Assembly (NCBI GenBank): GCA_015488295.1
Contig: WFOC01000003.1
Span: 1-52,421 of the forward strand
Length of the DNA: 52,421 nt
From: Gammaproteobacteria bacterium
GTDB lineage: Bacteria; Pseudomonadota; Gammaproteobacteria; SZUA-229
Reading direction: 5' to 3'
In this document: positions 1 through 52,421 of the stretch, piece by piece
Position numbering within the stretch: position 1 is the stretch's first letter
Layout: each line of letters begins with the position of its first letter
Translations under genes and position numbers: made by a program
The notes under the pieces: model-generated
What the model saw: only the letters and a program-made list of their open reading frames with translations
The model's database searches: none
What the model was told of the DNA's origin: nothing

Positions 1-2
1 TT

Positions 3-119
3 ACTTTCCGCAATGATGCAGTAAAGAAACTCAATAAAGAATTTTCAAGGTTATTTTTAGTTTTTTCTAATTATTCGGACTTATCTTTGGTCTGGCAAAT
101 GCAATTTGACATAAACTAA
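3..119 (+). CDS. possible 3' end of a convergent gene running in from outside the window
   Basis: Stop-free frame from 3 to TAA at 117-119 (...RLFLVFSNYSDLSLVWQMQFDIN*); no family recognisable. Confidence 0.25.
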   Translation, partial: TFRNDAVKKLNKEFSRLFLVFSNYSDLSLVWQMQFDIN

Positions 120-128
120 CTTAAAAAT

Positions 129-2495
129 TTAAAAAACACTAGATTTAGAGTTAATCAAATCAGGCATAATACCTAAAAAATCAGGGTCATACTCATAAGT
201 ATCTGTCCATGAAAAAATATTGTCTTGAAAACAATTTACAATAGGATTCAATTTTAGCTTGTCTATTTTTTGCATCCAAAGTTGTACAGAGTTATTTTGT
301 AAATCCTGCCAATCAACTGGGAACCCATGTTCAAGTTTTTCTACTAATTTAACATCAACAATAACCATCGCTGTATCAGAATCAATAATACGATATTTTG
401 TTGACACCTCCTGAAAGCCTTGTTTTTGTTCTTCTAACAGTAATAGCTCTGATTTAATCTTTTTATCTGGAAACCGAGAAAGCTCTTTGCGAATAGCTTT
501 ACTACAAAGCTCGCTGCCATCTATTTTGTCGCCAATAATTTCCGACCACATGTTATTTAAAATATCAGATGACTCTTTAAAGCCTGGATGATGGTTAAGA
601 CTTTCTTCAGCAAAAACAGAAAAGTCAAACAATCGACCAAAAGTTCGCCTTCCGTGACGATTTATTCGCCCTGACACTTGCAAAAAACTGGTTACTGAAC
701 AGGTTTCTCGAAAGCCAATGGCAAAATCCAAATCGACACCGGCCTCAACACAACTAGTAGCAACCAAATACCACGGACGGTGTTTCCAGTCGCTATCACC
801 TTGTCTATGGATCACCTCGCTCAGCATTCTATCTCGATCTTTGGGTGCCAAAGCGGTCGATAGATGCAAAACAACTTTATTGGATAATTCATTTTTTTTG
901 TCATCTAAGCTTTTGGCCAGCGCATCCGCAATGACTGCTGCTGATTGCACTGTATTTAAAATCACCAAGCACGATGGCTTGTCCTGATTAACAAGTTCAC
1001 CCCATATTTCATCCGATTGTATATGTGCAAGCAGATCATCACGTTTTAATGCATTTTCAATTCGGTCAAAAATAACCCGGCGACCTTCTGCATGTTGTGT
1101 TTTTTCTTTTAATGACTCAGATAACAAGTCAGGTAAAGTGCGAGTATCTTCTTCACTAACAAGATATTTGTCTTTCCAAAACTGAACCATCGAACCTGAT
1201 GAAAAAACTAAGTTGCATCGCCATGTATCGGCCAGCTGTTTCATCCAATACCAACTGATATTCAATAATTCGGAAGGCAAACAAGCATGAGATTCATCGA
1301 TAAAAATTGCCGCGCCTACCACATTATGTAACTTACGAAGTTTAGATGGATTAGAGGCTGCGAATGTTTCAAAAAACTGTACTGCTGTTGTGACTATGAT
1401 TGGTGCTTGCCAACTGGCTGCATATTGGCGCATATCCTTGTTACTAAACTCTGCTTTGTGATGATGTGCAACAACAACAGATGCGGCATTTTCACCGTCT
1501 AATACAACTGCCTTGCGTAAAACCTTAACCGTCTGATCAATGATATTAGAAAAAGGTGCAATAACAAATATTCGACTGGCATCATCTCTAATGGCACAAC
1601 GAAGTAAATAAGCCATAACCGAGGTTGTTTTACCCAAACCCACAGGGGCTGTGCAGGCGACCAAACGAGAATCATGCAATTCACCGTCAAAGCAGCATCG
1701 ATAAAATTCACTTCGCATTTGATTGCGATCACTATAAGGGTCACTGCTAGAAACAACCACCTTTTTGATATAGTTATCTAAAGCAACTAATCGTTGTTGC
1801 CAGCGCGTATTAGCAGGTTTAAAGCATGTCATCGGCTTACCCTGACTATAATAAGCCGCACTGCTATGATCTGCATCGACCAGAGTAGACAACATCAAGC
1901 GTGGCATTAAGCTAGTAGATGGCAGTTTCAAACTGAGCTCAGGCCACTGGCCACAAGATTTTATCTGCCGTTCTTTATAAACCTCTATTCTTTCATTCGT
2001 AGTGTCTATTATAATTTTGTGCTTATCAAAATCTGCCGTGAGTTTGTCTCGGTGATGACGTCCACCCCGTAGACTATAAGGTGACAAAGTTAGCTGGAAC
2101 TTCTGCCTTAACTGCTTAATAAAATACTTCTCTGTTTTTTTACTTGGCAAACCCGGCGCATGATGTCCACGAATTAGCCAGCCCAGCAGTTCATTTTTCA
2201 TCTCATCAGCAACGGCAACACCCGCTTCGATATGATCGACAGGCAAGCTGCCTGACTCTTCACCGCGAAATATTTGTTGAATAGACTCATCCAACTTGCC
2301 CATATCATGCAACATCAACGCTGCTTTAAAGGTTTGACGTAGATCAGTTTTCTCAGCGTCAGCTAATTTGGAAAATGACAAAAGATAATCAAATAAACCA
2401 AGCCCATAATCCAGCATCTCACTAATATGATCAGCATATCGGTGTGCTTCCCTCTCAGGATTTTCTTTAGGGGGCGTATGAGCAATATATTCCAT
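129..2495 (-). CDS. cas3: CRISPR-associated HD nuclease/SF2 helicase Cas3
   Basis: N-terminal IAH, HD motif LHDMGK, GHH, LVDADH; Walker A APVGLGKT, motif II IDESH, VEAGVDLDF, motif VI QVSGRINRHG; abuts cas7. Confidence 0.95.
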   Translation of the reverse strand: MEYIAHTPPKENPEREAHRYADHISEMLDYGLGLFDYLLSFSKLADAEKTDLRQTFKAALMLHDMGKLDESIQQIFRGEESGSLPVDHIEAGVAVADEMKNELLGWLIRGHHAPGLPSKKTEKYFIKQLRQKFQLTLSPYSLRGGRHHRDKLTADFDKHKIIIDTTNERIEVYKERQIKSCGQWPELSLKLPSTSLMPRLMLSTLVDADHSSAAYYSQGKPMTCFKPANTRWQQRLVALDNYIKKVVVSSSDPYSDRNQMRSEFYRCCFDGELHDSRLVACTAPVGLGKTTSVMAYLLRCAIRDDASRIFVIAPFSNIIDQTVKVLRKAVVLDGENAASVVVAHHHKAEFSNKDMRQYAASWQAPIIVTTAVQFFETFAASNPSKLRKLHNVVGAAIFIDESHACLPSELLNISWYWMKQLADTWRCNLVFSSGSMVQFWKDKYLVSEEDTRTLPDLLSESLKEKTQHAEGRRVIFDRIENALKRDDLLAHIQSDEIWGELVNQDKPSCLVILNTVQSAAVIADALAKSLDDKKNELSNKVVLHLSTALAPKDRDRMLSEVIHRQGDSDWKHRPWYLVATSCVEAGVDLDFAIGFRETCSVTSFLQVSGRINRHGRRTFGRLFDFSVFAEESLNHHPGFKESSDILNNMWSEIIGDKIDGSELCSKAIRKELSRFPDKKIKSELLLLEEQKQGFQEVSTKYRIIDSDTAMVIVDVKLVEKLEHGFPVDWQDLQNNSVQLWMQKIDKLKLNPIVNCFQDNIFSWTDTYEYDPDFLGIMPDLINSKSSVF

Positions 2496-3397
2496 TAGCC
2501 ATCCACTAAATCACGCACATCTTTAAATCGATCTAGTAAATCACCCAAACCATCTTTCTCAGGAATATCGTAATCATTAGCTGATGCAGACTTTTTTACG
2601 CCTGATTTTAATTTAGGCATTAATGCATTGATAAATAAATGTTCAGGACAAGAACCTAAGGTGTTTTTATGTTCCGCAAACCAGGCATGTAAAACCGAAA
2701 TTTGTGGTCGAATCGCAGAAGCTGTATGTTGATACACATAAGGCAGCATAAATTTCAGCAAATCCAAATCCTCGTTAGTTGCTCCCGTTTTTTTTGCAAT
2801 ACTCGGATTTACAAAAATAGGAATGCAATAGATACCATGCTGCACTACTCTAAATGCCAAAGGTGCCATTCCACGGTCTTTATCAGCTTCTACTCCTGAC
2901 TTATTAGTATTAGTCATTCGAACAACATCGATAGGAGCAATCGACATGCCAACGCCTATTTGTGTCGCACCAGTATTAATTAAATGATCATATCCACCTT
3001 CTGATTTTTTATTTTTTTGTTCTTTACTCAATTCAGAATCTTTTAACGACTCTAAAAAAGTATTACCAAACATACGAGCATCCCAATAAGTTTGCATAAA
3101 CTCAGATTTATCCATGGCCTTGATTACATCCCTATCGCGACCCCGATCTTCCAATATCTTAAATTGATTATGTGTATTTTCACCAAGACTGAGCTGCTGT
3201 TTAGCTACGGCAAAAACTTCAGAATCATCACTCACCAAGTCTCGCAACTTACGCTTTAGCGAAACAGGCGAGATCATTCCCAAACCATCTAGCTCACGAG
3301 TTCTAGGCTCTGATTCCATATCTGGATCGCCGTTCGGATTGGACATAGCGACATCTAAAACCAACAAACCAACATGGCGATTAAAAGGTGCATTCAT
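2495..3397 (-). CDS. cas7: type I-C (Csd2-like) Cascade backbone Cas7
   Basis: SNPNGDP, SPVSLKRKLRD and WDARMFG motifs typical of Cas7/Csd2/Csh2; 300 aa; 1-bp overlaps with both neighbours. Confidence 0.93.
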   Translation of the reverse strand: MNAPFNRHVGLLVLDVAMSNPNGDPDMESEPRTRELDGLGMISPVSLKRKLRDLVSDDSEVFAVAKQQLSLGENTHNQFKILEDRGRDRDVIKAMDKSEFMQTYWDARMFGNTFLESLKDSELSKEQKNKKSEGGYDHLINTGATQIGVGMSIAPIDVVRMTNTNKSGVEADKDRGMAPLAFRVVQHGIYCIPIFVNPSIAKKTGATNEDLDLLKFMLPYVYQHTASAIRPQISVLHAWFAEHKNTLGSCPEHLFINALMPKLKSGVKKSASANDYDIPEKDGLGDLLDRFKDVRDLVDG

Positions 3398-3816
3398 TAT
3401 TTTTCTCCCTGATTATTATTTGATATGTTTTTTTGTTCAAAAGGACGACCAGCTAAATAGCCCAGCATAAGTTCAGATTTGTAAGTATCAGATTTAACCA
3501 TCGAACTAGAGAAGAATTCATTTAATGACTTCGCTTGCTTGCTCATCCAAATTTGAGCAAAAATAGCTGCAGTTATAGCCTTATCCTCTGATCGAATATT
3601 TTTGGCCATCATTCGCTTAACCCAAGAATCATAAGGCCGTCTACGAGTAGCCATAAAGTCCATTGCTTTAACTGGGTTTTGCAAAGCCATTCCGTACACC
3701 TGATTACCAATTAAGGTATTGGGAATATCTCCTTTTCGCTCACTTTTGCAATAACCAATATGCAACTCATCCATAGCAGAACATAACTGCCCTAGCTGAA
3801 AAGCAAAATCATTCAT
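3397..3816 (-). CDS. cas11: Cas11 small subunit translated from an internal in-frame start in cas8c (139 aa)
   Basis: AAAGGAG-atctat-ATG in frame at 3816 (MNDFAFQLGQL...), as established for type I-C cas8c genes. Confidence 0.7.
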   Translation of the reverse strand: MNDFAFQLGQLCSAMDELHIGYCKSERKGDIPNTLIGNQVYGMALQNPVKAMDFMATRRRPYDSWVKRMMAKNIRSEDKAITAAIFAQIWMSKQAKSLNEFFSSSMVKSDTYKSELMLGYLAGRPFEQKNISNNNQGEK

Positions 3817-5505
3817 ATAGATCTCCTTTGTTCGTCCAATTTTGTATAAGAGCACAGACATCAATGTGACCGCACTCAAAGATTGTGTATTGTTTTTAGG
3901 ATGAGTTTTTATATGAGCCTTGGCTTGCAACACACTCTGCAACCGGCTTAAAGCACAATAATTCAATAGAGGCTGATATTGCTCAGCAATATGTTGCAAA
4001 CAACGCTTTGCCAAGGTTTGATTATTTTTTCCGAGAAATAATTTCATCACATCAGCAAAGCTGATGCTGGGTAGACTTGTTGATACCGTACCATCTCGAA
4101 TGTATTTTTGGCGTGACAGATACATTACCTGTTGGGGGCTAATAGCCCAAGGTGAGCACATCTTCTTTTCAGTATTGTGCATTTGTGCATACAGTTTAAA
4201 ACTGGGGGAATTTTGACAAGCTTGTTTCCATTGCTCAGCAGCCCGAACCAACTCCCTAACTTTCGCAGTTGTACGAAAGTTGATTTTACGGTTAGCCTTA
4301 TCCAAAACGATAATTTCAGCAAAATCGATTACCACATCGAGACTCAGATTCTTGCCTTTAAAAGTGGCTATCACCGACTCGGTTGCATCAAGATAATCAT
4401 CAAAATCATCAATTTCTGACTCACCTGTAATCAAAGGGGTAAGTGATAGATCCCAATCTTCCTTGCAATAGACCAACAACAAACTGGGAGATGCCCCTAT
4501 GTTTGAAGGTAGCTTTGACCAAATTTTATTTTTAAATTTTGCTGAATTAATAAAGGAGATACTGGCCGCCAGCTTCTGGCTAAGCTTATTGGAAACCGAA
4601 AAGGCCGCACCACCAGAGGCATTGTATCGTCTCACCGTAGGACCACTGGTAGTCGCATTTTTAGCAAACAAAGTAGTACTTCCTACAATATTCAATTTTT
4701 CTTTTGGAAATATATCGTAAACGACCCGCCCAACATCTCCCGTTAAAGCACATTCATCATTTCGGGTCTTTCTATTGGTCTTTGATTCTGCTGTGAACAA
4801 AGCCCTCGAAAGGCCAGCTACTTGATCTCTGGATGATGCATAGATATCAATATCACTCTCTGGAAAACAATCGAGCATTAATGTAATACGCTTGCCATCT
4901 TTAACTTCACCTTTAGGTGTCACATCATCACCAAACAGTAATGTACAAATATGCTTTAATGTAAATGCATCTGCCCCCTGAATAATCAATTCAATTAAAC
5001 GATTGGCGACTTGTTCAAGTATTTCTAGCCCTGTTTCCGTTTGACTGTATCGTTCAAACAGCTGATTAACAGCCTCACAACCATCAATGCCAGCCAACTG
5101 ATCTTTACGCGCTAATATCTGCTTTCGGTAACTTGGCCACATTTTGATGTGAGATAAATCAACTGAATACTGTTGTGACAAATTTTTAATTAATTTACGA
5201 TACTCATCTTCACTAGGCTTGCTGTTTTTTTCTTTCCAAGCAAGATAATCCATATGCCCTTTTGCTAACAAGGGATATACGACCTTAACCGCCGGAAACT
5301 GATTCTTATTACCATTACCCAGAGACCAACTGTCCTGAATCTGCTCTTTGGTCATTAGCTTAACTGAGGATACCTTACCATGCTCATCCAGCATCACCCG
5401 AAATGTTGTGCCCGTACCCGGTGACTGAATATCGTTATGCTTGATTGTCGGGGATTCACCAACGGCCTCCAACCCTCGGTAAATTGAATAGAATTCATTC
5501 AACAT
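3397..5505 (-). CDS. cas8c: divergent Cas8c/Csd1-like large subunit (about 702 aa)
   Basis: Lies between cas5 and cas7; CALTG motif and C-terminal AFQLGQL...LMLGY helical domain. Start moved to ATG 5505 (MLNEFY), overlapping the cas5 end by 11 bp. Confidence 0.8.
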   Translation of the reverse strand: MLNEFYSIYRGLEAVGESPTIKHNDIQSPGTGTTFRVMLDEHGKVSSVKLMTKEQIQDSWSLGNGNKNQFPAVKVVYPLLAKGHMDYLAWKEKNSKPSEDEYRKLIKNLSQQYSVDLSHIKMWPSYRKQILARKDQLAGIDGCEAVNQLFERYSQTETGLEILEQVANRLIELIIQGADAFTLKHICTLLFGDDVTPKGEVKDGKRITLMLDCFPESDIDIYASSRDQVAGLSRALFTAESKTNRKTRNDECALTGDVGRVVYDIFPKEKLNIVGSTTLFAKNATTSGPTVRRYNASGGAAFSVSNKLSQKLAASISFINSAKFKNKIWSKLPSNIGASPSLLLVYCKEDWDLSLTPLITGESEIDDFDDYLDATESVIATFKGKNLSLDVVIDFAEIIVLDKANRKINFRTTAKVRELVRAAEQWKQACQNSPSFKLYAQMHNTEKKMCSPWAISPQQVMYLSRQKYIRDGTVSTSLPSISFADVMKLFLGKNNQTLAKRCLQHIAEQYQPLLNYCALSRLQSVLQAKAHIKTHPKNNTQSLSAVTLMSVLLYKIGRTKEIYMNDFAFQLGQLCSAMDELHIGYCKSERKGDIPNTLIGNQVYGMALQNPVKAMDFMATRRRPYDSWVKRMMAKNIRSEDKAITAAIFAQIWMSKQAKSLNEFFSSSMVKSDTYKSELMLGYLAGRPFEQKNISNNNQGEK

Positions 5506-6151
5506 AGCAAAACACCCCCTTTTTAATCCATGCTTCTTCACCTTGCTGGAATCGTGGTTTGTATTGTCCATTTACCGCTTTATCAAAGACCTGATTAAGT
5601 ACCGACACCAAATCCAGACTGATTTTGGTATCAACCTCTGTTGCATCAGGATGAGTCTCATCATCACGAAGGGGTCCCCAATAGCTGGGGACAAACTCAT
5701 TCCAACCAAGTGCAGGCGTTTTATGACATTGGCCTTTTTTTAATCTACGTTTAAAAATTGCCTCCAGAGCATGACAAGGGTTATTTCCATGTTTTAGATG
5801 CTGACCACTGCCATTCTCCACAACCCCATAAATTCGATAACAAACATCAGACAGAATTAAACTCGAAAATTGGAAGTTGACCTTTTTCTTATCCTTCAAT
5901 GGACCACGATAATTATTGGTATACTTTTGAAAACTCACATCGCCGCCGCTGGCACCTTTTCTCTTGCAGATTTCCACCCTTGTGGGGCGAATCCATGCTT
6001 TTCCATCGTTAAAAAATGCGACCGACTCAAATATCCCTTTCACCGCAGACCATGTTGGCACGGGATAACTTGTAGGTGTTGCACCAGTGTCAGGGCGTGA
6101 CCACATGGCAAAAGGCCCTGATATTTCCATTGCTATTTCATATTTACTCAT
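5495..6151 (-). CDS. cas5: Cas5 (Cas5d-like, type I-C)
   Basis: EISGPFAMWSRP, SYPVPTWSAVKGIFES, LSDVCYRI and PALGWNEF motifs; GAGGA RBS upstream. Confidence 0.93.
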   Translation of the reverse strand: MSKYEIAMEISGPFAMWSRPDTGATPTSYPVPTWSAVKGIFESVAFFNDGKAWIRPTRVEICKRKGASGGDVSFQKYTNNYRGPLKDKKKVNFQFSSLILSDVCYRIYGVVENGSGQHLKHGNNPCHALEAIFKRRLKKGQCHKTPALGWNEFVPSYWGPLRDDETHPDATEVDTKISLDLVSVLNQVFDKAVNGQYKPRFQQGEEAWIKKGVFCYVE

Positions 6152-6189
6152 AATTTCCTCTTTTATGACTGTCGCACTATTAATTTTCT

Positions 6190-6597
6190 TTACAAACTCT
6201 CTTTGCTGGCAACAAATACTACTAACTCAACACAATAACACGGTCTTTTTTCAGGAATAAGCAGACTAATCTCACCCTCTAGTCCCACACCATCATCAAG
6301 CATCTGTGAAATACTCATATTAGCCATTCTCGGTATATATCCCAGCATATTCCCCTTCCAGTAAACCTCAACCGCACGTTTATCATATTTATTTTCTGAC
6401 GCGCGACACAGTTGTACTGTATCACCTATTTTTATATGGTTAAACAAATCCTCACCTTTGTAATACTGGAAGCCAGCGATGCTAGTTTGCAGCAGTTTGA
6501 CTGGTTTAGTCTGATTGATATTATTACTGCTGCTTGCTGGCAGGGCTGTGGTGCCTGCGATGCCTAGCAATGCCTGTAAGAAACCACGTCTTTTCAT
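6190..6597 (-). CDS. HIRAN-domain protein with twin-arginine (Tat)-like signal peptide (135 aa)
   Basis: IAGFQYY, L.R..ENKYDKRAVEVY, LGYIPR HIRAN motifs; N-terminus MKRRGFLQALLGIAGTTALPA; GAGG RBS 9 nt before ATG 6597. Confidence 0.85.
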   Translation of the reverse strand: MKRRGFLQALLGIAGTTALPASSSNNINQTKPVKLLQTSIAGFQYYKGEDLFNHIKIGDTVQLCRASENKYDKRAVEVYWKGNMLGYIPRMANMSISQMLDDGVGLEGEISLLIPEKRPCYCVELVVFVASKESL

Positions 6598-6630
6598 TTT
6601 TAGCTGCCTCATCAAAGTATCCTTGTTCTC

Positions 6631-6664
6631 ATTATCCTGAGGCGGTGGCTCATTTGGTGAGCCA
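6631..6664 (-). promoter_or_regulatory. putative WYL-regulator site (TGGCTCA-N5-TGAGCCA) plus -10 element of the HIRAN-cas operon
   Basis: Perfect 7-5-7 inverted repeat at 6646-6664; on minus strand TGAGCC-N10-GATAAT. Confidence 0.55.
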
Positions 6665-6691
6665 GTGGCTTTTATTTCCAAATACCGGGTA

Positions 6692-6709
6692 GCAACTATA
6701 TTTAGTTGC
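6692..6709. promoter_or_regulatory. putative HicB operator (GCAACTA-N4-TAGTTGC)
   Basis: Perfect 7-4-7 inverted repeat about 30 bp upstream of the hicA ATG. Confidence 0.55.
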
Positions 6710-6740
6710 ATATCAGAAAAATTTGATGACAATAATGTCT

Positions 6741-6985
6741 ATGAGCAAAAAGGATAAGTTAAAAAGGAAGTTATTAAGCGGGTCTGATTTTACCTGGCAA
6801 GAACTGTCATTTTACTAAAGTTTCTGGAATTTGAAGAGGTACAGGGCAGTGGGTCTCGCGTTAAGTTTGATGATGGCTTTGCAGATCATATGATTAATCT
6901 GCACCGGCCTCATCCTGACAATAATTTGAAACGATATGCGATTAAACAAGTCATCGCTAAGTTGAGTGAGGTTGATTTGTTATGA
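6741..6985 (+). pseudogene. hicA: HicA-family mRNA interferase toxin, frameshifted
   Basis: Frame 1 MSKKDKLKRKLLSGSDFTWQEL stops at TAA 6816-6818; shifted frame continues ILLKFLEFEEVQGSGSRVKF...LHRPHPDNNLKRYAIKQV...LL* with TGA overlapping the hicB ATG (ATGA). Confidence 0.85.
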
Positions 6986-7317
6986 AGTTTTTAAGATATA
7001 AAGGGTTTTATGGCTCTATAGAAGTAAGCCTGGAAGATGATTGTTTATTTGGAAAACTGGAGTTTATTGATCCACGGGTAAACTATGAAGCTGATACAGC
7101 ACATGGTCTCGAGCACGCCTTTAAAATGGCCGTTGATAATTATCTGGCCGACTGCCAGGCACTTGGTCAGGAACCTGCCAAGCCATATAAAGGCTCGTTT
7201 AATGTACGCATCGGTTCAGAGCTACATAAAAAAGCACTTATAGCGGCTAAAGAAAAAAGTATGAATTTAAATGAATTTGTCAGACAATCTATCCAGCATG
7301 CAATAACATCCTCCTGA
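6982..7317 (+). CDS. hicB: HicB-family antitoxin
   Basis: YKGFYGSIE, AVDNYLADC, P.KPYKGSFNVRIGSELH with C-terminal RHH-like segment. Confidence 0.92.
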   Translation: MKFLRYKGFYGSIEVSLEDDCLFGKLEFIDPRVNYEADTAHGLEHAFKMAVDNYLADCQALGQEPAKPYKGSFNVRIGSELHKKALIAAKEKSMNLNEFVRQSIQHAITSS

Positions 7318-7321
7318 CCTT

Positions 7322-8296
7322 TTATTGATAAAGCTGCGCCATACAGTAAATTTTTCTTTTTACCGCGTTACGCAAGCTGGCCGGTTTTATCACTTCGACA
7401 TCGCTGCCATATTTTAAAAGATCCATAATTAATTCAGTCGGGTTGCCGTAAGGTAGGCGCAGTTCGTAGTAGCCGTTATCTAACCATGTTGATTGTTGCT
7501 GTGGATGCCACTGTTCCTCCGCTACCCAGCGGGCGCGTTCTGGGGTGAAGTGTAAAACGGCGGTGTGTTTGGCTGCGCCGGAAAAAATGCCAAATGCCGA
7601 GGTAAAGTAGCTGTTAAGTTCGTCCTCACTGATGTGTCTGGCTTTTTGTTTTAATTGATGGGCGTATTCGATACGTTCGACAGCGAAGGTGCGAAATTCA
7701 TTTCTTAGATGACACCAGGCATCCAGATACCAGTTGTTGCGGTAATAAATAAGCCGCTGTGAAGAGATTGTGCGACTGACGGCTTCGGTATTTTGTCTAC
7801 CTCGATAACGGATCTTAAGTTGTTTTCGTTGCAACACGGCATTGGTAGTGTGGCGAAATATGGTGTTGTCAAAATGCCTGTTAGCAATAGAAAGGATGCG
7901 AATGCGCCTGCTTATTTCGTCACTGGATTGGCCGGTTTTTTCGAGCAGAGTTTCGATGCGTTTTCGCAATGGGTTAATTTGCTGACCATATACGCCGGGG
8001 TCAACGCGTTCGAGCAAGGTGTGTGAGGTGAGTAAAGCATGTAATTCGGAGGTATTGAACCAGAGACCGGGTAATTCATAAGGATGGTCGGCATATTGGC
8101 TCTGGTCATAGTAATAACCGTTTTTTTGTCGATCATATTTTATCGGCGCATCGAGATACAGACGCATTTTTGCAATCAAACGTTTAGCACTCGATGTTGC
8201 GCATTCAAGTTCTTCCATAATGCGAGTGAGTGGAACGGGATGTTTATGGCTGCTTAACAATCCATGCAGTGCGTAAAAACGGTCAAATCTTTCCAC
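7322..8296 (-). CDS. WYL-domain transcriptional regulator (wHTH-WYL-WCX, YafY/PafC-like)
   Basis: N-terminal HTH, NWYLDAWCHLRNEFRTFAVERI, C-terminal YGSDVEVIKPASLR; GTG start with GAGGT RBS. Confidence 0.95.
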   Translation of the reverse strand: MERFDRFYALHGLLSSHKHPVPLTRIMEELECATSSAKRLIAKMRLYLDAPIKYDRQKNGYYYDQSQYADHPYELPGLWFNTSELHALLTSHTLLERVDPGVYGQQINPLRKRIETLLEKTGQSSDEISRRIRILSIANRHFDNTIFRHTTNAVLQRKQLKIRYRGRQNTEAVSRTISSQRLIYYRNNWYLDAWCHLRNEFRTFAVERIEYAHQLKQKARHISEDELNSYFTSAFGIFSGAAKHTAVLHFTPERARWVAEEQWHPQQQSTWLDNGYYELRLPYGNPTELIMDLLKYGSDVEVIKPASLRNAVKRKIYCMAQLYQ

Positions 8297-8327
8297 GGCT
8301 ACCTCGTAAAACTGTCAGTGAATATCG

Positions 8328-8462
8328 TAAGAACCTTTGATTAACTTCTGTTTTGTCATCCTGTCGTAGCCGAAAAAAATCTTAAATACCATAACCTGCT
8401 GATAGCTCAACAACTGAAGATTCTTCGACTTTTCTCAGAATGACATGAATTAGAGCTTCCTT
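8328..8462. repeat. MITE/REP-like palindromic element at the island boundary
   Basis: Inner inverted repeat TGTCATCCTG (8354) ... CAGAATGACA (8445); imperfect outer ends AAGAACCTTTGATT / AATTAGAGCTTCCTT. Confidence 0.45.
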
Positions 8463-10066
8463 TAACGATACAGGGAGGCCGAAGCCAGTTCGCGGGTGTA
8501 ATCATGCTGCGGATGGTTAAACACCTGCTCTACATCACCCTGCTCGACAACTTTTCCCTGGCGCATAACGATGACGCGATGCGCCATGGCGCGCACTACG
8601 CGCAGATCATGGCTGATGAACAGGTAGCTGAGATTGCGTTTTGCCTGAAGGTCCGCCAGCAGCGCCAGCACCTGTTTTTGTACCGAGACATCAAGCGCGC
8701 TGGTGGGCTCGTCGAGCAGAATGACATCAGGTTCAAGCACCACGGTGCGGGCGATAGCAATGCGCTGTCGCTGACCGCCGGAGAACTCGTGCGGATAACG
8801 CCACAGAGCATCTTCATCAAGATCGACTTCCTGCAAAATGGCGATGATTTTTTCCAGCCGCTGCCTGACATCGAGCTTGGGAAAATGCAGGCGCAGGCCT
8901 TCTTCAATAATCTGCTGCACGGTGAGCCGTGGCGACAGCGAAGAAAACGGATCCTGAAACACGATCTGAAAGTGGCGGCGCAGTGGTCGCATGCTTTTTT
9001 CATTAAAGCGCGTGACATCCTGACCTTTGAATTTAATCTCGCCATTTGATGCCAGCAAACGAAACATCGCCAGACCCAGCGTGGTTTTGCCGGAACCGGA
9101 TTCGCCGACGATACCCAGGGTTTCTCCCGAACACAATGTCAGGCTGACATCATCAACCGCTTTGACTTCATCAACCTTGCGCTTGAAAAAACCTTTGTAA
9201 ACCGGAAAATAACAGCGCAGGTTTTGCGCACTTAACACAACCTTGTCGCTGGCTTTGACCGTGGCGATTTTTTTATCCGGCTCGCTGTCCAGCAAAAAGC
9301 GGGTGTATTCATTTTGCGGATTAGCAAACAACGCTTCAGTATCATTGGTCTCAACAATTTTTCCCTGGTGCATAACACAAACACGGTTAGCAAAACGCCG
9401 CACCAGGTTTAAATCGTGTGTGATCAGCAAAACAGACATGCCGGTATCCTGCTGAATTTCGTGCAGCAAATCGAGAATCTGTTGCTGAATGGTCACGTCC
9501 AGTGCGGTGGTCGGCTCATCGGCAATCAGCAGCGCCGGATCACAGGCCAGCGCCATGGCAATCATCACTCGCTGTCGCTGACCGCCGGATAGAGCATGTG
9601 GATAATCTTTGGCTTTCTGCTCCGGCTGGCGGATGCCGACACGATCCAGCAGTTCGATAACGCGGCGCTGCCTTTGTTCTTTGCTCATATCCTGATGCAG
9701 GATCAGTACTTCTTCGATCTGCTGCCCGATGGGAAACACCGGGTTTAACGAAGTCATCGGCTCCTGAAAAATCATCGAGATGTTTTTACCGCGTACATCT
9801 TTTATCTCGTCATCATTCAGCTTCAATAAATTTTTATTTTCAAAAATAATTTCAGCATCAGAGTAAACCGTGTTTTTTTCATCATGCAAACGCAGCAGGG
9901 AAAAAGCTGTCACCGATTTTCCCGAACCGGACTCGCCAACAATGGCCAGGTTTTCACCGGCAAAAATATCGAAACTGATGTTATCGATAATATCGACCAG
10001 ACCATTCTGCGTATCAAACGACACGCTCAGATCTTTAACACTCAGCAGGGGCTTTTCACTATTCAC
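8462..10066 (-). CDS. yejF: peptide ABC transporter, fused double ATP-binding subunit (YejF-like)
   Basis: Two GESGSGK Walker A motifs, LSGGQRQR and FSGGQRQR signatures. Confidence 0.9.
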
Positions 10067-10134
10067 TATTTATCTCCATGGATGGAGTGTATGCTGAAAA
10101 TCGTCTGGAACGATTTCAGTGCACTTTTCACTGT

Positions 10135-11184
10135 TCACTGCTTTCTCGTATCGAGCGCTTCTCGCAACGCTTCGCCGATAAAGATTAATAACATCAGGGT
10201 GCCGACCAGTACGATGAAGGCACTCAAGGACAGCCACCAGGCTTCGATATTTTCCTTGCCCTGCGCCAGCAACTCGCCAAGGCTCGGCGTTGTTGGCGGC
10301 ACACCCAGACCAAGAAAATCCAGACTGGTCAGTGCCAGGATTGCGCCACTGATACGAAACGGCAGAAAGGTAATAACTGGCGTTAAGCTGTTGGGCAATA
10401 AATGCCGGGTAATGATGGTGTAATTACTCAGCCCCATCGCCCTGGCTGAACGCACGTAATCCAGATTTCTGCCACGCAAAAATTCAGCACGCACATAATC
10501 GGACAAACCCATCCAGCCAAACAGTGACAACAGAATAATCAGCAGCCAGATACTCGGCTGAAAAATGGATGCGAAAATAATCAGCAGATACAGTTCAGGC
10601 ATGGACGACCAGACTTCGATGATGCGCTGCATGATGAGATCGGTCTTGCCGGAAAAATAACCCTGCACAGCGCCAGCAACAATACCGATGGCAACACCGA
10701 TAACCATCAGCGCCAGCGCAAACCACACCGAGATTCGAAAGCCGTAAATAACACGCGCCAGCACATCACGGCCACGGTCATCGGTGCCGAAATAATTTTC
10801 TGCCGATGGCGGTGCCGGGTTCGGCAGGTCGCTGTCAAAATTGATGGTGTTGTAACTGTAGGGGTTGAGCGGCTCGATCATCCAGTTGCCATTTTTTTCC
10901 AGCTGCTGACGAACAAAGTCATCAGTGTAATCAGCCTCGGTTTCAAAATCGCCACCGAAGGTTGTTTCCGGATACGTCTGCACCACAGGAAAATAAAAAT
11001 TGCCGTCATACTTCACCAGCAGCGGTTTATCATTGGACAGCACTTCGGCAAAAAAACAAAGCACAAATAAAATGCTGAAAATCCACAGGCTGATGTAACC
11101 GCGACGGTTGGCTTTAAAACGTAACCAGGCACGCTGCCCCGGCGACAAACCCTTTGCCTGATTTTGTTTTTTCAGGGCAAACAT
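10135..11184 (-). CDS. yejE: peptide ABC transporter permease (YejE-like)
   Basis: YPETTFGGDFETEADY, GTDDRGRDVLARVIYGFRIS. Confidence 0.9.
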   Translation of the reverse strand: MFALKKQNQAKGLSPGQRAWLRFKANRRGYISLWIFSILFVLCFFAEVLSNDKPLLVKYDGNFYFPVVQTYPETTFGGDFETEADYTDDFVRQQLEKNGNWMIEPLNPYSYNTINFDSDLPNPAPPSAENYFGTDDRGRDVLARVIYGFRISVWFALALMVIGVAIGIVAGAVQGYFSGKTDLIMQRIIEVWSSMPELYLLIIFASIFQPSIWLLIILLSLFGWMGLSDYVRAEFLRGRNLDYVRSARAMGLSNYTIITRHLLPNSLTPVITFLPFRISGAILALTSLDFLGLGVPPTTPSLGELLAQGKENIEAWWLSLSAFIVLVGTLMLLIFIGEALREALDTRKQ

Positions 11185-12236
11185 TATTTATCCACCGAAT
11201 CAAAATGAATGCGTGGATCAATCATCACATAACTAATGTCAGCCAGCAGTTTTGCGATCAGGCCAAGAATGGTAAACATGAACAACGTGCCCAGCACCAC
11301 CGGGTAATCACGTTTTAATACCGACTCGTAAGAAAGCAGGCCCAGACCATCCAGTGAAAAAATAGTTTCGATCAGCAGACTGCCGGTAAAAAATGCGCCG
11401 ATAAAAGCTGCCGGAAAACCGGTAATTAAAGGAATGATGGCATTGCGAAAAACATGGCGATATAAAACAGCCGTGTCAGACAGACCTTTGGCTTTTGCGG
11501 TCAGTACGTACTGCTTGCGAATCTCTTCGATAAAACTGTTTTTGGTCAGCATGGTCATCACCGCAAAACTGCCGATAACAGACGCGGTGATCGGCAGCAC
11601 CATATGCCACAGATAATCGGTGATCTGCTTATACCACGGCAATGTATCCCAGTTATCCGACACCAGACCGCGCAAGGGGAAGATATCAAGAAAACTTCCG
11701 CCACCCAGAAAAACCAGCAGGGTAATGCCGAGCACAAAACCGGGAATCGAGTAACCGATCAGAATAAGCGTGCTGGTTACCACATCAAAAGTGCTTCCAT
11801 CCCTGACCGCCTTGGCGATGCCCAGCGGTATACAGGTGGAATAAACGATCAGAAAACTCCACACACCCAGACTGATCGACACCGGCAACTTGGAGATAAC
11901 CAGATCAACCACCGACATATTATGAAAATAACTATCCCCAAAATCAAAGGTCAGATAGTTTTTCATCATGGTAAAAAAACGTTCGTACACCGGCTTGTCA
12001 AAACCATAAAGCGCACGAATTTCTTCGATGTACTCTTCATCCAGCCCGGTCGCCCCACGATACAAACCACTGGTGCCACTGCTGGCCTCACCAACACCGT
12101 GCTGCCCTTCCAGCTGACTGATCAACTGCTCCACCGGCCCGCCAGGAACAAACTGCGTCACCGCAAAGGTGATCAGCATGACACCAAACAAGGTTGGAAT
12201 CATTAACAATAGTCGTTTTAATATATATGAAAACAT
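11184..12236 (-). CDS. yejB: peptide ABC transporter permease (YejB-like)
   Basis: YILKRLLLMIPTLFG, QFVPGGPVEQ, MLTKNSFIEEIRKQYV. Confidence 0.9.
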   Translation of the reverse strand: MFSYILKRLLLMIPTLFGVMLITFAVTQFVPGGPVEQLISQLEGQHGVGEASSGTSGLYRGATGLDEEYIEEIRALYGFDKPVYERFFTMMKNYLTFDFGDSYFHNMSVVDLVISKLPVSISLGVWSFLIVYSTCIPLGIAKAVRDGSTFDVVTSTLILIGYSIPGFVLGITLLVFLGGGSFLDIFPLRGLVSDNWDTLPWYKQITDYLWHMVLPITASVIGSFAVMTMLTKNSFIEEIRKQYVLTAKAKGLSDTAVLYRHVFRNAIIPLITGFPAAFIGAFFTGSLLIETIFSLDGLGLLSYESVLKRDYPVVLGTLFMFTILGLIAKLLADISYVMIDPRIHFDSVDK

Positions 12237-12285
12237 TTTTATTTTTTAGGCTATTACACTTTGTTATCATTTCAACCGATGAATA

Positions 12286-12313
12286 AGATCCTTCGGCTTC
12301 GCTCAGGATGACA
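12286..12313. repeat. half copy of the REP-like element seen at 8354-8445
   Basis: AGATCCTTCGGCTTCGCTCAGGATGACA resembles AGATTCTTCGACTTTTCTCAGAATGACA at 8418-8445. Confidence 0.5.
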
Positions 12314-12341
12314 ACGTTTTTTATTATTCACTTTTCATTAT

Positions 12342-14156
12342 TCACTGCTTTTTTATCCACCACGCCTTCAACATCCAGCTAACCGGATCATAATACAGCG
12401 GCTGTGTTTTCGGGATACCAAATTTATTCCAGTAGGCCACGCGGTGCACATTGATGTACCAGTTGGGCACCAGGTACTCACCGTATAACAACACACGGTC
12501 GAGCGCACGTGAAGCGATGATCACATGCTCGCGATCTTTTGCCTGGATAATTTCCAGCACCAGTGCATCAACCACCGGGTTTTTTATGCCCGGCATGTTT
12601 CGTGACCCTTTCATCTCTGCCGAGCTTGAATAAAACATGTTCATCAGCTCATTACCCGGCGATACTGATGACGGAAAACTGGTGACCACCATATCAAATT
12701 CAAAAGTATCCATGCGGCGTTTATACAACGAGGAATCCACTTTCCGATACCTGGTTTCAACACCGAGTTTTTTCAGGTTGTGCGCGTAAGGTGCGATGAT
12801 ACGATCAAAGCCGCTCTGCACCAGCAGTATATCCAGCACGAAAGGTTCGCCTTCGGCATTTTTAAGCACACCGTCCTGCACCGTCCAGCCGGCTTCGGCC
12901 AGCAGGTCACGCGCCTGGATCAGATTTTTACGCAGGCTGTACGGCGGCAAGGTGGTTGCTGGCTGCCACTGCCGGGTAAAAATTTCCGGTGGCAGCTGGT
13001 CACGGTATTTTTCCAGCAGCGCTAACTCCTTGCCTTCGGGCAAACCTTTTGCGGCTAACTCGCTGTTGCTGAAATAACTGTCTGCGCGCACATACTGGTT
13101 ATAAAAAAGTTTGGCATTGGCCCACTCAAAATCGTAAGCCAGACTCAGCGCCCTTCGTACTCGCACGTCCTTGAATTTATCGCGCCGGGTATTAAAAGCA
13201 AAGCCCTGCATGCCAGCATTGTTCTTGTGCGTCAGTTCGCGTTTTATAATCTCGCCCGAATCATAACGCGGGCCATTATGTGAACGCGCCCAGCGCTTTG
13301 AATAATTTTCAAAAAAGAAATCAAACTCGCCGGCCTTGAATGCTTCCAGCGCAATGGTTGAGTCCTTGTAATATTTATAAGTTATCTTTTCATAGTTGAA
13401 CATGCCTTTGCGCACTGGCAGGTCCTGCGCCCAGTAGTCCGGGTTTCTGACATAAACAATGGACTTGCCGCGATCATATTTTTCTACCCGGTAAGGACCA
13501 CTGGCAATCGGAACAACATCACCGGTTTTGTCAAAAGCCAGATTACCTGCCCATTTTTTTGAGAAGATGGGAATTTCACCGATGATCATGTGCAGCTCGC
13601 GATTTTTGTTTTTAAAGTCGAAACGCACAGTCAGTTCATCGATAACGGTGGCTGATTTCACATCGCCATAATAAACCCGGAACTGCGGATGCGCGGCTTT
13701 ACTCATCAGGATATCAAAAGAATATTTTACATCCTCGGCTGTAATCGCATCACCATTGGAAAATTTTGCCAGCGGGTTGATGTGAAAGGTGACCGAGAGC
13801 TCATCGTCCGACAGGTAAAAATCATCGGCGATCAGTCCGTATTCGGTGAACGGCTCATCCAGACTTTTTTCCAGCAGGCTTTCAAACACCAGTGTGCCCA
13901 GGCCGCCGGCAGAGATGCCTTTCAACAAATACGGATTCAGACTGTCAAACGTACCCAGCCCCATCAGGGTCAGCTCACCGCCTTTGGGCGCATCCGGGTT
14001 TACATAATCAAAATGCTGGTAGTCAGGCGGGTACTTGGGCGCATAGCCCATTCCCATTGCCGGCACTGCGTTTACATTGACGGGAAGGCAAAACAGAAGG
14101 ATAAGAAAAAGGGAAACTCTCGCATCGAACCATCGATCTAACATGGTATTTAACAT
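12342..14156 (-). CDS. yejA: peptide ABC transporter periplasmic binding protein (YejA-like)
   Basis: PKYPPDYQHFDYVNPDAPKGG, GTFDSLNPY, FNTRRDKFKDVRVR; signal peptide. Confidence 0.9.
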   Translation of the reverse strand: MLNTMLDRWFDARVSLFLILLFCLPVNVNAVPAMGMGYAPKYPPDYQHFDYVNPDAPKGGELTLMGLGTFDSLNPYLLKGISAGGLGTLVFESLLEKSLDEPFTEYGLIADDFYLSDDELSVTFHINPLAKFSNGDAITAEDVKYSFDILMSKAAHPQFRVYYGDVKSATVIDELTVRFDFKNKNRELHMIIGEIPIFSKKWAGNLAFDKTGDVVPIASGPYRVEKYDRGKSIVYVRNPDYWAQDLPVRKGMFNYEKITYKYYKDSTIALEAFKAGEFDFFFENYSKRWARSHNGPRYDSGEIIKRELTHKNNAGMQGFAFNTRRDKFKDVRVRRALSLAYDFEWANAKLFYNQYVRADSYFSNSELAAKGLPEGKELALLEKYRDQLPPEIFTRQWQPATTLPPYSLRKNLIQARDLLAEAGWTVQDGVLKNAEGEPFVLDILLVQSGFDRIIAPYAHNLKKLGVETRYRKVDSSLYKRRMDTFEFDMVVTSFPSSVSPGNELMNMFYSSSAEMKGSRNMPGIKNPVVDALVLEIIQAKDREHVIIASRALDRVLLYGEYLVPNWYINVHRVAYWNKFGIPKTQPLYYDPVSWMLKAWWIKKQ

Positions 14157-14358
14157 AGGCGTAACGTGATTATATTGTTATTTTTATGTTGGATAGTCGT
14201 GCGCATTTTTAGTTGCGTTCATCGCTTTATTTGTTGCATTCATGGCTTGCATTTACGGGTAAAATCCGCCTAACATGTGGCAACTGAGTTTACAGTACTG
14301 GTCAGCTACTCGCCAACATCGCTGACTGACAATAATAAAATATTTAAGGGGAACAACC

Positions 14359-15150
14359 ATGGGCTTTTTAACCGGCAAACGTGCATTAATTTTTGGTGTA
14401 GCAAGCAACCGATCAATTGCCTGGGGTATCGCACAGGCAATGCATCGCGAAGGGGCTGATCTGGCTTTTGCCTACCAGGGTGAAAGACTGAAAGAGCGCG
14501 TGGAAAAACTGGCAGGGCAATGTGATTCAGACATCGTGGTGCCCTGTGATGTGGAAGACGATGACCAGATCGAAGCAGTCTTTGACCATCTGGATGACTA
14601 CTGGGACACCCTCGACATCATCGTGCACTCAGTAGCATTTGCACCCAAAGAGATGCTGGAAGGCGACTATCTGGACAACATCAGCCGCGACGGTTTCAAC
14701 ACCGCTCACGATATCAGCTCATACAGCCTGGCCGCTATCGCCAAGGCCGGTCGCCACATGATGCAGAACCGCAAAGACGCGGCCATCATCACCATGAGTT
14801 ACCTCGGCGCAGTGCGCGCTTTTCCCGGCTACAACGTGATGGGGCTGGCCAAAGCCAGTCTGGAAGCCAATGTTCGTTACCTGGCGCATTCACTGGGGCC
14901 GGAAGGCATCCGCGTCAACGCCATTTCTGCCGGCCCGATCAAAACACTGGCGGCGAAAGGCATTACCGGTTTTAACAAGATTATCCAACACGTAGAACAA
15001 AGTGCACCACTGCGGCGCAATGTCACCATCGAAGAAGTCGGCAACACCTCAGCCTTCCTGTGTTCGGAACTGGCCAGCGGTATTACCGGCGAGATTGTTT
15101 ATGTTGATGCCGGTTATCACACAGCGGGCTTGATGGGTGATATCGAATAA
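14359..15150 (+). CDS. fabI: enoyl-ACP reductase
   Basis: [37 protein letters not shown]. Confidence 0.97.
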
Positions 15151-15168
15151 AGCCTGAACTATTACACC

Positions 15169-15213
15169 ATTAAAAAAGGTCGGCCTCTGATTCAGAGGCC
15201 GACCTTTTTTAAT
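15169..15213. terminator. bidirectional intrinsic terminator
   Basis: AAAAAAGGTCGGCCTCTGA-T-TCAGAGGCCGACCTTTTTT between convergent genes. Confidence 0.9.
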
Positions 15214-15225
15214 GTGCTGTATCTG

Positions 15226-15254
15226 CGTGGGCAAAAAAACCTTGCCCACCCTAC
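15226..15254 (-). repeat. GTAG-type REP-like palindrome
   Basis: Minus strand GTAG-GGTGGGCAAG-GTTTTT-TTGCCCACG. Confidence 0.55.
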
Positions 15255-15256
15255 TT

Positions 15257-16525
15257 TTATACAAGCTTTGTTTTTTCGCCTTCGAGGCGGGCGATGGTGA
15301 CTGCGGCGCAGGAATCACTGAATACATTGACCGAGGTACGACACATATCCAGCACACGATCAACCACAAGAATCAAACCAATCGCTTCCAGCGGCAGACC
15401 GATGGCAGCCAGAATAATGGTAATCGCCACCAGACTTGCTGATGGAATGCCGGCAACACCAATCGAAGTCAACAGGGCCACCAGCACAATGGTGAACTGG
15501 GTGGTGATATCCAGTGAGATGCCGTAGGCCTGCGCGATAAACATCGCCGCCACACACTCATACAGCGCGGTGCCGTCCATATTGATGGTTGCACCCAGTG
15601 GCAGGGTAAAACCGGATACCTGGTTGGAAACACCGGCACGATTTTCAACACAGTCCATGGTAATCGGCAGAGTGGCCGATGACGAGCTGGTGGAAAACGC
15701 GGTCAACAACGCAGGCAACATGGCTTTAAAATGTTTTGTCGGTGAAACCCGTGCCAGGTAACGCAGAATGGCCGGCAGAAACAGCAACAGGTGCGCGGCC
15801 AGCGCCAGCACCACCGTGGCAAAAAACATCGCCAGCGGTTCAAATGCTTCAACACCGGAAATCATGATCACTTTTGTCACCAGCGCATACACACCCAGCG
15901 GTGCGAACTTCATGATGAGGTTGGTCATCATCATCATGATGTCGAGCAGACCCTGCCAGAAATCTTTATGAACCTGTGCCGATGAGCCTTTTAATTTTGA
16001 AACAAAAAAACCGAAAATCAGGCTGAAGAAAATCAGTCCCAGCATCTGACCGTTAGCGGCAGCGGTGACAATGTTGGGCGGCACCATGCGCAGCAATACC
16101 TCAGCAATGTCACTGGCACCTTTGCCACCGACCTGGCTGACCACTTCTTCGGTCTGTTCTGACAGGCCAATAACATGACGCGCCGGTTCACCATCAACGA
16201 TACCCGGTTGCAACAGGTTAACGAAGAACAGGCCAATGAGAATGGCAACCAGGCTGGTGCTGGCATAATACAAAACAGTTTTTGAACCCAGCCGTCCCAG
16301 GGCATCGCCATGCAGGCTCATCATGCCGGTAATAATCGATGCCATCACCAGCGGCACGATCAGCATCTTTAGTGCATTGAGAAACAGGGTACCAAAAAAG
16401 ACCAGCACCGAAAGAAATGAAATACCAAAAACTGACGCGGACTGATCGACAATCAGCCCGGTAAGCACAGCAAAACAAAGCGCGATTAATATCTGCCAAT
16501 GTAACGCGATTTTATTTATTGCCAC
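15257..16525 (-). CDS. dicarboxylate/amino acid:cation symporter (DAACS, GltP-like)
   Basis: AFSTSSSSATLP, LPLGATINMDGTALY, DRVLDMCRTSVNV. Confidence 0.95.
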   Translation of the reverse strand: MAINKIALHWQILIALCFAVLTGLIVDQSASVFGISFLSVLVFFGTLFLNALKMLIVPLVMASIITGMMSLHGDALGRLGSKTVLYYASTSLVAILIGLFFVNLLQPGIVDGEPARHVIGLSEQTEEVVSQVGGKGASDIAEVLLRMVPPNIVTAAANGQMLGLIFFSLIFGFFVSKLKGSSAQVHKDFWQGLLDIMMMMTNLIMKFAPLGVYALVTKVIMISGVEAFEPLAMFFATVVLALAAHLLLFLPAILRYLARVSPTKHFKAMLPALLTAFSTSSSSATLPITMDCVENRAGVSNQVSGFTLPLGATINMDGTALYECVAAMFIAQAYGISLDITTQFTIVLVALLTSIGVAGIPSASLVAITIILAAIGLPLEAIGLILVVDRVLDMCRTSVNVFSDSCAAVTIARLEGEKTKLV

Positions 16526-16622
16526 AATGCGATTCTCATGTTTTACCTGCAGACTGTTTTATCAGGATGTTTTTGATAACACATGCCTGCATGCTGAAAA
16601 AATCCGAATGAAAGTTTATTTA

Positions 16623-18512
16623 TCAGTCAACCTTGTTAATCAGGTTCATGTTTCTATCGATGTCTGCACTTTCCTTGATCATCTGTAAAGCACTTGAAAA
16701 ATCACGAATCGCGTTTTCTCTTATCACTTCGCTCTTCACCTGATCCAGCTGACCTGGCAAAATATTTTCCGGGGTATTCACTTTATTCAATACCACCAGA
16801 GCAACATCACCAGAGATCAGGTTAACCTCTTTAACCGGTTTCTTGCCATCCTGTGCTGGTGCCATGGCAAACGCACTTCGCAAGATAGCCGCGTCACTTA
16901 CCCGCGCACTGTCTCTGCGACCAAGCGCCGTGATGTTTTCCAAAGTAACGCCATCGGATTTTATATTGTCGACAGGTTCGCCCGCTTCAATTTTTGCTTT
17001 TGCTTCTAACGCCGCAGCCAGCGTCTGTTCGTGGCCGGCCATCACTTTTAATATGTTTTCTATCCGCGAGCTAACCTCTGCCAACGGAATAGCTTTTGCC
17101 GGTATGCGTTCAACCATGCGGATGACAACAACGTGTTCCGGGCTCACCTCAATAATATCGCTGTTACTGCCCTGCTCTAGCACCAGTGGAGAAAACGCAA
17201 CGCTGCGCACTTTCTCATTTTCAGCAATACCTTCACCCTGGTTACGAGAAAAGTATTCACTGGTCTTAAGTTTAAGACCAAGGTCTTCAACCACGATATC
17301 GAGGCTGTCAGGATTTTCATAAGCCGTCGAAGCCAGTTGTTCGCTTAAATCATAAAACATTGATGCTACAGCATCGGCTCTGATCTCTTCTTCAAATTCA
17401 TAACGCTTCGTCGCCAACGGTGCAACAGGTTCCTTTCGTATATCATCCAGCTTGATAATATGAAAACCAAACTGTGTTTCGACTACGTCGCTCACAGAAC
17501 CTTTTTCCATGCTGAATAATTTTTTCTCGAATGGTTTAACCATTTCACCCAGAGCAATCCAGTCAAGGTCGCCACCTTCGGCAGCTGATCCCGGATCCTG
17601 CGAATATTTTTTCGCCAGTTCAGCAAAGTCTGCGCCCTGCTCCAGTTCTTTTTTTATTGTCTCAATCGTATTCTGCGCAGCAGCTTTATTTTCGTTAGCC
17701 TGTATCAATATATGGCGTGCTTTACGCTGCTCGCGGCCAGCCGCACTTTTTACATAATGGTCGTACAGTTCTTCGACCTGTTGCTCATCAATCTCAACAT
17801 TGTCAGCCAGTGCGCCGGAAGTAATTTCGACGTAATCAACCTTAATTTTTTCAGGCAACATGAAACGCTGCAGGTTTTCCTCGTAGTACTGTTTGATTTC
17901 TTCAGCGGTTGGCTTTGTTGCTGTAGAAAAATGTTCAACATTAAACGTCAACACGCTGATGTCACGTGTTTGTTCTGTCAGCGCTGCGAGTTTATTCACC
18001 ATATCATTGGTAACAAACGTGGAGTTGACAATGGCTGATTGCATTTGCTGCAATCGCAATTCATTTCGCAGTGTATATTCATACATCGGTATGCTCATGC
18101 CGAATGAAGCAACACCGGCTTCAAAACGTTCACGATCAAACACACCATCGACACTAAATAGCTGCCGGATTCTTTCGCTCAAGATGGCATCCGAAATACG
18201 GTAGCCCTGTTTAAAGGTAACGTCTTCAAGCACACGCTGATTAATCATCTGCGTTAAAGTGCGTTCGCGTAATGCTTTTTCTTCTATGGGAAGTTCGCCA
18301 CCGTACTGACGCAACAGAGACTGACGCTCACGTGAAACCGCACGCTCAAACTCATTGGCAGATATTTCCGAATCATTCACTTTAGCAGCATAACGCGGGC
18401 CGGCATCATCAAAGTAAGACTGAATACCCCAGAGGGCAAAAGGCAAACCAATCAATATAACAATAGCAATACCTAACCAACCCTTAATACGATCATTAAT
18501 AGCTTGTAACAT
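16623..18512 (-). CDS. ppiD: peptidyl-prolyl isomerase / periplasmic chaperone PpiD
   Basis: N-terminal TM, SurA-like domain, parvulin ARHILI...SQDPGSA..GGDL...GFHIIK; downstream of lon-hupB. Confidence 0.92.
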   Translation of the reverse strand: MLQAINDRIKGWLGIAIVILIGLPFALWGIQSYFDDAGPRYAAKVNDSEISANEFERAVSRERQSLLRQYGGELPIEEKALRERTLTQMINQRVLEDVTFKQGYRISDAILSERIRQLFSVDGVFDRERFEAGVASFGMSIPMYEYTLRNELRLQQMQSAIVNSTFVTNDMVNKLAALTEQTRDISVLTFNVEHFSTATKPTAEEIKQYYEENLQRFMLPEKIKVDYVEITSGALADNVEIDEQQVEELYDHYVKSAAGREQRKARHILIQANENKAAAQNTIETIKKELEQGADFAELAKKYSQDPGSAAEGGDLDWIALGEMVKPFEKKLFSMEKGSVSDVVETQFGFHIIKLDDIRKEPVAPLATKRYEFEEEIRADAVASMFYDLSEQLASTAYENPDSLDIVVEDLGLKLKTSEYFSRNQGEGIAENEKVRSVAFSPLVLEQGSNSDIIEVSPEHVVVIRMVERIPAKAIPLAEVSSRIENILKVMAGHEQTLAAALEAKAKIEAGEPVDNIKSDGVTLENITALGRRDSARVSDAAILRSAFAMAPAQDGKKPVKEVNLISGDVALVVLNKVNTPENILPGQLDQVKSEVIRENAIRDFSSALQMIKESADIDRNMNLINKVD

Positions 18513-18760
18513 AGTTTTTCTACTTTTTATGTGTTTGTGGCTTAAATACGTTTGGGCAGAATTATACCTAAATCACAACGTTTATACGGTATCAGGCAAA
18601 AATAAATTATTGTGTGCGTCGAGCTGGAAATAATCTAACAGGCGGTTAACGAGCGACCGGCAGGATATGAGATTTTTTTGAGAGGGGTATCTGATCTGAA
18701 TTTAATGACAGGTACCGCACAAGGTTAAAGTTTAACTCTGATGCGGTACAGTCTTAAAAA

Positions 18761-18869
18761 CGGCGAACCGGACGGGATTATGCGGCGCTTCCCTGCGCCG
18801 CACCCAAGGCTTCGCTTCGCTCGTGTAAATTTGTTCCTGACAAATTTATCGAACCGTTCGAACCCCGTC
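18761..18869 (-). repeat. duplicated tRNA-Asp 3' end interrupted by a structured palindromic insert (att-like scar)
   Basis: 18761-18779 matches 18930-18948 at 17/19; nested hairpins follow, then TTCGAACCC. Confidence 0.6.
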
Positions 18870-18929
18870 TATGCTATGTGCAAGCATCGTATATGCTGCC
18901 AGAGCTGGGGATCAAATGGATTTTAAATA

Positions 18930-19006
18930 TGGCGGACCGGACGGGATTCGAACCCGCGACCTCCGGCGTGACAGGCCGGCATTCTAACCAGCTGAACTAC
19001 CGGTCC
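18930..19006 (-). tRNA. tRNA-Asp(GTC)
   Basis: 77-nt cloverleaf GGACCGG...CCTGTCAC...TTCGAATC...CCA. Confidence 0.97.
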
Positions 19007-19011
19007 GTACT

Positions 19012-19087
19012 TGGTGGGTGCTGAGGGAGTCGAACCCCCGACATTCGCCTTGTAAGGGCGACGCTCTACCAGCTGAGCTAAGCACCC
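19012..19087 (-). tRNA. tRNA-Val(TAC)
   Basis: 76-nt cloverleaf GGGTGCT...CTTACAA...TTCGACT...CCA. Confidence 0.97.
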
Positions 19088-19138
19088 TACTACGCAAAGA
19101 TGTCCTGAAAACACAATGACAGCCCTGCGGAAGGCGCG

Positions 19139-19411
19139 CTAGTTTACTGCATCTTTTAATGCTTTACCAGGCTTAAATGCAGGAACTTTTGCTGCTGCAA
19201 TCTGGATCTCTGCACCGGTTTGTGGATTACGTCCTGTGCGTGCTGCACGATCACGTACCAGGAATGTACCAAAGCCGACAACACCAACTTGCTCGCCTTT
19301 TGCAAGTGTGGATGTGATTGTGCCAAGCACTGAGTCAACTGCGCGTGCAGCGTCTGCTTTAGTCATGCCTGTTGATTCTGCAACAGCATCTGTAAGTTCT
19401 GTTTTATTCAT
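19139..19411 (-). CDS. hupB: DNA-binding protein HU
   Basis: [34 protein letters not shown]; follows lon. Confidence 0.95.
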
Positions 19412-19613
19412 TGAATACTCCCATGTTCAGGTGATTTTAAATAGACAAACGATGTAGAGGTTATTATTTTAATGATGATTCCTGACAACGATTATCTGGA
19501 ACCAGGCAAAGGTTACTACCAAAGTTTTGCTAAGCGGGATTTATACAGTGAGTTAATCAGTGTGTCAACGCTAAACCTGCAAAAACACTGGCTTTTCAGT
19601 GATTTTTGCCAAT

Positions 19614-19653
19614 AAAAAAGCCAACGCATTGATAAATGCGCTGGCTTTATTTT
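19614..19653 (-). terminator. intrinsic terminator after lon
   Basis: AAAAAAGCCAACGCATT...AATGCGCTGGCTTT hairpin with T-run on minus strand. Confidence 0.7.
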
Positions 19654-19715
19654 GTCAATAACTATAGAAGCAATTAGTTAAATAATTATATGCAGCCTTG
19701 CTGCAGATAAAATAT

Positions 19716-22154
19716 TTAATGCCGCAAGGCTGCCTCAGCTTTTTTATTTTTTGCTGATCTTGATGACTTCGTGCGACCTTTCACGTCATCTTTTAATGGC
19801 TCTGGCATTTCGGTTAATGCCAGCTCCAGCACCTCATCAATCCATCGTACCGGTTTCACATCCAGCTTGCTTAAAATGTTCTTGGGAATCTCCACCAGAT
19901 CTTTTTCATTCTCACGAGGAATCAATACCGTTTTAATGCCAGCACGATGTGCGGCCAGTAATTTTTCTTTCAGACCACCAATGGGTAACACTTCACCACG
20001 CAAAGTAATTTCGCCGGTCATGGCAACATTCGCATTCACCGGTTTTTTGGTGATTGATGAAGCCAGTGCAGTACACATACCAACGCCGGCACTGGGACCA
20101 TCTTTTGGTGTTGCACCTTCTGGCACGTGTACATGAATATCAATACTTTCCTGAAAATCCGGCTGTAAACCTAAGGTTGCAGCACGGCTACGAATAACGG
20201 TCATCGCTGCCTGAATTGATTCCTGCATCACATCACCGAGTTGACCTGTATAAGAAAGTTTGCCTTTACCCGGCATCACAGCAGATTCAATCGTCAGTAA
20301 CTCACCACCAACTTCTGTCCAGGCCAGACCGTTAACCTGCCCGATTTGATCATTGTCTTCAGCAACACCATAACGGAAACGCTTAACACCAAGATATTTT
20401 TCCAGCGTTTTTGGCGTAACCTTTGTCATCGCCTTTGCTTTCTTTTTATTGAGCACAACTTCTTTTACCACCTTGCGGCAGATCTTTGCGATCTCACGTT
20501 CGATGCTACGCACACCGGCTTCACGTGTGTAATAGCGCACTATATCCCGCAGTGCGGCATCAGTGATCTGGAGCTCATCTTCTTTCAGGCCGTTATTTTC
20601 CAGCTGTTTCGGCATTAGATAATTTTTTGCAATTTCAACTTTTTCATCTTCGGTGTAACCCGGCAGACGAATTACTTCCATGCGGTCTAACAATGGGCCG
20701 GGAATGTTCATGCTGTTTGCAGTAGCGACGAACATAACATCTGACAGGTCAAAATCGACTTCCAGATAATGGTCAGCAAAAGTATGGTTTTGCTCAGGGT
20801 CCAATACTTCCAGCAAGGCCGATGCCGGATCACCACGAAAGTCAGCCGCCATCTTGTCAATTTCATCAAGCAGGAACAATGGATTACGGGTGCCAACCTT
20901 GCTTAAGTTCTGAATAATTTTTCCTGGCAAGGAGCCGATATAAGTACGACGGTGACCACGAATTTCTGATTCATCACGCACGCCACCCAGCGCCATGCGA
21001 GTGTATTTACGATTGGTTGCTCTGGCGATGGAACGACCCAGGGATGTTTTACCAACACCCGGCGGACCAACCAGACACAGGATCGGGCCTTTTAATTTTT
21101 TCACACGCTGCTGTACAGCAAGATATTCCAGGATGCGCTCTTTTACTTTATCCAGGCCGTAATGATCATCGTTCAGCACTTCTTCTGCTGCCGCAAGATC
21201 ATGACGGATTTTTGATTTTTTCTTCCACGGGCAATCGACCAGCCAGTCAATGTAGTTGCGCACCACGGTGGCTTCTGCTGACATCGGTGACATCATCTTC
21301 AGCTTGTTTAATTCGCTGTCCGCTTTTTTTCTGGCCTCTTTGCTCATGCCAGATTTTTCAATTTTCTGTTCCAGCTCTTCGACTTCGTTCGGCGTATCTT
21401 CCATATCGCCGAGTTCTTTCTGAATAGCTTTCATCTGCTCATTCAGATAATACTCACGCTGGCTTTTTTCCATCTGCTGTTTGACACGGCCACGAATGCG
21501 TTTCTCGATTTGCAACATGTCGATCTCGCCATCAATCAGCTTCATGATGTATTCGAGTCTTTGCTGGACGTTGGAGATTTCCAGAATTTTCTGTTTCTCA
21601 TCCAGCTTCAATGACATATGCGCAGCAATGGTGTCGGAAAGGCGTGATGGCTCATCAATGCCGGCAAGCGAAGTCAGAACTTCGGCCGGGACTTTTTTGT
21701 TGAGTTTTACATATTGATCGAAGACACCAAGAGTCGAACGCGAAAGCACTTCGAGCTCCTGATCATCTTTGGAAACATCATCTGACAGCAATTGATAGCC
21801 AGCGACAAAAAAAGCGCCGCTCTCTTTCATGCCTTCAATGCGCGCACGCTGCGAACCTTCGACCAGCACCTTGATGGTGCCATCGGGCAGTTTCAATAAT
21901 TGCAGAATAGTGGCAAGTGTGCCGATCTCGTGAACATCGTCGATTGCAGGGTCATCAATATCCGCACTTTTCTGGGCAACCAGCAAAATCTGCTTGTTGT
22001 CCTGCATGGCGGCATCAAGCGCCTGTATGGATTTTTCACGGCCAACAAAAAGAGGGATGACCATGTGTGGATAAACCACTACATCACGTAAGGGTAAAAC
22101 GGGTACTTCTGAAGACGGTAATATGCCCGCTTCCTGGTCTTGTGTGCTAGCCAT
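19716..22154 (-). CDS. lon: ATP-dependent protease La
   Basis: [36 protein letters not shown]. Confidence 0.98.
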
Positions 22155-22305
22155 GGCTACCTCTAATGATTAGTCGTTACTAGTAAGTGTAGACAAGTGC
22201 AAAGCTTTTCAAGTGCCTTACCAGCAAAATAGTCTGAAAACAAAAGTTATAGATTGTAAGCTGCTGTTTTATGACGGGCAGTGACGGTTTTTCTGCTCAG
22301 GGGTC

Positions 22306-23586
22306 TCAGCTTTCCTGACTGATTTTCTGTGGCTCACCGCCTTCATAAACCAGATACGGTTGATTACTGCCTTCAACCACAGCTTCATCAACAACCACTT
22401 TGGAAACACCCTCCAGTGACGGCAGTTCGTACATGGTATCGAGCAGAATGGTTTCCAGAATGGTTCGCAGACCACGGGCACCGGTCTTGCGCTCCATGGC
22501 TTTTTTGGCGATGGCATGCAGCGCTTCTTCTCGCAGCTCCAGCTCGCTGCCTTCCATCTCGATCATCTTGCCATACTGTTTGCTCAGTGCATTTCTGGGT
22601 TCGGTCAGAATAGTCACCAGGGCATCCTCATCCAGCTCTTCGAGCGTGGCGACAACAGGCAGACGTCCAACGAATTCCGGAATCAAACCGTAGGAAATAA
22701 GGTCATCCGCTTCCAGCTCATCAATCACTTCATGTGCTTTGCGCTCCTCATCTTTGGTGCGTACTTCCGCACCAAAGCCAATACCGCCCTTTTCAGAACG
22801 GTTACGAATCACTTTATCCAGGCCGGCAAATGCACCGCCGCAGATAAACAGAATATTTGATGTATCGACCTGTAAAAATTCCTGCTGTGGATGCTTGCGA
22901 CCACCCTGCGGTGGCACCGATGCAACCGTACCTTCAATCAGTTTAAGCAATGCCTGCTGTACACCTTCACCGGATACGTCACGGGTAATCGACGGGTTAT
23001 CTGACTTGCGCGAAATCTTGTCGATCTCATCGATGTAAACAATGCCGGTCTGCGCTTTATCAACGTCATAATCACATTTCTGTAAAAGTTTCTGAATGAT
23101 GTTTTCAACATCTTCACCAACATAACCGGCTTCAGTCAGCGTGGTAGCATCAGCGATGGTAAAAGGCACATCCAGCAGCCTGGCCAGGGTTTCAGCCAGC
23201 AGCGTTTTACCGGAGCCGGTTGGCCCGATCATCAGGATATTGCTTTTTGATAATTCGATATCGTCTTTTTTATGTTTTACTTCAAGACGTTTGTAGTGGT
23301 TATAAACCGCGACAGAGAGTATTTTCTTGGCACGCGCCTGACCGATAACATAATCGTCAAGAATGGCGTTAATTTCACGGGGGGTTGGTAATTTCTTGAT
23401 CGCTGTACTGGTTTCGTCTTCCAGCTCTTCAAGGATAATGTCATTACATAACTCGACACATTCGTCACAAACGTAAACGGACGGCCCCGCGATCAGCTTT
23501 TTGACTTCGTGCTGGCTCTTGCCACAGAAGGAGCAATAAAGCAGTTTTTCTGAATCATTTCCGGTGGTGTTTCTATCGTCGCTCAT
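22306..23586 (-). CDS. clpX: Clp protease ATP-binding subunit
   Basis: CSFC zinc finger, [11 protein letters not shown] loop, TGARGLR. Confidence 0.98.
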
Positions 23587-23839
23587 AAATCTCTCTCAAC
23601 ACGTGGTTGCTGTTACCTTGCCAATTCACGCGCCATCTTTCAAGTTTTTCTTGCAGGTAATTATTAAAATCAATCTCTACACTAGACAATAGCGTATAGA
23701 TAAAATTCATGCAGGGTTTTAAGGGTGGTTTTTGATGATATTTTGTAGAAATATAAGGCTGAGCTTACATTTTTCAAGGATAAACCGGCCACTTAAGTAA
23801 ATAAATGACCGATTTTCTCCTGAATACGCAATTTCCGGA

Positions 23840-24466
23840 CTATTTACGTGTGTTTAGCACTTCGTCGATAAGGCCGTATTCGACAGCCTGCTCAGCCCCC
23901 ATAAAGTTATCACGCTCGGTATCATTATCGATTACTTCAATGCTTTGACCGGTATGATCTGCCAGCAGCTGGTTTAACTGCTCACGAATTTTCAGAATTT
24001 CCTTGGCGTGAATTTCGATATCACTCGCCTGCCCCTGATAACCACCCAATGGCTGGTGGATCATGACGCGGGAATGCGGCAGTGAAAAACGTTTGCCCTT
24101 GGCACCCGCCGCCAGTAATACCGCACCCATGCTGGCCGCCTGGCCAATACATAATGTGCTGATATCCGGCTTGATGAACTGCATGGTGTCATATATCGCC
24201 AGACCGGCTGTCACCGAACCGCCGGGAGAATTAATGTAAACCGAAATATCTTTATCCGGATTTTCCGACTCCAGGAACAATAGCTGCGCCACCACCAGAT
24301 TTGCCATATGGTCTTCAATCTGACCAACAATAAAAATTACACGCTCTTTCAGCAGGCGGGAATAGATGTCATACGAACGTTCACCGCGTGGTGTCTGTTC
24401 GATAACCATTGGAACAAGATTTAATGATTGTGCCTCTAAAGCACTATTAGAATTATTGTTGATCAT
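23840..24466 (-). CDS. clpP: Clp protease proteolytic subunit
   Basis: [28 protein letters not shown]. Confidence 0.98.
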
Positions 24467-24517
24467 TATTTACGCCGTCGTCTTTTATTTATTTCAGAAG
24501 TCTGAATAATAGTCGCT

Positions 24518-25813
24518 TTACGCAGTTTTACCCGTTTCCGGATTCATTACTTCATCAAAAGTACTGTTTTTAGTGCTGATAGATGCCTGTTCAGCAACCC
24601 AGTCAACTACTTTGTCTTCCATTACCAGCGTCTGAATGCCGCTTAACAGTTCCTGATTACCCATGTAATAATTCACAAATTCGCTCGGATCATCATAATC
24701 CTTCGCCATATCTTCAACCCGCTCCTTGATCATGTCCGCATCAATCTGAAGCTCGGATATTTTAGCTACTTCAGCCAGAATCATACCCAGCTGAACGCGA
24801 CGTTTGGCATCATCCATGAAGGCTTCAGCTGTTACGTTGCTGCCCGGTGTTTGCACTTCGGTCTGTTTCTTCAGCGTTTCAGCTTCCTGCTGCACTATAG
24901 CTGTTGGCACGTCGATGGCATTGGCAGTAACCAGTGCTTCCATCACGTTTGCCTTTAATATGCTGCGTAATTTTCTGCCCAGTTCACGTTCCATGTTGGC
25001 GCGTATATCTGTTTTCAATTGCTCGACATCACCACTTTCAACACCAAACGCTTTGGCAAAAGCCTCATCAAGCTCAGGCATTTTTGGCTCTTCAACTTTT
25101 TTCACAGTAACTGCAAATTCAGCTTCTTTTCCAGCAAGTTCGCTAGAAGCATAATCTTCAGGGAAGGAAACTTTGAAGGTGGTTTCATCGCCGGCTTTCA
25201 GACCCTTCAAATGTTCTTCAAAACCGGGGATCATCTGGCCAGCACCCAGCACGACAGGCATATCGTTAGCGCTGCCGCCATCAAATTTTTCGCCATCAAC
25301 GCTGCCGACAAAGTCGATGCTGATGCGGTCATCGTTAGCAGAAGCACGGTCCACTTCTGACCAGTCCATCTTCTGCTTACGCAGTACGTCGATCATTTTC
25401 TCGACATCGCTGTCGTCAACACTGGCTTCTACTTTTTCGACAGCAAGATCTGCAACCGGAGCAAGTGTTACTTCAGGATAAATTTCAAAAGTCGCGGTAT
25501 ATTCCATCGCCTGGCCTAACGCCAGCTCCTGCGTTTGAATGACAGGCTCGCCCGCTGGCTGCAGTTTTTCCTGTGTCACCGCTTCCTGGAAGGTGCGCTG
25601 CATTAATTCACCGGCAACTTCCTGCAAGATGGTTCCGGAATATTTTTGCTTAACAACCTTGAAAGGAACCTTACCCGGGCGAAAGCCATCAATCCGCACT
25701 GTATTTTTTATAGAATTCAGTCGGTTGTTCACTTCCATCTCGACGGTTTCTGCAGGCACCTGAACAGTTAACTTACGCTCTAGACCTTCACCTGCTTCAA
25801 CTGAAACTTGCAT
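24518..25813 (-). CDS. tig: trigger factor
   Basis: IDGFRPGKVP signature, FKBP domain MIPGFEE. Confidence 0.97.
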   Translation of the reverse strand: MQVSVEAGEGLERKLTVQVPAETVEMEVNNRLNSIKNTVRIDGFRPGKVPFKVVKQKYSGTILQEVAGELMQRTFQEAVTQEKLQPAGEPVIQTQELALGQAMEYTATFEIYPEVTLAPVADLAVEKVEASVDDSDVEKMIDVLRKQKMDWSEVDRASANDDRISIDFVGSVDGEKFDGGSANDMPVVLGAGQMIPGFEEHLKGLKAGDETTFKVSFPEDYASSELAGKEAEFAVTVKKVEEPKMPELDEAFAKAFGVESGDVEQLKTDIRANMERELGRKLRSILKANVMEALVTANAIDVPTAIVQQEAETLKKQTEVQTPGSNVTAEAFMDDAKRRVQLGMILAEVAKISELQIDADMIKERVEDMAKDYDDPSEFVNYYMGNQELLSGIQTLVMEDKVVDWVAEQASISTKNSTFDEVMNPETGKTA

Positions 25814-25884
25814 AATTACCTCGGTAAATAAAACTTATGTGAGCTGCTATAAATAAATTTATAAAAAACAGCTCTATAGAAAAA

Positions 25885-25968
<84 letters not shown>

Positions 25969-25988
25969 AATAAGATGTTGATATTAAC

Positions 25989-26012
25989 AAAAAAAGGCAG
26001 GTTTTTCCTGCC
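25989..26012 (-). terminator. intrinsic terminator within the tRNA cluster
   Basis: GGCAGG/CCTGCC stem followed by T7 on minus strand. Confidence 0.65.
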
Positions 26013-26050
26013 CTATTTTATCGTTATCAGCCTTTTGGCATCAAATATTA

Positions 26051-26102
26051 TGGTTAGTAATCAGGGATTTAACGCCCCGCGCTACCAGTTGAGCTAACCA
26101 CC
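26051..26102 (-). pseudogene. degenerate tRNA lacking the anticodon arm
   Basis: Minus strand GGTGGTTAGCTCAACTGGTAGCGC-GGGGCGTTAAATCCCT-GATTACTAACCA: tRNA-like 5' end and D-loop, T-arm-like hairpin, CCA end, 52 nt. Confidence 0.55.
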
Positions 26103-26145
26103 TGTAGCGGCGCACTCTGTCGAGAACCTTAAGCTCTCTTAAATA

Positions 26146-26222
26146 TGGGGTGGACGATGGGGCTCGAACCCACGACGACCGGAATCACAATCCGGGACTC
26201 TACCAACTGAGCTACGTCCACC
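26146..26222 (-). tRNA. tRNA-His(GTG)
   Basis: Anticodon loop TTGTGAT, encoded G-1, CCA end. Confidence 0.96.
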
Positions 26223-26248
26223 ATAATTTTTATATGCTGGCGTATGTC

Positions 26249-26325
26249 TGGCACGCCTGGCAGGATTCGAACCTGCTACCCTCGGCTTAGAAGGCCGATG
26301 CTCTATCCGAGTGAGCTACAGGCGC
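26249..26325 (-). tRNA. tRNA-Arg(TCT)
   Basis: 77 nt, anticodon loop CTTCTAA, CCA end. Confidence 0.96.
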
Positions 26326-26394
26326 AGAATTTTAAACCTGTTTTACATAAACAAACTTACACCAGTCACAATCCATCGCAACCAGCTTTAAATA

Positions 26395-26471
26395 TGGTCG
26401 GGGTAGAGAGATTCGAACTCCCGACATCCTGCTCCCAAAGCAGGCGCGCTACCAGACTGCGCTATACCCCG
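26395..26471 (-). tRNA. tRNA-Pro(TGG)
   Basis: 77 nt, CGGGGTA start, anticodon loop TTTGGGA, CCA end. Confidence 0.96.
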
Positions 26472-26535
26472 ACATCTCCTGAACGAACCGTGAAAACTTA
26501 ATTGGGCTGTTTCCACACGAATCAAGAGGCGGGGA

Positions 26536-26564
26536 ATATTACGCTTTGCTAAAGCGCGGGTCAA
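26536..26564 (-). promoter_or_regulatory. sigma70 promoter of the tRNA operon
   Basis: TTGACC-17 nt-TAATAT followed by GC-rich discriminator TCCCCGCC. Confidence 0.75.
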
Positions 26565-26661
26565 GACACTTTCTCATTTATAGTTCGTGATAACTGTTGC
26601 TTGTAGAAAGCATGGCTCACGTGCGAAAATTACATTCTTTCAGCGTAACAAAATAATTAAT

Positions 26662-27525
26662 ATGTCAGCACAGATCATAGACGGTAAAGCTATCGCAGCC
26701 GATGTCAGAAATCAGGTACGCCTCGATATCGAACAACGCATCAAAAATAACAGGCGTGCGCCCGGGCTGGCCGTCATCCTGGTGGGGCTCGATCCGGCTT
26801 CGCAGGTTTATGTCAGAAAAAAACGTGAGGCCTGTGATGAAGCCGGCCTGGTTTCAAAATCGTATGATCTCGATGAAAATACCGACCAGCAAACTTTGTT
26901 AAAGCTGATCGAGGAATTAAATAACGATACCAGCATCGACGGCATCCTGGTACAGCTGCCGCTACCTGAGCACATCGATGACACCCTGATACTGGAAGCC
27001 ATCCACCCCGATAAAGATGTCGACGGCTTTCATCCCTACAATATCGGCCGCCTGGTACAGCGCATGCCCACACTGCGCCCATGCACTCCACACGGTGTTA
27101 TTCACATGCTGGAAAGTATTGGCGAAAAATTTAAAGGTCGTCACGCGGTGGTCGTTGGCGCGTCCAATATCGTCGGCCGCCCCATGAATCTGGAATTATT
27201 ACTGGCCGGTGCCACCGTCACCGTCACCCACCGCTTCACCAATGATCTGGCTTCTTACGTGGCAGATGCTGACATTCTGGTCGTCGCTGTTGGCAAACCC
27301 GGCATTGTCAAAGGTGAATGGGTAAAACCCGGTGCAACTGTTATCGATGTTGGCATCAACCGCCTGCCCAACGGCAAGCTGACCGGTGATGTCGATTTTG
27401 AGGCCGCCGCAGAACGCGCTGCCTGGATCACCCCCGTGCCCGGAGGCGTTGGCCCGATGACCGTCGCCATGCTGATCCGCAATACCTTGCAGGCCGCCGA
27501 GAAACATGACCTGAATACGGCATAG
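26662..27525 (+). CDS. folD: bifunctional methylenetetrahydrofolate dehydrogenase/cyclohydrolase
   Basis: MSAQIIDGK start at ATG 26662, [28 protein letters not shown]. Confidence 0.97.
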
Positions 27526-27569
27526 ATTTCCGGCGCAACAATGATTCAAGGTAATAAAAAACCTGCCAT

Positions 27570-27798
27570 AAAGAAAAGTTGGCAGTCATCAGTTTGCAGT
27601 CAATAGTAAAAGAAAAAGCTTATTCACCACAGAGGCACAGAGAACACAGAGAAAAGCCTTTCTTTATTGTTTACTGCGCCGCAGGCGCATTAAACAAAAA
27701 AACTCTGTGCCCTCTGTACCCTCTGTGCCTCTGTGGTGAAATCATTTTTAAAGTTTTTTTGTTTTTAACTGCCTACTGCAAACTGCCAACTTCTCTTT
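27570..27798. repeat. nested palindromic element: outer heptamer arms, inner nonamer arms
   Basis: Outer AAGTTGGCAGTCATCAGTTTGCAGT / ACTGCCTACTGCAAACTGCCAACTT; inner TTCACCACAGAGGCACAGAG / CTCTGTGCCTCTGTGGTGAA (27623-27740). Confidence 0.8.
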
Positions 27799-27848
27799 TA
27801 CGTCATTTTCAAACCGCAAATACAAACAAAAACATAAAGTCTCTCTGC

Positions 27849-28256
27849 TCAAAAATGCACCAGACCTTTCAGCACCATATCGGTGTAGCTGATAATGCCA
27901 ATCACTTTTCGGTTCTCCACCACCGGCGCACGTGACAGGCCAAACTTTTCAAAATAGCGCGCGCAGTAACGAATATCCATGGCAGGATCAACCGGCAACA
28001 ACGGCTTTGCCATAATCTCATAAACATTCACCCGGTCCGGCGAACGGTCTTTTGCCAGCACTTCTCTGGCGATGTCAGAAATCAATACCATGCCGTACTC
28101 ATCGTCATCATGCCGCTTGTTCACGATCAACGATTTTGTCTCGACATGCTTCATGGTACGCAGCGCATCCATCACTGTGACCCGACCATCGATCATATCA
28201 AATTCCTGCTTCATCACATCGCGCACGCGAATGATTTTTCTGTCCGAACTCATCAT
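27849..28256 (-). CDS. CBS-domain pair protein
   Basis: VRDVM, VYEIMAKP, APVVENRKVIGIIS. Confidence 0.9.
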   Translation of the reverse strand: MMSSDRKIIRVRDVMKQEFDMIDGRVTVMDALRTMKHVETKSLIVNKRHDDDEYGMVLISDIAREVLAKDRSPDRVNVYEIMAKPLLPVDPAMDIRYCARYFEKFGLSRAPVVENRKVIGIISYTDMVLKGLVHF

Positions 28257-28603
28257 AATTCTGCCTCCACCACATCCACTAATTTTTCTATCTGATGCGC
28301 CACACCTACGGCATCTTCAACATCAATCTGAATCGCAATGCCGGTACCCGGTCGTTCTTCAAACTCCCCGACTTCGGCAATTTTTTCAATGATATGCCGA
28401 CTCAGATGTTCTTCGACCAGAAACAGAACAACATCACGCTGCGCCTCTAATGACAGACCAAAAAAGGTTTTTTTCTCCGCCAGTCCCTGACCTCGCGCAT
28501 TATTGATCACCGTTGCTCCTGTAGCACCTTCTTTTCTGGCGGCATCCATCACTGCCGACGTTTTTGAATCTTCAACGAAGGTAAGGATTAATTTAAAGTG
28601 CAT
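28253..28603 (-). CDS. P-II family signal protein
   Basis: GATGATVINNARGQG, PGTGIAIQIDVEDAVG; start at ATG 28603. Confidence 0.88.
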   Translation of the reverse strand: MHFKLILTFVEDSKTSAVMDAARKEGATGATVINNARGQGLAEKKTFFGLSLEAQRDVVLFLVEEHLSRHIIEKIAEVGEFEERPGTGIAIQIDVEDAVGVAHQIEKLVDVVEAEL

Positions 28604-28645
28604 GATATGCCTCCCCATTATTTAAAATCTGTTTACTCATTAGAG

Positions 28646-29491
28646 TTAACTCCGCTCATCTGGTTTAGTATTTTGCCCGCTGCCGCTTTGCTTCTTTTGA
28701 TAATACTCGTCTTTCGATCTTTTCTTTAAAGCATGCGCATCTTTAAATTCTGACAACTGCGCGTAAGCCATCACAGAAATAATCGGACACAGGCTGGCAA
28801 ACGCAATCAGACCAAAACCATCGATCAACGGACTTCGCCCCGGCACGGTTTCTGCCAGCCCCAGACCCAGTGCAGCAACCAGTGGCACGGTCACCGTCGA
28901 GGTGGTAACACCACCGGAATCATAAGCCAGCGGCACGATTAATTTTGGTGAGAAAAATGTCTGGATGACGACGATAACGTAACCGCTGATAATAAAATAA
29001 TGCATCGGTGCGCCGATGACGATGCGATAACTGCCCAGCGCCAGGCCGATAGCAACACCAATCGCCACCGCCACCCGCAAACCCCAGACACCAATCGCAC
29101 CACCGGAAACTTCATTGGCTTTCATCGCCACCGCGATCAATGCCGGCTCAGCAATGGTGGTGCCGGCACCGATGGCAAAGGCAAAAATATACACCCAGTA
29201 ATAATCCTGCCAGTGCAACGCACCAGTGGTTATACGCACGCTCTGCAAAAATTCCGGATTGGTCAACTGCTCGGCCATGCTACGGCCAATGGGAAACAGT
29301 GCCTGCTCCAGCCCGAGCAGAAAGAAGGTAATGCCGATCAGCACATACAGCATACCGGCCAGCACTTTTTTCAGATTTCTCACCCGCTTTCGAATCACCA
29401 GAAACTGAAAGCCAAAAATAATCACAGCAATCGGCAACACATCAAAAAACGTATCCAGCAGCAAGCCTGGGAAATCCTGAAAAAACTGCAT
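28646..29491 (-). CDS. DUF1538 membrane protein
   Basis: [35 protein letters not shown]. Confidence 0.88.
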   Translation of the reverse strand: MQFFQDFPGLLLDTFFDVLPIAVIIFGFQFLVIRKRVRNLKKVLAGMLYVLIGITFFLLGLEQALFPIGRSMAEQLTNPEFLQSVRITTGALHWQDYYWVYIFAFAIGAGTTIAEPALIAVAMKANEVSGGAIGVWGLRVAVAIGVAIGLALGSYRIVIGAPMHYFIISGYVIVVIQTFFSPKLIVPLAYDSGGVTTSTVTVPLVAALGLGLAETVPGRSPLIDGFGLIAFASLCPIISVMAYAQLSEFKDAHALKKRSKDEYYQKKQSGSGQNTKPDERS

Positions 29492-30225
29492 CAGAAAATC
29501 ATCCCGTAAGCGAGTACAAAAATAATGGGAAACAGGGAAGCAAAAGCGATCAGACCAAAGCCATCCAGCATCGGGCTGCGACCGCTAATCGATGATGCCA
29601 GACCGATGCCCAGTGCAGTAACCAGCGGCACGGTAATGGTCGAAGTGGTAACGCCGCCGGAGTCATAGGCAATACCGATGATTTCATCCGGTGCAAAACC
29701 GGTAAGCACAATCACCATCATGTAGCCACCCATAATAAGATACTGCAGCGACCAGTTTAATAAAATCCGCAGCACACCAAGCGCAATAGCAAACCCCACC
29801 GACAGTGCCACGGTAAGGCGCAGACCATCCGCATAAGCTTCCATCGCCGTTGTATTCATTCCGATCATCCCCGCCTCGGCGGCTACTTTCGAAGCTTCTT
29901 CAGCGACCGCAATCAATGCCGGTTCAGCGATGGTGGTGCCAAAGCCCAGGGCAAAAGCAAAAGTCAGTAACCAGAACACACTGCCTTTGCTGGCAAAATC
30001 GTACGCCATTGATTCACCAACGGGAAACAGTCCCTGCTCCAGACCAAAGATAAAAAACGTCAAACCCAGCACTACAAAAAACAGGCCGACAAATGTCTGC
30101 AGCAGGTTTTCTGGTGCCTGCTGCAAAACCACTATCTGAAAAAAAGCGATAACCAGAATAATCGGCAGCAGGTCACGCATGCTGCCGAGAAAAGACTTCG
30201 TAAAAAGACGGGCCGGACCTTTCAA
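29491..30225 (-). CDS. DUF1538 membrane protein (paralogue)
   Basis: [35 protein letters not shown]; TTG start uncertain. Confidence 0.86.
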
Positions 30226-30226
30226 G

Positions 30227-31036
30227 CTAGACGGTTCCTGTATTCAGTTCAGTAAAAAATCTGCGACTGTTTTCATAAGCCGCTGTGATCAACTGATCTT
30301 CTTCCAGAAGCATATGTTTTGCCACCGCCCGTGCAATATGCGGAAGAAAATACGGTTCGTTGCGGCCTTTCTGCACAGGTTTTTCTTTCAGGTCGCGTGG
30401 CAATAAATAAGGCGCGTCTGTTTCCAGCATGATTCTGTCCAGAGGAATATGCCCTACCGCCTGCTGCAGGGATGCGCCGCGTCGCTCATCACAGATCCAG
30501 CCGGTGACACCGACATACATATCGAGCAGAACATAGTCATTCACCTCTTCGATAGTACCGGTAAAACAGTGCGCAACGATCTTATCCAGATTACTGCGAC
30601 AGCTTTTTATCATCGAAACAAAATCTTCATGCGCATCACGCTGGTGTAAAAATAACGGTTTTTGCAGATCAATCGCGATTTCCAGCTGTGCTTCAAAAGT
30701 GCGAATCTGTTCTTTTCGCGTAGCAAAGTTGCGATTGAAATCCAGCCCGCATTCACCGACAGCCACTGCATTTTTGTGTTTCAGCATGTCTCGCAATTCA
30801 CTGTCCAGAGCACTGGAATAATCACCAGCGTGATGAGGATGCAAACCGACAGTGGCATAACAAACAGATTCGTATTGCTCTGTTAACAACAGCGCCTGTT
30901 CACTGTGCAAGCTATCCGTGCCGGTCACGATTAACTGCTTAACACCCGCTTCCAGTGCACGCTCAATCACCTGCTCAATATCTTTTTTAAACGAACTGCC
31001 GGTTAAGTTAACACCGATATCAACATATTTTTTCAT
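30227..31036 (-). CDS. tatD: TatD family nuclease
   Basis: [35 protein letters not shown]; start at MKKYVDIG chosen (31048 is an alternative). Confidence 0.93.
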
Positions 31037-31092
31037 ATCAGTTATCATATCAGTTCCGACCGCTAACAATAAAAACAAAAAGGTATTTCACC

Positions 31093-31875
31093 ATTTTAAA
31101 TCAGGCCTCAATTGCTGTTGTATGCTTTTCGAAGATACGCCTGCCGCAAGCAAAGGAATTTTGCCAGCAGAACGGATTAGCGCTACTGAAAAACAAAGAT
31201 AAGCACCATGACCTGCAACTTGTCTTTCATGACGACCTGGTTGAATTATATGATCGCCAGCTGAACACCACGATTTCCATCGATTTTCTTGCCGGCACAC
31301 TGGCACACCGCCAGCAGTTCGGCGGCGGTCGGGGCCAGGCCATTGCCAAAGCCGTTGGCCTGAAATCAGGCACAGTACCCGACATCCTCGACACAACCGC
31401 CGGCCTGGCAGGTGATGCCTTCGTGCTCGCCACACTGGGCTGCCCGGTCACCATGCTCGAACGCTCCGCCATTGTCTTCACTTTGATCGAAAACGCCATC
31501 GAACGCGCCACGCTCAACGAAAAATTTACGCCAATATCAGAACAGGGGTTTCATGTTATCAACTGTGATGCCAACGATTATATCGAGGAGCAGCTAAACG
31601 CTGAAGCAGCCGCGCCCGATGTAATCTACATCGACCCCATGTATCCTCACAGAAAAAAATCGGCGCTGGTAAAAAAAGATATGCAGGTGCTGCAGCGCTT
31701 GCACGGCATCGATGACGACCCCGCCGCGTTACTGAAAAACGCCCTGCGCTTCGCAAAAAAACGCGTGGTTGTAAAACGCCCGATTCAGGCAGAAACGCTT
31801 GACGATAAAAAACCGAACACCTGCATCAAAAGCAAAAAAACACGGTATGACATTTATACCATTGCCAAAATGTAG
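31093..31875 (+). CDS. rsmJ: 16S rRNA m2G1516 methyltransferase RsmJ, apparently with a non-canonical start
   Basis: Frame open from 30991; IDFLAG.LAHRQQFGGGRGQAIAKAVG, ILDTTAGLAGDAFVLA, IYIDPMYP, RVVVKRP; no ATG/GTG/TTG before 31423; ATT at 31093 follows AAGG. Confidence 0.8.
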   Translation: MLNQASIAVVCFSKIRLPQAKEFCQQNGLALLKNKDKHHDLQLVFHDDLVELYDRQLNTTISIDFLAGTLAHRQQFGGGRGQAIAKAVGLKSGTVPDILDTTAGLAGDAFVLATLGCPVTMLERSAIVFTLIENAIERATLNEKFTPISEQGFHVINCDANDYIEEQLNAEAAAPDVIYIDPMYPHRKKSALVKKDMQVLQRLHGIDDDPAALLKNALRFAKKRVVVKRPIQAETLDDKKPNTCIKSKKTRYDIYTIAKM

Positions 31876-31921
31876 CGCCTTTCAGGGAAGCGCCAGCTCA
31901 CGTCAACAATAAAAATATTGT

Positions 31922-32404
31922 TTAATCCCTGAAATTATTAAACTGCAGCGGCAGGTCAATATCAGCACCTTTCAGGTAAGCCATCACCGCCTGTAACTCA
32001 TCACGTTTTTTACCCGTAACACGCACCTGCTCACCCTGAATCGCGGCCTGTACTTTAAACTTCTGCTCCTTGATCATCTTGGTGATTTTCTTTGCATCTT
32101 CTTTGTCGATACCATGTTTTACCGTGATCGTTTGATAAGCACGCAAGCCGCGTTCTTCAACCTTGCCACGATCAAGGCAGCGATTATCAATACCGCGTTT
32201 GGATAATTTATTCACCATAATGTCGCGCATCTGTTTCAGCTGAAAGTCGCTGCCCGCTTCAAAATTCATTTCATAGTCTTTTAGTATGACCTTCGCATCA
32301 CTGCCTTTAAAATCAAACCGGTTCGAAATCTCACGGTTCATCTGATCGACCGCATTAGTTAATTCATGGCTGTCGACTTCAGCAACAATATCAAAAGATG
32401 GCAT
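31922..32404 (-). CDS. yajQ: YajQ family nucleotide/cyclic di-GMP-binding protein
   Basis: MPSFDIV, NRFDFKG, RVTGKKRDELQ, LQFNNFRD. Confidence 0.95.
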   Translation of the reverse strand: MPSFDIVAEVDSHELTNAVDQMNREISNRFDFKGSDAKVILKDYEMNFEAGSDFQLKQMRDIMVNKLSKRGIDNRCLDRGKVEERGLRAYQTITVKHGIDKEDAKKITKMIKEQKFKVQAAIQGEQVRVTGKKRDELQAVMAYLKGADIDLPLQFNNFRD

Positions 32405-32504
32405 GTAAATTCTCCGCTAACCCAGATTCAAGGCGATAGATTAAAATAAAAAACTTCGTCAGAAGTATATTACTATACGAGATTACTATTCAAGAGTTTC
32501 AAAT

Positions 32505-32894
32505 ATGGCCAAGACAAACATAATCAACCTGATCATCGCACTTGGTGCATTCAATGCATTCATCGCTGTCGCCGCCGGCGCATTTGCTGCTCATGGATTA
32601 AAAAACATATTAAGCCCCGAATACATCAACACCTTCAAAACAGCCGCCGATTATCAGATGATACATGGCATCGGTTTAATCCTCATCGGCATTTTGAGCA
32701 AACAAAATCCCGGTCGTTACAACACCACCGCCGCCATCTTCATGTTCATCGGCATTATTTTATTCAGCGGCAGTCTATACACGCTCACCCTGACCGGCAC
32801 TCGATGGCTGGGAATCATCACCCCGTTTGGCGGCCTGTGCTTTTTAATCGCTTGGCTAACACTCGGATTTAATTATTTATTAAATAAAAATTAA
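32505..32894 (+). CDS. DUF423 (YgdD-like) membrane protein
   Basis: GAFAAHGL, YQMIH, LFSGSLY, ITPFGG. Confidence 0.9.
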   Translation: MAKTNIINLIIALGAFNAFIAVAAGAFAAHGLKNILSPEYINTFKTAADYQMIHGIGLILIGILSKQNPGRYNTTAAIFMFIGIILFSGSLYTLTLTGTRWLGIITPFGGLCFLIAWLTLGFNYLLNKN

Positions 32895-33055
32895 AAACCC
32901 GTTTTTATTAAAGAATCAAACCGTTCCCCACGATTACTTACCCACCCTTTAAACAAACTAACGAGATCAAATAAGACAAAAAAGCAACCGGGTTCACAAA
33001 GGATATACGCATATTCCTGTAATGATTCTAATTTGTTGCTAGACTCTCAAGACTC

Positions 33056-34180
33056 ATGGATCTCACAAAAAAATATAACGCAAATCCCGATCTAACGGCA
33101 CTGGCGCAATCGGATAAATTACAGCTACTCTATCGCCAGTCCTTCCCGGCCATTTTTATCAGCCTGTTTAATGCCTCGCTGCTAACCATCCTGCTCTGGC
33201 CCGCCCAGGACCACCGCATACTGCTCACCTGGTTTGGCATTCTGGCTGTCACCTCTACTGCGCGCATGATTCTGTTCATCCGGTATAAAAAAGCCGCACC
33301 AGAGGCCTCGGACGTTCTGCGCTGGGAAAAACCTTTTTTCATAACGCTTATCCTGTCATCGCTGGTCTGGGGCGTTGGCTGTGTGCTGATTATGCCGCCT
33401 GATTCGCTGGTGCATCAGGCCGTTATCTTTTACTTTTTAATCGGCATGTCAGGCGGTGCCATCTCGGTTTATTCCGCACACCGTACGATGACACTGGCAA
33501 CAATCGCTGCTGTATTGCTGCCGATCACGGGGTATTCCCTCATTCAGGGTGAATTCATTTTTGTGCTCACGGCCATTGGAGCCATCGTCTTCTTTCTTTC
33601 TGCGATACATGCCACAAAGCTCCTCGGTCTTGCCATGCACCAGAACTTTCTGATGACGCACCAGCTGAAACTTTCCAAGGAAAAAGCTGAGCGACTCGCA
33701 CGCATTGACGATCTGACCGGCCTGTTCAATCGACGCGCATTCTATGAATACGGCGAAATACTGGCGAACAGCAGCCAGCGCAGTAAAAATGAACTGGCGA
33801 TGATTCTGATGGACATCGACAACTTTAAAGCCATTAACGACCGCTACGGCCATGCAGCAGGCGATGCGGCATTAAAACAAATCGGTCAGATACTGCTGAA
33901 ACGGTTAAGAAAATCCGATATCTACGCACGTATTGGCGGCGAAGAATTCGGCATGCTGCTGCCCCTCACCTCACTGGAAAAAGCCGCACAACTTGCAGAA
34001 GAACTACGTCAGGTTATTGCCAGCACACCTGTCAGCTATGAAAACGACAGCTTCACCATCACCGCCAGCTTTGGCGTGACCAGCGATACCTGTAATATTG
34101 ATGCCCTCGTACGCCAGGCTGACCTGGCCATGTACCAGTCAAAAGATTCCGGTCGCAATACGGTTGTCTGCAACAAATAA
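33056..34180 (+). CDS. membrane-bound diguanylate cyclase
   Basis: Several TM helices; DDLTGLFNRR, DIDNFKAIND, RKSD I-site, GGEEF. Confidence 0.93.
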   Translation: MDLTKKYNANPDLTALAQSDKLQLLYRQSFPAIFISLFNASLLTILLWPAQDHRILLTWFGILAVTSTARMILFIRYKKAAPEASDVLRWEKPFFITLILSSLVWGVGCVLIMPPDSLVHQAVIFYFLIGMSGGAISVYSAHRTMTLATIAAVLLPITGYSLIQGEFIFVLTAIGAIVFFLSAIHATKLLGLAMHQNFLMTHQLKLSKEKAERLARIDDLTGLFNRRAFYEYGEILANSSQRSKNELAMILMDIDNFKAINDRYGHAAGDAALKQIGQILLKRLRKSDIYARIGGEEFGMLLPLTSLEKAAQLAEELRQVIASTPVSYENDSFTITASFGVTSDTCNIDALVRQADLAMYQSKDSGRNTVVCNK

Positions 34181-34302
34181 AAGCCACCGCCTGCCCGTCA
34201 TTTAACTTTCTTACCAGCCCTGCCTACGATAAAACTGTTTTGCAATAGGCGGTTTCTCTACTATGCTTGCATAAAAACAGCTATAAAAAATTCTTATCAT
34301 AA

Positions 34303-35001
34303 ATGTCGGGCATGAAAAAACTATCGCTACAGTCAGGAGCAACGCTACAGCTGCAGTTTCTTGACGAAACACGGCGTGACCGCTATCAGGTTAACGTCAT
34401 CGGTTATGTCGAAGGCCATAGTTTAATGATCACCGCTCCGCAGAAAAACGGAAACTTCGTGCTGTTACGCGAAGGCCAGCAATTTGTAGTCAGGCTGTTA
34501 TCCGGCACCCAGATCATCGGTTTCAATTCTGAAGTTCTGAAGGTTTACAACAACCCGTTCTCCTACGTCCATCTCAAACCACCGCTTGAAATTTCACAGT
34601 TAAACGTCAGAAATGCACACCGGGTAGAGCTAAAAGTCATCGCCAGCATACAGAACATCGAGCGCGATGAAGAAAGCAACGGCATTATAAAACCTGCGGA
34701 CAGCAAATCATCCTCCGCCATCGTCAACAACATGAGCATCACTGGTTGCCAGATACAGCTGCTGGAAACATTGCCCGAAAATTTTAAAGAGTTGATGATC
34801 AGCGCAAAAATCACTGTCGCCGAGCAGGAAAGGATTTTGACCATGGAAGCGGAAATCTGCTCACACCGTAAAGCTGAAATAGACGGCAAAAACTGGCAGC
34901 TGTATGGCATGAAATTCAACGAACTGGATGATGACCGCCGCCTGTTATTAAACTGTTTTGTTTATGAACAGCTGGTCAAGGAATTTTTCAACGAAAAATA
35001 A
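34303..35001 (+). CDS. YcgR-like flagellar brake / PilZ-domain protein
   Basis: N-terminal PilZN-like domain, RNAHR (RxxxR) and NMSITG (D/NxSxxG). Confidence 0.85.
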   Translation: MSGMKKLSLQSGATLQLQFLDETRRDRYQVNVIGYVEGHSLMITAPQKNGNFVLLREGQQFVVRLLSGTQIIGFNSEVLKVYNNPFSYVHLKPPLEISQLNVRNAHRVELKVIASIQNIERDEESNGIIKPADSKSSSAIVNNMSITGCQIQLLETLPENFKELMISAKITVAEQERILTMEAEICSHRKAEIDGKNWQLYGMKFNELDDDRRLLLNCFVYEQLVKEFFNEK

Positions 35002-35041
35002 AAACAGCTTCCGGCCGCACCGCTCATCTAAAAAAACTTTC

Positions 35042-35800
35042 CTAGCGTTTAAATTTTTTTCCCTGTATGGCCGCGCAGATGCCACGAAAAATACCAACTT
35101 CCCGCTGCGTTGTATTCGCCCGTTTAAAAAAACCTTTTAATCGCCGCATAATGACATCCGGGTTGTTGCTGCCAAAAAAATCAATGCTGTCCAGCGCCTC
35201 CTGCAAATGCTGATACATGCCCTCCAGCTGCTCGGTGTCAGCCAGCACATCTTGATAATGCTTCTTCCCTTTCTTTTTGATGATTTTTTCATCACTTAAA
35301 GCCAGCCGCAATTCATAGCTGACCACCTGCACCGCTGCCGCCAGATTTAACGAGCTGTAATCCGGGTTGGTCGGAATATGCAAAAGCACGTTGCACTTCG
35401 CCAGCTCGTCATTGGTCAGACCGCTGTTCTCACGGCCAAAAACGATAGCAATATCACCCTGCTCGATGAACTCAAGCGAGGTCTGCACACATTCTCTGGG
35501 CTCCAGAATCGGCCACTCAATGGTGCGTAACCGCGCGCTGGTGCCAGCCACCCAGACACAATCTGAAATCGCCAGGCTTAAGTCATCCACCACCACCGCA
35601 TCATCCAGCACATCAAGCGCACCGGCGGAGCGACTGATCGCTTCCAGAGAAGGAAAATCTTTAGGCTGCACCAGGTACAGCCGTGACAGCCCCATATTTT
35701 TCATCGCCCTCGCGGCCGCGCCGATATTGCCGGGATGCGAGGTATTTACCAGGACGATGCGGATATTTTTTAATAGAGCGAGATTTGCTTGCTGTGTCAT
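35042..35800 (-). CDS. trmJ: tRNA C32/U32 2'-O-methyltransferase (SPOUT)
   Basis: HPGNIGAAARAMKNMG, VFGRENSGLTNDEL, YSSLNLAAAVQ; divergent from suhB. Confidence 0.93.
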   Translation of the reverse strand: MTQQANLALLKNIRIVLVNTSHPGNIGAAARAMKNMGLSRLYLVQPKDFPSLEAISRSAGALDVLDDAVVVDDLSLAISDCVWVAGTSARLRTIEWPILEPRECVQTSLEFIEQGDIAIVFGRENSGLTNDELAKCNVLLHIPTNPDYSSLNLAAAVQVVSYELRLALSDEKIIKKKGKKHYQDVLADTEQLEGMYQHLQEALDSIDFFGSNNPDVIMRRLKGFFKRANTTQREVGIFRGICAAIQGKKFKR

Positions 35801-36044
35801 GGCGGCAATTCTGCTATGCTACGCACCAAATTAAAAGCACTTTATTCAAACTCTTTAACTCCAGCTCTTTAAAAACTTATACCTTTCACGTTTGGGAATA
35901 CTCAATCCAGAGTGTATATCTCATGGTGAAGGGCTAGACGCAAAAATACCGCTAGAGTAATCTCTGGCAAAATTTTGCAACGACGCCATTCGCCATGAGA
36001 GGCGCGCTATAGATTGAGTATTTTTTGAACGTGGAAGGTATCAT

Positions 36045-36851
36045 ATGCAAGCAATGGTAAATATAGCGGTGCGCGCTGCGCGTGCTGCCGGCGACATTAT
36101 AATTCGTAACATGGATAGACTTGATCGCCTCAAAGTCGTCACCAAACAGAACAATGATTTCGTCAGTAACGTCGACCACATGGCCGAAGAGGCCATTATC
36201 GCCACCATCAAGGAAGCCTTTCCTGATCACGGCATTCTCGCCGAAGAAAGCGGCACACAGGCAGAAAGCTCAGAATACCAGTGGATCATCGACCCGCTGG
36301 ACGGCACCACCAACTACCTGCATGGCTTCCCGCAATTCGCAGTTTCCATTGCCCTGCAGGTCAAAGGTCGCCTCGAAGTCGGCGTTATTTATGACCCAAT
36401 GGCGCAGGAATTATTTACCGCTTCACGCGGCAACGGCGCACAGCTTAACGACAAAAAAATCCGCGTCACCAGCCACAAGGGTCTGAAAAACGCCCTGCTC
36501 GGCACCGGTTTTCCTTATCACGACCAGAGCTATCTCGACACCTATCTGGAAACCATGAAAGCCCTGATGCAAAAAACCGCCGGCCTGCGCCGCCCCGGTT
36601 CCGCTGCCCTCGACCTGGCCTGGCTGGCCGCCGGCCGCATCGACGGCTTCTGGGAATTCAACCTGAAAGCCTGGGATATCGCCGCCGGCGCACTCATCGT
36701 GCGTGAAGCCGGTGGCATCGTCAGCGATTTTGAAAACAGGGACGGTTATCTGAAAAGTGGCGACATCATTGCTGCGGCTCCCAAGGTTTATCCTGAGATG
36801 ATGAAAATCATTCAGGAAAAGGTTGGCGCGAGCAATTACCTGAGAAAATAA
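36045..36851 (+). CDS. suhB: inositol monophosphatase SuhB
   Basis: WIIDPLDGTTN, RRPGSAALDL, WDIAAG. Confidence 0.96.
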   Translation: MQAMVNIAVRAARAAGDIIIRNMDRLDRLKVVTKQNNDFVSNVDHMAEEAIIATIKEAFPDHGILAEESGTQAESSEYQWIIDPLDGTTNYLHGFPQFAVSIALQVKGRLEVGVIYDPMAQELFTASRGNGAQLNDKKIRVTSHKGLKNALLGTGFPYHDQSYLDTYLETMKALMQKTAGLRRPGSAALDLAWLAAGRIDGFWEFNLKAWDIAAGALIVREAGGIVSDFENRDGYLKSGDIIAAAPKVYPEMMKIIQEKVGASNYLRK

Positions 36852-36904
36852 GCGATCAGAAAAAATCGCGCTCAAACAGTCGAGCGAGCATTGCCAGATA
36901 ACAT

Positions 36905-37360
36905 ATGATTTCTGACCAACAGTTTCTGAAAGTAATCGATGCCACGCCTCTGGTCTCCATTGATCTAATTCTTGAAAACCCGCAGGGAAAAATACTGCTC
37001 GGCAAGCGCAACAACCGCCCTGCTCAAAATTACTGGTTTGTCCCCGGTGGCAGAATACGTAAAAACGAAAAGCTGGCAGATGCGATAAAAAGAATTTCAT
37101 CCACTGAACTAGGCACTGAAATCACATTGAACAACAGCCAGCTACTCGGTGCTTTCGATCATATTTATGATGATAACTTTTCAGGCAGCAACGGCATAAA
37201 CACGCATTATGTAGTGCAGGCTTACAAGGTTCGCATGAAAGATGATTTTAAAATCATGGCCGACGACCAGCACTCTGAAAAAAAATGGTGGCACATAAAA
37301 GATTTACTTGATGCGCCTGACGTGCATCAAAACACAAAAGCCTATTTTCCGAAGGCGTAA
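36905..37360 (+). CDS. gmm: GDP-mannose mannosyl hydrolase (Nudix)
   Basis: TPLVSIDL, NRPAQNYWFVPGGRI, THYVV, VHQNTKAYF. Confidence 0.9.
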   Translation: MISDQQFLKVIDATPLVSIDLILENPQGKILLGKRNNRPAQNYWFVPGGRIRKNEKLADAIKRISSTELGTEITLNNSQLLGAFDHIYDDNFSGSNGINTHYVVQAYKVRMKDDFKIMADDQHSEKKWWHIKDLLDAPDVHQNTKAYFPKA

Positions 37361-37383
37361 TTTTCCGCTGTAACAACCACGGC

Positions 37384-37431
37384 AAAAAAAAACACCGCAA
37401 CCACCCGTGAGTGACTGCGGTGTTTTTATTT
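37384..37431. terminator. bidirectional intrinsic terminator
   Basis: AAAAAAACACCGCA...TGCGGTGTTTTT between convergent genes. Confidence 0.8.
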
Positions 37432-37442
37432 CTGCAACAAGA

Positions 37443-37910
37443 TCACCTGGCCGGTATTGCATCCACCCGGTAAACCTCATGACAGGCAACACAGTTTTGC
37501 ATCAACTCACTTAACTGCTTCAGGCTTACAGATGTATCACCAAAGGCTTCCGCATCCATCGCCAGCTGATCAAACTTTCTGTGCGTATCAAAGCCCAGCT
37601 TTTTAAACTCCAGCGGCAGCTTCTTCATCAGTGATCCGGGAACAGCCTGCTGAGCCGCACCACCAACTTCTCTTGCCGCCCTGGCGACTGTTTCTGCATC
37701 ACCTTCACTGGCTGCCTGAATAATCTGCTGCGCTGCGCTTAAGAACATTCGCATTTCAGCCAACACCAGGTTTCTTTCATCAACTTCCAGCAGCAGCGAC
37801 TGCCTGCCGTCTTCTGCAACAGTTATTTCACCGGCAACGATGAATCTATAAGCCATTGCACCGATAACAAGCAATGCACCCAACAATAACACCCAACATA
37901 ATTTACACAT
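37443..37910 (-). CDS. membrane-anchored class II (c'-like) cytochrome c
   Basis: N-terminal hydrophobic segment, helical body, C-terminal CVACH. Confidence 0.8.
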   Translation of the reverse strand: MCKLCWVLLLGALLVIGAMAYRFIVAGEITVAEDGRQSLLLEVDERNLVLAEMRMFLSAAQQIIQAASEGDAETVARAAREVGGAAQQAVPGSLMKKLPLEFKKLGFDTHRKFDQLAMDAEAFGDTSVSLKQLSELMQNCVACHEVYRVDAIPAR

Positions 37911-38014
37911 ATCAATTTCTATTCCTTAAAACAACTCTGATTAAAACAAATTGCAAGCTGAACCATTCCGGCCCAGCCTGCAAAATACAGTTTCATAAAT
38001 TGACTAGAATTTTC

Positions 38015-38215
38015 CTAGCAACAACTCCCGTCTTTCACACCAAACTTCCTTAATATACTGGCCAGAGGGCATAAATTTGTTATACCACTTTGCGCCAGAT
38101 TAAAGCCGACAAAAGCTGTCAGACCAATCCAGTATGGATGCACGAAGTGCGCAAGAGCTATACCAAGCAATACCATAAGGCCTGCCATAAGGTGAACGAT
38201 TCTATCAACTGTCAT
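38015..38215 (-). CDS. DUF2892 (YgaP-type) small membrane protein
   Basis: DRIVH..AG, LTAFVGFNLAQSGITNLCP; C-terminal CC. Confidence 0.85.
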   Translation of the reverse strand: MTVDRIVHLMAGLMVLLGIALAHFVHPYWIGLTAFVGFNLAQSGITNLCPLASILRKFGVKDGSCC

Positions 38216-38229
38216 GACTTTCTCCCGGG

Positions 38230-39381
38230 TTACATTTTGTAAGATACTTGAAAATTAACAACATTCTGCTCAAGTTCTATAGTGTTTCCTGAGCCGGAGT
38301 TTGAAGTAAGCTCGTTGCTAAACGCATGCAGATATGAAACCGAGCCTTCCACACGTTTACCCAGCTTGCGGGTCGCACCAACTGACAAATGCGTTTCGGT
38401 AATTGCCAGTGAACCTATATTGTTATCAACATCTTCTTCCCCGATAGGTGACGCACCATAGTTAAAGCCGGCGCGTAATGTTGTTTTATCGCTGATTTTT
38501 TTCTGCACACCCAGAGCAAAAACAACCTGGTCATCCCAGCCGAAGTTCATAACTGTTTTTCCTGCCGGCGTATCAAAATCAACTTTATCCAGCACATCAG
38601 AAAAACCGATATATTTAACATCTGCCTCAATCAGCAAACCGTTGCCGGGTTGATACGCAAGACCCAGACTCAATGTTTCTGGCGCATCCAGAGTCATTGA
38701 ATAATGTCCCGCCGTAGTATTCCACTCAAACGCACTCATGGACTGTTTACTTACATACGATGCACCAAGCTGCATTGTATTGCTTAACTTATAAATCAAA
38801 CCCACTGTAAAACCAAAACCGTAAACCTGATTTTGCGGCAAGTGCATTTGTGAGTTATCAATGGCCAGACTCTGATAATCAATATTCAATGCGGCACCAA
38901 GAGCAACCTTGTCATTTACCTGATAAGAAAAGCCAGGCGCAATGCGATAGAACTGTTTGGTAGTGACCACGCTCTGGCTACCAGGCGATGCCGGTGCAAT
39001 GTCAGCAAAATCCACACCCATGCCGGACAGACCAGCCATCCCCATTCCCAGCGTCAGCTTGTCATCAATTTTAAATGCCACTGCACCGGAAGGAATCAAA
39101 TATAGTTCCGAATCACTGTCTGTGCCGTTGGCTTTGCGCGGTGGATTAAGAAAACCAAATCCCATATCAAACCGGACATCTTCAATTTCAAGTAATGAAA
39201 GGCCTGCCGGATTAGTGATGATTGTTCCACTGTCCTGCGGTGCTGCAACAACAGCACCAGCCATACCCCACTGGGTCGCTGTCACGCCCAGCATCTGATC
39301 ACCATTGGTTGCATAAACAACAGAACTACCAGCGACTGCCGCCGCAACGACGCTTACTTTTATCAGTGTTTTATTTAGCAT
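38230..39381 (-). CDS. OmpP1/FadL/TodX family outer-membrane channel
   Basis: Signal peptide then ATNGDQMLG, GMAGA, NPAGL hatch motif, LRAGFNYG; GAGG RBS before ATG 39381. Confidence 0.88.
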   Translation of the reverse strand: MLNKTLIKVSVVAAAVAGSSVVYATNGDQMLGVTATQWGMAGAVVAAPQDSGTIITNPAGLSLLEIEDVRFDMGFGFLNPPRKANGTDSDSELYLIPSGAVAFKIDDKLTLGMGMAGLSGMGVDFADIAPASPGSQSVVTTKQFYRIAPGFSYQVNDKVALGAALNIDYQSLAIDNSQMHLPQNQVYGFGFTVGLIYKLSNTMQLGASYVSKQSMSAFEWNTTAGHYSMTLDAPETLSLGLAYQPGNGLLIEADVKYIGFSDVLDKVDFDTPAGKTVMNFGWDDQVVFALGVQKKISDKTTLRAGFNYGASPIGEEDVDNNIGSLAITETHLSVGATRKLGKRVEGSVSYLHAFSNELTSNSGSGNTIELEQNVVNFQVSYKM

Positions 39382-39466
39382 TGCTATCCTCATTTAGTCG
39401 TAAAGTTACAAATATAATTGTCATTGTTTTTATTATATTTAGTGTTTGTACTGCTCATGCCTGCGG

Positions 39467-40111
39467 TTAACGCAAACGATTTGAAACGCCAGGCTGACCT
39501 CTAAACACCTGGTGACAGGCAACACAGCCTTCTGCAATTTTTCCGAGATACATGGTCGCTTCACCGGTATTTCCTTTATCAGCCGCTGCGGCAAGACGTA
39601 AGGCGTTGCCTTCAACCAGGTCATTAAAACCAACAAGGCTGGCCAGCCTGTCATCATTCACATCGTCTTTGGCCATGTAAGGAATCAAACCACCAAGCGG
39701 TAAACGATGATTAGCAAGACGGCGTGCTGCATCTGCTGCCTGCTCATTGTTGTCCGTGACCAGACCAGTGGTAATACTTTGGTAATCAGACAGAACCTCA
39801 TGCATCACCTGACGCAATGTCAGCTGCTTGCTGCGACGTGAGTGCGTGGAAAGAATATTCATCAGCGCCATTTTGGTTTCTTTAGACAGCCCTTTAACCT
39901 GCTTTTGTAAATCAGGCTTCATTAAGGCCATATCAGATTTCATGATTTTCTGCATTTTCATCATCGTTTCTTTATCCATTCCCGCTGCCCGTACATTCTC
40001 GTTAGCATAGGCAGAAGCGGGGACAGCAAATAAAAAAGATGTGATGGCAACAGCTTTAACAAGCTTGCTTATAGGGGTAATCATAAAATTTTTGCTTACG
40101 TGTAATGACAT
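39467..40111 (-). CDS. periplasmic class II (c'-like) cytochrome c with Met-rich N-terminal segment
   Basis: Signal peptide ending ASAYA, C-terminal CVACHQVFR. Confidence 0.8.
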   Translation of the reverse strand: MSLHVSKNFMITPISKLVKAVAITSFLFAVPASAYANENVRAAGMDKETMMKMQKIMKSDMALMKPDLQKQVKGLSKETKMALMNILSTHSRRSKQLTLRQVMHEVLSDYQSITTGLVTDNNEQAADAARRLANHRLPLGGLIPYMAKDDVNDDRLASLVGFNDLVEGNALRLAAAADKGNTGEATMYLGKIAEGCVACHQVFRGQPGVSNRLR

Positions 40112-40224
40112 GTGTCTACTCCGGTTTAGTATCTGGTAATTGTGTGCTACCGTTATTTATAAAGATTTCACAATTGAATACTGGAGAAAACATGTTTCAC
40201 TGGTATTTCAGAAATCGCCTTAAA

Positions 40225-40241
40225 TGTAACAAATTGTTACA
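40225..40241. promoter_or_regulatory. TGTAAC-N5-GTTACA palindrome in the divergent promoter
   Basis: Perfect 6-5-6 inverted repeat between the cytochrome operon and the response regulator. Confidence 0.45.
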
Positions 40242-40263
40242 ACAGCCAAACTGATGAGTAAAA

Positions 40264-40980
40264 ATGAGTAAACTCGATATCGAAACAGAAATGATACTGA
40301 TCGTCGATGACGACAAAGCATTATGTGATTTGCTTACGCGCTACTTATCAGAGAACGGCTATGCAGCAACATCAGTGAACGACGGGGAAGAAATGCGAAA
40401 CTTCTTGCTGCAGACAACACCCGAACTCATCATTCTGGACCTTATGTTACCTGGTGATGATGGCCTGTCACTGGCAAAAGAAGTCAGAAACACAGGCGAT
40501 ACCCCCATCATCATACTGTCTGCTCGCGGTGATGAGATAGACCGTATTGTCGGACTGGAGGTCGGTGCCGACGACTACCTTCCAAAGCCTTTTAACCCGC
40601 GCGAATTACTGGCACGTATCCGCTCTGTTTTAAGGCGCAGTCACGCCGAGCAGAATAAAACAAACAGCAAACTTGAAGAAAGCATTTTTGGTGATTACCG
40701 AATGCTGCCAGCAAGCCGGCAGCTATTTCACAACAATGATGAAGTGCCTTTAACCAACGGTGAGTTTGCGCTACTCGAAGTATTTGTAAACAACCCGGGG
40801 CGAATACTAAACCGGGATTCATTATTGCAATTACTCAAGGGCTATGAACACCAACCATATGACAGAAGCATTGACGTACGCATCGCACGACTGCGCCGAA
40901 AAATTGAAACCGATCCATCAAACCCTGCATACATACGAACAGTCTGGGGCGAAGGTTATCTGTTTACACCCGATCCCTGA
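40264..40980 (+). CDS. OmpR-family response regulator
   Basis: IVDDD, LDLMLPG, GADDYLPKPF, DRSIDVRIARLR, RTVWGEGY. Confidence 0.95.
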   Translation: MSKLDIETEMILIVDDDKALCDLLTRYLSENGYAATSVNDGEEMRNFLLQTTPELIILDLMLPGDDGLSLAKEVRNTGDTPIIILSARGDEIDRIVGLEVGADDYLPKPFNPRELLARIRSVLRRSHAEQNKTNSKLEESIFGDYRMLPASRQLFHNNDEVPLTNGEFALLEVFVNNPGRILNRDSLLQLLKGYEHQPYDRSIDVRIARLRRKIETDPSNPAYIRTVWGEGYLFTPDP

Positions 40981-40992
40981 TAACACAACTTT

Positions 40993-42303
40993 ATGATATT
41001 GCCTAAAACGTTATTTGCCAGAACCGTCACCATGATCGCGACGGTTTCAATTGCTTACCTGTTATTTGCACTCACAGTAATCACTTACTTTATGCTGGCA
41101 CCGGTAGGCAGGCAGTCAGCAGATGATCTGGCAGCATTAATGGTATTCAGCGCAAACGAATGGGTAAAAACAAAAACCGAAGACCGGATTTTATTTGAAC
41201 AGAACCTGCTGAAAAATTATCAGTTACACATCGCGGCGGGGCAGCAGCTGGACTCCGTAGATTTCAAACCCCTGCCCTATTATTACTTTCTGGAATCAGC
41301 GCTGAAAAAACGCACCGGTCAGGATGTGCAGCTTAAAATCTCTCAGGATGAGAGCGGCACCGACTGGTACTGGGCCAACCTGATTATCAATGATGCAAAT
41401 GTACGTATAGGTTTTTCCAGCTCTCACATCAATGCGCAACCTCCCCTGGTTTTAATTTTGTTGCTGGTCGTTGGCGGCCTGGCAACACTGGCCACTGCAG
41501 CAGCACTGGTTCGACACCTGACGACACCGCTGGAATCATTATCCAAAAATGCATTACGCATAGGCAGTGGTGAGGAGCCGGAACTGATTCCTGAAACAGG
41601 CCCGGAAGAAATACTCCACCTGGCACAAAGTTTTAACAAAATGGCTGTGCAGGTAAAGGAATTACTGAGCAACCGCACCACCTTACTGGCAGGCATCTCT
41701 CACGATTTGCGAACACCGTTGGCACGTATTCAGCTTTCCCTTGAAATGCTGCCCGACAACGCCGACCCGGTTCTTGTCGCCGGCATCCGTGGCGATGTTA
41801 ACCAGATGAACTGCCTCATTGGACAGTTTCTTGAACTAAGTAAAACACTGGAAAAAGGCGAGCAACAAAGCATCGACGTTGTCGAGACACTGGATGATCT
41901 GGTTCACTGCGGAAAACGCGGTGGCGCTAATATTCAGTGGCAACCGGCCGATCCCTGTCAGATAACAAGCAACCCGATGGCACTGCGCCGCATCATCGTA
42001 AACCTGCTGGAAAATGCTGTGCGATATAGCAATGGCCAGACCGTTGAAGTCCTTTACTCATGCGAACCCGAGCATGTAAAAATAAAAATCATGGACAGGG
42101 GGCCGGGGATTCCTGCCGACAAAATTGATGCCGTATTCAGACCTTTCTACAGGCTGGACCAGTCACGCAACATAGAAACCGGCGGCACCGGTCTTGGCTT
42201 GAGCATTGCGCAGCAGCTGGCCGAAATCAACCACATAAAAATCCAGCTCCACACCAGAGAAGGTGGTGGCACGGTTGCTGAAATAACAATTGAAAAGGTT
42301 TAA
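40993..42303 (+). CDS. EnvZ-like sensor histidine kinase
   Basis: Two TMs, HAMP, SHDLRTPL, NLLENA, DRGPGI, GTGLGL. Confidence 0.95.
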   Translation: MILPKTLFARTVTMIATVSIAYLLFALTVITYFMLAPVGRQSADDLAALMVFSANEWVKTKTEDRILFEQNLLKNYQLHIAAGQQLDSVDFKPLPYYYFLESALKKRTGQDVQLKISQDESGTDWYWANLIINDANVRIGFSSSHINAQPPLVLILLLVVGGLATLATAAALVRHLTTPLESLSKNALRIGSGEEPELIPETGPEEILHLAQSFNKMAVQVKELLSNRTTLLAGISHDLRTPLARIQLSLEMLPDNADPVLVAGIRGDVNQMNCLIGQFLELSKTLEKGEQQSIDVVETLDDLVHCGKRGGANIQWQPADPCQITSNPMALRRIIVNLLENAVRYSNGQTVEVLYSCEPEHVKIKIMDRGPGIPADKIDAVFRPFYRLDQSRNIETGGTGLGLSIAQQLAEINHIKIQLHTREGGGTVAEITIEKV

Positions 42304-42315
42304 CAGGAGTACAGG

Positions 42316-42681
42316 ATGGAATTACCAGAAACCTGGTCAGGCATACTGGCACTAACCGCATTAACCGGCGCAGCCGCCGGCGGTGCAGTAACAGCACTGC
42401 TTCTGATCACAGATAAAAACGCACCCATGGATCTGGGTTTGCTGCATGGACGCACAGGCATCTTTGGCATTATCCTTCTACTGATAAGCGCTTACTCTGG
42501 CACTGACACCGGCCTGTCAATAAAACCCGCACTGGGCGCACTGATGCTGACCATCGCCGGTGGTGCCACACTGTATTATCTCATCAGAAGAAAAGGCATC
42601 CTGTCGAAAACCGTCATCCTTGTTCACGGAAGCCTGGCCATCGCATCAATCAGCATACTGCTGTTTGGCCTGCCCGCATGA
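42316..42681 (+). CDS. small four-TM hypothetical membrane protein
   Basis: AGGAG RBS, four hydrophobic segments, two HG motifs; follows the kinase directly. Confidence 0.7.
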   Translation: MELPETWSGILALTALTGAAAGGAVTALLLITDKNAPMDLGLLHGRTGIFGIILLLISAYSGTDTGLSIKPALGALMLTIAGGATLYYLIRRKGILSKTVILVHGSLAIASISILLFGLPA

Positions 42682-42721
42682 TCTCACACGGGCACAGAAT
42701 CACCCATGTCAGCAATTCAAC

Positions 42722-42964
42722 TTAACCGTTCTGCGCAGCCCATTCCGACTTTGTAAACGCCTTGATGGTCAACGCATGAATCGCGCCACTCTGAATATGC
42801 TCGTTCACCAGCGCATAAACCATCTTCTGCTCGGCAACCATGGTTTTGCCTTCAAACTCATCTGACACCACGATTGCGGTATACTTGCTGCCGTCTGCAG
42901 TTACCGTGGCTTCACAGTCTTTGATACCTGCTTCGATAATATTTTTTACTTCACTTGTTTCCAT
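42722..42964 (-). CDS. BolA/IbaG family protein
   Basis: VVSDEFEGK, IHALTIKAFT. Confidence 0.9.
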   Translation of the reverse strand: METSEVKNIIEAGIKDCEATVTADGSKYTAIVVSDEFEGKTMVAEQKMVYALVNEHIQSGAIHALTIKAFTKSEWAAQNG

Positions 42965-43052
42965 TTTTCTCTCGACGCTAAAATTAATTACGATATGTTA
43001 CAACGTAAACACGGCTTTGACACCTTACTTTCAATGGCGGAATTAAAACCGG

Positions 43053-44126
43053 ATGTTTAATCAGATTATCCTGCTGTGCCGCCCGGGTTTCGAAAAAGAA
43101 TGTGCCGGCGAGATCATGGAATTTTCCAGCCAGCACGCCTTCCCTGGCTACATCCAGACCAGCGATGCATCGGGCTATGTTTCGCTGGTAAGCAGCGCAG
43201 AACAAAACACCGCTGAACTGATAACACAGATCGATTTTCGCCAGCTGATTTTTACCCGCCAGTGGTTCGCATGCGACAAAGAAAAACTGGCACTGCCGGA
43301 AAGCAATCGACTGCCGGACATATTAAATACCATCAAAAGTTTTGACGAAACCTTTTGTGATGTCGAGCTGGCCTACGCCGACACCAACGAGGGCAAATCG
43401 CTGAGCAAGTTCTGCAAACAGTTCAAGCCACATTTACTCGGCGCACTGAAAAAAAATAATCTACTCTCAGCACATTCACGCTGGCGACTACAGCTGTTTT
43501 TTACCGACTCGCTGCACGTCAACATCGGCATCGCACCTGTTGATAACAGCGCAGCCGACAGCATGGGTATCATCCGCCTGAAAATGCCTGGTGCCGCGCC
43601 CAGCCGTTCAACATTAAAAATGGAAGAAGCCATCCACTGGTTTTTATCCGGCAACCAACAGAACGAACTGATCAAAAACGGCATGACCGTGGTCGACCTA
43701 GGCGCAGCCCCCGGTGGCTGGACCTGGCAATTCGTCAAACGCGACTGCCTGGTCACCGCCATCGATAACGGCCCGATGCAAGCCGCGCTGATGCAAAGCG
43801 GCATGGTCGAACATCTGCAAACCGATGCTTTCACCTACACACCAAAGAAAAAAGTCGACTGGCTAATCTGCGACATGGCCGAGCGACCGCTGCACGTCAG
43901 CCGCCTGATCGCGCGCTGGTTTACTAACCAACAATGCAGCAACGCCATCTTCAATTTAAAACTGCCGATGAAAAAACGCCTGGCGATGGTGCATGAATGT
44001 ATTGAGTTACTGCACCAAAGTTTAACAGCGGCAAGCATCGAGCACACGATTCAGGCGAAACATCTTTATCATGATCGTGAGGAGATTACGGTTTGTATAA
44101 CAACAAAAACAACTATCCACAGATGA
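43053..44126 (+). CDS. rlmM: 23S rRNA C2498 2'-O-methyltransferase
   Basis: CRPGFEKECA, APSRSTLK, DLGAAPGGWT, CDM, LYHDREEIT. Confidence 0.95.
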   Translation: MFNQIILLCRPGFEKECAGEIMEFSSQHAFPGYIQTSDASGYVSLVSSAEQNTAELITQIDFRQLIFTRQWFACDKEKLALPESNRLPDILNTIKSFDETFCDVELAYADTNEGKSLSKFCKQFKPHLLGALKKNNLLSAHSRWRLQLFFTDSLHVNIGIAPVDNSAADSMGIIRLKMPGAAPSRSTLKMEEAIHWFLSGNQQNELIKNGMTVVDLGAAPGGWTWQFVKRDCLVTAIDNGPMQAALMQSGMVEHLQTDAFTYTPKKKVDWLICDMAERPLHVSRLIARWFTNQQCSNAIFNLKLPMKKRLAMVHECIELLHQSLTAASIEHTIQAKHLYHDREEITVCITTKTTIHR

Positions 44127-44196
44127 ACGCGGATAAAAGATTTTAAGCTTTTAATATTTGTGTTTATCTGTGTTTATCTGCGTTCATCTGTGGACA
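44114..44196. repeat. palindromic repeat element overlapping the rlmM stop codon
   Basis: TCCACAGATGAACGCGGATAAA ... TTTATCTGTGTTTATCTGCGTTCATCTGTGGA. Confidence 0.75.
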
Positions 44197-44287
44197 ATAT
44201 TTTTTTATCTTTTCAAATTCGACAACAGCCCTCACATTTGCTCAAATACAACCAGCCAAATTCACTGATAAAAACCACATAAAAACT

Positions 44288-45100
44288 ATGCAAAGCAAAG
44301 CCTTAAAACCCGAAGAATATTTCATCGAAGATGAACCTTATTACCAGCCCATCGCTGATGAAATCGCCATCTTCGAAGCCGCCTACAAACAGGCACTGCC
44401 CGTGCTGCTGAAAGGCCCCACCGGTTGCGGCAAGACCCGCTTCATGGAGCACATGGCCTGGCGTTTGAAGCGTCCGTTGATCACGGTCTCCTGCCACGAC
44501 GATTTAACCGCCTCCGACCTGGTCGGCCGTTTTCTGATTTCCGGCGGCGAAACCGTCTGGGTCGATGGCCCGCTGGCACGCTCGGTGCGCAACGGTGCCA
44601 TCTGTTATCTCGATGAAATTGTCGAAGCACGCAAAGATACCACCGTGGTTATTCACCCGCTGGCGGATGACCGCCGCGTTTTGCCGATGGAAAAAGTCGG
44701 TGAGATCATCGAAGCCACACCTGAGTTCTGTTTAGCTATCTCCTACAACCCCGGCTACCAGAGCGTGATGAAAGATTTAAAACAAAGCACACGCCAGCGC
44801 TTTGTTGCACTGGAATTTGATTACCCGGACGCGGCTTTAGAAGCTGAAATCATCGTCAGGGAAACCGGCATCGATGCCAGCACCGCCAGCCAGCTGGTCA
44901 AGTTCGCCCACATGACACGCGACCTGAAAGGCAGTGGCCTGGATGAAGGCGCTTCCACCCGCCTGCTGGTACACGCCGCCAAACTCATCCATGAAGACAT
45001 CGCGCCGGTCACCGCCTGCAAGACCGCTATCTCACAGGCACTGACCGACGATGCCGATATGCTGGTGGCAATGAACGAACTGTCATCGTCTTTATTCTAA
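44288..45100 (+). CDS. CbbQ/NirQ/NorQ-family MoxR AAA+ ATPase
   Basis: LKGPTGCGKTRF, CYLDEIVEAR, SYNPGYQ, STRQRF, STRLL. Confidence 0.93.
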   Translation: MQSKALKPEEYFIEDEPYYQPIADEIAIFEAAYKQALPVLLKGPTGCGKTRFMEHMAWRLKRPLITVSCHDDLTASDLVGRFLISGGETVWVDGPLARSVRNGAICYLDEIVEARKDTTVVIHPLADDRRVLPMEKVGEIIEATPEFCLAISYNPGYQSVMKDLKQSTRQRFVALEFDYPDAALEAEIIVRETGIDASTASQLVKFAHMTRDLKGSGLDEGASTRLLVHAAKLIHEDIAPVTACKTAISQALTDDADMLVAMNELSSSLF

Positions 45101-45121
45101 GCGCGCTTTAAAAAACAAACC

Positions 45122-47272
45122 ATGGCACGCCCGGCACTCACGCTGCAACAGATCACCGATGTTCTCGATATTTATTTTGATGTCGAGTTTTCCTTTATCA
45201 AAACCGAAGAAGCCGCCGAGCTGATCGTCAACCTGCCGCGCACAGAGCAGAACTTCATCATCGACCTGACCCGGCGCATCGCGGCCACCAACAGTGAACT
45301 GGCTTTTCAGTTCGCCAAAAATGCCATCACCGCGCTGGCTGCCATGGACAAACACATGGTCGAAGCCTGGGCCATGACCGCCACCGACAATTACGACCGC
45401 AAAGGTCTGGCACCGGCGATGACCGTGATCCGCGAGCTGGACAGTTACGTGCACACCGCACACACCAATGCCTGCGGCGCGGTGCTGGAAGAAGAGCTGG
45501 CCGTGCTGTTGCCTTTTTTGCAGGGACTGTCCGGCAGAAAATTAAAGATCGCCGAGGCCACCAACAACCAGGCCTACACCGACACCGAAACCATCTACCT
45601 GCCCGCCATCACCGCACTGCTGGAAGACAGCAAGGACAATTTTTTAATCTACAAGGCCAGCGTCGCCTTTCTCTGGGCACAGATTCACTTCGGCACCTTT
45701 CGCATCGATTTTGACAATGTACTCGATTGTGACAACCCCGAAGCACAACTCAAAAAACTGGCGATGCTGGAAAGCATTCGTCTGGAAGCCTGTTTAAAAC
45801 GTGAACTGCCCGGCCTGCATCGTGACATGCAATCGCTGAAACAAAAAACAGGCACTGCTACAGCAGAACCCACATCAAAAAACTGGCAACAAATTTTCGA
45901 AAAACTTTCCAGCGAACACGCCTGCACCGATGACAGCCTGGCCTGCCTGGCACTGCTCGATAACACAACCTGCCCCGAAGCCTGCTGCTATCAGGGCACC
46001 TTAAAACTTGAGCAGGTCGAGGAAGTAAAACAAAAACGCATCGAAAAAGAAAAAGCGTATTTTCGTATCGCCCTCAGCGAACTGGCAAAAGAAGCACTGC
46101 AAAAAAACAACAATGACCTTGAAGATGATGCCGCTGAAGCCATCATCGACAAAAACACAAAATTCGAAATACGCAGCGACGACGAACAACGCAGCAGCGG
46201 CATCATCGAACTGGAACTGGAAGGCGAACTGGTCGCCGTGCCAGAACACGTTCAGGAACTAATGACTTCCATCATCGTCGATTTCGGTGAGATTCCGCCG
46301 GAGCATCTGCACGCCGCCGGCCCCGGTGAATACGACCTGAAAAAATACGAGGATGAAATTCTCAACCCAAAAGACGTGTGGAACGGCACCTACCACGAAG
46401 AAGGCGCAGAAATATATAATGAGTGGAATTTCAAGCGTCAGCATTATCATAAAAACTGGTGCGTGCTGCGCGAGCTGGAAGTCGAACCGGTGTACGATGA
46501 CTTTGTCAACAACACCCTGGAAAAACACAAAGGCCTGCTGAAAAGCCTGCGCCATACCTTTGAAATTCTGCGCGGTGAAGACAAATTATTAAAACGCCAG
46601 GTGCACGGCGACGACATTGACATCGACGCACTGGTGGAAGCTTACGGCGATGTCAAAAGCGGCATGGAGATGACCGACCGCCTGTTCACCAAAATGCACA
46701 AGGAAGAACGCAACGTCGCAGTGATGTTCATGGTCGATATGAGCGGCTCAACCAGAGGCTGGATCAATGAAGCAGAACGTGAATCACTGATCCTGTTATC
46801 TGAAGTCATCCAGATACTGGGCGACCGCTTTGCCATCTACGGCTTTTCCGGGGTGACACGAAAACGCTGCGAGCTATATAAAATAAAAGCCTTCGATGAA
46901 GAATATGACGACGAGATAAAAGCCCGCATTTCAAACATCCAGCCAAAAGATTACACCCGCATGGGCGTATTCATCCGTCACATGACACGCATCCTGAACG
47001 AAGTCGAAGCGTCAACAAAACTGCTCATTACCCTGTCCGACGGCAAACCCGACGACTACGACACCTACCGCGGTGAATACGGCGTAGAAGATACAAGGCA
47101 GGCTTTATACGAAGCGCACCGCGACGGCATTCATTCCTACTGCATCACCATCGATGAGAAAGCGCGGGATTACCTGCCGCATATGTATGGTGCCGCGAAT
47201 TATTCGGTGATTAGTGAGGTGGCTGAACTGCCGCTTAAGGTTTCGGATATTTACAGGCGATTAACGACGTGA
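45122..47272 (+). CDS. CbbO/NorD-family vWA-domain adaptor
   Basis: MIDAS DMSGST, YTRMG, LSDGKPDDYD, YGVEDTR; follows the CbbQ-like gene. Confidence 0.9.
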   Translation: MARPALTLQQITDVLDIYFDVEFSFIKTEEAAELIVNLPRTEQNFIIDLTRRIAATNSELAFQFAKNAITALAAMDKHMVEAWAMTATDNYDRKGLAPAMTVIRELDSYVHTAHTNACGAVLEEELAVLLPFLQGLSGRKLKIAEATNNQAYTDTETIYLPAITALLEDSKDNFLIYKASVAFLWAQIHFGTFRIDFDNVLDCDNPEAQLKKLAMLESIRLEACLKRELPGLHRDMQSLKQKTGTATAEPTSKNWQQIFEKLSSEHACTDDSLACLALLDNTTCPEACCYQGTLKLEQVEEVKQKRIEKEKAYFRIALSELAKEALQKNNNDLEDDAAEAIIDKNTKFEIRSDDEQRSSGIIELELEGELVAVPEHVQELMTSIIVDFGEIPPEHLHAAGPGEYDLKKYEDEILNPKDVWNGTYHEEGAEIYNEWNFKRQHYHKNWCVLRELEVEPVYDDFVNNTLEKHKGLLKSLRHTFEILRGEDKLLKRQVHGDDIDIDALVEAYGDVKSGMEMTDRLFTKMHKEERNVAVMFMVDMSGSTRGWINEAERESLILLSEVIQILGDRFAIYGFSGVTRKRCELYKIKAFDEEYDDEIKARISNIQPKDYTRMGVFIRHMTRILNEVEASTKLLITLSDGKPDDYDTYRGEYGVEDTRQALYEAHRDGIHSYCITIDEKARDYLPHMYGAANYSVISEVAELPLKVSDIYRRLTT

Positions 47273-47279
47273 TCGCGGC

Positions 47280-47480
47280 AAATGAAAAATGAAAAATGAA
47301 AAATGAAAAATGAAAAATGAAAAATCTTATACTCCTGTTATCAATGGTGAAAGATATTGAGTGGATATTTTCGTAATAAAATTATACAGAATTCCTCACT
47401 GACGCTGAGAAAGACGACCTGCCCCCCTTTTTTTGCTTTTGCTTGTACATTTTTCACTTTTCATTTTTCACTTTTCATTT
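47280..47480. repeat. heptamer tandem repeats arranged as inverted arms
   Basis: (AAATGAA)x6 at 47280-47321 and (TTTTCAY)x4 at 47451-47478. Confidence 0.85.
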
Positions 47481-47542
47481 ACTATAAGTCCCTGCATCAA
47501 TTTTGGTAGCATCACAATACACAACAATCTAAAGGGCTTAAG

Positions 47543-48973
47543 ATGAGCAACACCATCTACTGGTACGACTACGAAACCTTCGGCATCGACCCACGTTATG
47601 ATCGTCTGTCACAATTCGCCGGTATTCGCACCGACGAGGATTTAAATATCATCAGCGATCCGCTAACTTTATACTGTAAGCCAGCGAATGATTGTCTGCC
47701 TGATCCATACGCCTGCCTGATCACCGGCATTACACCACAAAAGGCACTGGCCGATGGTATTTGTGAAGCCGAGTTTATCGCTGCTATCCATCAGGAGTTT
47801 TCCCGACCCAATACCTGCGTGGCCGGTTTTAATAACATTCGCTTCGACGATGAGTTTACCCGCAACACCCTGTACCGAAATTTTTTCAATGCCTATGCAC
47901 ACGAGTGGCAACACGGCAATTCGCGCTGGGATATTATTGACACCGTGCGCCTGACCCGGGCACTGCGCCCCGATGGCATCAACTGGCCGGAGCAGGATGG
48001 TCGTCCCAGCATCCGCCTGGAACTGCTCACTGCGGAGAACGGCATCAAACACGAAGCGGCGCACGATGCCATGTCTGATGTTTACGCCACTATCGCGGTG
48101 GCCAGGCTCATCAAAGAAAAGCAGCCGCGTCTTTATAAGTATATTTATGACATGCGCAAGAAGACCGAGGTCAGCAAACTGATCAACCTGCGCACACGTG
48201 ATGCCATTCTGCATGTGTCGTCACGTTATTCAGCCGAGCGCGGTGCGATAGCCATGGTGATGCCCATTATCCAGCACCCGGTAAATAAAAATAGCTTCAT
48301 CGTTTATGACCTGAACGTGCACCCCGAGCAGTTTCTTGAAGCAGACAGCGAAGAGATGGCCGCCCGGCTGTACACGCCAGCCAAAGAATTACCCGAGGGC
48401 ATCGCCCGCATTCCGCTGAAACAGATACACATTAATAAGTGCCCAGTCATCGTACCGCTGAACACCATGGACGATGCTGCAGCACAACGACTGAACATCG
48501 ATGTTGAGCAGTGCCAGCAGCACCGCGAGATCATCCTGCAACACATCGATGAGTTTGCCGCCAAAACCACCGCCATTTTCCAGCAGAGTGATTTTCCCGA
48601 AACCAGCGATCCCGACGGCCAGTTATATTCCGGCGGCTTTTTCGGCCGCGATGATACTCAGCGCATCGACATCATCCGCAACACGCCCGCCACTGAACTG
48701 GCCGATCTGCATTTTAACTTCGACGATGCCCGTCTTGATGAAATGCTGTTTCGCTACCGCGCGAGAAATTTCCTGAACACGCTAAGCGATACCGAACTGC
48801 AACGCTGGAATAAATACCGCCACGACAAGTTCACCAACCCCGCCACCTCACATCGCACCATGAACCAGTTTCATGCCCAGATCGAAACCATACAGCAGTC
48901 ACCCGACACCATCGGCTCACAACTGGTACTGCTGGAAGATTTACTTGCCTATGCCAGATCAATAAACACGTAA
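47543..48973 (+). CDS. sbcB: exodeoxyribonuclease I
   Basis: WYDYETFG, QFAGIRTD, GFNNIRFDDE, AHDAMSDVYAT, HINKCP. Confidence 0.97.
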   Translation: MSNTIYWYDYETFGIDPRYDRLSQFAGIRTDEDLNIISDPLTLYCKPANDCLPDPYACLITGITPQKALADGICEAEFIAAIHQEFSRPNTCVAGFNNIRFDDEFTRNTLYRNFFNAYAHEWQHGNSRWDIIDTVRLTRALRPDGINWPEQDGRPSIRLELLTAENGIKHEAAHDAMSDVYATIAVARLIKEKQPRLYKYIYDMRKKTEVSKLINLRTRDAILHVSSRYSAERGAIAMVMPIIQHPVNKNSFIVYDLNVHPEQFLEADSEEMAARLYTPAKELPEGIARIPLKQIHINKCPVIVPLNTMDDAAAQRLNIDVEQCQQHREIILQHIDEFAAKTTAIFQQSDFPETSDPDGQLYSGGFFGRDDTQRIDIIRNTPATELADLHFNFDDARLDEMLFRYRARNFLNTLSDTELQRWNKYRHDKFTNPATSHRTMNQFHAQIETIQQSPDTIGSQLVLLEDLLAYARSINT

Positions 48974-49043
48974 CAACTCTGGTATTTAAAGCCTTTAAAA
49001 ACAGCCTGTTATAAACCCAGCCATAACAAAAACTAATCAGCAC

Positions 49044-49072
49044 TTGCTAATATAAGTATTTTATAATATACT
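49044..49072 (+). promoter_or_regulatory. sigma70 promoter with overlapping ATATW-N10-AATAT operator (copy 1)
   Basis: TTGCTA-17-TATACT; ATATA-N10-AATAT at 49050-49069. Confidence 0.6.
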
Positions 49073-49151
49073 TTCCCTCACTGGTCGTAAGGCCACAAGC
49101 GCATGAAATTATTTTTAATATTGCTGTTAACAAAAACTTTGAGGTTTTAAA

Positions 49152-49748
49152 ATGAAAACATTACAACTTATAGCTGCTGCAACCATCCTGGCTACTTCTA
49201 CTGCTGTTTCTGCTGATTGGGATATGCCTTTCTTCGGCGACAACAACAACTCTAACTGGAACAACAATGGTTCACACAACGGTGCTGGCAACGGTAACGG
49301 CGCTGCTGACGGTTCTGGCGAATTCGACGGTTCTTTCTCTTTCGGTATGAAAGCATCTGGTAAAGGTCGTGGTAACGGTAAAGGCAACGGCAACTATACA
49401 GGTGACAACTACTACAACGGTTCTAACGGCTACAATGGTTCAAACGGCTCTTACAACGGTTCTAATGGTTCTTACAACGGTAACAACAACTGGAACAACA
49501 GTGGCAACGGTGCTTCTGACGTAGACGGTTCTGGCGACTTCGACGGTTCTTTCTCTTTCGGCATGAAAGCGTCTGGTAAAGGTCGTGGTAACGGTAAAGG
49601 CAACAGCAACTGGGACAACAACGGTTACTACAACGGTTCTAACGGTTACTACAATGGCTATGCTCCACAAGGCTACGCACCTGCTCCACAGGCTGCGCCT
49701 GCTGTAGTACCAGCACCTGCTGCTGAAACTAAAACTGAAGCTAAATAA
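49152..49748 (+). CDS. sulfur globule envelope protein-like (SgpA/B, CV1-type), paralogue 1
   Basis: Sec signal ending AVSA-DW, Gly/Asn/Tyr-rich, twice FDGSFSFGMKASGKGRG, GYAP and Ala/Pro-rich tail. Confidence 0.72.
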   Translation: MKTLQLIAAATILATSTAVSADWDMPFFGDNNNSNWNNNGSHNGAGNGNGAADGSGEFDGSFSFGMKASGKGRGNGKGNGNYTGDNYYNGSNGYNGSNGSYNGSNGSYNGNNNWNNSGNGASDVDGSGDFDGSFSFGMKASGKGRGNGKGNSNWDNNGYYNGSNGYYNGYAPQGYAPAPQAAPAVVPAPAAETKTEAK

Positions 49749-49774
49749 GCGACAGGTTCTAGTTAGTTAAATAT

Positions 49775-49812
49775 AAAGCCCGGCTTCTGTAGTGCAGAAG
49801 CCGGGTTTTTTT
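49775..49812 (+). terminator. intrinsic terminator
   Basis: CCCGGCTTCTG...CAGAAGCCGGG-TTTTTTT. Confidence 0.9.
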
Positions 49813-49862
49813 ATGTACAGGAAGTACGGTACGTCGCAAGGAGCCAGGGATGGCGGTGCGAC
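49813..49862 (+). repeat. GGA-loop structured repeat, copy 1
   Basis: ATGTACAGGAAGTACGGTACGTCGCAAGGAGCCAGGGATGGCGGTGCGAC; second copy at 51859-51908. Confidence 0.7.
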
Positions 49863-49947
49863 AATTACAGAAAGCACAGCATGTCACAAAAAACCAAAGA
49901 TGGCTGTAACGAATTAAACATAAACACTCTAAAGTCGGGAGATCATC

Positions 49948-50730
49948 ATGACCACAGAAACCAGAACAGAAACACCCGCAACCAGCGACAACAAAGCTGT
50001 ATTCGGCCCTTTAGGCAAATACGCAGCTGTCGCAGTCATTATGGTCGGCATTATCGTGACCACAGCTCTCATGCTGGATAGACAATTACAGTCGGTTGAC
50101 GAACAGATTGCGGCAATCGAAAAAGAAGTAGCAAGTATTCATGCCGCTGAAGCCAGTATCCCTGAACAAACCGCTACTGTAGAAACAGCTGGTGCAGACG
50201 TTGAAGTCACAGAAGTTGAAGTGACTGAAGAAGCCGCCAGTGAGACTGTCGCTGTGGTAGAGACAGTGGCTGAACCTGCCGCCGTCACAGAAACCACTAC
50301 TGCACCTGTCGTTGCCGCCGTAGCAGAAGCACCTGCTGTACAGGAAGCCGCTACACCCGCTGTTGTTGACTCAACAGAAGCGACTACCACAACAGCACCA
50401 TTTGAAATGGCCGCAGCTAAAAACAATGCTGCACAGGCACATCAGGAACAGCTGGCAAAAGAAAACCAGGCTCGCATCGATGCTTACAAACAAGAGCAGA
50501 AGCAACACTTGAGCGAAATGTTTGCCCGCATCAAGACCCTGGAATCCCGGCAACTTGATCGCTATAAAGCAAATCAGGATAGCCAGATTGCTCGTCTACG
50601 CGAACAAATATCACAGCAACAGCAAATGATTGAAGCCCTGGTATTACGCAACAGGGAATTATTTGAACTGCGCGCAGCCAACATACAACGCAGCCAGAAT
50701 AATCGCGAGCAGGCGCTTAATCGCATATAA
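49948..50730 (+). CDS. membrane-anchored hypothetical protein with Ala/Glu/Thr/Val linker and Gln-rich coiled coil
   Basis: GGAG RBS, single TM, low-complexity middle, heptad-like C-terminus. Confidence 0.75.
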   Translation: MTTETRTETPATSDNKAVFGPLGKYAAVAVIMVGIIVTTALMLDRQLQSVDEQIAAIEKEVASIHAAEASIPEQTATVETAGADVEVTEVEVTEEAASETVAVVETVAEPAAVTETTTAPVVAAVAEAPAVQEAATPAVVDSTEATTTTAPFEMAAAKNNAAQAHQEQLAKENQARIDAYKQEQKQHLSEMFARIKTLESRQLDRYKANQDSQIARLREQISQQQQMIEALVLRNRELFELRAANIQRSQNNREQALNRI

Positions 50731-50811
50731 GTCACGCCTGAAAAAATCAGTTAATTTCTACACCCCGGCCTTTTGATCATAGCGGTCAGGGTAAAGAAAT
50801 AAGCAAACTGT

Positions 50812-50849
50812 GTAAAAAAGCCGACACCCCATTGTGTCGGCTTTTTTAC
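50812..50849. terminator. intrinsic terminator (bidirectional form)
   Basis: GTAAAAAAGCCGACAC...GTGTCGGCTTTTTTAC. Confidence 0.85.
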
Positions 50850-51033
50850 TTTTCGCCGATAAAGAAAAGACTGGAACCGGTCTTTATTGGGTAAATACCC
50901 CTGCTTTCGCTACCCATTTATCGGTACTTTTATATACCAAACCAGTTTAACTTAAACTTGTAACATAATGAAATTCAAGTAATTACTCAAAACAATTTAA
51001 GCTCGAACACACTTTAACCACAGTATTTCACTA

Positions 51034-51063
51034 TTGACTTATATTAAACAATTCTAATATAAT
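51034..51063 (+). promoter_or_regulatory. sigma70 promoter with overlapping ATATT-N10-AATAT operator (copy 2)
   Basis: TTGACT-18-TATAAT; operator at 51041-51060. Confidence 0.65.
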
Positions 51064-51160
51064 AACAATCAGCAGTTCTAATGGACGAGATAGATAGTTC
51101 AGAAGAACAAGGCGCATGAATCTTTTAACAAACTGTATAAACTTAAATGAGGGTTTAACA

Positions 51161-51790
51161 ATGAAAACTTTACTAACAATTGCTGCTGCAACTATCTTAG
51201 CTACTTCTACTGCTGTTTCTGCTGATTGGGATATGCCTTTCTTCGGTGACAACAACAATTCAAACTACAACGGTAACAACAACTGGAACAACAACGGTAA
51301 CGGTGCTGGCGACTTCGACGGCGACGGCGAGTTTGACGGTTCTTTCTCTTTCGGTATGAAAGCTTCCGGTAAAGGCCGTGGTAAAGGTAACAGTAACGGT
51401 TCTTACTACGGTGACAACTACTACAACGGTAACAACGGTTACAATAGTTCTAACGGTTCTTACAACAACACCAATGGTTACTACAACGGTAACAACAACT
51501 GGAACAACAACGGTAACGGTTCTGGTGACTTCGACGGCGACGGCGAATTTGACGGTTCTTTCTCTTTTGGCATGAAAGCAAAAGCCAAAGGCCACGGTCG
51601 TGGTAACGGCAATGGCAACTGGGACAACAACAGCTACTACAACGGTTCTAACGGTTACTACAACGGTTATAACGGCTACCGCGGCTATGCTCCTTATGGC
51701 TACGCTCCAGCACCTCAGGCAGCCCCTGCACCACAGGCTGCACCAGCTGTAGCTGCACCAGCTGCTGAAGCAAAAACAGAAGCTAAATAA
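51161..51790 (+). CDS. sulfur globule envelope protein-like, paralogue 2
   Basis: Same architecture as 49152-49748, near-identical signal peptide and tail; GAGG RBS before ATG 51161. Confidence 0.72.
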   Translation: MKTLLTIAAATILATSTAVSADWDMPFFGDNNNSNYNGNNNWNNNGNGAGDFDGDGEFDGSFSFGMKASGKGRGKGNSNGSYYGDNYYNGNNGYNSSNGSYNNTNGYYNGNNNWNNNGNGSGDFDGDGEFDGSFSFGMKAKAKGHGRGNGNGNWDNNSYYNGSNGYYNGYNGYRGYAPYGYAPAPQAAPAPQAAPAVAAPAAEAKTEAK

Positions 51791-51823
51791 GCTGACGTTT
51801 TAAGCTTTATCTAAAGCTATACG

Positions 51824-51858
51824 AAGGCCGTGTCATGCTAAATGACACGGCCTTTTTT
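51824..51858 (+). terminator. intrinsic terminator
   Basis: AAGGCCGTGTCAT...ATGACACGGCC-TTTTTT. Confidence 0.9.
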
Positions 51859-52012
51859 ATGTACAGGATGTACGGTATGTCACAAGGAGCCATGGATGGC
51901 GATGTGACGTGTACAGGATGTACGGACAGATATTTGCTCCTCGGCAATTGCTCCTCGATAATTGCTCCTGCATTATTCTACTTACGGGCATCCCGCCCTA
52001 ATGCATTGCCCT
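51859..52012. repeat. GGA-loop structured repeat, copy 2, plus three (A/T)TTGCTCCT units
   Basis: 51859-51908 matches 49813-49862; TTGCTCCT occurs three times in 51933-51970 (AGGAGCAA on minus strand). Confidence 0.65.
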
Positions 52013-52144
52013 AATAGGTTACATCCATGTAACGATGCAATATCTGCACTTCCACCATCCCATAAATCAGCATCTGACCAGGCACTCTCTGCCAGCTTTG
52101 TTAAAAATCAGCGGCTATCGAACATCTGTCAACTGCCAGGAAGA

Positions 52145-52290
52145 GAAGTTGGCAGTTTGCAGTCGGCAGTTATCAGTTAAAAACAAAAAATTTGAAAACC
52201 ACGTGATTTGCCGCACAAGCAATGCTTTTGCTTTTTACTGCCAACTGCCAACTGCCAACTGATAACTGATAACTGATAACTGCCAACTTC
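52145..52290. repeat. heptamer tandem repeats arranged as inverted arms
   Basis: GAAGTTGGCAGTTTGCAGTCGGCAGTTATCAGTT ... (AACTGCC/AACTGAT)n AACTTC; same family as the outer arms at 27570-27798. Confidence 0.85.
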
Positions 52291-52357
52291 GCCTTTGACT
52301 CAATAACAGACCCCGGCTTCTGGCACTCCATAATCCGCACATACCCCCTCTGTCATA

Positions 52358-52386
52358 TGGCTAATATTCGCATTTTCTAATATAAT
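52358..52386 (+). promoter_or_regulatory. sigma70 promoter with overlapping ATATT-N10-AATAT operator (copy 3; gene lies beyond the window)
   Basis: TGGCTA-17-TATAAT; operator at 52364-52383; followed by the same GCGCATGAA leader motif. Confidence 0.6.
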
Positions 52387-52421
52387 TCGGCGCATGATTC
52401 AGAAGAATCACAGCGCATGAA

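Follow-up and report, generated by a model that had tools for sequence, protein, structure and literature searches.

The known steps of CRISPR-Cas immunity are cytoplasmic. The closest described accessories that tie CRISPR loci to the cell envelope are CorA and TM-CARF (10.1101/270033), optional genes of mostly type III loci that encode integral membrane proteins. The gene analysed here is likewise optional, but its product, a HIRAN-domain protein, is soluble and likely exported, and the loci that carry it are mostly type I, with types V-A and III represented once each.

Described HIRAN domains include those of HLTF and Rad5 (PDB 4S0N, 4XZF, 5BNH, 6KCS), and the fold is shared by lp_0118 of L. 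plantarum (3K2Y), which is uncharacterised. In HLTF, where the domain is fused to a translocase, D94 is reported to contact the 3'-OH and Y72 and Y93 to sandwich the final two bases (PMC5773155; PMC4666394), and a dinucleotide was co-crystallised with the domain (PMC4666394). Stand-alone bacterial HIRAN domains were still termed uncharacterized in a 2024 report (PMC11090510). In a defence setting, bacterial HIRAN domains are described in HipN and HipL of HipA-kinase modules (10.1101/2021.04.14.439929) and in PADLOC PDC-M03B; those of HipN and HipL are, as that account presents them, fused to HipS-like or kinase domains. In contrast to these systems, the HIRAN domain considered here stands alone behind an export-type leader, in a defence operon that appears to be under WYL control and that has neither a kinase gene nor a HipS part.

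The transcription factors PafBC, DriD and DdaA share an HTH-WYL-WCX architecture. DriD is described as an activator that responds to single-stranded DNA (ssDNA) and recognizes CGXC-N7-GXCG (PMC10853764), and DdaA as an activator of CRISPR-Cas and restriction-modification promoters (10.1101/2024.11.11.622897). The available portion of the DdaA account does not mention HIRAN as a first gene.

The window, by which we mean the whole 52,421-nucleotide stretch of DNA that was analysed, contains the following features around the HIRAN gene.

129 to 2495, minus strand: cas3 (HD nuclease-helicase); the contig end lies just beyond.
2495 to 3397, minus strand: cas7.
3397 to 5571, minus strand: divergent cas8c (PADLOC Cas8c, E 1e-177).
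5495 to 6151, minus strand: cas5 (type I-C).
6190 to 6597, minus strand: HIRAN gene with a Tat-type leader, 135 aa (translation, PF08797, structure model); leader about residues 1 to 21, linker 22 to 32, HIRAN domain 33 to 130.
6535 to 6597, minus strand: the twin-arginine-type leader, M-K-R-R-G-F-L followed by an uncharged run (TIGR01409, below its cut-off).
6631 to 6636, minus strand: -10-like hexamer GATAAT, a putative promoter element 10 nt downstream of the operator.
6647 to 6663, no strand: palindromic operator GGCTCA-N5-TGAGCC, putative WYL site and best genome-wide matrix match.
6735 to 7317, plus strand: hicA (frameshifted; the name rests on its position and its resemblance to an intact relative) and hicB, inserted between the WYL gene and the operator.
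7322 to 8296, minus strand: HTH-WYL-WCX transcription factor of PafBC/DriD architecture, the putative activator.

Translation of the minus strand from 6597 to 6190 gives 135 amino acids that open with MKRRGFLQALLGIAGTTALPA, and a GAGG is found 9 nt upstream of the ATG at 6597. The HIRAN gene is the first of a type I-C operon in the order HIRAN, cas5, cas8c, cas7, cas3, and is separated by 38 bp from the cas5 start at 6151 on the same strand. An earlier note on this DNA had described an RRxFL leader, a Ser/Asn linker and a single HIRAN domain at this distance from cas5, and translation, Pfam and the structure model all confirm that description. Co-transcription with cas5, which the note had assumed, is likely in view of the common operator and promoter, the short gap, and the fact that no minus-strand terminator was found between the operator and cas5. 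A Pfam search found one HIRAN domain in the genome. A 180-aa in-frame reading from the TTG at 6732 was rejected because it spans the operator and promoter and because homologues begin at the MKRR methionine. The earlier note had not mentioned the WYL gene, nor the operator or the inserted hicAB genes, all of which lie upstream of HIRAN. The hicB gene is intact in the window and in L132, L133 and L135 alike; of the four hicA copies, only that of L135 is intact, the window copy being frameshifted, the L132 copy having a stop and the L133 copy an interruption. The I-C variant with the cas5-cas8-cas7-cas3 order (129 to 6151 in the window) also occurs in L004, L073, L133, L136 and L138; its divergent Cas8 is 724 aa long and is matched by the PADLOC Cas8c model, with no match in Pfam.

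The single domain of the window protein matches PF08797 at 61.8 bits (cut-off 24.7, E 5.7e-17). The AlphaFold model (mean pLDDT 82, low in leader and linker) has the HIRAN fold of solved structures, a six-stranded barrel with two helices, and aligns with lp_0118 (3K2Y; Foldseek E 1.3e-6; VIA Z 15.6, rmsd 2.1, 101 residues aligned) and with the HLTF domain (6KCS; VIA Z 11.9, rmsd 3.0, 97 aligned). In an HMM alignment, Y72, Y93, D94 and N91 of HLTF correspond to Y45, Y71, D72 and N69. D72 is present in all 149 homologues and N69 in 146; position 45 is Tyr, Phe or His in 147 and position 71 is Tyr, His or Phe in 141. The 3'-OH pocket residues of HLTF are thus intact in the window protein, as the earlier note's premise of 3'-end recognition would have it, and by analogy the protein is predicted to bind free DNA 3' ends. 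The counterpart of HLTF R71 is Gln. A Trp that is near-invariant in the family (139/149) is Cys at window residue 120, in a diverged C-terminal loop common to the closest relatives; the HMM alignments end before the position of HLTF F142, and no equivalence of that residue with the family Trp was assigned. With the homologue P0039 as query, an Atlas search gave HIRAN clusters plus a single unnamed cluster.

The PDC-M03B models match the window protein at E 2e-15 and cover only the C-terminal ~100 of ~250 model positions. Identity with the HipN/PDC-M03B antitoxins was rejected, since the protein is 135 aa long, matches in the HIRAN part only, and has WYL, hicAB and cas genes as neighbours (compare the descriptions excerpted from 10.1101/2021.04.14.439929 and PMC11706625). 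Leaderless HIRAN domains of the same subfamily are fused, N- or C-terminally, to PcfJ-like proteins (P0183, P0195, P0196, P0200 and P0201). Among the matches listed for 26 longer homologues there were no fusions to Cas, WYL or periplasmic domains.

Several observations indicate that the leader is a conserved feature of the family. Species genomes were scanned for relatives with a motif taken from the core only, and the best 80 of 95, ranked by the full-length query, were kept; these comprise 71 main loci and nine that were set apart by a Sec-type leader. The earlier note had named conservation of RRxFL in homologues as a check, and in the best 80 of 95 the motif RR-x-hydrophobic-hydrophobic is held in 49 of the 71 non-Sec loci, with one-residue variants (RK, KR or R-x) in 14 more, 63 in total; five of the remaining eight have no motif in the 62 residues examined and three have no intact reading frame. 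In L057 the RR sits just beyond the 62-residue stretch. For comparison, among 1300 genome ORFs of at least 250 aa only 5 have the motif within their first 15 residues. In the 149-member alignment, which leans towards leader-bearing proteins because the search profile included a leader, R3 is found in 120 members, R4 in 133 and F6 in 104. Lys is most frequent at position 8, matching the Tat consensus, and positions 10 to 20 are at least 92% hydrophobic or small, nearly uncharged and of low identity; the linker varies in length from 10 to 138. A TATFIND-like rule passes 98 of 155 proteins (163 of 194 had the anchor motif, 155 of these with a long enough N-terminus) and 18 of the 1300 genome ORFs. 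Of 150 leaders, 66 contain AxA, where shuffling gives a mean of 44 and at most 58, and the hydrophobicity of the h-region, 1.46, falls within the 1.29 to 1.97 of seven Tat-like leaders of the same genome. The pN/pS ratios among five close copies are 0.24 for the leader and 0.19 for the core (uncorrected, from non-independent pairs), indicating that purifying selection acts on both.

The curated Tat model is less clear. TIGR01409, which is short, gives the window leader 13.1 bits against a cut-off of 16.7, and only 11 of the 149 members match it at E 0.1 or better; this shortfall lowers the Tat label but not the export reading. TatC was identified by profile in the window genome, with tatA/tatB-like ORFs alongside, and in 50 of 50 hosts tested from those of the 71 loci, yet it is also present in 11 of 14 control genomes and so carries little weight. 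Cysteine counts fit a Poisson distribution with no even-number bias. Some Balneolaceae leaders are degenerate and barely hydrophobic. The leader looks like a genuine export signal, of the Tat type by its motif though not by the curated HMM.

Of 77 upstream regions, 14 contain the operator with up to two mismatches (0.2 on average and at most 2 after shuffling), the consensus having been derived from that same set. When a matrix was built from 13 sites with the window excluded, the window site ranked first in the genome, at 32.5 against 17.4 for the next site; one strong site suggests that the switch is local, as opposed to a global regulon. An AT-rich -10-like run occurs at the same spacing in homologous operator sites. 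A sigma-70 scan, whose counts were at chance level, did not pick up the putative promoter, and an apparent plus-strand terminator at 6646 to 6664 proved to be the operator palindrome. The solved structure that best matches the WYL protein is PafBC (E 1.6e-12), and the HTH-WYL-WCX architecture together with a palindrome at the target promoter is that of PafBC/DriD-type regulation. Written as GCTC-N7-GAGC, the operator has the 4-N7-4 spacing of the reported DriD site with different letters. In relatives, the operator follows WYL in three of seven WYL loci showing no HIRAN (two of the seven being incomplete in sequence), in two cases directly before cas1 or cas3. The presence of the operator before cas genes where HIRAN is absent argues that the box is part of the WYL-cas promoter, with HIRAN as an optional first gene. 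In L002, HIRAN follows the WYL operator even without cas genes.

To describe the neighbourhoods of the relatives, neighbouring genes were clustered by BLAST and named through Pfam matches of representatives; the labels are approximate, and the cas3 of L033 is a doubtful fragment. In the 71 main loci (best 80 of 95), cas genes are present in 43, in 41 of them within 1.5 kb downstream on the same strand; a WYL gene is present in 40, and both WYL and cas in 28. Of the 59 loci (best 80 of 95) with at least 2 kb of downstream sequence, 38 have cas genes; of the remainder, seven have WYL only and 14 lack both. The first downstream cas gene in the 41 closely linked loci (best 80 of 95) is cas3 in 20, cas1 of the I-F type in nine, cas6 in three, cas2 in three and cas5 in two, with cas4/cas1 (L017), csb1, cmr1 and cas12a once each. 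The front end of WYL, operator and HIRAN precedes loci of types I-C, I-F, I-G, I-E, I-B-like, III and V-A, and neither fixed co-occurrence nor co-evolution with one effector type was found. At the scale of the order, Cas1 was found in 17 of 97 genomes and HIRAN in 7 of 97. The link between HIRAN and defence recurs in about ten phyla and at several positions within cas operons, and non-cas neighbours are often defence genes such as type I restriction-modification, RtcB and toxin-antitoxin pairs. In three Balneolaceae loci (L075, L077 and L081), HIRAN lies between cas1 and cas2 and its leader is degenerate. No relative was confirmed in viral contigs (0 of 27 candidates), and none was present in 50,697 phage records; the one relative in 72,556 plasmids adjoins a manganese catalase gene.

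The HIRAN tree (77 rows, 102 columns, unrooted) shows that closely related HIRAN genes front different Cas types. Cas type is scattered over the tree, with I-F requiring eight changes for eight rows; sister HIRANs about 0.02 apart front I-C and I-F, and a pair with support 100/99 fronts I-C and Cas12a. The Cas12a member is L060 (2138 to 6397), in which WYL-HIRAN stands immediately before cas12a-cas4-cas1, and its sister L015 stands before I-C. A metagenome search returned 12 loci, nine true close relatives and three spurious leader-only matches. Among the close relatives, a single WYL-hicAB-operator-HIRAN front end precedes the I-C variant, a cas3-first operon and an I-F operon. Broken copies are common: a stop or frameshift interrupts 5 of the 71 HIRAN genes (best 80 of 95), the leader and first strand have been lost in three of the nine close metagenome loci, and a deletion precedes an I-F operon in one relative. 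The occurrence of near-identical HIRANs before different Cas types, together with these broken copies, identifies the gene as an optional accessory and not a Cascade subunit. As a module, HIRAN moves together with the WYL/operator front end irrespective of the Cas type that follows.

The nine Sec loci (L028, L029, L040, L045, L051, L054, L058, L059 and L066), whose classic Sec-type leaders were judged by eye, form one nested branch (100/96) that is sister to a Tat, cas-linked member (98/92). They are mostly betaproteobacterial and lie in a housekeeping operon of the rsmI / yraN / SIS / BON region, with HIRAN directly behind yraN and mostly overlapping it; the yraN motif was seen in seven of nine and confirmed by Pfam in four of four tested. 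YraN is described as a nuclease of natural transformation (PMC13663708). None of the nine has WYL or cas, and the core pocket motif is retained. This clade is a domesticated and probably periplasmic form. The exchange of a Tat for a Sec signal is the best sign that export is a selected trait, and it points in that direction; because Sec export is of unfolded, and thus cargo-free, protein, its occurrence beside a transformation gene favours a job that is done after export.

The reading we favour, to which we assign a probability of roughly 40%, is that the protein is a WYL-induced, Tat-exported 3'-end binder, which would capture incoming DNA within the periplasm. Its steps differ in strength. 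Gene order, leader, fold, pocket residues and operator are direct observations. By analogy with PafBC, DriD and DdaA, ssDNA would very probably bind the WYL protein, which on the palindrome over the -35 region would activate transcription of HIRAN-cas5-cas8-cas7-cas3. The folded HIRAN protein would, with similar probability, be exported by Tat to the periplasm. That it would clamp a 3'-OH end between two aromatic residues, with the Asp reading the hydroxyl as in HLTF, is the strongest of the steps. The last step, in which periplasmic HIRAN would hold the ends of phage, conjugative or transforming DNA and slow entry while Cas proteins accumulate, is speculative. Against it, neither a periplasmic partner or nuclease nor a membrane sensor is encoded alongside, and a binder on its own catalyses nothing. 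Phage DNA usually passes the periplasm within the tail channel, which also counts against a trap, as do the leaderless PcfJ-like fusions, the rarity of HIRAN and the broken copies. That the protein might also detect incoming DNA, as the earlier note had suggested, is unlikely without an encoded transmembrane partner for signalling.

The preference for Tat would be explained if the protein were instead a feedback sink that reaches its folded state in the cytoplasm, takes hold of short ssDNA pieces by their 3' ends (products of Cas3 or of damage, and inducers of WYL) and leaves through Tat with its cargo, so resetting the WYL alarm or releasing DNA as a signal. Tat transports folded, ligand-loaded proteins, and the twin arginines are kept in WYL- and cas-linked members, whereas the clade that switched to unfolded export has neither gene in any of its nine loci; HIRAN also follows the WYL operator in L002, where cas genes are absent, and a bound dinucleotide is on record for the HLTF domain. 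We nevertheless think the sink unlikely. The switch from Tat to Sec is one event, a correlation with n = 1, the pocket motif retained in the Sec clade suggests a job after cargo-free export, and Tat export of nucleic-acid cargo has no precedent known to us. It is equally unlikely that HIRAN is a passenger carried by the WYL promoter, in which case it would be a gene for envelope or DNA-damage functions, have no CRISPR role and be kept between the operator and whichever defence operon is swapped in. The operator directly before cas in HIRAN-less loci, the frequency of broken copies, the 14 of 59 long loci without WYL and cas, and the plasmid copy beside manganese catalase would all fit a passenger; purifying selection on leader and core, recurrence over about ten phyla and in positions that include the space between cas1 and cas2, and the other defence genes among non-cas neighbours would not.

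The position between cas1 and cas2 raises the possibility of a cytoplasm-side helper of spacer acquisition, for which the leader would be an uncleaved tether or a slow-export timer and HIRAN would hold prespacers or injected DNA by their 3' ends for Cas1-Cas2/Cas4. The only module common to all the Cas types fronted is adaptation, HIRAN precedes cas4/cas1 in L017 and cas1 in nine loci, and the degenerate leaders are those of the cas1-cas2 copies. I-F operons, however, normally begin with cas1. The full n/h/c pattern of the leader, the AxA excess and the replacement by a Sec signal are at odds with a tether, none of the listed matches of the 26 longer homologues is a Cas fusion, and cas1 was absent from the matches in the window genome (an 88% complete assembly whose contig ends after cas3), all of which makes the helper a doubtful candidate, a little below the two preceding. 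A physical subunit or partner of Cascade or Cas3 is the least credible proposal, and we consider it highly improbable. The earlier note had suggested looking for such a partner by pull-down with Cas8/Cas7/Cas3, and cas3 is adjacent in 20 and cas5 in two of the 41 closely linked loci (best 80 of 95); a specific link is not supported, given that near-identical HIRANs front I-C, I-F and V-A effectors, and the same front end three different cas operons in close relatives, that 7 of 59 loci have WYL and HIRAN without cas and 14 of 59 neither, and that the gene is often broken where cas is kept. Export, moreover, would part HIRAN from Cascade.

It is conceivable, if somewhat against the odds, that type I, III and V loci share an extracytoplasmic arm in which an ssDNA alarm leads to a Tat-exported DNA-end clamp that intercepts foreign DNA or carries fragments out. 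If true, prokaryotic adaptive immunity would gain a step at the envelope from a recurring, type-independent gene for a likely exported DNA-end binder, or else the WYL ssDNA alarm a new means of reset. Defence would then include a protein whose handling of nucleic acid extends across the inner membrane, and stand-alone bacterial HIRAN domains would have a function assigned. The module is small, consisting of 135 aa, one regulator and one 17-bp site.

A signal-bearing or cas-linked HIRAN was not found described in the literature searched; the 2006 HIRAN paper and the supplementary tables of surveys of CRISPR-linked genes (including PMC10910872) may list the family. The term HIRAN is absent from the main texts of 10.1101/270033, PMC4012209, PMC10910872 and PMC12887000 and from three supplements of PMC12669027, and PMC7464499 does no more than cite the 2006 paper. 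The gene thus appears to be an undescribed but widespread and real accessory module, built of known parts, with a surprising predicted location and a putative function.

Some relatives carry further variations on the locus. Two close relatives encode an unannotated protein of about 350 aa in the stretch from HIRAN to cas5, and a third has it upstream of the operator (L133, 2429 to 3478; L136; L140); a PADLOC search gave no match for it. In L039 a tandem pair of HIRAN genes follows WYL, and the first copy has no twin arginines. A separate contig (C51; L082, G000) begins with an array at 6 to 770 of 12 identical 32-bp repeats with 33-36-bp spacers, followed by ORFs that we take to be iscR/iscU-like; this array probably belongs to the I-C system of the window.
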